DNA of 64,000 bases from Adineta vaga (taxonomy: Eukaryota > Animalia > Rotifera): NCBI GenBank assembly GCA_021613535.1, contig CP075492.1:4774001-4838000 (forward strand), given 5' to 3'. The notes under the pieces are model-generated. The model was not told the origin of the DNA and made no database searches. It saw only the letters and a program-made list of their open reading frames with translations. The translations under genes were made by a program, and so were the position numbers. Below, piece by piece: positions 1 to 64,000 of this stretch. The first letter of the stretch is position 1. Each line of letters opens with the position of its first letter.

Positions 1-3000
1 ATTCTTGTCGTACTTTCTTATTTTCTGAATCTCTTCCTTTGACAGTAATTTCACATGTTTTCGTTGCTGTATTACTATTAATAGTAATTTCAACTTGTTT
101 CTGTGCTTGCCAACGCCATTTCATTGGATTAAAAATTCGTACCATTTTCATCACACTTTCAAGATTACGTTCAAAATTTTGATGCGCAGCAGCGGTTGCT
201 AAATCTCTCAAATTAAATTTCAATTCAGAAATCATCTGTTGTCGAAGATGTAATTCGGCATTAAGAACAGTACCCGATGGGCCTTTCAGTAATAGTGTTC
301 CACTACCCATTTGCATATTAATTCTACTGGAGAATTTTGATAATGCTGTTGTATATCGACTATCAGAATTTAAATACGTTTCTTCTTCATTACTCAATTG
401 AACTCGACGTTCAAGTTGATGTTCAAGCCATTCAGGTTTAATTTCACCAACAAAAGAAAGAATTGCTGTTGCACGAACAGCAGTTGAATGACGAATATCT
501 CGTGCTAGAATAAGTGAGACAGGTGCTGAATTCATTGGTCGCGTTAATGTCGATTGTAGATCGAGAATAGCTGCATCACCTTCACCATTATATCGTTCAA
601 AATGCAAATGTTTATCATGTAATTCTCTTTTCGAAACAAAAACATTATCATAATAACCATCTAATAATGATTTGGCAACTAATTCCCAATCACCAGATAT
701 AACTTGTGCAGCTTCACGAAAATCATCGGATAGATTAAATAATTTTTCTAATGTTGTATATCGTCGAAATGCTTGTCGAATAATATGTTGTATATCACGA
801 AGACCTTTCGCCGTACAAACACGATCAAAATCAAATTGTTTCGGTGGTACGGATTGTTTAACAAGAAGAACTTCATTCATTACATTTAATAATGTCATAA
901 AATCACCATCAGGACTTTTTAAATTTTGTGGAATACTTTTAAATATGACTGTTGTATTCAATACACCCAACATACTTGAAAGATAGATAAGATCACGTCC
1001 ACAATTGTAATGCATAAGTGCAGCTAATACCGCTTTTGACATAGCAAGCGAACCAAAATCTGGTAATTTCGAAAGGAGCTTACCATCCTTAGTTAATTGA
1101 TCGCTAGATGCACTACTTAAGATACCTAACGAACAAAAAACAGCAAACTAACAAAGTTGTCAATAGATAAGTTGTCTACTTACCTAATCCTTGCAATTGT
1201 CTGAGAGTTGCATTGATTGCTGGTTGCGAAGGTCTATCTGGTAAGAATTGTTTTACATATTCGAGTCCTTTTTTCAATGGTGATTTTCTTAATGAAAATT
1301 CTAAATTCATTAAATCTGATTGACATATTTGTGGTATTGGATATTTCAAAGCTTCAGGTTTAAAACTATATAAAGCATAATATTCTCCTGTTTGAGTTCG
1401 ACCTAAACGTCCACGTCTTTGTTTAATCGTCGATTCTGCTGCACGTAATTCTTTTAATACAGTTCGTTTTGATTCCACATCATACACAGGCGTATTAATC
1501 ATTCCTGTATCGACTACATATTTTAATGAAGGAAACGTTAATGATGTTTCAGCAACAGTTGTAGAAAAGAAGACTGTTCCATGTTCGATATTTTCTTGTT
1601 GAACATTTGGATGTTGAGATTGAACAAGTGGATAGGCAACAATTGTTCCTCGACTAATATCATTTATTAAACGAGTGCATTGATTAACTTCAGAAACGGA
1701 ACTAACGAAGCAAAGAATTTGATCATGTCGTTTACGTTTTTTACATAATTCTTGGACAATATCGAGAACATTTTCATTTGGACGTGAAATTGTATCAACA
1801 CGATGTAAAGTACCCATTTGTGGCATTTGAAATTCAGCTAAACCAGCTTGAGGAATTTTTCGAAAGAGATCCGGTACGGATGCATTCAAAGTTGCGGATG
1901 AAATAATTACTTTCATTTTGGATTTCAATTCCGGTTTATTTGTTAATAAACGAGCTAATAATGCTAAACAAAGATCAATATTTACTGATCGTTCATGAAC
2001 TTCATCAACAAAGAAAACTACAGATTTATTTAATTGTGTATGAGTTGTAATAAAATGTTCATCATAAAGTAAACGTTCTTTGAGTAAACCATCGGTTAGA
2101 TAAAGAACTTTGGCTTGTGGATTACTCTCCGCACCACTAACAGCCCAACCAGCTAAATGATTCGATGCTGTTCCAATATCAGTCATCATCGTTTTATTTA
2201 CACGTTTACAAATCAATTGACATGGTAAACGTCGTGGTTGTGTAACAATTACTTTATCATATCCTTCGGCGACAAGTAATGCTGGTAATAAAGTGGATTT
2301 ACCTGATCCTGTGGATGTTGAAATAGTTGTCACAGCATTTTTCTCGATTTTATCTAATAATTCTTCTGATGATTCATATAATGGTAATTGTAATGTAAAA
2401 CATGAATGATACAACATTAATCGTTCTAATAATTTTGGTATTAAACTAAAATGTCTCGTTTCATGTCCTTGATATTTCTTATCTGTTCGAAATTCTTTTT
2501 GAACTTTTTGAATAAAATTACTTACAACAGTCGCTGATTTAACTGTTGCTTCAGAATCAAGTTTTAAACGTTGCATTATGATATTTCGTTTAATAAAGTC
2601 ATCTAATGCTTGTTGTTTTAATGATTCAATTTCATTCATAATTGAGACTTTCTTCATGAAAGTATCTGTGATTGATCGTATATCATTCCATGGTTTTGTT
2701 AATCGTTCTTCAATACATGGATCTTGTAATGGTCTGATTTTTTCTTGAAGATATTCATCGAATTGTTTCTTATATTCGATTGTTTTCGCTTTTAAAAGTT
2801 CGCCAAATAATTGTTTATATTCACGCCAAATTTTTGCGTGACATTTAATTGGTGCTAAAGCATCTGTCATTATTGATCGAATAACACGATTCAAATAACG
2901 TTGATAAAAATCTTTGGCTGATTTGATTAAATTTAATAATGACCAAATTCGTTGAAGAATAGCTTTGAATTCATCATGATGTTCTAGAAAACCTGAAATA

Positions 3001-5466
3001 GTGACGATGTATTGATCATTCTTTTCGTCAAAGACCATTCGCGGTATTCGATCAGCAAATGATGAATCAATATTATGAACTGCGTTTCGTAATCGATTCA
3101 ATATAAGAAGATTTTTCGGTGTTAGAAAGTCATGTATTACTTCTTTCTGAATATTATTATATTCAATAGATTTGATATTCTTTGCTAACTGCTGAAATTT
3201 AGTTTCTTTTCGTTTATTTTTCTGTTGTTCCTCTTCCATTTGTTCAATACGATTGATTAATTCCTGTAACTCTTGTTGGTGTTTAGCTGATTGTGCACTT
3301 TTTGACTCTAACATTTCTTGTACTTTTGCTCGTTGACTATCGATCTTATTTTGAAGTTTTCTATTTTCTTCGTTCATTACTGCTAAATCACTATTCATCT
3401 TAGCTATTGCTTTATCGTCAGCTGTTGGAGCAGTTCTTTCAACTAAAGATTTTTCTTGTATTGATTGAACTTGTGCAGCAGATTCATTGATGCAATCATC
3501 AATGTTTTTGTCTGATACATCATCAGAACTTGATGTGGTGGATGCATTCGATCTGCTTGTAGATATTCTTGAACTCTTGGTAGTAGTAGCGGATTGTTGA
3601 TTAAATGCAGTATCATTATTTGTTGCATTGCCGGAATCAACATGCAACGTGTTCAGAAGATCTTCAATCGATTGAGGAGCATTGGTTGGTCTGTTAGATG
3701 TCTGAAAGGAAAAAAAAAATTAGATTAATTGAAAGTGTTTGTATTACCTTTTCTGATGTATCAGCAAAGTTCTTATGAGTTGATGTTGTAGTAGTGATCG
3801 AAGAATTATTCTCATCATCATTATCATCATCATCATCATCATCATTAATATATTCGCCTAATTCTTCATCGTCATCTCCTATTGTATCTTGAATTGAAGC
3901 ATCAGAACTTTTTTTGAATCGAGCAGTAGTTAAAGGTACAGGATCTAAATTAGCCAATGATTCATATTGATCAATACCGATGATTTTATCTTTATGTTTT
4001 GGATTATTTGATATCATTTTCGGTATCCATCGTATATAACCTCGAATACTTTCGTCATCATTAGCAAATGTGAATGTTTGAAGATTAAATTTTACTTGTT
4101 CTTTCTTAAAAATTGGTAAATCTAAATTGATCTCTTTTCGTCGATAATTCATCGTTTGTTCTAAATGACTACTTGTTCGTGCGTCACAATAGTACCATGA
4201 ATTAAGATGAAGAACAAATTTACTATCATATATCGTTGGTATAGTCAACATTTCGAGAGTTGAATCCGATTGACCCTGAGGATGTTTAACACACATAATC
4301 TGCCATATGGCATAACAATCAAAATTTAATATTGATGAACCACGACATCGAACCCAGGCTAAATTCTGTGCATAATCTTGATCTTTTCCAGAACGTAAGA
4401 ATTTGATCATTGATACACTATAGACACCTTTACGTACGGCTAAATGAATTTCTTGCTTGAATTCATTGTCTGGTGGTTCTGGGAGAAGAGCTTTTTGTAA
4501 CTTGGTTGATTCATAATCCGTAAATTGATACCATTTTTCATCAGCAAATGGTTTGTATTCCCAAAAACAATCAACAATTTTCGATCCATCCTCAACTATT
4601 GGTTGATCTGGAAGAGAAGTTGTTTGTCTAGAATAACCAAGAATAAGATATTCACGGAAGAATTTTAGAATTTCTGGTCGAGCACTGGCATTCATAATCG
4701 GTGTCTCATGAGCATGGTTCAAAAGAAAACAGTCAGCTTTGTTTTCAACTAAAAATTTCACTATTTTCAAATGTCCTTGAAAACAAGCACCATGTAGTGC
4801 CGATGAACCGGCTGTTGGATTCGCGGTATAATCTTCTGTAGAAAATGTCGTCACACCTGGCATTACTCGCATAATATGTTGTTGGTTTTGTGCATTGACA
4901 GAACATCGTGCAGTTTTAATCAAATATTTGACGATATTTAAGCGATCATTTCGAGCAGCCGAATATAATAAAGTTGTTCCCCAAAGACCTGATTTATCTT
5001 TAGCATTTGGATACTTTTTAATAAATTCTTGTACTTTATCAAGATTACCATCCCATGCTGCTTGAAAAGCTTTCAAAGAATCTAACATACTTTGTGTTTC
5101 ACGTAGAAAGGAATCGAGTATACCAATATTAAATGGAGTTTTAAATTTTCGTTCATGATAAACATAATTAAATTCGTATAAAAAATCTAATAAATATTTT
5201 CGACAAACTTTTGATAACCGTGAAATATTATCGGTTAAAATGCTTTCTAAAGTTGTTTGTAATTCTTGCATGGCATCTTCTTCAGCTTTATCTAATGTAA
5301 ATACATGAATATTGACATCTAATGCCGTATTAGTCAATGGAGAATCTGCCGAACTATTCGCTTCTATATGTCCATCCGTTTTCAAATCACTGATAGCTAC
5401 ATGAATCGAAGATATAATTGCTTCGAAACATCGTTGAAGTTTTGTCTCGTCGCCCGATTCCGACAT
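1..5466 (-). CDS. Large multidomain protein: ankyrin repeats + tandem WWE-like domains + coiled coil + DEAH/RHA-family RNA helicase with HA2 region; 3' end runs off the window
   Basis: ORFs 3694-5466 and 1176-3647 join in frame through GT-AG intron 3702-3747. Intron 1126-1183 continues into GILSSASSDQLTKDGKLLSKLPDFGS (HA2-like). Ankyrin motifs: GTTLLYSAARND, GSSALHGACFQGH. WWE-like: WEYK..DEKWYQF and WYYCD. Helicase motifs: STGSGKST, TQPRR, DEVH, SAT, TVAETSLT, QRRGRLGR. Confidence 0.85.
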
Positions 5467-5856
5467 TTTTTATCACCAAAAATACATTCAAAAATAGAGT
5501 TATATCTGAAAATCAAAATGTATGTCGCAACTTAAAACAAAACAAATGACTCTTTCCTTTTTTCCAACTTTTTTCATATCGGACACATTTTTTGCGTTTT
5601 GTCTCCAACAGAACAGAAGAAAACGTCAGAGGGTGGGTGTGTAAAAAACAACGCAACGATGTGAAGCTTCATGTAGCAACTTTGCTTTCTTATCGAGAAA
5701 ATGAAGAACAACAACGGACGTAATGTCAAAAACGTATATTAAATGTAATTTCGCCGAAATTTTGTACAAAGTTCGCATTTTGGTTGGTAAAAACTGACTT
5801 GATGCATATTATTCACAATTTTTCAAATCTGTGAAAGAAAATATTAGACTACGGAT

Positions 5857-6650
5857 TTATTTCTTAAACAAACGTTTTATAAAATATGTTTGGAATGAAA
5901 AACAACTAACAATAATGAAAATATGAATTAATGCCCAACGATTAATCCAAAAGAATGTTTCTTCTAATAAGTAGAAATCTTTTTGATTCAACATTTCAAC
6001 TTCCATTTGATATTCACGAGAGATCATTATACGATGAGTTATAGATTCAATTGCATTCTAAAAATCTATCATGAATTATTAGTGATTAATATAAATATAT
6101 ATCTTACACGAACATTCGTTGATACATTATCAAAATGTTCGATCTCTTTCATCTTTTCTAAAATCTTATCAACATGATAAATATGAAGAAAGACAGACAT
6201 GTATTTAGCATAATTATCAGTTGTTTCATGATCCATACAGATATCAATCAACGCTAAAAGAAATATACTATTGATTTGAAGTTAAGAATGAATATTAGTT
6301 ATTATACTTGTTTCATTGATTAGAAGATCTAAATGGCCTCGTTGAGGTGTTCTGGATAAATTGATTATACTTCCATTGTGTGCGTTACGAAAAAACACAA
6401 TTATATGATCATCGTTTGTGTCAGCATTTAAAATTTCATACATGAAATAGATGCGTGAACCTTTTTCTACTAATTCATGATAGCATTCTTGGACACCTGG
6501 TTCGAGCCAAAACTTAAAACCCATTTCTATTTTTGGAAAAGAAACGGTTCATAAAATTCTGCAAAACTTCCAAAACAATTTACCTTTAATATTCTCAAAA
6601 TCACCATAAATAAATGGACAAATGAAAAGCAATAAAATTAGATACTTCAT
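5857..6650 (-). CDS. p24/TMED (emp24/gp25L) GOLD-domain cargo receptor, multi-exon
   Basis: Signal-peptide exon MKYLILLLFICPFIYG (ATG 6650); GOLD-like FKFWLEPGVQECYHE; C-terminal TM and tail RWALIHIFIIVSCFSFQTYFIKRLFKK* (TAA 5857-5859). Internal exon borders only partly resolved. Confidence 0.75.
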
Positions 6651-7522
6651 CACAAATTTTGACTTTATTTTACTCTTCTACGTGTTATTTCATCAGAGTA
6701 AAAATGATGGACTAAAAATTATAAATGTAATAGTGTATACGCAGATGGGTATCGTATAGTAGAAAGAGATGAAAAAAAAAAGAGAACAGTCGTATTTATT
6801 CAAGGATTGTATCAGTAGAATGAAAATGATCAGAATATGAAAAATCTATATTTTTTTGAATGAGAAAGATGAGACTCAAGATATCATTATGCTGCAATTA
6901 TATTCTCTCACTATACAGGTAGTTGACAATAAGATATTCGCAGTAAAAGTGATTTTATTTAGCCATCCATTTGAAAACATTCATTATTATATGTATAGAA
7001 ATATACATCCCTGTTTCTTGTTTAATTCACTCTATCATACATAATATTTTCTTTCTTTCATGATTGTGAATATTCTCACTGGTTGAAAACAAAGATCTCG
7101 TTCGAATTTCATTAGTTTGTTGAATTTATTTTTGAGAAAACGACTACATATGTATCCATAACCATAAATGATAGTATGCCATTTCAAAATTCCGTGTTGT
7201 AAATTATGAGAAGATAGCATTATTAAAATTAGATCAAATTTCTCCGTCATATATTCAATGCATAACTTCGAGAGTATAATCAGTTGAAAAAAAACTACCC
7301 GTAAGATTTTTGATACATTTAAAAATGCTTCGTCCTGCTGACCAATCATGTGCAGTAAATATATAAGGTGAGTCTTCCACATCTGTCTGTGACATAACTT
7401 AAAAAACGTATTGAAAATTAAAAACACACGAAATTATCTATGATCATCATTACAATGATACTTCGTTTATTAATAAATAAAAGTTAGTATGGTTAGCTGG
7501 TGATATGAAAGTGTATATTTCT

Positions 7523-8272
7523 TTAAATTTGTCCGGCACCACCATCAACAAAAAGTTCAATACCAGTAATATATGAACTATCATCGGAAGCTAAAAATAC
7601 GACACTTTTAGCAATTTCAATTGGTTGTCCAAGTCGATTCATCACAGTCATTGATGTAACTCTATCGGTGATATTCTTTGATATTTCTTTTGTACTTCCC
7701 AAATTATGCATTAAATCCGTATCGATAGGACCTGGACTAATAGCATTGACTCGAATCTGACGATCTTTTAAATCAACACACCAACATCGTGCAAAAGATC
7801 GAACTGCAGCTTTACTTGCAAAATAAACACTCGATGCTAATGAACCTTTGATTGAAACAAATGATGCATTCAGTATAATCGATGCTCCATTATTTAATAT
7901 TGGTAAAGCTTTTTGAACAGTAAAAAGAACACCTTTAACGTTAATATTAAATATATCATCATAGAATTTTTCTGTTATGATATCTAATGGCATTGTACCA
8001 CCGACACCTGCGTTAGCAAAAAGAACATCTAATTTTCCTTTTTCTTGTTTGATCACTTCATAAATATGATCAAGATCTTCTAATTTCGATGAATCCGCTC
8101 GAATTGCTAATACACTTTTACCAATTTTCTGCACGGCTAAATCAAGTGCTTCTTGTCGACGACCAGTTATAAATACATATGCACCTTCAGCAACAAACTG
8201 TTGAGCAGTGGCTAAACCAATACCATCTGATCCACCTGTAATCAATGCAATTTTTCCATCAAGTTTACCCAT
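7523..8272 (-). CDS. Classical short-chain dehydrogenase/reductase (SDR), intronless, bacterial-like
   Basis: TGGSDGIG Rossmann motif, ANAG, catalytic YFASK, IRVNAISPGPIDT, C-terminal ELFVDGG. Confidence 0.93.
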   Translation of the reverse strand: MGKLDGKIALITGGSDGIGLATAQQFVAEGAYVFITGRRQEALDLAVQKIGKSVLAIRADSSKLEDLDHIYEVIKQEKGKLDVLFANAGVGGTMPLDIITEKFYDDIFNINVKGVLFTVQKALPILNNGASIILNASFVSIKGSLASSVYFASKAAVRSFARCWCVDLKDRQIRVNAISPGPIDTDLMHNLGSTKEISKNITDRVTSMTVMNRLGQPIEIAKSVVFLASDDSSYITGIELFVDGGAGQI

Positions 8273-8314
8273 AGCTAGTTAATATTCTCGTGTACATACA
8301 AACGAATGCATGTT

Positions 8315-8322
8315 TATTTATA
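8315..8322 (-). promoter_or_regulatory. Putative TATA box of the SDR gene
   Basis: TATAAATA on the minus strand about 43 bp upstream of ATG 8272. Confidence 0.45.
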
Positions 8323-8556
8323 CTACTGTATGAAGTTTATGCTTCGTCATGATGACATTGGTCTTTCTTACAGAACGAACAAAACTTACTAGGAATATGT
8401 TAGAATATTCTGAAAAATCAATCCTTTTCTATTTCTATATACGGCATTCATCTTTCAAATAAGATATGTTCGTTACGTTTTCTTCTTTATTGATTATCGT
8501 TTAATGAATGAAAAAAAAACTTTTCACAATACAAGTAAATAAAAGAAAAGTTCAGA

Positions 8557-9038
8557 TCAATACGGTATTGGTTTATTAAGTCGAGCCCATTCTTTTTCCA
8601 TTTCAGGATTTTTTATTGGTGGAATAAGTCCATTTTCTCGCCACATATCTGATGGAACTTCTTCGACATGAACCTAAGACAAAAATCAATAGAAATAGAA
8701 TCAGAGAAACTTAACTATATGCAATATCTTACTTCCCAATCAAAACCTTTTTCTTTAATAAATGGAGCTATAACATTTTCATACTTATCAGAAAAAACTT
8801 TTTTTCCTTCTTCAGTTGGTATTTGTCTTGCTAGATGTTGAACTACGATTCGAATAAATTTCTCTGTTAATTTACCACCAACAAAAAATGAATCACTTTC
8901 AATCGGTATAAAAAGAACCACAACATAGAATGCAGGCAAACCACGTCCTGTATACAAAGCAGTTATACTTTCTGAAAGTGCTGCTTTATCAGCTGCAGAA
9001 AAAGCAGATGGTGGGTGATAGATTCGATGTAACGGCAT
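8557..9038 (-). CDS. Putative oxalocrotonate-tautomerase-like protein (Pro1 tautomerase superfamily, fungal/bacterial type), 2 exons
   Basis: Begins M-P (catalytic Pro1); GLPAFYVVVLF motif. Intron 8674-8732 restores DWE|VHVEEVPSDMWRENGLIPP...WARLNKPIPY* (TGA 8557-8559). Confidence 0.8.
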
Positions 9039-9402
9039 TTTGATTATGAACTAATTTAACTAGTTTTTATAGTATCATTTTTCGCCTAGTCATCATGCAT
9101 TAACGATTGAATGAATATATTCTTTCTCTTCTTTTCATGCATTCGTTTTATACACGTGTTTTAATATAATAAAAATGCCTCGTCATCGTCTCTCTATTCT
9201 CTTCTTTTCAAAAAAGAAATTATTTTAAACGAAAATAATCTAACGCTAAAGATGATGAAGTTTATGTAAGCGAGAAACATCTCACACACATTATCATTTT
9301 ACAGAAAAAAAAGTACGTTTTCAAATCACTAAATTGCGAGATTATATCTGACTTCATTCATTTGTAAAACTTTTTGTTATCTTTTCAATTTTGAATAACA
9401 TC

Positions 9403-10161
9403 ATGTTGTCTTCATCAATGACTATTCAAATACTTTCAATGTTATGCAACAACAGTTCATTTATATCAACCATATTATTATTGCTGCTGCTGCTGCTGCT
9501 AAAACTTACACTCTTTCGTAATAATCGATGTACTTTTTGTTCAATTACTGAATCGTTTGTGAATATAATTATAATATTAATCGTCTATTTTCCAGATCAA
9601 ATAGTTCAAGAATACTTCAAACAATTCCCTGCATTTTGTTTCTTTGAAATTCTTTCATCGTTTGGTTCTGTGCTCATCAATTAATCTTCACTTCATTGTT
9701 ATTCGTATTTTTCTCAATGATTTACTTCCAATAACTATTTCATCTATCTTCAGTTTGTTCATCATTACATTCCTATCGGAGACGTCGATGGTTTGATCAT
9801 CAAATGACCGCGATGATCTTCGTACGAGTGATTGTATTCCTTATTTTAGCATTTTCATATACAATCTTTCGAATCTATAATGTTTTTACCATATCTCAAT
9901 CGGATTCTCTTCTTTATACAATTAATAACTATTGTTACTTGTATTGTATTTTTAATCTATGTGGTAAAATTACTAATAGATTCAAAACTTAATTCTTTTC
10001 TGTGTCTATATAGTTAAGCTTTTAATTATTTCTGTTAACATTATCATGATTTTGTCGACAAGTGAAGTATCTTTTAATCAGACAATGTTGGCAATCAATA
10101 GAATATCGATGTCAATCCAATCACAATGTGATCTATCCGATTAGTACTAATTCAAATACGT
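9403..10161 (+). pseudogene. Decayed tandem duplicate of the downstream GPCR
   Basis: Fragments match 10922-11991 (LFRNNRCTF vs LFRRNRCAF; QMTAMIFVRVI vs QMTAMVFVRVI; a similar last exon containing CWQSI) but with deletions, frameshifts, stops and a (CTG)n tract at about 9482-9500. Confidence 0.75.
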
Positions 10162-10921
10162 TCGACATTGAACTAGAATAAGGTACTGTCTAAAGTTCTT
10201 CTTTGATTACAAAAATAAATTTAGTGAAGAGAGAAATACGTTTAAAATAATAATAGATGTACATCACAGTGAAATTTTTCCGACAAGTAGACATCAATTA
10301 ATTAAATTCTAATCCATTTGAAATGATGAAATATATTCCAAGTACATATATGAATTAATGTTGTTTAGTTCAGAATAAGAAAAATGTATTCTCTTTTGTA
10401 CCTATAGTTTTCCACGTCTAACTGAATTTCTATATCTATGACAATTATATCAACTCATGGTGTGTTGATTAAATCTTTTCACTAAAATAGTGCATCGATG
10501 ATGAATAGAATAACATGATTTTATTCATTGGGGATTATATATCAAAAAGAGTCCAGCTTGTTTTTTTACAAGTCACTGAAAAGTGCATTTTTCTTTCTTC
10601 GAGAAAAGAAACTCATAGTTTCAAATGAATATATCAGACATAATTCGAGTTTGTATAGCACTGATCTTTTATAATAGAATTATAATAAACAATAGAATGA
10701 GATAGAATATATGTTTATAAATACTTTTTTATGACATTATTGAAATATAGAAGTAGTTAGTCTCATTTCCATTATTAATGTTAGAATTTTTTTCTCTTAA
10801 AATCACGTCTCCATATATACTTCTTATTTTAATATAATTTTTTTAATGAGTATGTCGAAATGACGCAGTCAACACAAATATGTCAGTATATAATTCAATA
10901 CATTTATTTTAGGAGATATTA

Positions 10922-11991
10922 ATGTCGACATTATTATTCAGTATTGAACTTCAAACATGGACCCGACGTTACATTTTATACGTCAATAGTATTATCTTAT
11001 GTATTGGATTATTCGGAAATATTCTTAATATTCTTATTTTTACCAAACTAAAACTCTTTCGTAGAAATCGATGTGCTTTCTATTTCATTATTGAATCGAT
11101 TGTTGATATATATCTACTTCTGAATATTGTATTACCTATTTTATATCAAGCAATCTATCGAGTTAATCCTGAAGATGAATCACTAATTTGGTGTAAATTA
11201 AAAACTACTTTTAGTCAATCTTTTCGACTTCTGATTGGCTCAATCGTTTGTTATGAAGCATTAGATCAATTTTTTTCGACAAATCATCAACATCATCTTC
11301 GACCACTCACAAATTTAAAACTTCCACGAATCTTAATCATTTCAACAACGATCATATGTACATTACAAACAATTCCATACATTATTTTCTTTGACATTGT
11401 ACCACCATTCGGTTGTATTATAGTTAATGAAATTTTGGTTAATTATTATTCATACGTTTACTATGTTTTTCTCAATGGATTATTACCAATCTTTATTGCT
11501 TGCCTCTTTAGCATCTTAGCTTATCGAAATGTTCGCCGACTCGTTCGCCGGCAGATCCCTATTGAACGTCGACGACTTGACCGTCAAATGACTGCAATGG
11601 TTTTTGTACGAGTAATTGCATTCGTTACTTTTTCATTACCATACACAATCTTTCGAATCTATTTATTAAATACAAATGATTCAACGATCGATAGTTTTCA
11701 TCAGGCAGTTTATCACTTAGTCTTAGTATTAGTAACATCGATTCTTCTTTGGAATTATTCGGTAAGATTGTTCATATGAATACGCGTGAAATTCAAATTC
11801 AAATTCTTATTCTTTGTTTTGTACTTGTTTAGTTAAACTTCTATTTATTTTTGTTAACATCATCACGATTTCGTCGACAAATAAAACACTTTTTGATCAA
11901 ACGATGTTGGCAATCAATAAAACGTTACTACCGATGTGATTTAAATACTGTCCATCCTACAGACAATCGATCAGATTCAACTGATATGTAA
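10922..11991 (+). CDS. Rhodopsin-like (class A) orphan GPCR, 2 exons
   Basis: GLFGNILNILIF (TM1), WCKLK, seven hydrophobic segments. Intron 11762-11832 adds LNFYLFLLTSSRFRRQ...DM* (TAA 11989-11991). Confidence 0.85.
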
Positions 11992-12608
11992 CTACAATAC
12001 TCAACATAAACTATTTGCATATCTTGTTTCAAAAATTTCTAAATATATATTTTCCTCGTTTTGAAAAAATTCGATAAAGATTTTTTTCTCTTTTCGAATT
12101 TTAAGTAGGACTGTAGAAAACTAACGACGATAAGAACTGGATTACTCAAGGATCATAGTCAAGTTAAATTGCGAAGAGCGATTTTTCGTAGGATGGTGAG
12201 TTGTGAAGTGTCGATCGATCATGCCTTAATGCTTTTTTCCATATTAATCTACTTTCAATTTCGGATGAAGTCTCAACCTCACGAATCTTACAGTTTCATT
12301 TTGGAAAATCGTAGTTTTTCGTTGTTGTCAATGATTTCTTTCGAACTCATTATATGTTGTATGTAAATCAACAAAAAATTTTTTTGGAAATATTTTACGA
12401 AAGAACTCGCCATTCTATGTTCTTACACAATTTCTTTTTGTAACACCCTCAGCTTTACCTGAGTCATAACAAACATTTTTTTCCTTCTTTGTGATTCATA
12501 GGAAACAGTATCACGTGTAATATATATATATGTGTATTTCGTAAAGAAGTTAAGAAGAGAACGTAAACAGATTTTACCATTGCAGACAAATATTTCTCAA
12601 TTTATACA

Positions 12609-13475
12609 ATGTCATCAGTCGAATGTGGTTCGACAAAACTTCCACTGGAGCTTTGGCAACATGTCTTCATATTACTTCCTTCACTTGAAGATCTCTTTCG
12701 AACATCAGCTGTTTGTCATCTATTTCGTTCTTTGATTCTTAAGAATTGGTTCTTGAAAAGATATTTAACAAAAAATCGTCTGCGTCTCAAGGATAATTTA
12801 CAAATTTGGCTGAAGCTTTCCAACAAAGATAATATCTACGAAAATTCTATTCCGGCTGAAGAATCCATTGCAGAAAGTATAACAGAATGTTGTCCTGAAG
12901 TTAAGAACTTCTTTTATACTAAAAATAAATTTTTCAATCACAAACCATGTCTTATACACAATAATTCGAAGATACATCTGAATTATCTACTGGGAAAAAC
13001 AGGTTTTTATCAGTGGACTTTATCATTTTGGATATTTATCAAAAATAATCAACTGCTTGAAACAGTCTGTATATACTTGTATTATAATATTGAAAATCCA
13101 TTGCAAATCATTTTAAACTTTGCTGATGCATGTGTTTCAATGAGAGATAAAAAAGAAGAGAACATCGTTCGACCTTGTAATCAACTTCAATCTGGTGAAT
13201 GGATACACGTTGCAATTGTTAATGTGTTCGAACCTTTCCCAAGCGTAAAACTTTACATTGATGGAATAGAAATTTGTGAATATATAGTATTAAATTATTG
13301 TCTTCTAGATGATCCATTAAGCAAGTTATACATTAGCAATGAGTGTTATTTTGGTCGTTTGGCTGATTTATGTTTTTGGTCGAGACAATTGTCTCGAATA
13401 GAAATTTGTTCTATAGCTGAACAGAAGACAAGTATTGATTTAGTTGACATCGTGAAAACTCTGATTGGAACATAA
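12609..13475 (+). CDS. F-box protein with C-terminal LamG/concanavalin-A-like domain
   Basis: LPLELWQHVFILL..VCHLFRSL (F-box); WTLSFWI, GEWIHVAIV, KLYIDG, GRLADLCFWSRQLS (LamG_3 pattern). Confidence 0.8.
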   Translation: MSSVECGSTKLPLELWQHVFILLPSLEDLFRTSAVCHLFRSLILKNWFLKRYLTKNRLRLKDNLQIWLKLSNKDNIYENSIPAEESIAESITECCPEVKNFFYTKNKFFNHKPCLIHNNSKIHLNYLLGKTGFYQWTLSFWIFIKNNQLLETVCIYLYYNIENPLQIILNFADACVSMRDKKEENIVRPCNQLQSGEWIHVAIVNVFEPFPSVKLYIDGIEICEYIVLNYCLLDDPLSKLYISNECYFGRLADLCFWSRQLSRIEICSIAEQKTSIDLVDIVKTLIGT

Positions 13476-14020
13476 TGATGTGGAAAAAAAACATATTTTG
13501 TTATTTTTCATCAAATCTACTTACGAAAATAAAATGACAATTGTAAATTATTCTAATGTGCTTATTAGACATGTGAAGATATTTTAGTTGTCTTTTGTAG
13601 AAATCTCAAAACAAACAAATTCATAGTAGATTCTATAGTTACTTTTCGAAATATGCGAGTTTGCGTACAATAAACAGAAATAATATTAAATATCGTTATA
13701 GGAAGCAATATATCAACCTACGATACTTGTTTAATTTTAACTTTCAGTCTAAATATTTGATCTTCGTTTTAATTGCATAGGACTACCGTGTTCGACAATG
13801 GATTGTAAAAAGTATTTGGTAGTTACCTGATAAATTCACGCGATCTTTCAATGGCAAACTTTTACTAATCATGAAATAACGTTCGTCTTCATTCGATTGA
13901 TAACCAAACAAACAACAATACTAAGCATATAGATTTCTTTTCTTTCTATGATTTCTCATGGGAAACAACTAACAACAACAAAAAAAAATTATTTTAAACA
14001 TAAAATACGTTGATCATATA

Positions 14021-14636
14021 TTAACAATTTTGCGCCCATTGATGTTGCCATTTGACATAATCACAGAGAATTTTATCTTTTGCACAATTCTTATTAAGAA
14101 TATTATCGATTAATACTTGGGCATTATGAATTGTATATTCATGTGTTTGATTATTGTTCTTTGGTAATCGATGACGAAAGGAAGCCGTAGAAAGACGAGG
14201 TAGAATATTTGCAATACGTTTCGAAGAATAAACATCTGTCAAGTGCGTAATCAATGTATCTTCATAAGTTTTAACCATCGCTTTTTGTCCGACAGGTGTT
14301 AATGTCGATGAAAAGTGATATGATGATTTCATATTAGTTTTATCTTCGATAGGATAAGATTGACGAAGAATCGATTTCGGTATTGTTGCTTCTTGTCGAC
14401 GTGTACGATCGATTAACTACATAAAATAAAATGTACGAAGTAAAAAAAGAGAAGTGTTTTTTTCCTTTTAATACTTTAAGAGCTTGAAGATAATCTGTAT
14501 CGAGTTGTTTAGATTTTTGAATTGGTGGTAAGACAACTTGTCGTTTAAGGCTGTGTCCATTCATAAATGTCATTGATCTTTCAATTACAGGCATTGGTGT
14601 AATCTTCTTTACGCGTTGTGCGTTATCTCGATTCAT
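14021..14636 (-). CDS. Hypothetical protein, 2 exons
   Basis: ATG 14636 (MNRDNAQ); GT-AG intron 14417-14474 joins in frame to ORF 14021-14332. No family recognised. Confidence 0.5.
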
Positions 14637-15165
14637 TGATTGTATTTTATGAGAAGAAATGAAAGAGAGAGAGAGAGAGAGAAACTCGTTTGAAGTAGTT
14701 AATTCATCAATCGAGAATAATAAAAACAAAAAGAGTGAGAGAAAAAACAAATCGATTTTGAAGAAAGTAAAAGAAAATCAGTTTTTATGTTATGTTAGTT
14801 CGAGAAAAAAAAGAAAAGAATTTGATTTAAAATTACCATCATTGTAACTGTAATTCTTTTTCTTCTTCTTTTTCTTCTAATTCAACATTCTTTCCGTTAA
14901 GTAGATGAGAAAGCAGAACGATGTTGTTGTGTCGTCAAACGCGCTTCTTCGTCGATCAAAAAATCGAAAGAGATATTGATTTGAACATAGATGACGCTAG
15001 TAGTGTTTAGTAATGGAGGTTAATTCAATGTCTATGATTGGATTGTACACGATGAAGAGAAAAAAAAAGAATGAGTCGGTCGATCATCAATTGTATTGAA
15101 TATGATACGGTTGATTTCATTTGTAAAGAGATCTGATTTATTTTAAATAGAATTTCGAATTTAAA

Positions 15166-18100
15166 ATGGAACGTCAATCGACCACATTTATTCTTATGAA
15201 GATACTTCGAGATCTGAATTATAATACCAACGTTGAAGTCTGTCATTTTTGTTTTATCTCTTTGTTTTTTCTTGATATTTTATTATCTTTTATCAGGCTC
15301 GACAACAACAACGTCGTTTTGTTGAAGAACGTTTTCAACGTTCGAATACCAATATCGAACGCTCTATAAAATCATCAACATCAGATCTGACCGAATTAAT
15401 TACAAATTATTCGGATATTTATACTTCAATTGAACAATCAAAACTTCGTGTTGAAAATGTACGTGAACGTTTACGTGAATGTAAAAATTTATTACTATTA
15501 AAACGTCAAGATATACGTAAATTATGGGTATTATCATCTGAACTAAATGCCCTTGTTCGAATTTATCATAATTTAGATGAATTAAAATCTGTTCCATCAC
15601 GTTTACAATTCTATCTAAATAAACATTTATATCTTCATGCATCACTTCTTCTCATTAAAGCACGAGAATATCCTGAATTACGTTTAATCAATGGTTTAGT
15701 AGATCTTGATATTCGTATTAAAGAAGAACGTGTTTCATTAGAAGATCAATTACGTTTTGAATTAATCGATCAATTATTCGATAAACCATGTCGTGATATT
15801 CTTGGAAGTAAAACATTATCATCATCGACAACAACAACAACAACAACTAAAACCGATCAAAATACTTTATCACGTTTAAGAGAAAATCGTTTATTACGAA
15901 AACAACTCGATCAAGAATTTGAAGAAGGAAAATTAACTCTCGAATCTCATTCATTAGCAATCATACCTGATAAATATATGTTAGTCGATATTCGTCATCA
16001 AGCACCGGAAATCTATCTCGATGTTTTATTACAATCTTTATCAGTTCTTTCAAATTTAAATGAAACACTTGAATTCATACAAAAACAATTACCCGAACAA
16101 TTCTATCGTTGTGTACTACGAGCTACACAACATATTATTGATAATAATTACATGTTAACCAATCAAAATTCACCAGTGAATAATCCTGATTGTTTAAGAG
16201 ATTTATTAGAAACTTGTTATGAACAATTTAAACTTGTTATTAAAACGATTGAACATTTATTATCAATGTTAAAACAAATTCAACAACATGAATCACCTGT
16301 ACAGATTCAACAGAAAGAATATTTCAAACGTGGTTAGTCTTTTTGTTGATTTCAATAGAATTATTTTACATGAATCCTCCCTTCTTCTTAGATCAGTCTT
16401 CATCAATACCGAATGAAATACACTTTGAAATTCCATTTATTTTTTCAATCGAACTCGTTTGGGAAACTCTTCAACAAGTTTTAAGTGATGTTTTAAATGA
16501 ATATATCGATTATCATAACACCATGAATACATTAACATCGAATTCGTCTTTATCATCGCTATCAACTGATTATGCTGATCGTCCATTACATATTGATTTT
16601 TCACACTATTTAACCAAAAGAGCACCACCACGTTCTCTACAAATTCCACGTATATTCAGTTTCTCACAATCTGCACAATTTAATTCAATGATTTCATTTT
16701 TACAAGAACAAAATCATTTTGTTGTTAAACAAGAAAATTCAACAACAAAAACATCTTCCATTGCATATAAACAATATGTTTGCAAACCAAATTATCGAAA
16801 TGTTACAGTTGTACATGATGTTCTTCAAAGAATTATTGAAGATATCGATATGAATTATAAATTACATCCATCAAAACGTATTCTTGATCGGTTAGTATGA
16901 ATTTTCTTCTAAACAAAAGACTTATGTTTTGTTTTTCTTTTAGAAAATTAACGGATTTTATTCGTGACTGTTTCATTGGTCGTGTTATTAAAGATATTCG
17001 TGAATCAGCTCAATTATTTTCAACAATTCCTGAACAAAATCGTCATATCGAATTAATTCCTTTAGTTTTACAAAAACAACTTCAATTATCTATGCCAATT
17101 CTTCAATCATCTTATTTAATATTCAAATCATGTGAAGAATTATGTGCATTAGTTAAATGTCTTCCAACATATGCCGATGATTTCTGTCAAGCAATTGCTG
17201 ATTTATTATTTAAACATCGTGAAGCATGTAATAAATTATTTCTTTCCATTGTTGAAAAATCTGATTCATCAGGTTTATCAATTTATTCGAATGAATGGGT
17301 TAAAGATCCGGATATTAATCGTCATTTACGTACCATGCCTGCATTTGATACATTTATTCGCGCAACAAAACAACAGCAACAACAATATAAAAATGATGAA
17401 GAAAATGAAAATGTCGAAAATATACGTTTTCGACAAACAAAAGAAACTGAAACATTATTGATTAATTTCAGTCAAAATGAAATGAATCCAGATGATATTT
17501 GTATGAATTATAAACATCTGATGGAATTAGCAACCATTCATGAAAGTTTAGATTGGTTATATAATAATTTATTGCAATATTTCGATATTTTGGATAAATG
17601 CTTAACTGATCCAAGATATTTAGATGCGCTCATACAAACAACAGGTAAAGAATAGAACATTTTCAATCGTGCTCTCACTATCTTATGTTTATTTTAGTAA
17701 CATCTACTTTTTCAACACGATCAATCAAACAGAATCTTTCGCAATACGATCAGTTGAAACTTTCACGTGTTAATTTAGAAATGTTATCAAATGCAATGAA
17801 GACAATACTAACATTATCTTACGATATTTTACTTGTTTTATTTCTTGAAATACGTCTACATTGTTTTTATCATTTGTCATTATTACTTCGTAATTCATCA
17901 ATCTATTCCTTTACGATTGATACGGATCCTGATGAAAATATCATGGCATTAAATCGTGATTTAGCACGTTTACAAGAAACATTAAATTCATCATTGAATG
18001 AAAAGAAATTTTCTTTTCTTTTTCAAGGTCTTGGCTTTGTTTTAGCAACAATTTTAATTCGTTCAGCATCGCGTTTTCATCGTATTAGTGAATCTGGTAT

Positions 18101-18398
18101 AACGAAAATGTGTCGAAATATTTTTACTATTGAACAAACATTAACACAAATTCGAACCGTTGGTGATGCCGAATTAATGCGTGCACATCGATATTATGAA
18201 TTGTTGTATGCAACAAAACCCGAAGAAATTCTCAATATTATTGAAGAACATGGAGCGGAATATAGTGAAAAGGATTATATAAATTTATTACAATTACAAC
18301 ATCGAAGTTTTTCCAATGATCGAGGAAATTTCGATTTGAATAAATATGAAGAATTAATTCGTAATATCTTACGTCCACAATCGAAAAGCAGTAAATAG
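15166..18398 (+). CDS. EXOC4: Exocyst complex component 4 (Sec8), multi-exon
   Basis: N-terminal coiled region (RVRERLRECKNLLLLKRQDIRKLW); WVKDPDINRHLR; LATIHESLDW; LLVLFLEIRLHCFYHL; SGITKMCRNIFTIEQTL. Short introns separate the listed ORFs. Confidence 0.9.
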
Positions 18399-18539
18399 AA
18401 ATATTGAACATTCCATTGTGATTTTTTTTGTTTTTTGTGAACTTTTATTCATTTATAATTAATCTTCAATTTATATTTCAATAATTAACGCAATAATTAT
18501 TTCAATGGCCTTTGCATTTATTTTTCTAGATTTTCAAGA

Positions 18540-18927
18540 ATGGGATTCTCATTGTATAGTCTCATTGAAGCTGCTCTTCTCTGCGTAAATGCTGTAGCAA
18601 TCTTAAACGAACAACGATTTCTTTCGCGAAGTAAATTCTTTTGTCTTTTGATTAGTTAGTTTTTCGAATAAATCACTTGTTTCTATAGTCAGTAGTGGAG
18701 GTAATCAAAATTATCCAGTTGCAGGTGGTTATGGTGTGGATTATCAAAATAATGGTGGCGGTAGTGCTAAACAACAGTTATTAACTTTAATTCGATCTGT
18801 TCGTACTGTAATGAGAGGTAAGGTTCTTTCATTTAGAATAAAATCTTCCTAATCTTGTTGTTTTTATTTAGTTCCGTTGATTGCATTTAATATCGTAACG
18901 ATTATTTTTTTGATTTTATTTGGATAA
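18540..18927 (+). CDS. IER3IP1: Immediate early response 3-interacting protein 1 (Yos1), 3 exons; absent from the ORF track
   Basis: MGFSLYSLIEAALLCVNAVAILNEQRFLSR|...KQQLLTLIRSVRTVMR|VPLIAFNIVTIIFLILFG* is the Yos1 signature. Confidence 0.92.
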
Positions 18928-18986
18928 ACTGTTATTTTTCTTAAAAACATTGTGTGACATCTTTTTTTTCTGCTTTGTTTTAGATC

Positions 18987-19655
18987 ATGTCAGTTATTAC
19001 AGGTGATGCATCATTGAATTTAGAAAAAGATGTCGAACGAGCCATTGTTTTACTTGATCGTCTTCGAACGACAAGTGAAATTCCTGAAGCGAAATTAACA
19101 GAATTACAACGAATTTTGCAAAGTGATTTCTTTCATGCTGTTTTACAAGTTTACGAAAAACTCTATGAAACAGTTGAAATCACTGGTTCACCAGAAGTTC
19201 GAGCCAATGCAACAGCTAAAGCAACGGTAAGTGATAAAGAGAAAACGTGTTTGTTCAATTCAAAGATATTCTTTTGCATTCAGGTTGCAGCATTTGCTGC
19301 TAGTGAAGGTCATTCACATCCTCGCGTAGTTGAATTACCTAAAACAAGTGAAGGTTTAGGATTTAATGTTATGGGTGGACGAGAACAAAATTCTCCAGTT
19401 TATATTTCACGTATCATTCCAAATAGTGTTGCATGGAAACATGGTGGATTGAAAAAAGGTGATCAATTATTATCTGTCAATGGTGTATCGGTTGAAAATG
19501 AATATCATGAAAAAGCTGTGGAATTATTAAAACAAGCAGAAGGAAGTGTCAAATTGGTTGTTCGTTACTCACCACAAGTTTTAATTGAAATGGAAAATCG
19601 TTTTGAAAAACAAAAGGCATCAAAAAAGCCACCAATATCACCTGTCAACAAATAA
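18987..19655 (+). CDS. LIN7: Protein lin-7 homolog (L27 + PDZ)
   Basis: [12 protein letters not shown]; ANATAKAT|[32 protein letters not shown]; in-frame 57-bp intron at 19227-19283. Confidence 0.95.
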
Positions 19656-20135
19656 ATTGCTGAATACATTCGGCTATTTCAGATTTGTTTTCTTTTTTTT
19701 TTCGTGTACATACATATTAATCACTTTGTAATATTACTTTGTAGTGTGAATGGTAGTTTATTATTTTCCCTATCATGTCTTGACAATCTCTATCTCTTAT
19801 ATATCGATATCTCATGTTAGAATGTAATCTTTTTTGAATAAATTTCTTTATGTATTCCGGAATTTGCCGATTAATGATTGATTTATCACTGCCGTCAAGT
19901 ATTATATATATAAATAGGCTTTGATCATTTCTTCGTGATATTACAGTAGATGATGAGTTTTTAGAGACCGATCTAAAATTCTGGCCCTATCATATAAATA
20001 AGTTTGAAAATGATCTAAAAACCAATGACTCATTCACTTTTCTACAGATTAATAACAATTTATCCTCCGAATCGGCAATTTGTTTTTCTTATTTTGTTTG
20101 ATTAGTCCTTTTCCTTTTATCTGTCGAATTCTTAT

Positions 20136-20380
20136 GTGATTCAATTAAATAAAACTAGTCAACATCTTCGATTTGATGTGAAGGGTGGACTTGAACATTA
20201 TAGGTCCGTTTTTATCTCACGTATAATTCCCGAAAGTGACGCTTGGAAACATGGTCAATTAAAAGAAGGCGATCAACTATTATCTGTGAACAGAATATCT
20301 CTGGAAAATAAAATTCATGTTCAAACGATTGAATTACTAAGTAACATTTGAGGAAATGTGATATTATAGTTGTACGACAT
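20136..20380 (+). pseudogene. Decayed partial duplicate of the LIN7 PDZ exon
   Basis: [27 protein letters not shown] vs [27 protein letters not shown]; GLGF loop lost; stop at 20349-20351; no L27 part. Confidence 0.75.
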
Positions 20381-20735
20381 CGATCAAAAACTATTTGAAG
20401 AATGACAGAGGTCGCTGGTTGACAATGTAGACGTGTATAAATCTCAACATAATTACCATGGAAAAATTCAAAAAATCTGAATGGAAAAAGAATGCCGAAT
20501 AGTCATTCGTAAAAAATCTTCTTTCTCATTATTGATTTAAATAAACTATTTTGTACACACGATACTGAATGGATATTGGATAAGATCAAACTATCGAATA
20601 GAATATCGAAAGAAAGGAAAAAAGATGTGAGATAAATGTAACCATGACTTTTTCTTTTTCTTCTTCTTCTTCCGTTCTATTTTGGGAAGATTCTTATTAG
20701 TAATCGGACTGATTTCAGATAGTATTTATTTCGAA

Positions 20736-22638
20736 ATGGCATCAACAATCGAACCTGAAGGAAATGCAGAGAACTTGTCAGATGAAAATCAACTAGCAAT
20801 TGATCAACAGTTGACACAAGAAAATGATAAAGATGAGTCTTCAACAACAGCAACATCATCAACTCGAACGTCTGGACAAACAGCAATTGGTGCTAAACTT
20901 GTAAAGAAATTAGAAACCTTTGGTATGTATAATTTCTCAATCTATTAATTCATTTCGTAAGTTAACACTTTTTCTAGCTGCAAATTCAAAAGAAAATAAA
21001 CAAACGAATGGTAAAACATCATCATCAACTGCTGCTGCTAATGTTTCGAATTCAAATAATGAATCGGATTTCCGTCGAAATATCAATAAAACTGCTAGTA
21101 TGTGTTCGATGAAATAATCTCTTTGTTGTAGTGATTTCCGTCTTTTCTTCCCCTAGAAAATCTCGTGAAAACTCTAACTGATTCAGATCCTCAAAAGAAT
21201 CTTTTGACGTTAGCAACAAAATTAGCTGAATTTCAAGAACAAAATCGTTCGATTCAGAGTAAAATTCATGAATTAGAAAAGAAATCCGTTGTATTTATGC
21301 GTGAAAGAGATCAAGCATTACTTGAAAATGGAAGAATATCAGCTTCAAAAGGTAAATTAGAAAGTCTTTGTCGAGAACTTCATCAACATAATCAACAAAT
21401 TCGAGTATGTCAACTTTTTAGACATTGAAAATGTTTGTTTTCAACATAGAATCTTATTTTCAGGAAGAAAATATTCAACGACAACAAGAAGATGAAACTA
21501 AACGTCGTGAATTAGCAACAAAATTTCAAGTAACGCGATTCATTTATTTCATTCGTTTATCATTGATGAGAATGTTTTAGACAACCATTGATGAAATTGC
21601 ATCGCAATTATCAAATTATAGCGAGAAATCGACATCGTTACGTGATCAAAATGCTCAATTATCTGAACAATTAGGATCGGTTGTTAAAGATTATGAACTA
21701 CGTGAAAAAGTAAACTTAACGTTCTTATACCTTTACCTTTCGAAATATTATCTTCATCTAGGAAATCGAAGCAACATTGAAGAAAAAAGAATTAGAATTA
21801 CGTTTAAGTGAAACAACTCTCGAACAAAGTCGTGTTTTACTCACTGAACGAACCGATTTGATTAAACAGGAACGACAAGTCGTATGTGACGAACCTTCGT
21901 TTTCGTATATTGTACTTTTTTTCTCGATTTCATTCTAGAGTGAAGCCGAACAATTGCTACTCTATAGAAAATGTCAAGAATTAGCTGCATCAGAATTAAG
22001 TCTTCGTTCACAATTGACTGTTTATGCCGAACGTTATCAAGAATTTGAAAATGCAATTCAACAAAGTAGTCAAATGGTCACGTCATGTCATACGGAAATT
22101 GAAAAGATGGGAAAGAAAATTAAAAAATTAGAAAAAGAACGAAATGAATTTCGTCAACGATGGGAAACAGCAGAAACTAATCAACGAAAAACTAATGAAG
22201 ATGTATGACCAGAGAAAAGATCATTTGATTGAAGAGAAAACTTTGTCTTTCGTAATTTTAGATGAAAGTATTGGAAAAAGAAAAACGACAAGCAGATATT
22301 AAACTTGATAAACTTGATCGATTATGTCGTGCATTACAACAAGAACGATTAGATTTACAAACAACAATTAAAAGTTTAACAAAATCATCAACAAAAGATG
22401 AACCATCCACTCTTTCTAATGGTATTTCGTTTTCATTGTAAAATCTTTCTTAAAAATCTTCTTTTAGTTACTTCATCAATTGAAATCGAAAAAACTGTCA
22501 TTGCTGATGTTCCAAATCCTTCCGAAACATCACCTAATCTCTATGGTTAGGATTCTTTTCTCGTATTGTTCTATATAAAGAATATATTTCTTTCATTTAG
22601 ATAGTGAATTGGGTCGCATTGCTAAAACAGTTGATTAA
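20736..22638 (+). CDS. Taxilin family coiled-coil protein, about 10 exons
   Basis: KGKLESLCRELHQHN; LRSQLTVYAERYQEFE; EIEKMGKKIKKLEKE; KLDRLCRALQQER. Confidence 0.88.
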
Positions 22639-22947
22639 TTTTGTTCTTTCTTTCTTTCTTTTCTCTTTGTTGAAATGATGTTAGTCCCAACATTGGTTCT
22701 TTTCTTTTATCTATTCAATTTAGTGCTGTGTTTTTTTTCTACCAATGTATAACTCTGTTTTCTTTTGTATTTACGTAGTTGTGATACGTTTTCACACTCG
22801 TCTTTCTATACAAATAATAAAGAAGAGCAAGAACAAACATATTGTTATTGGCGGGAATAAATCCATGTAAAAAAAAAGTTTCTCCTCCTGACAACTACTT
22901 CTAAAAGTAAAAAATATCAATACTAAAGATAATGAATATTGTTCATA

Positions 22948-24802
22948 TTAATGTTTTTGTACTATTGAATACATTTTTGGACATTTTTGTCGTAACTCTT
23001 CAATACCTTGACAAATGCCTTCTCGATGTTCTTTACATTTAATGCCATATTCTAAAAGAATTCTATCATCGATCATATTAAGTAACCAATATCCATCAAC
23101 GCCCTTTATTTTAAATACTTCTACGTATGATATATAATCATCACCCAAACTTTTTAACCATTTAGCTACATCATCGGTAGAGCTCACTGTTTTATGCTTA
23201 TAAATACCTAGAAGAAGAAAAAGTCTGTATGATGTTCGTTCTATGTATTGTCATTGAATACTTACGTTGTGGTTGAGACTCCAACTGTTTGATTTCGACT
23301 GATTTCACACGGTATAATTGAGATGAGTCTTCTAAAATAGGAGGTTTCGCAATCGAACCAGTTTCAACAAATGAACTGCCTCGTGATCGAGTGCCTAGAT
23401 CAGTCGGAATGGAGTTTGGATCGTTGCTAACAGAAGAGCGGCGCCGTGTTCTTGCATCATCATCGGGTGCATTTAACGATGGTGTTGTCGCTGGTGCTAA
23501 TTTGTTTGGTGACCATCTTTCGCCTTCGTATGTAATCCATTTACTCAAACATTCAATAAATTTACTCGCATAAACTTGTTCCACCCACTTTTCTGGAAGT
23601 TTTTTATAACCATAATACGCTCCTGCTAGTTGACCATAGATAGCTGCTGTTGTATCTGTATCATCACCTAGATTGATTGCTGCGAGAACACCTTTCTCAA
23701 AAGAGTCTTCATCAGACCAGAATGCCCACAATGCAGCTTCGAGAGCAGCAACAATATAGCCTTTTCCACGAATACCTGCTTCATAACCTTTTTCTTTTTT
23801 ATATGATCCACGTGCAATTGCTTCGATATCAGCATGTAAAGGTTTTGATCCAAACCAAGGCTTATGTTTTTCATAGAAATCTTCTGAAAGTAAATCTTCT
23901 CTTTTCGCACCGTTGACAGCTGCTACGATCAACGCACCATAATAACGACAGGCATCATATGCTTTCATATCACCATGGGTTATTTCTCCACTATGTCCAG
24001 AATATTCAACAGCATACAGAGGCAGTTTGAAAAAGAACAATGGTACTGGAGCAAGTCTCATCAAAGCTCCATTACCAGCAACACCTTCGTCGCTACATTT
24101 GACGTCGAATTGATCGAGAACATCTAGATCGGAGATAAAATCCAATTCATCCGAAGGAATTTGATATTTTGCAGCAAATTTTTTTTGACGTGCTTCGAAT
24201 TCGACAATGGAATGTTTTGTAGCCGAACCAATATCGAAGCATTTTCCTGTGGATGACATATAACCATGTCGAAACCACCATTTATATCGCACCAGTTGAT
24301 CGTAAGGATCATAATCTTTTCGAATTATCAACGAATTAGCAAGACAAAGTGCCATTGAAGTATCATCAGTAAACTAGATTATACATGGAAAATCCTAGAC
24401 CACAACATAACAATTTATACATATTCATACCTGTCCTTTTTTAAGACCCCAAGTACCACCACCTTGTAAGTCAGTTACTGGATTATTTATCATGAATTCA
24501 TGGGGTCGGAATTCAACATGAGCACCAAGAGCATCACCCAAAGCCATTCCAATCATTGAACCATGAATACGATCAAAAGCTTGAGGATTAAATCTGTTAG
24601 GAGGATCTTTCATTTGTTTTTCTAACTCTTCTGGTTTGATAACCGTTCCGTTATCGTTATGCTGCAGATCAAGCCACGGTTTATCTAAGAAAAAGACACA
24701 TATTCTTTTTCATTCTACAACAAATGATCTGCCTAGATACTACCTGTTTGATACTGATGAGACAAATGCTCGTCTGATGTCGTTCTTGCTTGTTGATGCC
24801 AT
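22948..24802 (-). CDS. ADP-ribosylglycohydrolase (ARH/DraG family) with C-terminal SAM domain, multi-exon
   Basis: GMALGDALGAHVEF; GQ|FTDDTSMALCLA via intron 24374-24430; GNGALMRLAP; LGDDTDTTAAIYGQLAGAYYG. Intron 23208-23265 joins in frame to a SAM domain (DDVAKWLKSLG...GVDGYWLL). Start ATG 24802 is tentative. Confidence 0.88.
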
Positions 24803-25387
24803 TTCTACAACATCAACCAATGAAATGAATAACTTTTGTGTTCAAGGTTTTTCATTTTCTTTTACAAAGAAAAAGGTAGACAACTTATCGATTACTTTTT
24901 AACTCATACTTTTCTTGCTAACTACCGTTGTCTATATCTTCTCAAAGTTTGATTTCATCGATCTGTACTTGGAAAAAAATCGTGAGTTATTTTAAGTAAA
25001 ACTAACTTACCAGAGTGTATTTTTTTGAAAAAAAAAATGAAGACTGTGAGTGGTTTATTTGTCTTTCTCCTTTACTCACCTCTACATGAGAAGACTCTGA
25101 AATATGCTGTCGCATTAAAAGGTAGAGAAAAGAAAACCATAAATAGTCTACACAAGACATTGACGCATGTTTAAAGAACAGAAACAAGATGAAATCATCG
25201 TTCTTTTCTTTAACTATTCCGAGAAAAATTATGTTGACTAGGAACGAGATCCGATGATATTCATCGACATCTCAAGGACATAGATGTCACTCCGTACATA
25301 ATAACTCCAGTACTAGTGATATCGTTGGTAAATTACAACAAAGAATCGTACTTGTAACAACTATCTTCAGTATTCATATCGATCGAA

Positions 25388-27957
25388 ATGCTTCAATCAA
25401 AGAAAACATCTGTTTATCCTACAATACATATTCCATTGTATCGTATTTATCTTTTTGTACATTCAATCTTCTCTATTCTTTGATTTCTAGTGAAACTCTT
25501 TCCTTGAAGAACAATGATGAATCGTTCGTTCTTGATCGTCCAACAATCTGCAATGAATGGCATCGTCTTTGGTCTGCATTTGGTTTCAATGATCATCAAT
25601 GGGTATCACGTGCTGCCAAAGTTGAAGAATATACTCGAGTAAGATTCGATTGAAAATCTTATTCTTTTAATTTTCCTTTCTTCCGATTTAGAAATTATTG
25701 GACGATAAGTTATTAACTTATAAAGAACAATTGAACAAACGAGAACAACTTCTTAAACAATCTCTTGATGATTATGAAGATTTACTTGAACGAACTGGTC
25801 TTGAATCTTCGATTGAAGTAACAAACAATAAATTTATTTGATTTTTGATAATAAAAGACTTTCTTTTCTCTGAGTTTAGACTTTATTATTTGAAGAATTA
25901 AAATTAAAAGAACAAGAAATCTATATCGATAGAAAAATGCATGAATTATTAATTCTTGAAGATCAATTGATTCGACAACGAACGGAACTTGAAAATAAAC
26001 AAAAGTATCTCTGTATATTACTTCATACAACTCCTATTGAATACGATGAAAGTTCGTTCTCCTTCATTCTATTCTTTGAAATGTATCATTGAAATAAAAT
26101 ACTTTAGATCATCCTATGTCACTGATACAAATCAATCAAAAACTTCAAGAACATGTCAAAATGCTCAGTGAATTAAAAGTCTGAAACACATTTCCTAGCT
26201 TTTCGTTTCTTTTTAAAGTTCTTTATATTAGGAATTACGTTTAGCTCAAGTATCAACATATTATATTAAATTAAAAGAATATTCTGAACAATTAGAATGG
26301 ACACCACCATCAGCATCATCAACAGTTGAACATCTTCTCCTACAACAATTTGAAGATTGTTTGACTGCAGATTGTCTAAATGAAATTGAAATGACAATGC
26401 ATGAAGTAAGTTTTGACAAGATATTAAAAAAAAACAAATCTATTGTTTGATATCTCATTTAGTTAGAACATCAAATTGAAATTCAGAAAACTCGTTTCTT
26501 TACATTACATAAACAATTGGAACATCTTTATCAACGTTTAGAAAAAGATCCAAATAAAGATTATTGTCTAGCATATAAGAATGGCAGCGAACATATCAAT
26601 GCATTTGTGATTAAACAAGTATGATCAAGCGAGTTTCGCATGTTTATTTCGAGGAGATTATTTTGTTTTTAGCTTGAACATGAAATAGCATGTTGTCGAG
26701 AACAACGAATGAAAAATGGCAAAGAATATTGTCAATCAATTCGACAACAAATTGCTGATCTATTAGACAAAGTGCATTTAAATATTGAAGAACGAACCAC
26801 TCTTGAAAAACTTGATTTCGGTAAAATATTCCATTGTCTTTCGTTCATTTGTACATTACATTTTCTTCTCAATAGAAACGTTATCACCGGAATTACTTGA
26901 TGCATATGATGCAGAATATGAACGTATGTCTCAACTTTATGAAAAACGTAAACCAGTTCTTGATGCGTATCATAAATGGCTTTCATTCTGGAATGAATTC
27001 GTTGTATTTACGGTAAGTTGATTTTAAATTTCGTCTATGTTTCTTTTTAAAGGATAAAATGATTTAGAAAGCATCGACTGATCCTGGACGTTTTCATATT
27101 CGTGGTTATAATGCTGAGATAGAAACACGCCAACGTAAAAAATTTCATCGTGAATTACCAATTATTGAACAAGAACTTTTAAAGATTCTATCAGAATTCA
27201 ATGACTCACCATTTTTATATGACAATGTACCAATTCGACAAAAATTTGATGAAGCACATCAACAAATATCAGCAACTACAATGCCGATGATTACACCAGG
27301 AAGAACACCGGCTACATCACGTTTGCTAGGTCTTACACCAGTTCGAACACAAACACCAGTCACTACTGTATGTTGGCTTTCATTTTTGATCGTTGAGAAT
27401 TGATAATATTCGATTTGGTTTTATATAGCCTCGTCGAGTAGCTATCAAGGAACCGTTTGTACTTGGTACAGCAATAACAAGTACAGCACGGCGTGCAGTA
27501 AAAACACCAGCAACAAATGTAGCTAGAAGATTATTACACAAAGTTACCAGTCACACAGAAACCCCACCAATTCGAGCAAAACCACGACCTCCACCACCAC
27601 CACCACCACTTGCAGGAACATCACCCCCTCATTCTACTGTCAAATTACCTGTTCATGTTCCAGCCTGTACAGATGATCAATCATTGGACTTTTCACTTCT
27701 GCATACAATGAAAAATATCTATGGTCAAACTAAAGTAATGACATCCACTCCTAATTCTTCATTTTTGCCAATGGAAAATCATCATGGTAAAACAGCTCAT
27801 AATCCAATAGGTGAACGTAGGTCTAAGAGACGATCAAAACGAACACCTCTTCCATTACTTGTAAGTTTTATATGTTTAAATTTATTTGTCTATGACAAAG
27901 TAATTTCATTCTTAGATGATTCAAGATACAAATGATGAAACAATCGTATGCCTATAA
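25388..27957 (+). CDS. PRC1: PRC1/MAP65/Ase1-family microtubule bundler, many exons
   Basis: EWHRLWSAFGF at the N-terminus; KASTDPGRFHIRGYNAEIETRQRKKFHRELPIIEQEL resembles the conserved PRC1 DPxRFxxRG motif; TP/Pro-rich basic tail. Divergent, so could be a paralog. Confidence 0.7.
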
Positions 27958-28065
27958 TTCGATTATAACTACTTTTCTCGATTTTATTTTACCTTGTGTA
28001 TTTATTTGAAATAGTAGTACAAAGAGATATTTCTTTTATGTTCAATAAACATGTAATATTATGAT

Positions 28066-28263
28066 AAAAAGTATCAAAAAAGGCCGGAGGCCTTTTTCGC
28101 ATTTTTTTTCTTGCTTTTTGCACTCGGACATGAAGAACCAATGTCGGTGCACAGGTTTTATACTTTTTTTTCGTATTTTCATTGCTCCCAGTACTTGATA
28201 ACACTACAGAGCCAGGATTTTATACTTTTTAAAGTATTTTTACTCCGGAGCGCGCCGCGCTAC
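28066..28263. repeat. Short structured element (hairpins plus internal repeats), possible MITE/transposon remnant
   Basis: AAAAAGGCC-GGA-GGCCTTTTT hairpin at 28077-28097; two TTTTATACTTTTT..GTATTTT copies (about 28156 and 28217); GC-rich AGCGC-GCC-GCGCT at about 28249-28261. Confidence 0.35.
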
Positions 28264-28915
28264 GTTTATTCTTTTCGAACTGAGATATAAATGTTTTAGC
28301 ATTTGATGTTGTGCAATTACGTTTCGTACCGAAATTTACAACGATAATACAGAAACAGAACAAACCATAGACATGTGCTCGTATTATATCTCAAACAATA
28401 CAAAGAAAAACTCTTCGTACAACCCTAATAATTGTTAATGATGTTGTAAAGTAATATCATCTATGCCAAATTCGAAAACGGTACTCATTATGATCTTTAG
28501 AAAGCTCTATCGTGTTCCAATGGAAACATAATCCCAATTATAGATTGCATGTTTTGATACAAAAACGAAAATTATTTTCATACGCAGAGAGAAAAGAAGA
28601 AAAACAAACATTTCTTCTCACATCATTAACTAATATATGAAACGTTGCTATTCATTCATCCCTTTGAAGTCCTAGATATTGACAAAAACATATTTTTTTG
28701 TTAAAAAAAATTACATCCATCTATCGATTTTTGTTTGATCTAACTCAAGATTAACACTAGATTTTTATTCAAGTCTGTAACGAACAATAATATGTAAGAA
28801 AAGAAAGCAAAACGTTGATTAATACCACTCGTCGTAGATCTTCTCAAATAAACAAAGCTAGTAAAAGTCATATGATATTTTATCATATGGTTTTACATCC
28901 TACTATCTATATGAA

Positions 28916-28962
28916 GGGTGTGGGTGAGGGTAAAGCAGTGTCACCTACACCCACAACACTCA
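28916..28962. repeat. Inverted pair of telomere-like GT-rich motifs (member of a dispersed family)
   Basis: GGGTGTGGGTGAGGGT...CACCTACACCCACAACACTCA; related copies near 35710-35758, 50518-50538, 52521-52547 and 55968-55994. Confidence 0.5.
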
Positions 28963-29130
28963 GCTTAAATCGATATTGATGAATTAATAAAACTCATACA
29001 AATATTCAATGAATAAAAACTTTAAAAAAGTATAGTCAAATAAGTTTATTCATATATACATATTATTAATATAAAATCAAATGACAAAATTATAGGTAAA
29101 GATAAAATATGAACTAAAGTCATATGTTTA

Positions 29131-30537
29131 TTAAAATGGATTGGCACTTGAAAATTTTATACCAGTCACAGGACAGACGATCATATCAGAAATTTCTGAT
29201 GTAACTTGATTATTTTCTTGTTCTTCTTGTTCCATCAAGGAAATTGTGTGAAGTAATGTTTTCTTCATTTCATCTGAATTGGTTTGAGCAACACGAGCAC
29301 GTAATTGAGAAATTAAAGATGATGTTGATGAATTATTTGTTACATTTTGACATGCCATTTCTGCTGGTGTTTGAAGTTTTGTACCGAAGATTTTTTCAAT
29401 TGCATCACCACATGCATCACTGACTAAATCTCTTTCTGTTGATAGTGCACAAACCATACTTCGTGCACCGGCTGTTGATGTTCCGAAAATGATTCGTGCT
29501 GCTGCACGGTCACCAACAATACGACCAAGTAAATTGAAACATTCTTCTGTATCACGTGGCATTTCTGATATGATAACATGAGTTTTAAAATGTTCTTCAT
29601 TCATCAATTGTTGAAATAATCTTTGACGAGGATTATCACCACTAACAGGCCAAACAGTTGGAATAACCACATAGGTTTCATTCCATTGATTCATTGCTTC
29701 TAATTCAGCTTTCCATTCTTCTAATTGTGGTTTAGCAGCTATTACTTGAATTTCAGCCGCACGTGCTAAAGCTGCAGTAACTAATGGTAACATTGATTGA
29801 CAATAATTTTGAAAGTCTTTCACACAAATTCTTTTCGTATCTAAGCAATTTTGTATATATTGTCGAGTACAATTTAACATATTTAAATAATGTGTTGCTT
29901 TGTTGCCATCCATTGATTCCGATTCAATTGAAGCTATTGCAAAGTCAATTTTATCAGCCATAATTCTTAATTGACTTTGCCATTTACCAATAGTTGATTG
30001 AAGAAAATAAGGACTAATAATAGTGAAAATTCCTAATGGCATATGTGCTAAATTCTTATAGATTTCATATTCAACTGGTGGTGCTTTTGTTCGTTTCATT
30101 GATCCATCTTTTAAGTACAAAATAAACATTGATCCAACACCAGCATATTGTTTTTCATTATCACTTGCTATTATACACGGATAGATGTTTCGACCAACTT
30201 GATAAATCATATCTGTATATAATTCACGCATTCCAAGATGAATATCACGAGTTGCTAATAATACTTGTTTGGCGCTTGTTCCTCGCCAACCAACAATTAC
30301 TGAAAGATCTTCAATGGTAGGAGCGAAAAAAGATGCCAGCTTTTCCGGATCACCCCATGCTGGAACTGGAATTTCAGTTGGTTGATCACCATCTGTTTTG
30401 GATTTTGAATAATTCACATTTATTTCAATTCGTTTCTTATTATAAGCATCAACGACATTCTCAATTGTTTGTAGATTTTCTTTAGAAGAAACAGACGATT
30501 TCTTGTCTGTTAGCTTGATTCCTTTTAAAATAGTCAT
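29131..30537 (-). CDS. Uncharacterised 468-aa protein, intronless, likely of microbial origin
   Basis: Long clean ORF with TATAAATA at 30586-30593. Helical globular core (YEIYKNLAHMPLGIF, AAEIQV, LLGRIVGDRAAARIIFG) reminiscent of bacterial hypothetical proteins; C-terminal CPVTG. Function not assignable. Confidence 0.75.
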   Translation of the reverse strand: MTILKGIKLTDKKSSVSSKENLQTIENVVDAYNKKRIEINVNYSKSKTDGDQPTEIPVPAWGDPEKLASFFAPTIEDLSVIVGWRGTSAKQVLLATRDIHLGMRELYTDMIYQVGRNIYPCIIASDNEKQYAGVGSMFILYLKDGSMKRTKAPPVEYEIYKNLAHMPLGIFTIISPYFLQSTIGKWQSQLRIMADKIDFAIASIESESMDGNKATHYLNMLNCTRQYIQNCLDTKRICVKDFQNYCQSMLPLVTAALARAAEIQVIAAKPQLEEWKAELEAMNQWNETYVVIPTVWPVSGDNPRQRLFQQLMNEEHFKTHVIISEMPRDTEECFNLLGRIVGDRAAARIIFGTSTAGARSMVCALSTERDLVSDACGDAIEKIFGTKLQTPAEMACQNVTNNSSTSSLISQLRARVAQTNSDEMKKTLLHTISLMEQEEQENNQVTSEISDMIVCPVTGIKFSSANPF

Positions 30538-31106
30538 CAGAAAGATATAAAAATTGAAATGATCGTTTGAAAGGAAAAGTTTATCTATTTATACACTTTC
30601 ATGCATCTAGATCAGACGACGGATAGAAATTAGAACGTTCCTTTGCAAAATTTAACTTTGAGAACATATCTTTTCAAATCCAGGTAACTTTTATTCATAT
30701 ATAAGTAAGAAAAAAAGATTCAAATATGTTTAGCACATGTACATTTAGTCTATTATTTACACACAAACATGTGAAGATAGTAACCAATCGTCATGTTTGA
30801 TTGAAGTGCATATAGTAACAGGAAAGAAAGAACGTCCCATCAGTATATGTATAGATAATAATATGAATAACATTCAAACAAAAATGAAAAATAGAAAAGA
30901 GATAGATCACAATATCCTATCACGCGTAAATTTATCGACTAAAGTTCAAAATTTATAAAATCTAAGCACGCATCACGCATGCAACTTGATGTCTTGCACG
31001 CACTTGACAAACTGTTAATCTTTTATGGATAGACTAAATGACTTTACCTCGATGTATTTTATTCTTTTGTTATATAGTTCATTATATTTTTCGTCTTTAA
31101 ACAATC

Positions 31107-32207
31107 ATGGGATTAAACCAAATGACACCAACTGATAATGATTCTGGAAAACCATCTTTCTTTATTGAACGTACTTTACAAATAGCCAAATTAAATATTG
31201 ACGATGGTGGTCGTCCATTTGCTTGCGTTATAGTTGATCCAGTGACCAATATTATCTTATCTGAAACTGGTAATCACGTGGCACAAACATGTGATCCAAC
31301 AGCACATGCTGAAGTTTTAGGAATTCGATTAGCAGCTGAAGAACGCAAACGACAAAGTAATCATATAACTGTAAAATCACTTTATGGTCTTGATTTCTAC
31401 ATAATGGCTAGTCCTTGTGCAATGTGTTATGGCGCCATGTGTCTTTCTGCACCGCATAGTATCACTTTTATCACTACTCGTGAAGATTATTCCGTTTATT
31501 ATTCTGATCCACGAAAATATTTTTTATTCAATGATTTTTATGAACAAATTTCCAAAGAATTTCATCAACGACGATTACCTACAAAACATTTCTCTGAACC
31601 AAGATTAAAAACGAAAGCATTAGAAATTCTACAACTATGGAAAGACGATCTTAATATGAAACCAACAATCGAACATATAGATTGTCATGATGAAGATTTA
31701 ACAATTCGTTGGTTCAATCGTGTACTTAATTTAGCTCGTGATAATGTGCTACTACACAAGGGTCGTCCATTTGCTTGTGTTATTACTCGTGGTAATGAAT
31801 TAATTGCTGAATCTGCTGATCAAGTCGATCAATTAGGTGATCCTACAGCACATGCTGAAATGCAAGCTATTCGTATTGCAAGTCAAAAACTACATAATGA
31901 ACATATGTTTGATTTACAAATCTATTCATTAGTAATGCCTTCACCAATGTCGCTTGGTGCAATGTATTATTGCAGTCCATCTCAATTAACATTTCTTTTA
32001 CATCCATCGGAATATGAATCAATATATCTTCAACCGGCTGCACCAAAAATACCTAAACTTCTTGATTTTTATGCTGAATATGGTCGAAAAAATGAAAATC
32101 GAATTGTCAAAATGAATCAAATTGACAATGATATTGCAAGAAAACAAGGATTGGAAATTTATCGTCGATGGAAAGAAATTAATATTGATAATCAACAGAA
32201 AAACTAA
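31107..32207 (+). CDS. Tandem two-domain cytidine-deaminase-fold nucleobase deaminase (guanine deaminase GuaD-like), intronless
   Basis: Two repeats of GRPFACVI...DPTAHAE. Domain 1 has SPCAMC (intact Zn ligands); domain 2 has PSPMS. Confidence 0.9.
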   Translation: MGLNQMTPTDNDSGKPSFFIERTLQIAKLNIDDGGRPFACVIVDPVTNIILSETGNHVAQTCDPTAHAEVLGIRLAAEERKRQSNHITVKSLYGLDFYIMASPCAMCYGAMCLSAPHSITFITTREDYSVYYSDPRKYFLFNDFYEQISKEFHQRRLPTKHFSEPRLKTKALEILQLWKDDLNMKPTIEHIDCHDEDLTIRWFNRVLNLARDNVLLHKGRPFACVITRGNELIAESADQVDQLGDPTAHAEMQAIRIASQKLHNEHMFDLQIYSLVMPSPMSLGAMYYCSPSQLTFLLHPSEYESIYLQPAAPKIPKLLDFYAEYGRKNENRIVKMNQIDNDIARKQGLEIYRRWKEINIDNQQKN

Positions 32208-32532
32208 ATAATTTCTCAATTATTAAAACAAAAATCCATAAAATAGTTAACTCGGTTTATAATTATATTGTGTTCTTCTTTTTTTTAATCTAAAATAAAC
32301 GTAGTATCATCTGATGTTTATACAAATACTTGTCGAGTCTATTTATTTCATATCAATATTATGTACGTAGATAAGTATGAACATAAGTTTCTATCATTCA
32401 AAGAAGAAGAAGAAAAAAAGATAAAGATAACGCATTCCTATATAAGATTTACTTTTATGTATGCTATTGTACATTACAGTCTACACTCATTCAAACATTT
32501 CTCCGTTTAGATAATAACAAAAAAACAACAGC

Positions 32533-32988
32533 ATGAATATTTCTAAATTAACACAACAATTATTAAAGGTAAAACGTGACAAATGTTTATCATTTGCTGA
32601 TATTGGTAAAAAAATTGGACGAGATGAAGTTTGGGCTGCTGCTCTATTGTATGGACAAGCAAGTATGACTGATGATGAATGTAAAAAATTAGATCATACT
32701 CTTGGAATTAATCTTACACCTCAAGAAGTACATGAATTAACTCATCCACCATCCAAAGGTACATTAATCAAAGCATTTCCACCAACGGATCCACTGTTAT
32801 ATCGTTTCCATGAAATTCTTGCCGTTTATGGCATACCAATGAAAGAAGTTATTCATGAAAAATTTGGTGATGGAATTATGTCCGCTGTTGATTTTACGAT
32901 TAAAATTGATAAAGATGATACAAATAAAGATGCACCAAGAGTCAATGTTACTATGTCGGGAAAATTTTTACCATATAAAAAATGGTAG
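32533..32988 (+). CDS. cynS: Cyanate hydratase (cyanase), intronless
   Basis: N-terminal HTH (LSFADIGKKIGRDEVWAAALLYGQA), PPTDPLLYRFHE, IHEKFGDGIMSAVDF, GKFLPYKKW. Confidence 0.97.
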   Translation: MNISKLTQQLLKVKRDKCLSFADIGKKIGRDEVWAAALLYGQASMTDDECKKLDHTLGINLTPQEVHELTHPPSKGTLIKAFPPTDPLLYRFHEILAVYGIPMKEVIHEKFGDGIMSAVDFTIKIDKDDTNKDAPRVNVTMSGKFLPYKKW

Positions 32989-33117
32989 TTTTACAATTGA
33001 AAAGACTTTTGTTATTGTTCTTGATTGATAAATAGAATTCGAATTAAAATAAAAATTAACGAAAGAAAACATGAAGATGATGAAATGATAAAACCATCAA
33101 AGAAATAAATCGAATGG

Positions 33118-35114
33118 TTATTTTTTGTCCATTGCCATAGTTTCTCGCTCAATAATCGATATAATTAAAGCATTAAGAATGAGAATAAGGTCGTCGCAAA
33201 GGCTATTCACATAACTAAAAATGTGATTGCCAGAACTAACCGCTGACCAAGCACAAACAGCGCCTGAAAGAACTAAACCTATGCCAAGTGTTGCTACAGA
33301 AAATGCGATCGACGCAAATCTCGATACAGTTACTGTTGCTGGTGTGGCTACACGAATAACATCGGCACCGAACGAACCAGCAACAGCTGCCGTCTGTCCG
33401 GCTATTGTTCCTATAGTTCGTACACTTACATCAGAATCAATTTTCGTCTCTGTCTTTACACAATCTTTGAATACCGATGTCTTTAAATGACTACCATCAT
33501 CGATAGTAAGATTACAGTCAGTTATGTATTGAAGAAAAAGCTTGTCTATACCATATGCATCTTCAATGCTGTTCCTCGATAAATAACGTGGTAGTTGATC
33601 ACCAAAAGGAATAATCGCTGCAAAACCGGCCGCAATCTTATATTTCAATACATTTAATACATAGCCACGACGAAAACATGTATTGATTACACGCGTAACA
33701 GCTAGTGAAATTATCGAGTGGATACGACTATGCGAAGGTTTGAATGCTAATTTACTCAATTCGTTCAACAATTCATTAAAATCAAATGAATTTGTTTCCA
33801 ATAACATCTCTGCATCTGTACTTGCCGGTTCATAGTCAGTTGCCGTTAAAAATATATGTCGTGATTTGACTGGATTATCATTTCTTATTTGCTGCATAAT
33901 ATATTCATGGTGTTGAGTGTGCTGTTCGACAGAGCTACGACCAAAATGTTTACCGACTTTTTCGCGGAATTTTTTCAAATAGCAGATATCTATTTTAGAT
34001 CGTACTAGAAGACATTTTCGCTTCATAATCTGTTCAATAAAATCGATCCAACCTTCTTGCTCAGGTCGAAGCTGATCGTCAAATACTAAAATATAGATAT
34101 CACAATTGGATTTTCGAATTTCATCAAGATAGTTTCCTGCTTCGATTTGATTACTGATTGTTGGTTTGTCTTTATCAAGACCTTGAATATCGACCAGTGT
34201 AGCCGGTATTTTTATCTCTGGATTTGATTGATAAAGAAAAGGATCTTTACGATTAAATTCTAATGGAAAATAAGTACTTTTAGTACTACGAACTGATGTT
34301 GCAAATTGTTCATTCAGAGACTTCACGCCAAGTAAACGATTTAGGAGAGTACTTTTGCCTGCACTTGTATAACCAATCACTCCAATCTTAGTACGTGGTC
34401 CAACTTCGGTATTCGACCATTGATTAGTGAGATCTTGTTCAATTGCTTCAACTAAACCGAAAATCTTAGGTCGAAAATCATCTGCACTACCTTGATAGCA
34501 TAACCATTCTTTCATTCTTCCATTTTACGAAAAAAATGACGAAATTCTGTATTTGATTTTTCAATAAATAATTGCTCGCAAATACGAACATACTGTGAAC
34601 CAATATCGCCATCATCAATCGAAGACAATGATATTGTTCTTCTATAAGCATCTTTACTCACAGTAATACTTATATTTGGACGATTTAGTGACCATTTCAC
34701 TATTTCTGACAGTTTTTTGGTCATTTGTTTTGCTTTCTCGATTGTATCTCGCATTGCTGTCGTACTATAACATTCATGAGTCAAAATCAGATTTTCTAAA
34801 TGATGTTGTCGACATTGAATATCGAATATCAGATCATTATAATCACACTCCATCAAGAGTAAATTCTGTGTACGCTCAATACCATATTTATTCAGAGCCT
34901 CATTCCACAATTTTCTCGTAAACTCCTTGTCTTCAACTGGTACTTGTTTAGGCAAGTATTTGTGTAAGCAATACATACATTTGAAAGGATGGTCTTTACC
35001 GTTATAAATTTGTATGTCCTTTACACATTGATAACAAAAGTATTGTTGGCATTTCATATTAATACATTTACATGGTATACAGTTTTTAATAATGCCAAAT
35101 GATTTTAGACACAT
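33118..35114 (-). CDS. Cys-rich (RING-like) N-terminus + IRG/IIGP-like P-loop GTPase; probably one gene split by a 1-nt frameshift near 34515
   Basis: ORF 34512-35114 has C..C...C.C...CQQYFCYQC...CMYC. ORF 33118-34515 has G1 GYTSAGKS, G3 DIQG, G4 RSKID and C-terminal hydrophobic helices (AAGFAAIIPFGD; LGIGLVLSGAVCAW). The two ORFs overlap at ATGA. Confidence 0.7.
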
Positions 35115-36203
35115 AATACAGCAGTCATTTCTCTAAAACAAATTAATAAAATATTCAAATGCTCTATTTCAAACAACATACTTGTTCTTCGTCCCGATTG
35201 CTGTTCGTTGTTTGAGACATTTCTATAGTCGATATTTGTGTTTACAATATAGTGGTTGCTTTTAATTTCAATTGAGTATTTAATACGATGCGTAATACGA
35301 TTTTTTCCCACTCGTCATCTTTTTTTCTTACCTCACGAACTATTCTTCGTTTTTGTTTTTTGTTTCTATATAGTACATATAGTCAGTAGAGTAATATTAC
35401 TGGTGGATTAAAATATAGGTTTGTATGTTTTTATTGACTTACGACTATATAATATGTAGCAAAAACAGAACGAAAAGAAAAACGTGCATGAACGTAATTG
35501 TGCGTTGATGAAATACTCCCACATAATAATCTGCAGCATAAAGATTTCCTTCTAAATCAAATGATAAACTGCTGGAATAGGACAGTTGATTTGATTTTTG
35601 TCCTTTTCTATTTCCACCACCCACTAATGTTTCTTCACCTTCTTTTTCTCAGTGAATGATTTTGTTGATTAATATTTATATATGTAAGACGATTTAACTG
35701 ATCTCTTGCGAGGCTGTGGGCTCTATATTCTCATCTACACCCACACTTACATCCTCAAGATGTGCTTGAATGTCCTTATCCTTTTATTTCGACTGGACAA
35801 GTATTGATATGAATGTGGTCGTTTTATTTGAAATTGACACATATATAATAGGTCAATAAACTGGTTTCCAATAGATTGAAATTCGATAGATTACGTACCT
35901 TTTGCTTTGATGTTAGCAAATATTTATTATTCAGAAGGTGAATGTCATTCATCAATATTGAATTACACCTATAGACAGATTTGAGTTTATATACATGCAC
36001 CAACTCAAGTGTCATCACATTCTATCTCCATCATTCACAGAAAATATAGTCATAAACAAACGTATTTTTATAGTAAATGTATGAACTTTGATTTCATAAA
36101 GTTTTTATATTTTAAGTTCGTTCGTACTATTCTTCTCGAATGCATAAAGATATACATTATTTTTCGAATAATCACTTGCATTTTTAGATCATCTTTTTCG
36201 AAC

Positions 36204-37271
36204 ATGTGGTGGATTGCATTCAACATACTATCATCCATTGTTATTTGTTTATGGATGAATCAAATAACAGCAATCAGTAACAATAGTGCTGGTCTTATAA
36301 AGCAAAGTACAAGAGATGATCTTGTTTCTGCTAGAAATCCACTTTTATTTGATCATATATTCATTTTAATCATGGAAAATCGTGGCTACGATCAGACATT
36401 GAGTTCTCCTGCATGGAAATCTATTATTCAGAGTTCCGCTTGGTTAACTGGCATGTATGCGATCACTCATCCATCTCAACCAAATTATGTTTCTATGATT
36501 GCAGGATCGACATTAAATTGCAAAGATAATAATTATTTTTCGACAAATGAAACAACAATCATTGATTTGTTCAATAGAGCAGGAGTTAGTTGGAAGTCTT
36601 ATCAAGAAAATTATACATCATTCCCTGTAACGACCAGTCCTAATTGTAACGATGCAATGGAACTTTCCAATGGTTTATATGTTCGAAGACATAATCCATT
36701 TATGTTCAGTGCGGCAGTGAGAAACAGCACTACTGAATGTGAGAAAATAGTAAATGCCGATCAATTAGCAATTGATTTAGCCACTCAACAATTGCCACAA
36801 TTCTCCTTCTATACACCGAATATAAGGAATGATGCTCATGATACTGATCTCACTTATGGTGGTAATTATTTAAAAAATTGGTTGAATATGCATTTGAATG
36901 ATTCAAATTTCACTCGTGGAACATTGTTAATTGTAACTTTCGATGAAGATGAAAGTAATGCTGGTCAAACTAATCACATACCTGCACTTCTATGGGGACC
37001 AGATTATTTATATTCTGGAATTAGTATATCAGGAACATTCAATCATTATTCACTTACAAAATTGTTAGAAGAGAATTGGGATTTAGGTAATTTAGGTCGT
37101 AAGGATGTTACAGCATCTTCATTGATGGATATTTGGCGATCAGATGTAGATTCGAACTACACAACTAATATTACTACAACTATGACTAGCAAAGCTAATC
37201 ATAAAGACAACGTCCTGAAATTATCAATCATTGTTTCCTATGTAATGTTTTTGATTCTCAGAATTTGTTGA
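36204..37271 (+). CDS. Secreted acid phosphatase / phosphoesterase-family protein, possibly GPI-anchored; fungal/bacterial type
   Basis: FDHIFILIMENRGYD, THPSQPNYVSMIAG, YVRRHNPF, NDAHD, IVTFDEDE, NHYSL. Signal peptide from ATG 36204 (MWWIAF); Thr-rich then hydrophobic C-terminus. Confidence 0.88.
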   Translation: MWWIAFNILSSIVICLWMNQITAISNNSAGLIKQSTRDDLVSARNPLLFDHIFILIMENRGYDQTLSSPAWKSIIQSSAWLTGMYAITHPSQPNYVSMIAGSTLNCKDNNYFSTNETTIIDLFNRAGVSWKSYQENYTSFPVTTSPNCNDAMELSNGLYVRRHNPFMFSAAVRNSTTECEKIVNADQLAIDLATQQLPQFSFYTPNIRNDAHDTDLTYGGNYLKNWLNMHLNDSNFTRGTLLIVTFDEDESNAGQTNHIPALLWGPDYLYSGISISGTFNHYSLTKLLEENWDLGNLGRKDVTASSLMDIWRSDVDSNYTTNITTTMTSKANHKDNVLKLSIIVSYVMFLILRIC

Positions 37272-37386
37272 ATCTTAGAGATGATGCGAAGAGAATGTGC
37301 GAAGAAGATATTGCTTTATTTTCTGGATTAACAATTTATTTTAAAGAAAAAAGTGAATCAGTTCGATAAGTGCATTGCACTTGTAT

Positions 37387-39030
37387 TTAAATCTCTGTTT
37401 CCATTGGTTCTCTGTCTGTGTCTGCTGCGACATAATCGACAGTTGATTCTGATATAGACGATGGTTTGCTTAAAATTGTAACTGTCGTGTCAAAATAATA
37501 TTTCATATCGAATATATTGTCTGTTGTCTTGATTGTCTCCGAAAATTTTCTCAGTACTTTCTCATGTTTCTGAAGAAGATCAACATGTTCGTTGATTTGA
37601 CGCATCTTTTGAACATCAACCATCAGTTGTTCAATTAGTGAATCAAGTTCAACACGCAGTGTTTCTTGTTGTTTGCCGAGATTTGCAACTTCACTACCTA
37701 AAGTAGTTGCCTGTTGAAGAGCACCTTCGTGTTGTGAGATAGCAATATTGTCAGGTAAAGTCAGTTGAATTTTAACTTCTTCTGTCTTATAAGTCGGTAT
37801 CGAGTCTTGTTTCGAATGGGTTGTCGAAGTGTTCGACTTACTATTACTGCTAAGCTTAGTATTAATGTCCGGAGATGTCGATTGTTGTTCTGTGCCTGCC
37901 GCATTTGGACTCGCTGTACAACTAGTTGTACATTTAGCTTCGTCTTTGTTCTTAATATTTGAATCAGAACATTTGTGGTTTGAATTTTTAATCTCCTTGA
38001 TTGTTTTTATTGACGAAGTGACCATAGAACGTACCATATTTTTGACTGTCGATTTTTCAGTCGAAGATTTGTTTGGAGATTCAGGATCCGCTGGAACTTC
38101 TGTGTATTTCAAAGCATTAATTACATGATTTGTCTCCGTATTTTTATTTGCTTCCATTGTTCTTTTTGCATTAAGAATTCCTTTTTCAGCATTACTTTGA
38201 TCTTGATATGCACAAAGTAAAGAGATCATACGTTCAATTAAATCTTGAATGCTTTTATCAATCAGTGACTGCTGGATATTACCGAACTTGAAATCATCAG
38301 TTAACACATCATTGAATTTCTCCAATACTGACACGATTTTTCCCATTGTATCGATTACTTCTTTAAAATTCTCACGAAAACGTTCTGTGACTTTTTCGGG
38401 AGTATTTGTGCGAGTCCATGCAAAAACATTATTCTGAATTTGGAAGATTCTATCATCGCTAACATTAAATAATTGATGTAAAATATTGTAATTTAGATTG
38501 CAACTGATTGCATCGCAGTTTGTTAGTACAACACAAACATTGTCCATGAGACTATTAGGCCAAATTTCATGTAGGAGAGAGAGAAAATGTTGAAAAGAAG
38601 TGCCAATACGTACGTTTGCACCATTAGCAACAATAATGATGCCACTTAGATAATCTAAAGCACTCAACGTTTTTTCGATCTGTTCTAAGTTTGATTGATC
38701 ATTCGAAACACCGTTTGTGTCATTGAAACCAGGTGTATCAATCAATTCGAATACAAGATCTTCTTCAATTTTCAGCGAATATGTATTCGTTGTTGTTGTT
38801 TGACTCTTTGTTTGATCATTAATATCACGTTCAGATGATAAATTATCCGGCGTAACTAAATCAGTCCAACCTTTGCATGGAATAGCTAATTTGAGAGGAG
38901 ATGGTTTTTCTGGTTCGAATACTTCATTAGCATTTCGTGTTCCATAACAGTAGTTGTACATTGCATTGATAAAAGCTGATTTGCCAGATCCTGTTTCACC
39001 GATCACAACGAATCTTTTCACTTGTATCAT
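37387..39030 (-). CDS. AIG1/septin-like P-loop GTPase with C-terminal coiled coil, intronless
   Basis: GETGSGKS, SQT, LIDTPGFNDT, VVLTNCD, FQIQN; TATAAATA at 39080-39087. Confidence 0.85.
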   Translation of the reverse strand: MIQVKRFVVIGETGSGKSAFINAMYNYCYGTRNANEVFEPEKPSPLKLAIPCKGWTDLVTPDNLSSERDINDQTKSQTTTTNTYSLKIEEDLVFELIDTPGFNDTNGVSNDQSNLEQIEKTLSALDYLSGIIIVANGANVRIGTSFQHFLSLLHEIWPNSLMDNVCVVLTNCDAISCNLNYNILHQLFNVSDDRIFQIQNNVFAWTRTNTPEKVTERFRENFKEVIDTMGKIVSVLEKFNDVLTDDFKFGNIQQSLIDKSIQDLIERMISLLCAYQDQSNAEKGILNAKRTMEANKNTETNHVINALKYTEVPADPESPNKSSTEKSTVKNMVRSMVTSSIKTIKEIKNSNHKCSDSNIKNKDEAKCTTSCTASPNAAGTEQQSTSPDINTKLSSNSKSNTSTTHSKQDSIPTYKTEEVKIQLTLPDNIAISQHEGALQQATTLGSEVANLGKQQETLRVELDSLIEQLMVDVQKMRQINEHVDLLQKHEKVLRKFSETIKTTDNIFDMKYYFDTTVTILSKPSSISESTVDYVAADTDREPMETEI

Positions 39031-39406
39031 GATAAAGTTAGTTTTACAAAATGAATAGATGATACGATCATAGGCAACTTATTTATATACTTTTTTTATC
39101 ATCCTAATTTGTGGTTTTTACCATCTTTCTTCATTCAATTAGAACTGGTTTTTTTCTATGATTCAAAATGACATCAAGAAGAAAAGAACACGTGACGCCA
39201 TCCTCAAATGACTATAATAAAATGACATATGTTACCATGGAATTCTATCTTTACAGTTTTATGTTGAAAACATTATCATCAATCTAATGAAAAGACGTCA
39301 TTTGTCATGATAGAATTTTCCCAACTTTCAAAGACTATTTAAGTATGCTCAATCAACGATTTAGTTACACTTATTCGATAGACACATATTTTCATTTATC
39401 TGTACA

Positions 39407-40870
39407 ATGGTTGCCGACTGCGATGTTGTGCTCATATTTATTGGTGAATCTGGATCTGGCAAATCGACATGTATCAACTATTTCGCTAATTTTTTTGCTA
39501 GTACAGGTTTTTCTCAAACTGGCGGATATGCTAATGTACAAGTTGTGATTCCAAATCGGCTTTTCCCTCAAGTTGCATCCGGATTTACTAGTAATGAACG
39601 CAATGTAAATGATAAAACAATGAGTCAAACAATGCACTGCAATGACTACAATTTTGTTTGGTCAACGGACGAGAATAAAATAAAAATCAAAGTCATTGAT
39701 ACTCCTGGATTTAATGATACAGATTCACGACGTGATGATGATAATATTCAAGAAATTCTTCAGACAATTGCTAAACTTCCATTCATTACAGCTATTATCA
39801 TCACTATTAATGGCACGAACTCCCGTCTTTCAACATCTGTCAAAAGTACATTAGATCAATTACGTAGTTCATTACCAGACAGTGTCTTCGATAATCTTTT
39901 CTTTATTCTGACAAATTGCACTGAAAGTGAACGAAATTTTGATTTGAAACTGCTCTACGAATATTCACCACATGAACAACGTATCTTTCACATGCAAAAT
40001 TCCTTGTTCAGCGTCGAAAGTCGTAATGTTATCGAAAACAATTCTAAAAATGCTCGTCGTGCTGAATTAAATTGGCAAGATTCAATGGATACAATTACAG
40101 ATATCATGACTGCAGTTCAACAGACATGTGCAACATCAACACAAATATTCAATGAGATGCGTATGAAACGGGAAGAACTCATTGCTCACAAAGAAAATCT
40201 GATTGACAAACAAAAATCATTATTACAAATTTTAAATCAATTAAAAATTGAACGTGATCGACTGACCAATGCACAAAATGATCAAGAAGCTAATCAGAGC
40301 TATACTACTAATAAAATGATTGAAAAGATTGATCTTGAGAAAAAAGAATATTATAGTACGATTTGCACCGAACATGGTAAAGTAATGGTATGTCACAAAC
40401 GATGCGGGCTAGATTATCAGCCAGGTCACAATTTGGCTCATTTCAAAAATTGTGCTGCAGCAGATAAATCAGGTAACAATTGCAAACATTGTCAATGTGG
40501 AATGAATCAACATTTACATACATACGAAATTCCAGTAGCAAGAATGGTTGAAATCGAAGAAATTATTCAATCGAAAAAAGCTGCTTTCGATCAGGCTTCA
40601 CAAGAAGTACAAACTATTCAAGATCAATTGAATCAATTAGATATTGCTTCCAATAAGATGCGAAAAGAAACAGATGAATGTAAAAAAGGAATTTTACATT
40701 CAATTCGTGAACTCAAGAAAATTTGTTCTCGTTTCAATTTTGTTGAAATGATGAGTACGACCATTGAAAAATTACGCCAAGAGGCAAAGATAGCACGAGA
40801 TTTTCAAACCAAACAAGAATTCAATAATACAGCAAATGCTATCCAAAAACTTATTCAAGATTTAAATTGA
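39407..40870 (+). CDS. AIG1/septin-like P-loop GTPase with Cys/His cluster and coiled coil; paralog of the divergent neighbour
   Basis: GESGSGKS, SQT, VIDTPGFNDT, FILTNCT, FHMQN; CTEH...CHKRCGL...HFKNC...CKHCQC..NQHLH. Confidence 0.85.
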   Translation: MVADCDVVLIFIGESGSGKSTCINYFANFFASTGFSQTGGYANVQVVIPNRLFPQVASGFTSNERNVNDKTMSQTMHCNDYNFVWSTDENKIKIKVIDTPGFNDTDSRRDDDNIQEILQTIAKLPFITAIIITINGTNSRLSTSVKSTLDQLRSSLPDSVFDNLFFILTNCTESERNFDLKLLYEYSPHEQRIFHMQNSLFSVESRNVIENNSKNARRAELNWQDSMDTITDIMTAVQQTCATSTQIFNEMRMKREELIAHKENLIDKQKSLLQILNQLKIERDRLTNAQNDQEANQSYTTNKMIEKIDLEKKEYYSTICTEHGKVMVCHKRCGLDYQPGHNLAHFKNCAAADKSGNNCKHCQCGMNQHLHTYEIPVARMVEIEEIIQSKKAAFDQASQEVQTIQDQLNQLDIASNKMRKETDECKKGILHSIRELKKICSRFNFVEMMSTTIEKLRQEAKIARDFQTKQEFNNTANAIQKLIQDLN

Positions 40871-41439
40871 AGTGTGATGTTTATTTCTCTCTTATGATAA
40901 TCAAGACTTGGTGATTTCATTAAATAAATATACAAATTAAGATTTCGTATATACCCTAGAAAAGTTTTAGATAACACTCAATAAATATCATGATACTTTG
41001 GTTATAAGAATACTACATTGTTCATACGTTTTGCAGGTATTCCAACTTTATGCATAAGTTTATTTGATTGCGTAATGAAGTATCATACGAAGCGATGATA
41101 TTATTTGTAAAATTAGAATGTGCTCTATTGCTCACGATTTTGACAATGAGTTAACTGCTACATCGTTACCGTAGTATAAAATTAAGCAATATTTCGTTGC
41201 TACTTGTTATGGAACGATTTGCAATTTTAGTATCAATCTGATCTTCTCTCATTTGTAGATACAAATCTTGTCGAAGAAAATTCAAAAAGAATATAGTAGA
41301 ATTCGTGTTATTTTCTATAACAATACGAATAGAAGCTTTTGTTATCAGAATAATTTCAACCATGATAACGTGAGAATTTATAAAATTGACAAAAAAGAAC
41401 TTCCTTTTATCTACAATTTCTAAAGAACAAAAAACAATT

Positions 41440-42071
41440 TTAGTTCGATATCAGTGAAAATTTTTGAATTCTATCATTTCCTAAATCAGTCACATAAAGA
41501 TTTTCGTCTGCATCAAATAATAATCCCATACGACTGTCCAATTGATCTATTCTTCTTCCTTTTCCACTTCCTACTGCTACCGTAATAGCAGATTGTTTTC
41601 AATTGTTAAATCCGAACTCTAAAGAAGAAAAAGAACAACGCCATTACTTTATTTTTTGTTTAAGAATTCGTTGTTTATATGAATCAACAGTATTTTCTTT
41701 CATTCTTCTCTTCTCTTCTCACAAAGATGACATCTTCTTTAATCGCATACCATCATGCTATCGTATGCTCTGACCTGTAAACTATATGCATATAATCTTC
41801 TATTCTGTTAAAGTTTATCCTAAAAGAAATTCAAAATAAAACTTATTGATATTAAACATACTTTTTCTGGGTATTTTCATTGAAATTTTCTTAATAAATA
41901 TTTGTGAAACTTGTTGCAGTGAAATTGTTGATAAACCATCGAATTCTTTATTTAATTCGTGACGATGTTTCTCTAAACGTCTAAAACAATATTCTTCTAA
42001 ACATCCTTTACAAGAATATATGTGATTTTTCTTTTATTGCATTGAATACATTGTGTTCTGTTATCTGCCAT
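41440..42071 (-). pseudogene. Decayed Cys-rich/B-box-like + NHL-repeat gene
   Basis: Minus strand MADNRTQCIQCNK...SCKGCLEEYCF (frameshifted). The end reads FNN*KQSAITVAVGSGKGRRIDQLDSRMGLLFDADENLYVTDLGNDRIQKF: one NHL repeat, with an in-frame TGA at 41599-41601. Confidence 0.7.
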
Positions 42072-43339
42072 GACTATTTCCTAAATGACTAAAATGAGCG
42101 AAATATCGGCATGCATTTTAGTGTATAAACATAATATTTTGCTTGATTGATAGTTTATTTTAGGAGAATACTAGTTCAATTTCAAAGGAATTTCAATGTT
42201 TCTTTTTCTAATATCAGATAAGAATATGAATTAGTTTCTACTTTCATTAAATAAATGTTGAATAGAGATCATTCACGGTCATAGATATGTATAACATCTC
42301 AATCGATCGTCAAGAGCATTTTATTTTCAAGTTAATTATTACAACGCAAAGATAGTTATATTCTCTACTAATCGAGTAAATCGATGATACATGATGTTTC
42401 AATATTATATTTTTAAATAAATTCTTATCCAATTGTGCTTGGAGAGTAACTGCTTCATAATTCTCTTTTAAAAAAAGTCCATATTATGCTTCTCCTACTT
42501 TGGTCGTTATGGTTTGTTCCATATATTTTAATTTATAGATTTTCAAATCAATGCAATCTGGTTTCGTAATTAACGACTGATAGAAATATTTTATGTATTT
42601 ACGAAGGCGTTATACGAGACTTGTGATCTTAAAGGAAATAGATTTTTCCAAATTTTATGTATGGTGTTTCTTTCAACGCATATATTTTAGGAGCTGATAG
42701 AGATTTATTTCTTTTTCTAAATATTTTTTTGAATTTACAGATAACTAGCTAACGTATTCAGCGGTACTCCAAATTTTTTTATCTTTAGAACATGGAGATA
42801 CATTTCTTCTATACGCACACTCGTATTTTCATCCATGTTCTTATTTACTTGCAGCTCCTGAAACATCAGTCTCACCCGCACCAAGAAAAGCTAGACTACC
42901 CATTAACAAAAAAAAACAGAATAGAAAAAGAACGCAAATAAATGTAACGATATAACAAAAGAAACAACTCGCATCGTCACTTAACCGTTCTGTCTGTATC
43001 GATTCCAGTTTTAGCTATATTCACACCGGCATGAATGAATGCACCAAACAGTCTAGTATCTACAGATACATCTATATCCGCATCTAAGTTCATCAACAGC
43101 GTTCTCACTCGTTCTGTCACCTCCAGCTACTTGATTTGCTTTGCTTTCTTGAATTCTTTGGCTTCCTTAGACTTGATTTTAGAGGGATTTCGTTGTACTT
43201 CAGTCATTCTAAGTAGAACTTAAAATGTAGTATTCTTCAAGAGCTCTTAATTCATGGAATTCGCACAGGCAGGTCTCACTAACCATCTTTTCCACCATTC
43301 TTTTTCGAATATAAGATAGAATTTCTGCATGTTTTCAAG

Positions 43340-46300
43340 ATGAATAGAATATACATTCTACTGATGATTCAATTCTTGTGTTCAATAACAAGAACTCAAT
43401 TCAATTTGTACCACACTGATCAGAATCATAATGTAGGTAGTTTTTACACCGATTGTCTTCGTCATTATAGTTATAGAGAGTGGGAGTTTGCAGAAATAGT
43501 CGAATATTGCATCGATTCAATGAATAACAATAATGTAGTGACTGAACCATTTCCCAATACAACCAATGGAAATTTTACATTCGATCAACTACGTGAACTA
43601 AATGTGAGCACACAAGATCTTATTTCATGGTCTGCATCAATTGATTTAGCTGAACGATATCAATTCTACATTGAACAACAAGGAAATTCATCGACATCGA
43701 ATGAACTTTTTTTCAATTGTACAATACCATGGTTTGGATCTCGATGTCAATATTCGTTTGGTCTAGGATCAACTTATAATTTTGAAACTATTGTACGCAA
43801 AACATTTTCAAAAAAATTCTTCAATAGTCCACCTTATCGGGTGACTAATCTGACCTGTTACATTCATTTACAATGTGATCGTGGAAGTTCTATGATGTGT
43901 CTTGACTGGCGTGAGATCTGTGATGGACGAATTGATTGTATCGATGGAGGTGCAGATGAAGAAGGATGTTTGGCTTTGGAAATGAACGAATGTAATGAAG
44001 ATGAATATCGTTGTCATAATGGATTATGTATTCCAAAAGATTTTTTTCATGATGATTATCCAGAATGTCATGATAAATCAGATCTCCAAAAAATAGTCGC
44101 CTATACTAGAAATGGATATGTAAGTATATTTGAGTATGAAGAACATTCATGTTTTCCAGGTTACAAACAATTTCAATGTGGAGATGGACGATGTGTAGGA
44201 GACTTTGATGAGTGTCTTACTAAACGACATTCATTCTTGTATGATTCGATAAGTCTACAAGGAAATTTATCATACAAGTGTTGGTCAATAATGATTTGTC
44301 TAACTAAAATTAACAATCATATTAATGGCATATCATGTCGAAAAATCTTGGAATCATCAAATATTTACATCTGTTTACAAAGTTGTGATGTTGATATTAT
44401 TCAGTTTCCAATTGTTCCTGTACTTTTTGGTCATGTGCGTTTTTTGTATGTGGTGAATAATATTTCCGATATAGATCATAATCTAGCACTTGCACCTGAT
44501 TATATCTGTTACGATAATGAACTATGTGATTTTCTTCAGCCAACATTTCGTTATGGAATTCATAGTTGTCGAAAGAGTGATGATATTATTCTAAATTCAA
44601 GTATGACATTTCGAACATGGTCCTCTATTATTAGTATAATTGAGCGTTATTTTCGTAAATGTTCGATACGACACAAAAATGATACTACTTCTCAATTTCA
44701 ACATTCAGTCTTGTATTGCTGTCGAAATTCATCAAAATGTATTTCGAAACATCGTCTTAATGATCATATCTCGGATTGTTATCTAAATGATGATGAAGAA
44801 GAATATGAAAGTAGTTGCTTACCAAACAATGCACAACGATTTAAATGTGACAAGGAAAAGAAATGTTATTCACCAATAGTGTCGAGAGAAATTTGTCCTA
44901 TCAGATATGAACTCAATTTGGATGAAATAAATATTCATCACATATGTGATCGAGATGTTCAAATGTTACCTGTACTTATTCATGGCCAAAATCATAGTGA
45001 TGAAACTGAATGTGAACATTGGAAATGTAATAATATGTATACACGATGTGATGGTTTTTGGAGTTGTCCAAATGGAGAAGATGAAGCAAATTGTACAACA
45101 AAACGACAGATTTGTCCATTAAAATCGTTTGCTTGTGTATCACCATGGAACTATACAATGATATGTTTGTCAGCCCATCGGGTTAATGATGGACATACCG
45201 ATTGTCTTGGATCAGCGGATGAACTTCATTATTGTCGTCAAAATATTAGATATGAAAACAAGTATTATGGTTTTCGGTGTTGGAATGATAGTCAATGTAT
45301 AACATCTATAGATCTTTGTGATAAACGAAAAGATTGTATGTTCAATGATGATGAGATATTTTGTGGAGATTATCAAGAATCATGTGCAAAATGCAAATAT
45401 GTCAATTGTACCGATGTGACAGAAACTCTTTGTCCTATAGGTAATTTAGGTGGGGTAGAATTCTCACTTGCAACGTTACCACTATATCCTTCATCTTCTG
45501 GACAAAGAAGAATTGAACACATTTCTCAACAATCACGAAACTTACATAGTATTGAAAAATTGATCACAACTGAACCTTATGATCGTACATGGCCATGGCG
45601 TTGTAATAATGGTATTTATGTTAGCCTCTGGCCTGGAAATAATTCTTCGAACTATCGATGTTTGTGTCCATCGCCTTACTATGGTGATCATTGTCAATAT
45701 CAAAATCAACGCGTTAGTCTTACAGCAAAAATAACTGTCTTTGATAAAAAAGGTATCTATTCTCTTATTGTCTCATTAATCGGTGAAGCTGGTGATCATG
45801 AAGAAGTCAATTCCTATCATGAATTAATATCAATCAGTAATCGAGGATGCAAACGTGTTCAAAACGCATATCTCACTTATTTATCACGCCCAAAAAATAA
45901 CTCAATGAACTACAGTATTCATGTTGATGTTTATGACAAAACTAATTTAAAATATCTTACTAGTTGGTATTTTCCAGTTCCTTTTACATTTTTACCTAAT
46001 AATCGAATGCCTATAAACTTGGCTATATCGAATGATCAACCATTTCGTCCTAAACATTGTAGTTTAACATGTCACAATGGTGAATGTATGAAATATATTA
46101 ATGATGTCAAGATATTTTGTCGATGTCATACAGGTTGGACTGGTGCTCGATGTGATATTTCTATTCGTTGTAGTGATTGTTCATCTGATTCGATGTGCAT
46201 TGGTATGATCCATAATCGATCGATATGTCTTTGTCGCGTTCATCGAGGAGGTCCACGATGTTTACTTCCACTTTCATGTCCCAATCAATTGTGTGACAAT

Positions 46301-47927
46301 AATGCTTCTTGTGTTTTGATAGATGATGTTCCTAATGACAGAGGTTTTTTGTGCAATTGTACTGAAGGATTTATGGATTTGTTGTGTCAAATTCCTAAAC
46401 CAAGACTTGAGATATCTCTTCATAATACATTCTAATAATTTTATGCGTTTCGAACAATTGGAACAGACTGTCCTACCACAACAACTAAAAATGTTTCAAA
46501 AATCTATACTTGTATACACGATGATGGATTTTAGAATGGCATTTATTAATATTGACGAAAACATTTATCTGATAGTTGTTCAACAAGTTGATCAATATAA
46601 TGTTACCACATCGGTCAATCCTTCTCAACGATGTCCATTGATTAATGAAGTTTTAAATTCTTCATTAGCAAGTTTACATCAAATACGACGAATGAAATAT
46701 TATTATATGATATGTCAAACTCATCTTTCCTTGCAATGTTTCTTTGATGAACCATACATGTGTTTATGTACTATTGATCGTGATGCTAATTGTTTGAAAT
46801 TCAATGCTACTTCTCCCATATGTCGACATACTATTTATTGTGAGAATGGTGGACGATGTTTGAACGATGGTACTTTATGTCCAGTATCGACACTTTGCAA
46901 ATGTAGTGATTGTTATTTTGGTGATCGTTGTCAATTTCATGCAAAAGGTATTGGATTAACATTAGATGATATCTTACGTTATGATATTCAACCAAATGTA
47001 AACGTGTTTGATCAATCAATTTTAGTAAAATGTTGTGCATTATTGACAATAATTATGTTCCTTATAGGCTTGATCAATAGTGCTTTAGCTGTCTTAACAT
47101 TTCGTATGAAGAAATCTCGAGAAGTTGGTTGTGGCCTATATCTTCTTGCATCGTCTGTCACTTCACTTCTCACCGTGAGCATGTTGACAGTAAAATTTTG
47201 GTTTCTTCTTTTCACTCAAATCAATTTAATTGCTAATAATTCTATTGTTTATGGAGGATGCCGATCGTTAGAATTTATTTTAAAAGTTTGTCTATACACG
47301 GATAACTGGTTGAATGCTTGTGTAGCCCTAGAACGTCTAATGACTGTAAAAACAGGAGTTAGTTTTAACAAATTATTGAGTAAACGCATTGCACAATGGG
47401 TAATATTCTGCTTACCACTTGTGACTATGATATCCATTATTCATGAACCTATTCATCGAAATTTATTTGAAGATAAATATGAAGAACGGGTGTGATGTCT
47501 CTTTCTCTATTCTCGTTCGCTTCATACATACAATGTATTTATTTCACTTTTTCATCTATTTGGCCCATTTTGTGCTAATCTTTGTTCGGCTGTTTTCATT
47601 ATTATTTATACCGCTAGACAACGAGCAGTATTACAATCACGAATTTCATATAGACAACATCAATGGCAACAGTTGATGGAACATAAACATCTTATTATCA
47701 GTTCTGTCATTCTAGCTGTTCTTTCAACACCTCGTATTATCATTGCATTCTTAACAGAATGTGTAAAAATGTCTCATAATTCTCAACTGTATGCTGCAGG
47801 TTATTTCATATCGTTCATGCCATCAGTAAGTATCTTCATTGTATTTGTGATGCCATCAGACTTTTACAAAGAACAATTCACAAAATCTGTCAAAATTGGA
47901 CTAAATTTCATCGTTCGACGTCAATAA
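43340..47927 (+). pseudogene. Large LDLa/EGF-repeat ectodomain 7TM receptor, disrupted (frame break near 46430, nonsense codon 47493-47495)
   Basis: Signal peptide; many LDLa (CDGRIDCIDGGADEEGC) and EGF (CRCHTGWTGARC) modules; 7TM (EVGCGLYLL, WLNACVALER). The reading frame continues past EERV-TGA-CLFLYS to the stop at 47927. Confidence 0.75.
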
Positions 47928-48597
47928 TTCTTATTAAAAGACCCTTTAGAATCATTTGAATTACGATACATTTTCATTCGATAGCTGTCTACGTTTTCAA
48001 ATATATTCATTATCATCAGGCTTTTTTTCTCGGTAATATGTTCAATAAATGTCACATACATCAAATGACGATCTCTATGAATATATATAAGTGTAGACGG
48101 CGTAATCGCCTCAAATCGCACTTATAAAATTGATAAATCGCTGCATATCTCATATATATCAAAGATTACCGTGAACCTACGATTAGAAATCCTACTACGA
48201 GAATATTGGTGCAAACCAAACAAAATTGAATCTTCGTAAATACATTTCAAAGAATTATATAATTTTTCATACACTCTAAGATTTATCTCACTTTCAATTC
48301 TCAAATAAATATATGTTCATAACAGACATAGAAAAAAGGAAATTCATGAAATATCTTCCTTTCCGCTAAAGTAAACATGAAAAATTCTTTTTTTCTTCTT
48401 ATGTTTCTACTGAATGTTTGTCTTGACTACTTCTAAGTTTGAGAGAATTGTAATAATAAAAAGAACAGAAAAAAGTGTTGCCCAACAGTGACAAGAAAAG
48501 GAAAGAAAACCAATTTAGCAAGCATAACTCGATACATGCATACAAATAAATCACTCTTGCAACTATGTATATTTGCAATACATAAAAAAGAACAACA

Positions 48598-50516
48598 ATG
48601 GGGAATAGCGAATCAAGCAGCAGCAACAGTAAAACAAATCAACAGATATCTTTAACTTCGAGAGAAGTACGTGAACGCCGACGCTTTGATCTGCACAAAG
48701 TCCAAAATGTTCTTGTAATATGGTTAGATAATAACATCGATGACAGTAATAAAGATTATCAAAATACTATGACACAAATTCGACAAGTTATTAATGATCT
48801 GAATATTTACACAGATGACGATCAATGTATCGAATTTCTTGAAACAATCGGAGATCGCAAGGTTTGCATGATTTTTTCAGGTTCAGTTGGTCAACATATT
48901 ATACACCGTGTACATAATATGATTCAAGTTCATTCGATTTTTATATTCTGTAGCAACAAGAGATATCATGAAGGGTGGACCAAAGAATGGCCAAAAATCA
49001 AGGGCGTCTACACAGAAATAAAACCTATCTGTGTAGGTCTTAAACAAGCAACACAAGAATGTGAACAAAATATCGTGTCTATAAGTTTTGTAGGATCCAA
49101 CAAACGATTCAATCAATTAGATCCATCATTTATGTACACACAAATTTTGAAGGAGATCCTATTAACGATTAAATTCGATGATACATATATTCAAGATTAT
49201 ATTGTCTATTGTCGAGATTGTTTTGCTGAAAATGAAACAGAATTGAACAATGCGAAATTCTTGAAAAGTGATTACCATAAGAAAACACCGATCTGGTGGT
49301 ATACTTATGAATGTTTCTTATATCGTATGCTTAATTGTGGAATACGAATGTTGGATGGTGATATTATAACACGAATGAGATTTTTCATTAATGATTTACA
49401 TCGACATATTGAACAATTATACGAAGAACAACATATTTCTGAAACTTTTACAGTTTATCGTGGACAAGGCTTATCAAAAGTAGATTTCGAACAATTGAAT
49501 CAGACTTCCGGTGGATTAATGTCATTTAATAACTTCTTATCTACCAGTACGATTCGTGAAGTTTCACTTGACTTTGCTGAACGAACTGCAACTAATCCAG
49601 ATTTAGTAGGAGTTCTTTTTGTAATGAAAATTGATCCAACTCGTTCGACGACATCGTTTGCATTAATTCATGGTATTAGTGCCGTTTCAGGAGAAGGCGA
49701 AGTGTTATTTTCAATGCATAGTGTCTTTCAAATTCTAGATATTAGACAAATGAAGGAAAACAAGAAACTCTACGAAGTAAACTTAACACTTACCAATGAT
49801 AACGATAAAGAATTATCTGTACTTACTGAACACATACGAAAAGAGAGTTTTCCAGACGCGAAAGGATGGTATAGACTGGGTTTGGTATTGAAAAAGTTGG
49901 GTCAAGATGATAAAGCCGAAGAGATTTTTAAAATGATACTTAATCAAACAACGCAAGATAGTGAAAAGGGAACAATTTATCAGCAACTTGGTTGGATCAA
50001 ATATAATCGAAGAGAATATCAAGAAGCACTTCGATTCTATGAAAAATCACTCTCCATCAATGAAAACATTCTTCCTCTTAATCATCCTGATTTGATGCAA
50101 CTTACAATAATATTGGCGGGACACTTCAAAACATGGGTGAATATTCAAAAGCACTTTCATGGTATGAAAAAGCTCTTGCAATTCAACAACAATCGCTCTC
50201 TCCAAATCATCCTGATTTAGCTATGCATTACAACAACATCGGTACAGTGTATTACAATATGCATGATTATGTAAAAGCATTATCATCGTACGAAAAAGCC
50301 TTATCAATCAAACAACAATCACTTCCTTCTAGTCATCCTAGCTTTGTTTCATCTTACAACAATATCGGCTTGTTATATGAAACCATAAAAGACTATGCAA
50401 AAGCCTATTCATTTTTCGAACGTGCTATCGAAATTGGGCAAAAATCATTACCAGCAAATCACCGTAGTCTTCTAGAACCCAAACAAAATCTTGAACGTGT
50501 TAAAAGCAAACTATAA
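48598..50516 (+). CDS. ADP-ribosyltransferase (R-S-E type) + TPR protein; 1-nt frameshift near 50096
   Basis: MGNSES myristoylation-like start; PIWWYT, VYRGQ, FLSTS, GEGEVLF; kinesin-light-chain-type TPRs (HPDLAMHYNNIG). One extra base restores HPDLxATYNNIG. Confidence 0.82.
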
Positions 50517-51004
50517 GTTGAGGGTGGGTGGATGAGAATGTGATTCATGAGAAGACAAAATCCAAATTTCTCTTATTATGAAACTGAATATAAACAATAT
50601 CGGGCTTATATCGTTCGTTGATCTAGTTTAAAACTGATTTTGTAGTCAAAACTATAACTCCTTCACGAGATAGAACAAAATAAACAACTCATAGTAATAA
50701 TATTTGATTCAAAGACTTTACATGTAATATTCGCAAATTCATGAAGAAAGATTCTGATTTGGTAAAGACGATTAAATGGAATTTTTGCTTCTAAAAGATT
50801 TCATTAACACGAATCTTATCGACAAAATTGAAAATGAATTCAAAGAAAAGAAATAATCATAGATTTATTATAAGATGATGAATTTATTGAAATGTATGAC
50901 AATGAGCAGATAGAAGTTTTTCTTTATTTAAAGACGATTGTTACAAAACGGTGTAACGTTTAGTTTTAATTTATAATCTTGTTGATCAATACTTTGTACT
51001 AGCA

Positions 51005-51805
51005 TTATAATGTTTTTCGGATTCTACGTGATAAGATGGAACGTGATCGTGGATGCGCCATCTCTCCTTTACAACGCTTTGTAATATCAAACACTGATCG
51101 TGAAGGAGGTCCATTTATAAAGTTAGTTATCTGAATAGTAACATTAACAGCGGGCGAATTTATATACATCGGTCTATTTCCATCCACTGTTGCATAATAT
51201 TCATATGGTGCCGAATATTCCTATTCAAAAGATAAATTATAATAACAAACGATGAGAATGTCTTAAACCTGATTAATCTATATCGAATCTGAAAATACTA
51301 ATTATATTTGTTACCTGAAAACGATAATGATTTCCAGTCCATTTATTACATAAAGTGCCATTGTATGTAACTGTTCCATTATAGTGAGCATTTGGAAAGA
51401 TTAACATGGGTGTTCGCTCATTTTCAGGTGGAAGTATTATACACATCTCTTTACAATGAAATATTCACATTTATAATTAATTACTTGAAGAATTATGAAT
51501 ATTACCGTCTGTTATCATATAGATTATATTTATTCGGTAATTGTTAACCCATGTAATAATGTCGTCTTTCATATTAAGCCTATCCTTGAATATACTTCCA
51601 TCTGCATAGTATATTCCGGAATGTCCACCATATAAAATTGATGCCGTATACTAAAATAAATAAATTCTTTTGATAGTTTGTTCTAATAATAAATTCAATT
51701 ACATACTTGACTCGGTTGAGGTGGAACAGGAGTTGTATTACTTCCATTCGTTTTGTAAAATAACGTCAGAAGAAGTGCCAATGACAATAAAGTGTATTTA
51801 TCCAT
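51005..51805 (-). CDS. Small secreted protein, 4 exons, possibly ependymin-related
   Basis: Signal peptide MDKYTLLSLALLLTLFYKTNG (ATG 51805); exons with CNKWTG and YEYYATVDGNRP; C-terminal FINGPPSRSVFDITKRC resembles the ependymin-type P..VF..P..C end. Confidence 0.55.
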
Positions 51806-52798
51806 TCGAATGAGAATTGTTACAATTCTAAAATCTATAAAATATAAAATCAAGCAAGATGTACTTCCTACTATTCAGAATTTTCACCTAAAGTTGATAT
51901 ATAAGTATTTGAATGAGAGTTTCTACTGTTTCATGGTCTCTTTTTATACGTACATATATGTTATCAATAGTTTAAACTTTATTCATTTTGTGTTGTTGAT
52001 TTAGCCACATGTGATAAAAATGATCTATTTGAGTACTCTCGAAACTTGAGATATATGTCATTCTTTCCTGTTGTATGTTTTGTTCTAATTTTGAAAGTAG
52101 GTTTTGCGCGAACATAAAATGGTGAAAGAAAGATTGTGATATCAAAGATAAATAAATAAGTAAATAGAATGTAAAAGAATTTGCTTGGCAATCCAACCGA
52201 TTATATGCTGCGACCAAGGACCAAATCTAGAACAATCATGAGACCCTTTGTTGCTGATATGTAAATTTGGTTTAATAAATTGTTTGGGTATATTTTATCA
52301 TTTTTTCTCCTGCTCTACAAATGTTCTCATACTTCTGACCTATTTCTTTTAATCTATATGTTTTGTGAATAAGAGCAACTCTTTTACCTGATGTCACTGT
52401 TTGATGTCCATAATAATCGAAAAAAATTCAAGATGAATAGCGCATTTGACATTTGTCTGCATAGTAATGAGATGTCCGTTGACGGACGATTTCGAATAGA
52501 GAAACGAACAGAAGAAAATCTTGAGGGTGTGAGTGTGCGTGAGAGAAAAAATGATTGTTTATATTAAATTAATTCAAACCTCAACATAAATTACTTATTC
52601 TTTCTTTTCACCTTTTATATATCTTTTTCTGTATAATATCGTGTGATTCACAAGAGAAGAAAGCAAAAGAGTGTTGCATTTGTAGTTATTATTTATATAA
52701 GTCAAATAAAAATATTTCTTTTCTTTTCAGTCGATCAAATACGATTATACAAATAAAAGAGAATATTTCTTCTCCGTTTATATCATCTTCTCACAAAT

Positions 52799-53851
52799 AT
52801 GACATTACAGGAAGAAAAAGATCGAGATTTTTCGGACACATCGGTGCATGTGGTAACTCATCCTCATGTTGATACACAAGACGACCAACCTAGAACAGAA
52901 AGCAGTACAAATGAAACTTGGTTTGCACGTGTTATTCGTTTATTTACTAATAACAGATCACATTCAGCAGAATCATCGTCGTCGATTGACAATGCTGATG
53001 ACGATAATCTTATCAATGGTAAATGTTCCAGTTGTAATTTGATGGAGAAAGATGAGAAATACGATTGGGAACTTGCTAGTCCTCGTGCGCTACAAAGAGC
53101 TCGTAGCTTTACAGAAGAATTACAACCATGGTATAAGAGCGACAAAGAATTTCAAAAAAGAGTTTATACTATTATTAAAGGATACTTAACAATAGGCTTG
53201 GAACGTTTAAAAAATGAAATAATAGCTGACAAAATCCGTAAGCTCTTCAAACAAGCAATGGAAAAATCGGATCCAGAGTATATTATAAAAGCTTACACAT
53301 CGGATGCATCATTTACTGAACTTCTAAACAGAGATATGGCACGTAATGTTCTACATGATATTAATCAAGGATGTAGTAAATTTGTTTGTGATACTTTATA
53401 TACAACAGAAGATGGTGTAAAAGCAATTGCTGGTATTTTTTATCATCATTCAAAAGTTAAAACATATTCCGGTGTCGTTTATCGAGGTATGCTTCGTGAT
53501 TGTGAACTCGAACATCTTCAAGTGAATAAATGTATTATTACTCTAACATTTTTATCAACATCAATCGATTGTAAAATAACTGATTCGTTTTCAGGATATG
53601 ATTCTGATCATAAAAAGCTTGCATGGCCAGAAGATAGTAAAAGGATATCAATACTTCTCAAATTTACTATAAAAAATCGATATGGAACACGTCGAGCCTT
53701 TGATATAAGCGATATGTCTCAAATGGATGATGAAAAGGAAATATTGTTGTTACCATACTCCGTGTTTCAAATTACAAAAAGAGAAACAATCGAACTTGAG
53801 ATTGGAAAACGTATTGAAATTGAATTGGAAGACTATGATGAAGTCAATTAA
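52799..53851 (+). CDS. Stand-alone ADP-ribosyltransferase-domain protein (R-S-E type)
   Basis: IKAYTSD..FTELLN, VYRGM, FLSTS, DDEKEILLLPYSVFQI; no TPRs. Confidence 0.8.
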   Translation: MTLQEEKDRDFSDTSVHVVTHPHVDTQDDQPRTESSTNETWFARVIRLFTNNRSHSAESSSSIDNADDDNLINGKCSSCNLMEKDEKYDWELASPRALQRARSFTEELQPWYKSDKEFQKRVYTIIKGYLTIGLERLKNEIIADKIRKLFKQAMEKSDPEYIIKAYTSDASFTELLNRDMARNVLHDINQGCSKFVCDTLYTTEDGVKAIAGIFYHHSKVKTYSGVVYRGMLRDCELEHLQVNKCIITLTFLSTSIDCKITDSFSGYDSDHKKLAWPEDSKRISILLKFTIKNRYGTRRAFDISDMSQMDDEKEILLLPYSVFQITKRETIELEIGKRIEIELEDYDEVN

Positions 53852-54111
53852 TATCGAACGTCATCAATAATGAACAAATCTTTAATTTGTTATGTCAAAA
53901 TTAAATTTTCTCTGAATTTTGAATGTAATAAACATCTCATTGCTAAAATATAAACCATCTAAAAATAAAACAATAATCGTCATTTTTTTTTCTAACTATA
54001 TTTTGATGTAAACAAATAGTAAAAGAACAAGCCAATGATGATTTATAGTAGTAGTAATAAATAAGAACGAAATACGACAAACAAACGTATTTACGCGTAC
54101 TACATAAGAGC

Positions 54112-55369
54112 ATGGATCTTGAAGCGTGTGCAGGAAACTTTACAGGATGTTTAACTAGTTTGGGACTAAAATATTGTGATGTTGACAAAGATGTTTGTCA
54201 ACAACGTGGTACATGTATCACTACAATTTTTCCAACAGATGTGTCGATTTGCATGTGTTCTGTATGTTATTATGGTGCTCGATGTGAAAAAGAATTATTT
54301 TCACAAAATCTTTGGACCACTGCTTTAGCAACATTATCCTCACCGTCGGGAATGCTCTTTGCTACGAAATTTTTCGCCACTTTCTTTGCAAGTATTCAAA
54401 TAATCAACAGTCTTCTCTGTTTGCAAACATATTTTTCGAGTAAAAAAATACGTATTACAAATGTTGGTGTTTATCTTATATTAAATGGATTGATTTCATT
54501 TATACTTGCACTTGAATTCTTCACTCAATCAATAATATTGTGGCTCATACCAAATATACCATTGGTCGAGTATTCAAAAACTACATGTTTAGTTGATCAA
54601 AAGTTTGTAAATGCAACATTAACTTATATATGGGGTTGGAGCGTATTTTTCATAGCACTCGAACGAACATTAGTTGAATGCTATCATTATAGTCTATATG
54701 ATTCACGAAAACGTTCATTAATAGTTTCGATATTAGTTTGTATCATCTGTGGTTTAACAACTATACCTGGAATATTCACTGTCAAGGATATTCCAGAAGA
54801 TCAACTTAGTGCTGTTGCTCAAGTCAATTTACTATCCAACTAGTTGCATTAACTTTACGTCACTTGGTTATATTATTTATAAAATTATTTTCTGTATTCA
54901 TGTATATGGTACACTTGCCAGTTATATAATCCTTTCTATTATTGTTCTTGTTCATATGTTAAGACATCGCAAACGTATTTCTCCGACGTCCAAAACTATA
55001 CAGAATATTCGTCGTATTCTACGTAAACATCGTGATTTTTTTCTACCGCTTATCGCGACAGCTATCTGTTCAATTCCAATGATTGTTATATATGAATCAA
55101 TGACTTGTGCAAAAGCATCAAAGGTCAATTCACTGCCGTATTTAATGCTAATATTTGGACAAATATTTTCCATTTTACCAACATCATTTTCATTTTTCGG
55201 ATATGTTTATCTACCAAATGTTTACAGAACAGCTTTCTGGGAAAAATCACTTGTTGGAAAGTCTCTTACGAAATTGAAACAATTCATCACCAATAGATAT
55301 CAAAATTTCAAAATCGTCTTTAATAAAGCCGACTCGAGTGTTACGGTCGTTTCATCGACAATTCATTAA
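54112..55369 (+). CDS. EGF-domain 7TM receptor with a frameshift near 54815
   Basis: CQQRGTC...CMCSVCYYGARCE; TNVGVYLI; FIALER. TM5-7 lie in the overlapping ORF 54809-55369. Confidence 0.72.
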
Positions 55370-56061
55370 CTTATCTTAATCTCTTTGATTTTATTTTTGT
55401 TTATTTCCAGAACACCGATGATATCTCTCTTGTGGCTCAAATATTCTCATTCGAAAAAAGACAAACGCAAAAACATGTAGGTTTTTCCCAACATGCTCGT
55501 ATTTATTTAATCACTATTATCGCATCAATCAATACCTATCTTGACATTTCGATAGTCAAAATACGCGCAATCTTCGTTCTTTATTATTGTCTATCAAGAC
55601 CAAGGTTATTTTTACTCTAATAAATCGTAGTAAACACACTCTACTTCCTTTTCTATTGTATGAAATGCGTAAATACATTTTTTTCAACGATAAATTTGAT
55701 GAGAAATGAAAGTATCGAAAAATAGAATATATTAATATGAAATATGTGAAATATTTAGGAACAATGAATGATCTTAACGAACGACTTACGGATCTTATTA
55801 GTCATTTTCAAGAGATTGATTTTCTTATAACGATATAGTTCTAGACACATATGTATAATTGGTATGCAAACTTTCATCTTTAAGAAGATATGACTAGAAT
55901 ATAAAGTAATTATATTTCTCATCAAATAACAGGAATTTATTGATGGTGTGAATTTCTTTTCTTTTATCACTCATACATGCACTCACATTCTCAAAGGAAA
56001 ACTAAAAACACACGATCACAATGTATATAGTTAGTTCAATTGTTAATGTTTTTCTGATTTA

Positions 56062-57083
56062 TCATTCATTGTCTGCTTTTGTTTTGTTTACATGTTGCTC
56101 TTCGATTGATGCGAGCACCATTGTCGTTACTGGTGCTGGCACATGTGTGCCGAAATCTTGACGTGTTTGAATGGAATGTGAACGCTCTTGATGTATATCA
56201 CCAAAGACATCATAGTGTGATTGACTTAGTATTTGTTGAAGATCTTGTGGACTTGGATAAAATATTGAGGTAGATGCATTGTCTACTTTCTCTTGCATTC
56301 CAGCACCACTGAGTCCTTTCAACTGCATAATAATACGACAAAGATTTTCAGCTTGTTCTTTCTTCTGCTCAAAATTAGTTGAATTATATTCCATATTGTG
56401 AAGTAAATAGAATTTCATTTCTGTATTCGGTTGAAAATGATTCTTGTAGAATTGTGTACGATCTGATTCAGGTACGATACGTGCACCAGACACCGTGTGT
56501 AGATTACTGTACTTGGAATATTGTAAATGTATTGTAATCATCCGTTGTACATGTTTGTCTTCAATAAGTTCTGTCTCACGACCTGATCCGGGCGCTTCTT
56601 TGCAACAACAACAACATCCTTTTTGATCAACCACAGGGACACGCTTTGAATGTTCTCTTGTTTTGATACTTCTCTTTACATCAGATGTATAGTAGATATT
56701 AATAACATCTTCTACTGGAATCATAATGACAGTTTCCTCTGAAGACAATTGTTCTTCTCGAGCTGTAGTTACAGCATCCAGGTGTCTGTCGTAACGCTTC
56801 TTGTTGGACAATTGCATTGAAGTGTAATCAAAAGCAATTTTCTCCGATGATTGTTTATAAGTATGAATTGAAAGTATTGGACAAGCGTAGGTAGTTTTCG
56901 ATGTTGGAGCACCTAGAAAAGTCAAAGTACAACAGAACAGATCAGCATTAAGATTATTATAAATTCACCTGGATAAATGAACACGTATCCAAAGGGTGTT
57001 TCCATTGCAGCTTCATTTTGTCTTTGTATAACTGTCAATGATGCATCAGCAATCTTCGTCTTCTTACAGCAGCCACTTCCCAT
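56062..57083 (-). CDS. Hypothetical protein with N-terminal MGSGCC lipidation motif and a poly-Cys tract, 2 exons
   Basis: ATG 57083; intron 56913-56968 joins in frame to ORF 56062-56925; GCCCCCKE tract. Confidence 0.6.
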
Positions 57084-57721
57084 ATTCGTTTCTTTTGTGC
57101 TATCTAAAATGAGACACGTCAATTTCTGATTTTTTCCAGAGAAAAAATGATCAAAATGTAACACATCGAGTAATGTCTTTGAAAATATTGCTATGAGGTA
57201 TATTTCAAACAGCCGAAAGTATCTGACTGATTTAAATTCATACCAGAATGTAATGATATTTGGAAATAATCACTGAGAGCGAGTGTCTTTGTACTTCTGC
57301 AGCACTACTCATCAATATTAAAAAACTCGACTGTTTTTGAAGTCGTACGTCTCTCTTTTTCTCCGACTAACAATGGCATATTGTTCATTAATGTTCTCAT
57401 TCTTTATATATAGATATTTAAATACGTAGAAGAATCTTAGACCAGCTATTAAAATTTGAAATAATATACTTAAAAAGAAAATGACGAACATTTTTTTCTT
57501 AAAAAATAAGAATACTGAGAAAATAAAGTCTCTTTCCGTCTACATCTACAGCAGACTATTATGACAGTTCCGGGAAGCGTCTAGAAGAAAAGAAAAATAG
57601 TAGTCTATTTTTTTCTTCAGACTATTTTTTGTTTGGGAAAAAATGAATATTATTGAAGCGATACTTTTGTATGTAAATTTATATGCATATTAGTAGATAA
57701 AAGACAAAAAAAACTAAAATT

Positions 57722-60712
57722 TTATTTCGTTTGTTTTAAAATACCGATCTTATCATAAATATCTCCAATAATTAAATATGTACGTGCTACAGGTGGATAA
57801 TCTGATTGATAAACTTCAATTTGTTTATAAAGTAATTTTTCAAAATATTGCAATGCTTGAGAATAATCTCGTTTTTCCAAAGAAATATAAGCAAGGATCG
57901 TATAAATATCTTCTGTTGATCGATTTTTATTTGAATTTTTGAGTAAATTTTGAAAATAGATTACATCTTGATTAAGATGTCGTTTATTAAATCGAGAATC
58001 ATTTTCAAGTGCTTGAATCTTATTCTCCGGTTTTTCTTCTAATACATTTGATTTCTTAGGTTTTATTTGAAAACTATTTGAATATGTTTCAAAATAATCT
58101 TTCTTCAAATAAATATTTCCAATCATAATATAAGTAATTTTAATTGGTGGAGATTCAATTGATTGTGTTTTCAATTGACAATCAAGTAATCGATGAAGAT
58201 AAACTAATGATTTTTCAAATTGATTTTCTTGTGAATGAATTGTAGCAATTGCTTTATATGTATTTTCTAATGATGGATCATCGGTTGATTTTCTTTCTAA
58301 TTCACTATTCAATAATTGCATAAAATAATGTAATGATTTAGAAAGATTCTGTTTTTCAAAACTAATATTTGCTAAGATATAAAACGTATTGGATAGTAGA
58401 GGATGTGTTTTAGGATAAGTTTCAAGTTGTTTTTGAAGTAAATCTTGAAAATAATTTAATGATTGATCTAAATGACGTTTTTCAAAATGAATATTTTCTG
58501 TTATTTGAAATTTCTCGTTCGATTTAGTCTTTTCAATTGTTTGATAATATAATATTGTTTTATCAAATTGAGATTTTTCTAAATAAAGTTCACCGATTAA
58601 TTTATAAACTTGATCAATAACAATTTGATTAAATGGTTTTTTATTTAAATGACAAGCAATTAAACGATTATAATAAACTAACGATTGATTAATAACTTCT
58701 TTTTTATGATAAATCTTGCCGATAATTTCATAAAGATCAATTAAAGATTCATCTTCATGTAATTTCGTTTCTAATTCATTATCAAGAGATTTCATATAGA
58801 AATTTAATGCTTGATTTAAATCTTTTTCATTTGATTGAACATTATATTTATCGAAATAGAATTCGCCGAGAATTTTATAAGTCGAACTTAATGATGAATG
58901 ACCCGGTTTACTTCTTTCTAATTCTCCATCAAGTAATTTATGGAAATAAATGGATGCTTGATTAAAATCTTGTTTTTTCCAATAAACACGTCCAATAATT
59001 GTATAAGTATCCAGAACTGATGAATGATGAGATGATAATGTTTTCAATTGATTGTCAAGTAATTTTTTATAGAAACTAAGTGCTTTATCGAAATCACCGA
59101 CTTTCATATATATATCACCGAAATTCTTATACGATTGTGCGAAATCAGGATGATTACTTGGTAAAGTTTCGCTTTGTAATTTATGTGCTTTTTCAATATA
59201 TTCCAAAGCTTTTTGTTGATCACCTATTTGAGAGTACATTAAACCAATTTCAGCGTATGTATAACCAAGATCTGGATGATTTGGTGAAAGTTCTTTGATT
59301 TGTGTTTCTAAAGCTTTATCAAACATTTTCGATGCTTCTTGTTTTTTATTCATTGAAACATAAACTTTTCCTAAATCGATATACGTTTTCGTAATTGATA
59401 CAATATCTGTTTTCGATAGATTTTGAAGTGATTTTTCTAAATATTCTAATGCGACTTGATAATTTTTCATTTGAAAATGAATTTGAGATAAACCAGAATA
59501 AGTTAAAGATCGATTATTATCGTTTAGTTGTAATGCTTTATCAAAACATTCAAATGCATTTGAATACTTTTCTTGTGTACAATAAACTAATCCTAAATCA
59601 TTATAACATTGTGAAAGAAGTTTATGAACATCTGCTGATGAACTTTTCAATAAATAATTTAATGCTTGATTGATATTGTCTACCGATAAATTGAATTTCG
59701 CTTGTTTTTCATTCGCTTTCGCAAGACCATGATAACAATAAGCAAGTTCAATATCAGTTTTTGCTAAATTTTGTTTTAGAATTTTTTCGAAATGTTTTTG
59801 TGCTTCATCGTATTTAAGCATGTCAATGAAATGATAACCAATAGCGATGGATTGATTTTGTCCTTTCGATTGATTATTCAATGAAGCTGTAAATTTCTTC
59901 ATATCTGGATCATCTTCGGAACATAATGTAAAATTTGCCATCCAAAGTTTTTTTTGTTCATCATAATAAAGATTATCTATGCGAAAAACACAGGCGAGCA
60001 TAAAAAGAATTTCTTCTTCTTCGGAAAAAGCACTTAAATGTCTAATGTCAGCATATGGTTTAGATTTCGCTTTTAAATTAACCTTTATTTCTAATAGAAT
60101 CGATGTTAATGTATCATTAGGTGGTGGTCGACTGGTTGCAAATTCAAGAGCTTTTTTTCGATTTGTACTTGTAGATAAAAATGAATTCATTGAAATTAAT
60201 TGTCCTATACCAGATTTCAAACGATTAACTTCATCTTTACTTATAAATTGTCCACGATAAACTTTAATCGATGATGTTTTTTGTTGTTTAACAAATAATT
60301 TATGTTGTTCGGATAATTGTTTATTTAAATCTCTTACAAATGAATCAAATGGATTAACATCATCAATATTTTGTGTTCGTAAAGCTTTATTTAAAATCTT
60401 GTAAACACAACTTTCTCTTGTATACCAATGAATGGCTTTTTTCGGATCATATTTTGTATCGAATTCACTCATTACTTTCTTATCATCGACATCATCTGGT
60501 TCAAAATAACTTGTAAGTGTTAATTCATCCGATGATGGCGGATTTTGTTCATTCAATATTTGTTGAAGTAAGGCTTGATAAAGAATGAATTCACCATTTA
60601 ATGATTTATGCATACTTTGATCATCTTTTGCTGAATAAACATTGGAGCCCATATTATCAACACGATCACTTTGCTTCTCGGAAGTATGTTTTCGTCGCAC
60701 AGTTCGAGTCAT
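57722..60712 (-). CDS. ADP-ribosyltransferase (R-S-E type) + long TPR array, intronless
   Basis: AIHWYTRE, VYRGQ, FLSTS, EEEEILF, followed by many TPRs (HPDLGYTYAEIG, HPDFAQSYKNFG). Confidence 0.9.
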   Translation of the reverse strand: MTRTVRRKHTSEKQSDRVDNMGSNVYSAKDDQSMHKSLNGEFILYQALLQQILNEQNPPSSDELTLTSYFEPDDVDDKKVMSEFDTKYDPKKAIHWYTRESCVYKILNKALRTQNIDDVNPFDSFVRDLNKQLSEQHKLFVKQQKTSSIKVYRGQFISKDEVNRLKSGIGQLISMNSFLSTSTNRKKALEFATSRPPPNDTLTSILLEIKVNLKAKSKPYADIRHLSAFSEEEEILFMLACVFRIDNLYYDEQKKLWMANFTLCSEDDPDMKKFTASLNNQSKGQNQSIAIGYHFIDMLKYDEAQKHFEKILKQNLAKTDIELAYCYHGLAKANEKQAKFNLSVDNINQALNYLLKSSSADVHKLLSQCYNDLGLVYCTQEKYSNAFECFDKALQLNDNNRSLTYSGLSQIHFQMKNYQVALEYLEKSLQNLSKTDIVSITKTYIDLGKVYVSMNKKQEASKMFDKALETQIKELSPNHPDLGYTYAEIGLMYSQIGDQQKALEYIEKAHKLQSETLPSNHPDFAQSYKNFGDIYMKVGDFDKALSFYKKLLDNQLKTLSSHHSSVLDTYTIIGRVYWKKQDFNQASIYFHKLLDGELERSKPGHSSLSSTYKILGEFYFDKYNVQSNEKDLNQALNFYMKSLDNELETKLHEDESLIDLYEIIGKIYHKKEVINQSLVYYNRLIACHLNKKPFNQIVIDQVYKLIGELYLEKSQFDKTILYYQTIEKTKSNEKFQITENIHFEKRHLDQSLNYFQDLLQKQLETYPKTHPLLSNTFYILANISFEKQNLSKSLHYFMQLLNSELERKSTDDPSLENTYKAIATIHSQENQFEKSLVYLHRLLDCQLKTQSIESPPIKITYIMIGNIYLKKDYFETYSNSFQIKPKKSNVLEEKPENKIQALENDSRFNKRHLNQDVIYFQNLLKNSNKNRSTEDIYTILAYISLEKRDYSQALQYFEKLLYKQIEVYQSDYPPVARTYLIIGDIYDKIGILKQTK

Positions 60713-62499
60713 TATTCCGGTGGTTTGTTACTAAATCATATATTCAATTAGGAAATGAATTTCAAAAAATAAAATAGAAAGAATAGATTTTTAAACATTC
60801 AGATGTACTACATAATTTTCGTCGCGATTTTTATGAATATTTCGCTACAGATAGTACCTATACAAAGTTATCCGTCGTATTAGAATCATCTTTGACTTAC
60901 GTAGAGCTTCACAAAATCAGTTCGCAAAGTAAAATCACTTGAATCGTTTATTTTCAAAATATTTCAAAGTGTCGTGTCGAAAATTTAGCGAAAAAGTGAC
61001 CACGAATAATTAAGCTTTCAATTTGATTGATGATTGCACTTATTTCTCACGTTCTCAAAAGGTAATTACAAAATAAATACCTGGTTTTGCATGTACTTGT
61101 TCTTTTATCAAATTACTCATCTCCTTTCGAACGTCTTAGCGTATCAAATCTTGTCAATAATTTTTGAAAGCACCAATCACCTATGCATGCCAGTGAGTTC
61201 ACTGATCACATACCTGAGCAACTTATTACTTATTTATAAATCATTAGTTTAAAACAAGTTCCTTTTTGTTTCATATTAGAAAAAAAAGAATTTCTTAGTA
61301 TTCTATCACTATGACTCAAATCATCCATTACAAACGATGTAACCTTTATTTCTCCTGATTCTATCAGCATCGCATATTATTACATGCTAATGATGAAAAA
61401 TAGAAAAATATACTACACACTATCTTACTCACTTTTAATATTCCACTAATGTGCAATATATTTTCTTCTAACGAGCCATTTGAGTAATTATCAAATAGAT
61501 TGCGAATAATTTGTCGATAAAATATTGTCAATGCACGCTTCTCTACAGAACGAACACTAATTAAGATAAATGATAAACAACAAAATAACTCTCAATAATA
61601 TTATTCAATGTCGATTCTTCGCTTATACACATGTATACAACAAAAAATAAAGAATGGAAAACGTTTTTTTTTTGTTACATTTCTACTTTCTACTTCTTAT
61701 AGTATATACTTATAGCATGAATAATCTACTTTAGACACCAACGGAAAGAAATGAGCAAAACCAAAAAATGATTCATTTCTAAAGCAAAAATTGAATATTT
61801 TCTACTAAACTTGAACAAACGAAAATATGTAGGTTAATATTAAGTCTATTAATGAGAATTATAGTTAAAGTTATATTGAAAATATTATTTAGAAACAATT
61901 GAAATGACTGTTAATAACACCTTCAATTCGAACAAAAGTAGTGTATTGATATTGAGTCTTTATGATTTAGTCTCTGCGTATATAAAATGATGGCTGGAAT
62001 ACAGAGGTGCTATAGGATGTTGCAACAGAGAATTCAACATTTACAAAAGTAATTTTCATTAATCTCGTGGTGGTTATCCTAGTTGAAGGCTCATCAAGAA
62101 TATTTCATATTAATTTATGATATCTATAGAAAATATCATAAATTTTCTACAGATAAACAAATAGAAGGTCGATTTATCGACATTTATGCCATTTACGATT
62201 CGGAAAGCTATGCGTTCAGAACGTTTGTTCGTTAAAAATGAAATCAAAACTTGTGCAGCACTCACTTTGCGTCATATGGAATTTGAATTTGTGGAGATTA
62301 ATTCAATGCTAACACAAATGACTGGTCGTGTCGGATTTGGTATTGCACCTCCGTACAAGAATGTCCAAATTCAATATGGATATATTCATTAAGAATGAGT
62401 TTCTTCGTCTTTTTGTTTTAATCAATTAGTAAAGGCGTGATAGGGAAACAACACAACTATTATACACACAACATAGAAAAGTCTAGTAGAACCATCGGA

Positions 62500-63468
62500 T
62501 TAAACACGAGAGTTTTGTAAGATAGCGCCAGTTATCATAGTACCATTTCCAAGATATGTATGTCTTGATATTTTATAATAAACAGTTTTAGCTAATTTAT
62601 AAAAATCTCGACGAAATGATTTTGACGCAATAAAATAGGTGTAGAAAGGTATTGTACTATTAGAAAATAATAAGAGGTATGCAATATTAAGTATGAAACC
62701 TTCAATTTGTGAATACAGAATACTTTTATTAGATAAACTATTTGAACTAATTATTGTTTCGAGAAGAGTAATTGGATATAATAGTGTCGTAACAATATAG
62801 GTAATTATTTCAGCAGAAACAATGAGTAATAAATCTCGATCTTTTCGTTGCAATGTATAATTTCGTGCCATTGGTCGAACACGAATTCGTACTTTCTGTA
62901 TATTTTGATAAGTTAAATAACCGAATAGAGCTGATGTGATAGTTGGAAATAGACTAACAAATAGAAGTGCGAAAATAGTTGAATAAATACCAGATGCAGC
63001 ACATCGTCCATTTGTCACGGTTCTCATGAGAGGAACATGTAGAGTAAATACTGACCAAAAAAGAAAAGAAAACAAGATGAAATATTTTGCCCGTTTAATT
63101 GTAGAAAATGCTCGAACATTAATACGAACACTTGTAATCAGAAAACGATCAATACACGCAAATAGAAATATTGTTTTCGCTGTTTGTCCAAGAATATTTA
63201 ATACATAAGCAGATACTTTACAAAAAATTATCGAATTTAGTGTTCCACTACTACAATCAAAAGGAAATATTTGAAAATAAGCATTCACCGTTAAAAATAC
63301 CGCATTGACAACAGCTGCACTTGTTATATAAAATGGACATGCAGTTTTACATTGTCGACTAAACATAATAATGATAAATATATTACCAATATTTCCCATA
63401 ATTGTAAAAATTGCATTTACATAAAGATTGAGTTGATTTTGAATAACTATTAAAGTTGATGAGGCCAT
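62500..63468 (-). CDS. Rhodopsin-like orphan GPCR, intronless
   Basis: GNIGNIFII, FCKVS, ACIDRF, PFYTYFIASKSFRRD. Confidence 0.88.
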   Translation of the reverse strand: MASSTLIVIQNQLNLYVNAIFTIMGNIGNIFIIIMFSRQCKTACPFYITSAAVVNAVFLTVNAYFQIFPFDCSSGTLNSIIFCKVSAYVLNILGQTAKTIFLFACIDRFLITSVRINVRAFSTIKRAKYFILFSFLFWSVFTLHVPLMRTVTNGRCAASGIYSTIFALLFVSLFPTITSALFGYLTYQNIQKVRIRVRPMARNYTLQRKDRDLLLIVSAEIITYIVTTLLYPITLLETIISSNSLSNKSILYSQIEGFILNIAYLLLFSNSTIPFYTYFIASKSFRRDFYKLAKTVYYKISRHTYLGNGTMITGAILQNSRV

Positions 63469-64000
63469 TTGTTCGTTTATAATGATTACAAATTATTTAA
63501 GATACAATTAAACAACTGTTTTTATCTAGAAATTAAAACAAAACTAAAAATAATACAGTATACTTTGATGATTAGTCGTTGAACTTTGCTTATGTTTTCT
63601 ATCTCTCGCATATATGAATGTAATAAGTAATAAAATCATGTATTTTGAACAACTTTTGTTCTACCCATATTTTTTATCCAAGACACTTTCTTGTGTTCGA
63701 CATATGTAAATCAATTCGTTACATTTAATCACGATTTTATGAAAAGTCTTTTTCTAATGTATATGTCAAATACAGAAAAACAAATTCAATTTGATAAACT
63801 TGCCTATAGCATACCGGCTGCTTTCCAAGACGAAATACACCATGTTCTCAAAATTGAAACAGTTGAGATATATATTCTCTTCTTCTTCTTTTCCTCTGTT
63901 TATATATACATTGGCAAACATAAGTAATACACTTAGCTTTTTACATTTGATTATCTCATAGATAAGACTTACACCTCATATTTATAGAGCAGTTATATAC

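Follow-up and report, generated by a model that had tools for sequence, protein, structure and literature searches.

Three adjacent genes in the genome of the bdelloid rotifer Adineta vaga, encoding an uncharacterised protein, a deaminase with two domains and a cyanase, raise the question of whether an animal carries a metabolic gene cluster of its own or merely genes that have come to lie side by side. A sequence-only reading of the analysed window, a 64,000-nucleotide stretch of contig CP075492.1, had proposed a nitrogen-salvage or detoxification cluster in which the uncharacterised protein (here X1, of the X family) would be the missing, possibly cyanate-releasing, step. Our analysis upheld one part of this proposal, since in other organisms X is fused to deaminases of this kind and shares operons with other heterocycle-attacking enzymes, but not the membership of the cyanase, against which stand the synteny with Adineta ricciae and the lack of a cyanase at the loci examined elsewhere.

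Layout, transcription and history of the locus

The three genes were confirmed as adjacent, intact and intronless ORFs encoding X1, a tandem deaminase and a cyanase, with positions and spacers exactly as first described. In window coordinates the features are:

28325-32532, no strand: block unmatched on the collinear contig of A. ricciae, holding X1, the deaminase and their spacers
29131-30537, minus strand: X1, a 468-aa ORF of an uncharacterised family
30538-31106, no strand: divergent spacer of 569 bp between the head-to-head X1 and deaminase genes, a candidate shared promoter region
31107-32207, plus strand: tandem CDA-fold deaminase, a 366-aa ORF
31107-31661, plus strand: deaminase domain 1 (residues 1-185), predicted catalytic CDA fold
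31662-32207, plus strand: deaminase domain 2 (residues 186-366), GuaD-like CDA fold
32208-32532, no strand: spacer of 325 bp between deaminase and cyanase
32533-32988, plus strand: cyanase CynS, a 151-aa ORF
33118-34515, minus strand: flanking GTPase of the IIGP/MMR_HSR1 type (Pfam match), part of the ancestral synteny block and outside the module

Transcription was assessed on contigs from four probable RNA runs of two studies, which carry no expression levels. Positions 29104-30517, 31055-32300 and 32499-33100 were each covered separately; depth was zero at 30592-31014, inside the X1/deaminase spacer, and almost nil at 32284-32424 between deaminase and cyanase, an interval that no contig bridged, and no joints were seen. 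Assuming that these contigs do derive from RNA, gene-by-gene cover, empty spacers and missing joints fit three separate intronless transcripts. The TATA-like box claimed for each gene is present as a hexamer but uninformative as evidence, because such hexamers are expected by chance in spacers of 24-28% G+C (28.5% for the X1/deaminase spacer and 24% for the deaminase/cyanase spacer).

Comparison with A. ricciae separated the cyanase from its two neighbours. The collinear A. ricciae contig L022 carries a cyanase that is 88% identical and lies between the same flanking genes, the GTPase counterpart being fragmentary (L022 10516-11364). By blastn, window positions 27500-28324 correspond to L022 6319-7173 and positions 32533-33050 to L022 10001-10518, with nothing matching in between, and neither X nor the deaminase gave a tblastn match on L022 even at E ≤ 10. 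In a related rotifer the deaminase is found at another location, where neither X nor a cyanase lies less than 10 kb away. The expected three-gene linkage across bdelloids was thus not found: A. ricciae has the cyanase only, the related rotifer has its deaminase elsewhere, and the paralogues are unlinked. The block was either inserted in A. vaga or lost in A. ricciae, and in the latter case the three-gene arrangement could be old. A foreign origin of X1, the deaminase and the cyanase is plausible.

The tandem deaminase and the cyanase

The description of the second gene as a double deaminase held, as Pfam places two PF00383 stretches in the 366-aa protein. In domain 1 (PF00383 at residues 18-121) the zinc site, His67-Ala-Glu69 with Pro-Cys104-Ala-Met-Cys107, is invariant in six orthologues, and among solved structures TadA and the NE0047-type deaminase 2g84 (residues 22-128) come closest. 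Identity as TadA was rejected, since the NCBIfam TadA model NF008113 gave 72.2 bits where its cut-off demands 150. The best solved match of domain 2 is the Bacillus subtilis guanine deaminase 1tiy/1wkq (residues 202-297); this domain keeps HAE at 249-251 but has PSPMS at 278-282 instead of Pro-Cys-x-x-Cys. As none of the six orthologues retains either zinc cysteine (one carries a PTPMS variant), the enzyme would be a built-in pseudo-dimer, with domain 2 presumed from its sequence to be a non-catalytic pseudo-subunit.

B. subtilis GuaD (1wkq/1tiy) and Nitrosomonas NE0047 (2g84) resemble both domains in fold and signature region. However, they are single-domain homodimers of ~160-195 aa, whereas the A. 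vaga deaminase has two domains in one chain, the second with both zinc cysteines changed to Ser. We therefore view the protein as a probable intramolecular pseudo-dimer of the GuaD/NE0047 guanine-deaminase type, in which domain 1 would supply the zinc site and the catalytic glutamate, while domain 2 would act as the structural partner subunit and replace the homodimerisation of GuaD-type enzymes. Judging by its family, the enzyme would release ammonia by hydrolysing the exocyclic amino group off guanine or a comparable amino-heterocycle. Its closest solved structures are those of guanine and guanosine deaminases, and guanine or ammeline are candidate substrates. The tRNA adenosine deaminase ADAT2/ADAT3 (Tad2/Tad3) is a heterodimer of a catalytic CDA subunit and a dead paralogous subunit, and is thus similar in principle, with one catalytic and one dead CDA unit. 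In contrast to the fused A. vaga enzyme, whose nearest relatives are free-base deaminases, its subunits are separate polypeptides acting on tRNA, and its dead subunit has kept the zinc ligands and lost the catalytic Glu, whereas domain 2 has kept the Glu and lost the cysteines. A metagenome scan for deaminase loci returned one 2-kb orthologue contig and otherwise distant single-domain deaminases, and no new synteny information.

The cyanase is canonical, with a full-length match to TIGR00673 (177.5 bits against the equivalog cut-off of 113.3) and a PF02560 match of 7.9e-32 (109 bits). In an alignment with E. coli CynS (1dw9), Arg91, Glu94 and Ser117 fall on Arg96, Glu99 and Ser122 of the E. 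coli enzyme; the cyanase is probably a working gene. Unlike E. coli cynTSX, it belongs to an animal, is monocistronic and has no adjoining carbonic anhydrase or CynX. Bdelloids carry two diverged cyanase paralogues, and the 100.8-Mb, 6-contig assembly that was screened for paralogues holds only these two genes, the second of which adjoins a GPCR and is unlinked to X and deaminase. Our literature search on bdelloid cyanase found nothing relevant.

The X family and its partners

X1 has no match in Pfam or NCBIfam. A profile search nevertheless defined a family of 941 representative clusters, with members in bacteria, in diatoms and other protists, and in bdelloid rotifers. The conserved core spans approximately residues 80-385 of X1 and is extended by a rotifer-specific N-terminus and a helical C-terminus. 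An alignment of 30 family sequences contained 20 invariant positions, all of them present in X1, and 39 nearly invariant ones; many are polar, including Tyr107, Lys161, His165, Gln264, Arg339, Asp343 and Arg344. SNPs in X1 were synonymous in 11 cases and non-synonymous in 4.

Structure prediction (AF2 model, pLDDT 82) followed by Foldseek, which had been suggested as a check, yielded a single relative of the whole core, Legionella pneumophila lpg1979 (PDB 4jx2). No other solved structure covers the entire X core; 4jx2 does so with a VIA Z of 12.7-13.2 (254-255 residues, positions 86-372 of the model) and a Foldseek E of 7e-4 (probability 1.0). It superposes clearly above background, but with an identity of 11-13% and an rmsd of 6.7-7.7 Å. 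The next structures (Z ≤ 10.6) match the helical insertion of X only, a large four-helix bundle that dominates the structural matches. At the sequence level, the family profile missed 4jx2 among PDB sequences even at E ≤ 10; its sole match there, 1gak, was judged meaningless. Listed as a 'putative secreted protein', lpg1979 is itself uncharacterised, and we found no paper on lpg1979 or 4JX2. In the ESM Atlas, a feature search with X returned only unnamed clusters and a shape search one unnamed cluster (TM 0.41/0.51); weak echoes of ASKHA-type proteins (BcrAD_BadFG, AnmK) in the shape search were not trusted.

The partners of X in other organisms were more informative. Several family members with extra length are fusions, with a CDA domain before X in P0289 and P0307 and after it in P0342, and with an amidohydrolase in P0288, P0298, P0359 and P0391; P0289 and P0288 are each encoded by one uninterrupted ORF on the respective contig. 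The fused CDA domains are GuaD-like and 37-39% identical to domain 1 of the A. vaga deaminase (39% for P0342), although two of the three have degenerate motifs (HSE with PCPMS in P0289, HAD in P0307). The fused amidohydrolase is CodA/AtzC-like (E 1e-39 to 1e-37). X is also the last gene of a Rhizobiales operon, following genes for an SBP, a D-hydantoinase, an SDR, a GlcG-like protein, an ABC ATPase and a permease. The operon enzyme matches D-hydantoinase/dihydropyrimidinase (PDB 1nfg, E 1e-119), and the arrangement is conserved in Ochrobactrum and Agrobacterium and, as far as a truncated contig reaches, in Azorhizobium. Two of three related contigs, all of a single metagenome, have a xanthine/uracil permease (Xan_ur_permease) directly before X. 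A 482-aa gene downstream of X on metagenome contigs looks BNR/propeller-like; it had no Pfam or PDB match and gave no functional clue.

These contexts resemble hydantoin-utilisation and pyrimidine-catabolism operons, AtzC and CodA in sharing the same partner enzymes and transporters of small nitrogen compounds. To our knowledge, no X family protein belongs to the described hydantoin, reductive pyrimidine or s-triazine pathways, and we found no relevant literature on X-type fusions. The proposed examination of bacterial neighbourhoods thus turned up deaminase-class fusions and a hydantoinase operon, but no cyanase, nor was a cyanase near X or deaminase in any of the ~25 other loci examined. A CDA deaminase lay beside X in none of eight named bacterial loci. 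The X gene of Tritonibacter is solitary, with a tRNA synthetase or a LysR regulator as its neighbour. In a sample of 401 genomes of the class to which the Ochrobactrum genome belongs, eight had family-profile matches, seven of them distant. Around six of these distant alphaproteobacterial relatives, targeted tblastn revealed no partner that recurred.

Within rotifers, the X paralogue of the A. vaga genome is unlinked to deaminase and cyanase and adjoins an asparagine synthase. In a quick IQ-TREE tree with SH-aLRT support only, X1 is sister to X2 of A. ricciae, and X2 is likewise adjoined by asparagine synthase and not by a deaminase. This suggests that the X1-deaminase adjacency arose secondarily, and that X is evidently able to function without this deaminase. 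A model of the complex between the deaminase and X residues 60-400 scored 0.00 without alignments or controls and speaks neither for nor against binding.

Readings of the locus

Because the same protein types are fused in other organisms, and X lies in operons with a hydantoinase and next to a nucleobase permease, X1 and the deaminase are plausibly functional partners with an amidine or another heterocyclic nitrogen compound as their target. We favour, with somewhat better than even confidence, a locus of two layers in which this pair lies beside an older cyanase. The older layer would be a bacterial-type cyanase that already lay between MAP65-like and GTPase genes before A. vaga and A. ricciae diverged. 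The 4.2-kb block, found in the A. vaga arrangement only, would be the younger one, with X1 and the deaminase diverging from the 569-bp spacer as the functional unit of the locus. X appears repeatedly fused or operon-linked to enzymes that use metal-activated water against cyclic amidines and ureides, namely GuaD-like CDA deaminases, CodA/AtzC-like amidohydrolases and D-hydantoinase/dihydropyrimidinase, and X1 may therefore share its heterocycle with the deaminase and act in the step immediately preceding or following it. Most likely it would be an enzyme whose substrate is the oxo (ureide-type) product; a substrate-binding or regulatory subunit is less likely. That the cyanase adjoins the pair most likely just reflects the place in which the block ended up.

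It could instead be that three unrelated acquired genes lie together purely by chance, the fusions elsewhere reflecting promiscuity of deaminase domains. The lack of conserved linkage in A. ricciae and the related rotifer, the different partner of X2, and the solitary Tritonibacter gene and partnerless alphaproteobacterial relatives would agree with this. Nevertheless, we regard it as unlikely, though deserving serious consideration, since the fusion partners of X are nucleobase-type deaminases with two unrelated folds, joined to it in three separate architectures, and since X also occurs in a conserved hydantoinase operon and next to a nucleobase permease. Moreover, the 100.8-Mb genome has only three CDA-like places, so that X1 would come within 1 kb of one by chance with a probability of ~1e-4, making adjacency to exactly this class very improbable.

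We give less credence to the three genes being one co-regulated nitrogen-salvage or detoxification pathway, in which X would produce or expose a cyanate-yielding or carbamoyl intermediate, the deaminase would remove an amino group, and the cyanase would turn cyanate into ammonia and CO2. The genes are tightly packed and all apparently transcribed (probable RNA contigs), the block lies 325 bp from one of only two cyanases in 100.8 Mb, which is unlikely a priori, and the hydantoinase partner of X yields N-carbamoyl compounds, making a carbamoyl/cyanate link chemically conceivable. Against this, the A. ricciae cyanase occupies the same place without X or deaminase, the deaminase of the related rotifer has neither cyanase nor X within 10 kb, the second cyanase has a GPCR as its neighbour and the X paralogue an asparagine synthase, none of the ~25 other X or deaminase loci has a cyanase, and no contig joins deaminase to cyanase. 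We are also not aware of any route that leads from guanine-type deamination to cyanate. X as the cyanate-releasing step is unsupported: A. ricciae has the cyanase at the same position but not X, and no cyanase lay near X at the other loci searched.

Less probable again is a salvage cluster of three steps that A. vaga recently assembled by gene relocation, with X as an unrecognised enzyme that breaks down cyclic amidines or ureides of a purine, pyrimidine, hydantoin or triazine-like kind. Here the deaminase would remove the amino group, X would open or cleave the ureide to carbamoyl or cyanate, and the resident cyanase would convert this to ammonia and CO2; if true, it would represent a de novo metabolic gene cluster in an animal and give a function to a family of ~940 clusters. 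Least probable of all is that X is a non-enzymatic accessory domain (ligand-sensing, scaffolding or ammonia-handling) serving several amide/amidine enzymes, for although X partners both ammonia-releasing (deaminases, hydantoinases) and ammonia-consuming enzymes (asparagine and NAD synthases), the X-fused CDA domains are partly degenerate and the four-helix bundle dominates the structural matches, its 20 invariant and 39 near-invariant residues, many of them polar, look like an active site, a pattern that a binding site would share.

For bdelloid genomes rich in horizontally acquired genes, the synteny cautions that tight packing of plausibly related enzymes does not by itself make a pathway. 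The tandem deaminase, whose second domain consistently lacks the zinc cysteines, would illustrate particularly cleanly how the guanine-deaminase branch can have a pseudo-dimer within one chain. For the X family, with ~940 representative clusters, no Pfam model and no literature that we could find, the fusions and operons tie X to enzymes that deaminate or open N-heterocycles, which gives a short list of testable substrates, and the rotifer locus provides a natural X/deaminase pair to express together.

Gene content and transcription of the locus

The ORF listing of the window bears out the three ORFs that had been read directly from the sequence as a divergent pair followed by a third gene:

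29131-30537, minus strand: 468-aa ORF, protein X (X1 where it is told apart from its rotifer paralogue, X2)
31107-32207, plus strand: 366-aa ORF, deaminase
32533-32988, plus strand: 151-aa ORF, cyanase

The spacers measure 569 bp between X and the deaminase and 325 bp between the deaminase and the cyanase; the TATA-like hexamers pointed out earlier are present, but carry no information in spacers of only 24-28% G+C. Both the cyanase and the deaminase fold belong to known kinds. The Pfam search identified two PF00383 stretches in the deaminase, and the cyanase reached 177.5 bits with the equivalog model TIGR00673 (cut-off 113.3), with the counterparts of E. coli Arg96, Glu99, and Ser122 kept in the alignment, while X gave zero matches in Pfam and NCBIfam.

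In four sequencing runs from two studies, contigs covered 29104-30517, 31055-32300, and 32499-33100, with no contig depth at 30592-31014, near-zero depth at 32284-32424, and no joints in the contigs over the three genes. That these runs are RNA is a guess, with which the restriction of cover to gene bodies agrees, and the probable RNA data fit three separate intronless transcripts. Variants in the run contigs were mostly synonymous in X (11 synonymous, 4 non-synonymous) and the cyanase (3 and 1), and numbered 7 and 6 in the deaminase, where four of the six non-synonymous ones lie at residues 162-195, near the junction of the two domains. Separately, high-depth contigs of the runs labelled X1 and X5 match the cyanase over 30 nt alone (window 32836-32865), diverge from there, and probably represent the transcript of a paralogous cyanase.

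The tandem deaminase and the X family

Domain 1 of the deaminase (residues 1-185) carries the motifs His67-Ala-Glu69 and Pro-Cys104-Ala-Met-Cys107, and domain 2 (residues 186-366) keeps His-Ala-Glu but has Pro-Ser-Pro-Met-Ser in place of both zinc cysteines. The closest solved relatives of domain 1 are TadA and the NE0047-type deaminase 2g84, and that of domain 2 is the guanine deaminase of Bacillus subtilis (1tiy/1wkq). Identity as TadA itself was ruled out, the score on the equivalog model being far under the cut-off. Five full-length orthologues (374-406 aa, 63-66% identity) show the same motif pattern, indicating that domain 2 is conserved without its zinc cysteines and is not decaying; the mean column identity of the six-sequence alignment was 73%. 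From these motifs we read the protein as a putative fused pseudo-dimer with a single active site. Three distinct tandem-deaminase copies in metagenome ERZ26165376 (loci L019-L021, ~43% G+C; 63-65% identical to the window deaminase) are apparently homoeologous copies in one related rotifer.

A word-indexed search returned 34 relatives of X, at 56% identity in Adineta ricciae, 40-46% among metagenome proteins, and about 30-38% among diatom/MMETSP transcripts, and a family profile run against 1.84 billion representatives matched 941 clusters at E<=1e-3, 113 of them at E<=1e-30. In the family alignment, 20 columns are invariant and 39 nearly so, and many of these are polar. Legionella lpg1979 (4jx2) was the only solved structure that matched the entire core of the AlphaFold model of X (pLDDT 82; Foldseek E 7e-4, probability 1.0; VIA Z 12.7-13.2 over 254-255 residues), the remaining structure matches being restricted to a helical insertion at about residues 152-268. 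lpg1979 shares the core fold but is itself uncharacterised, and we found no literature on it; comparison of the family profile with PDB sequences gave no sequence-level link from X to any solved structure.

Several family members are longer than the core and fuse X to a second enzyme domain.

Fusion proteins of the X family
P0289 (533 aa) and P0307 (573 aa; at protein level): CDA deaminase domain, then X
P0342 (at protein level): X, then CDA domain (HAE and PCPMC both intact)
P0288 (810 aa), P0359, P0298, and P0391: X, then amidohydrolase

In the DNA, P0289 and P0288 are each one uninterrupted ORF on their own contig, that of P0288 being eukaryotic, with Ku, kinesin, and MOSC-domain (molybdenum-cofactor-sulfurase-type) genes. 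The fused CDA domains most resemble the guanine deaminase of B. subtilis and are 37-39% identical to domain 1 of the window protein, and the amidohydrolase part is closest to cytosine deaminase and AtzC, the N-isopropylammelide isopropylaminohydrolase (E 1e-39 to 1e-37). Since the four amidohydrolase fusions form one lineage (56-70% mutual identity) and the CDA fusions occur in both domain orders, the X fusions represent three or more distinct architectures.

The bacterial gene neighbourhoods agree with the fusions. A conserved operon of Ochrobactrum and Agrobacterium ends with X and also encodes an NMT1-type binding protein, a D-hydantoinase/dihydropyrimidinase (1nfg, E 1e-119), an SDR, a GlcG/HbpS-like protein, and components of an ABC transporter. 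A truncated Azorhizobium contig likewise has hydantoinase, SDR, and GlcG-like genes before X. On three related contigs of one metagenome, a GFO/IDH/MocA oxidoreductase lies just upstream of X in all three and a xanthine/uracil permease immediately before X in two. In Archangium, X is grouped with genes for an NAD-synthase-like protein, an asparagine synthase, and an AMP-binding enzyme, and in Tritonibacter X is solitary. What these partners share is chemistry, either hydrolytic or ATP-dependent, directed at the nitrogen of amidines, amides, and ureides, mostly in heterocycles.

Synteny and the history of the three genes

The A. ricciae contig collinear with the window (L022) carries taxilin, ADP-ribosylglycohydrolase, and a MAP65-like gene (window 21046-28324), then a cyanase 88% identical to that of the window, then remnants of the GTPase and the 200-aa ORF. 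Nucleotide similarity ends at 28324 and returns at 32533, and neither X nor the deaminase had a tblastn match on L022 even at E<=10; no protein named as A. ricciae was among the deaminase matches. On three ~43% G+C contigs of one metagenome, no X or cyanase lies within 10 kb of the deaminase orthologues. One of these orthologues has, 5 kb away, a GH59 gene with 74% identity to an A. vaga gene on contig C6 and 69% to one on C1, so the organism is a related rotifer with its deaminase in another neighbourhood. The expectation that the three genes would stay linked across bdelloids thus fails in both comparisons, and the gene order shows the cyanase as the probable earlier occupant of the locus, before the X1-deaminase block.

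Beyond the cyanase, window 33118-35114 (minus strand) holds an intact 465-aa IIGP/MMR_HSR1-type GTPase ORF with a 4-nt overlap with the end of the upstream 200-aa ORF, which is cysteine-rich and without Pfam match; the A. ricciae GTPase counterpart is down to three fragments. Collinearity is lost past the 200-aa ORF and regained at 57721-60697 (a TPR/ADP-ribosyltransferase gene), leaving ~22 kb (about 35200-57700, compared with L022 12000-16700) without counterpart on L022.

The 100.8-Mb assembly searched for paralogues has six contigs, the window occupying positions 4774001-4838000 of the 20.35-Mb contig C3. The deaminase is single-copy. A second cyanase (C3:6139785-6140240; locus L015, 4786-5241) is 66% identical and has a GPCR nearby; it has relatives in A. 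steineri, Rotaria, and Didymodactylos, indicating that bdelloids carry two old cyanase lineages. The closest non-rotifer matches were proteins of 146-148 aa encoded on Mb-sized contigs, one named Fischerella.

The only other X copy (C3:13977137-13977961; locus L016, 4653-5465, minus strand) is a pseudogene in three pieces and different frames, with about 89 conserved-core codons missing, and is the orthologue of the intact A. ricciae X2 (P0002, 78% identical). Directly downstream of both lies an asparagine synthase gene, with GATase and Asn_synthase parts in A. vaga, and A. ricciae carries a tandem duplication of the pair (CAJNOJ010000164.1; L017, 10001-21317). The asparagine synthase near X in the myxobacterial Archangium (L026) is 39-40% identical to the rotifer one, which hints that the rotifer pair derives from a bacterial operon. 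In a quick tree, X1 and X2 were sisters (SH-aLRT 100) within a clade (support 95) that also held the CDA-X fusions, the permease-linked metagenome proteins, and a protist clade. X1 is thus a rotifer paralogue and, since X2 stands beside asparagine synthase, has a secondary place beside the deaminase; this adjacency appears not to be ancestral. A. vaga retained X1 and lost X2; A. ricciae retained X2, and X1 was found neither at the syntenic locus nor among its annotated proteins.

Probable function of the X1-deaminase pair and place of the cyanase

The adjacency of X1 and the deaminase brings together the very two protein types known as fusions from other organisms, and with just three CDA-like places in the genome the probability of its arising by chance is ~1e-4. 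On these two grounds we accept a functional link between X1 and the deaminase as likely, counting in that judgement the case in which the cyanase also takes part. The cluster proposed in the sequence-only reading is thus supported for X and the deaminase; the membership of the cyanase is not. That all three genes form one pathway gains from the a priori improbability of a cyanase beside this pair, but the idea arose after the fact, when many nitrogen-metabolism genes would have been equally suggestive as neighbours, and the cyanase was probably in place first and has no independent support of the fusion type. We regard a three-gene pathway as unlikely.

To our knowledge, and as far as these searches reached, a fused zinc-less pseudo-dimer, a link of the X family to deaminases and cyclic amidohydrolases, and an animal with an X-deaminase pair have not been described. 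In the functional link that we favour, domain 1 would deaminate guanine or a similar amino-heterocycle, with domain 2 providing the partner-subunit surface. X, most likely an enzyme for the oxo or ureide product, would work on the same ring system, a step removed from the deaminase.
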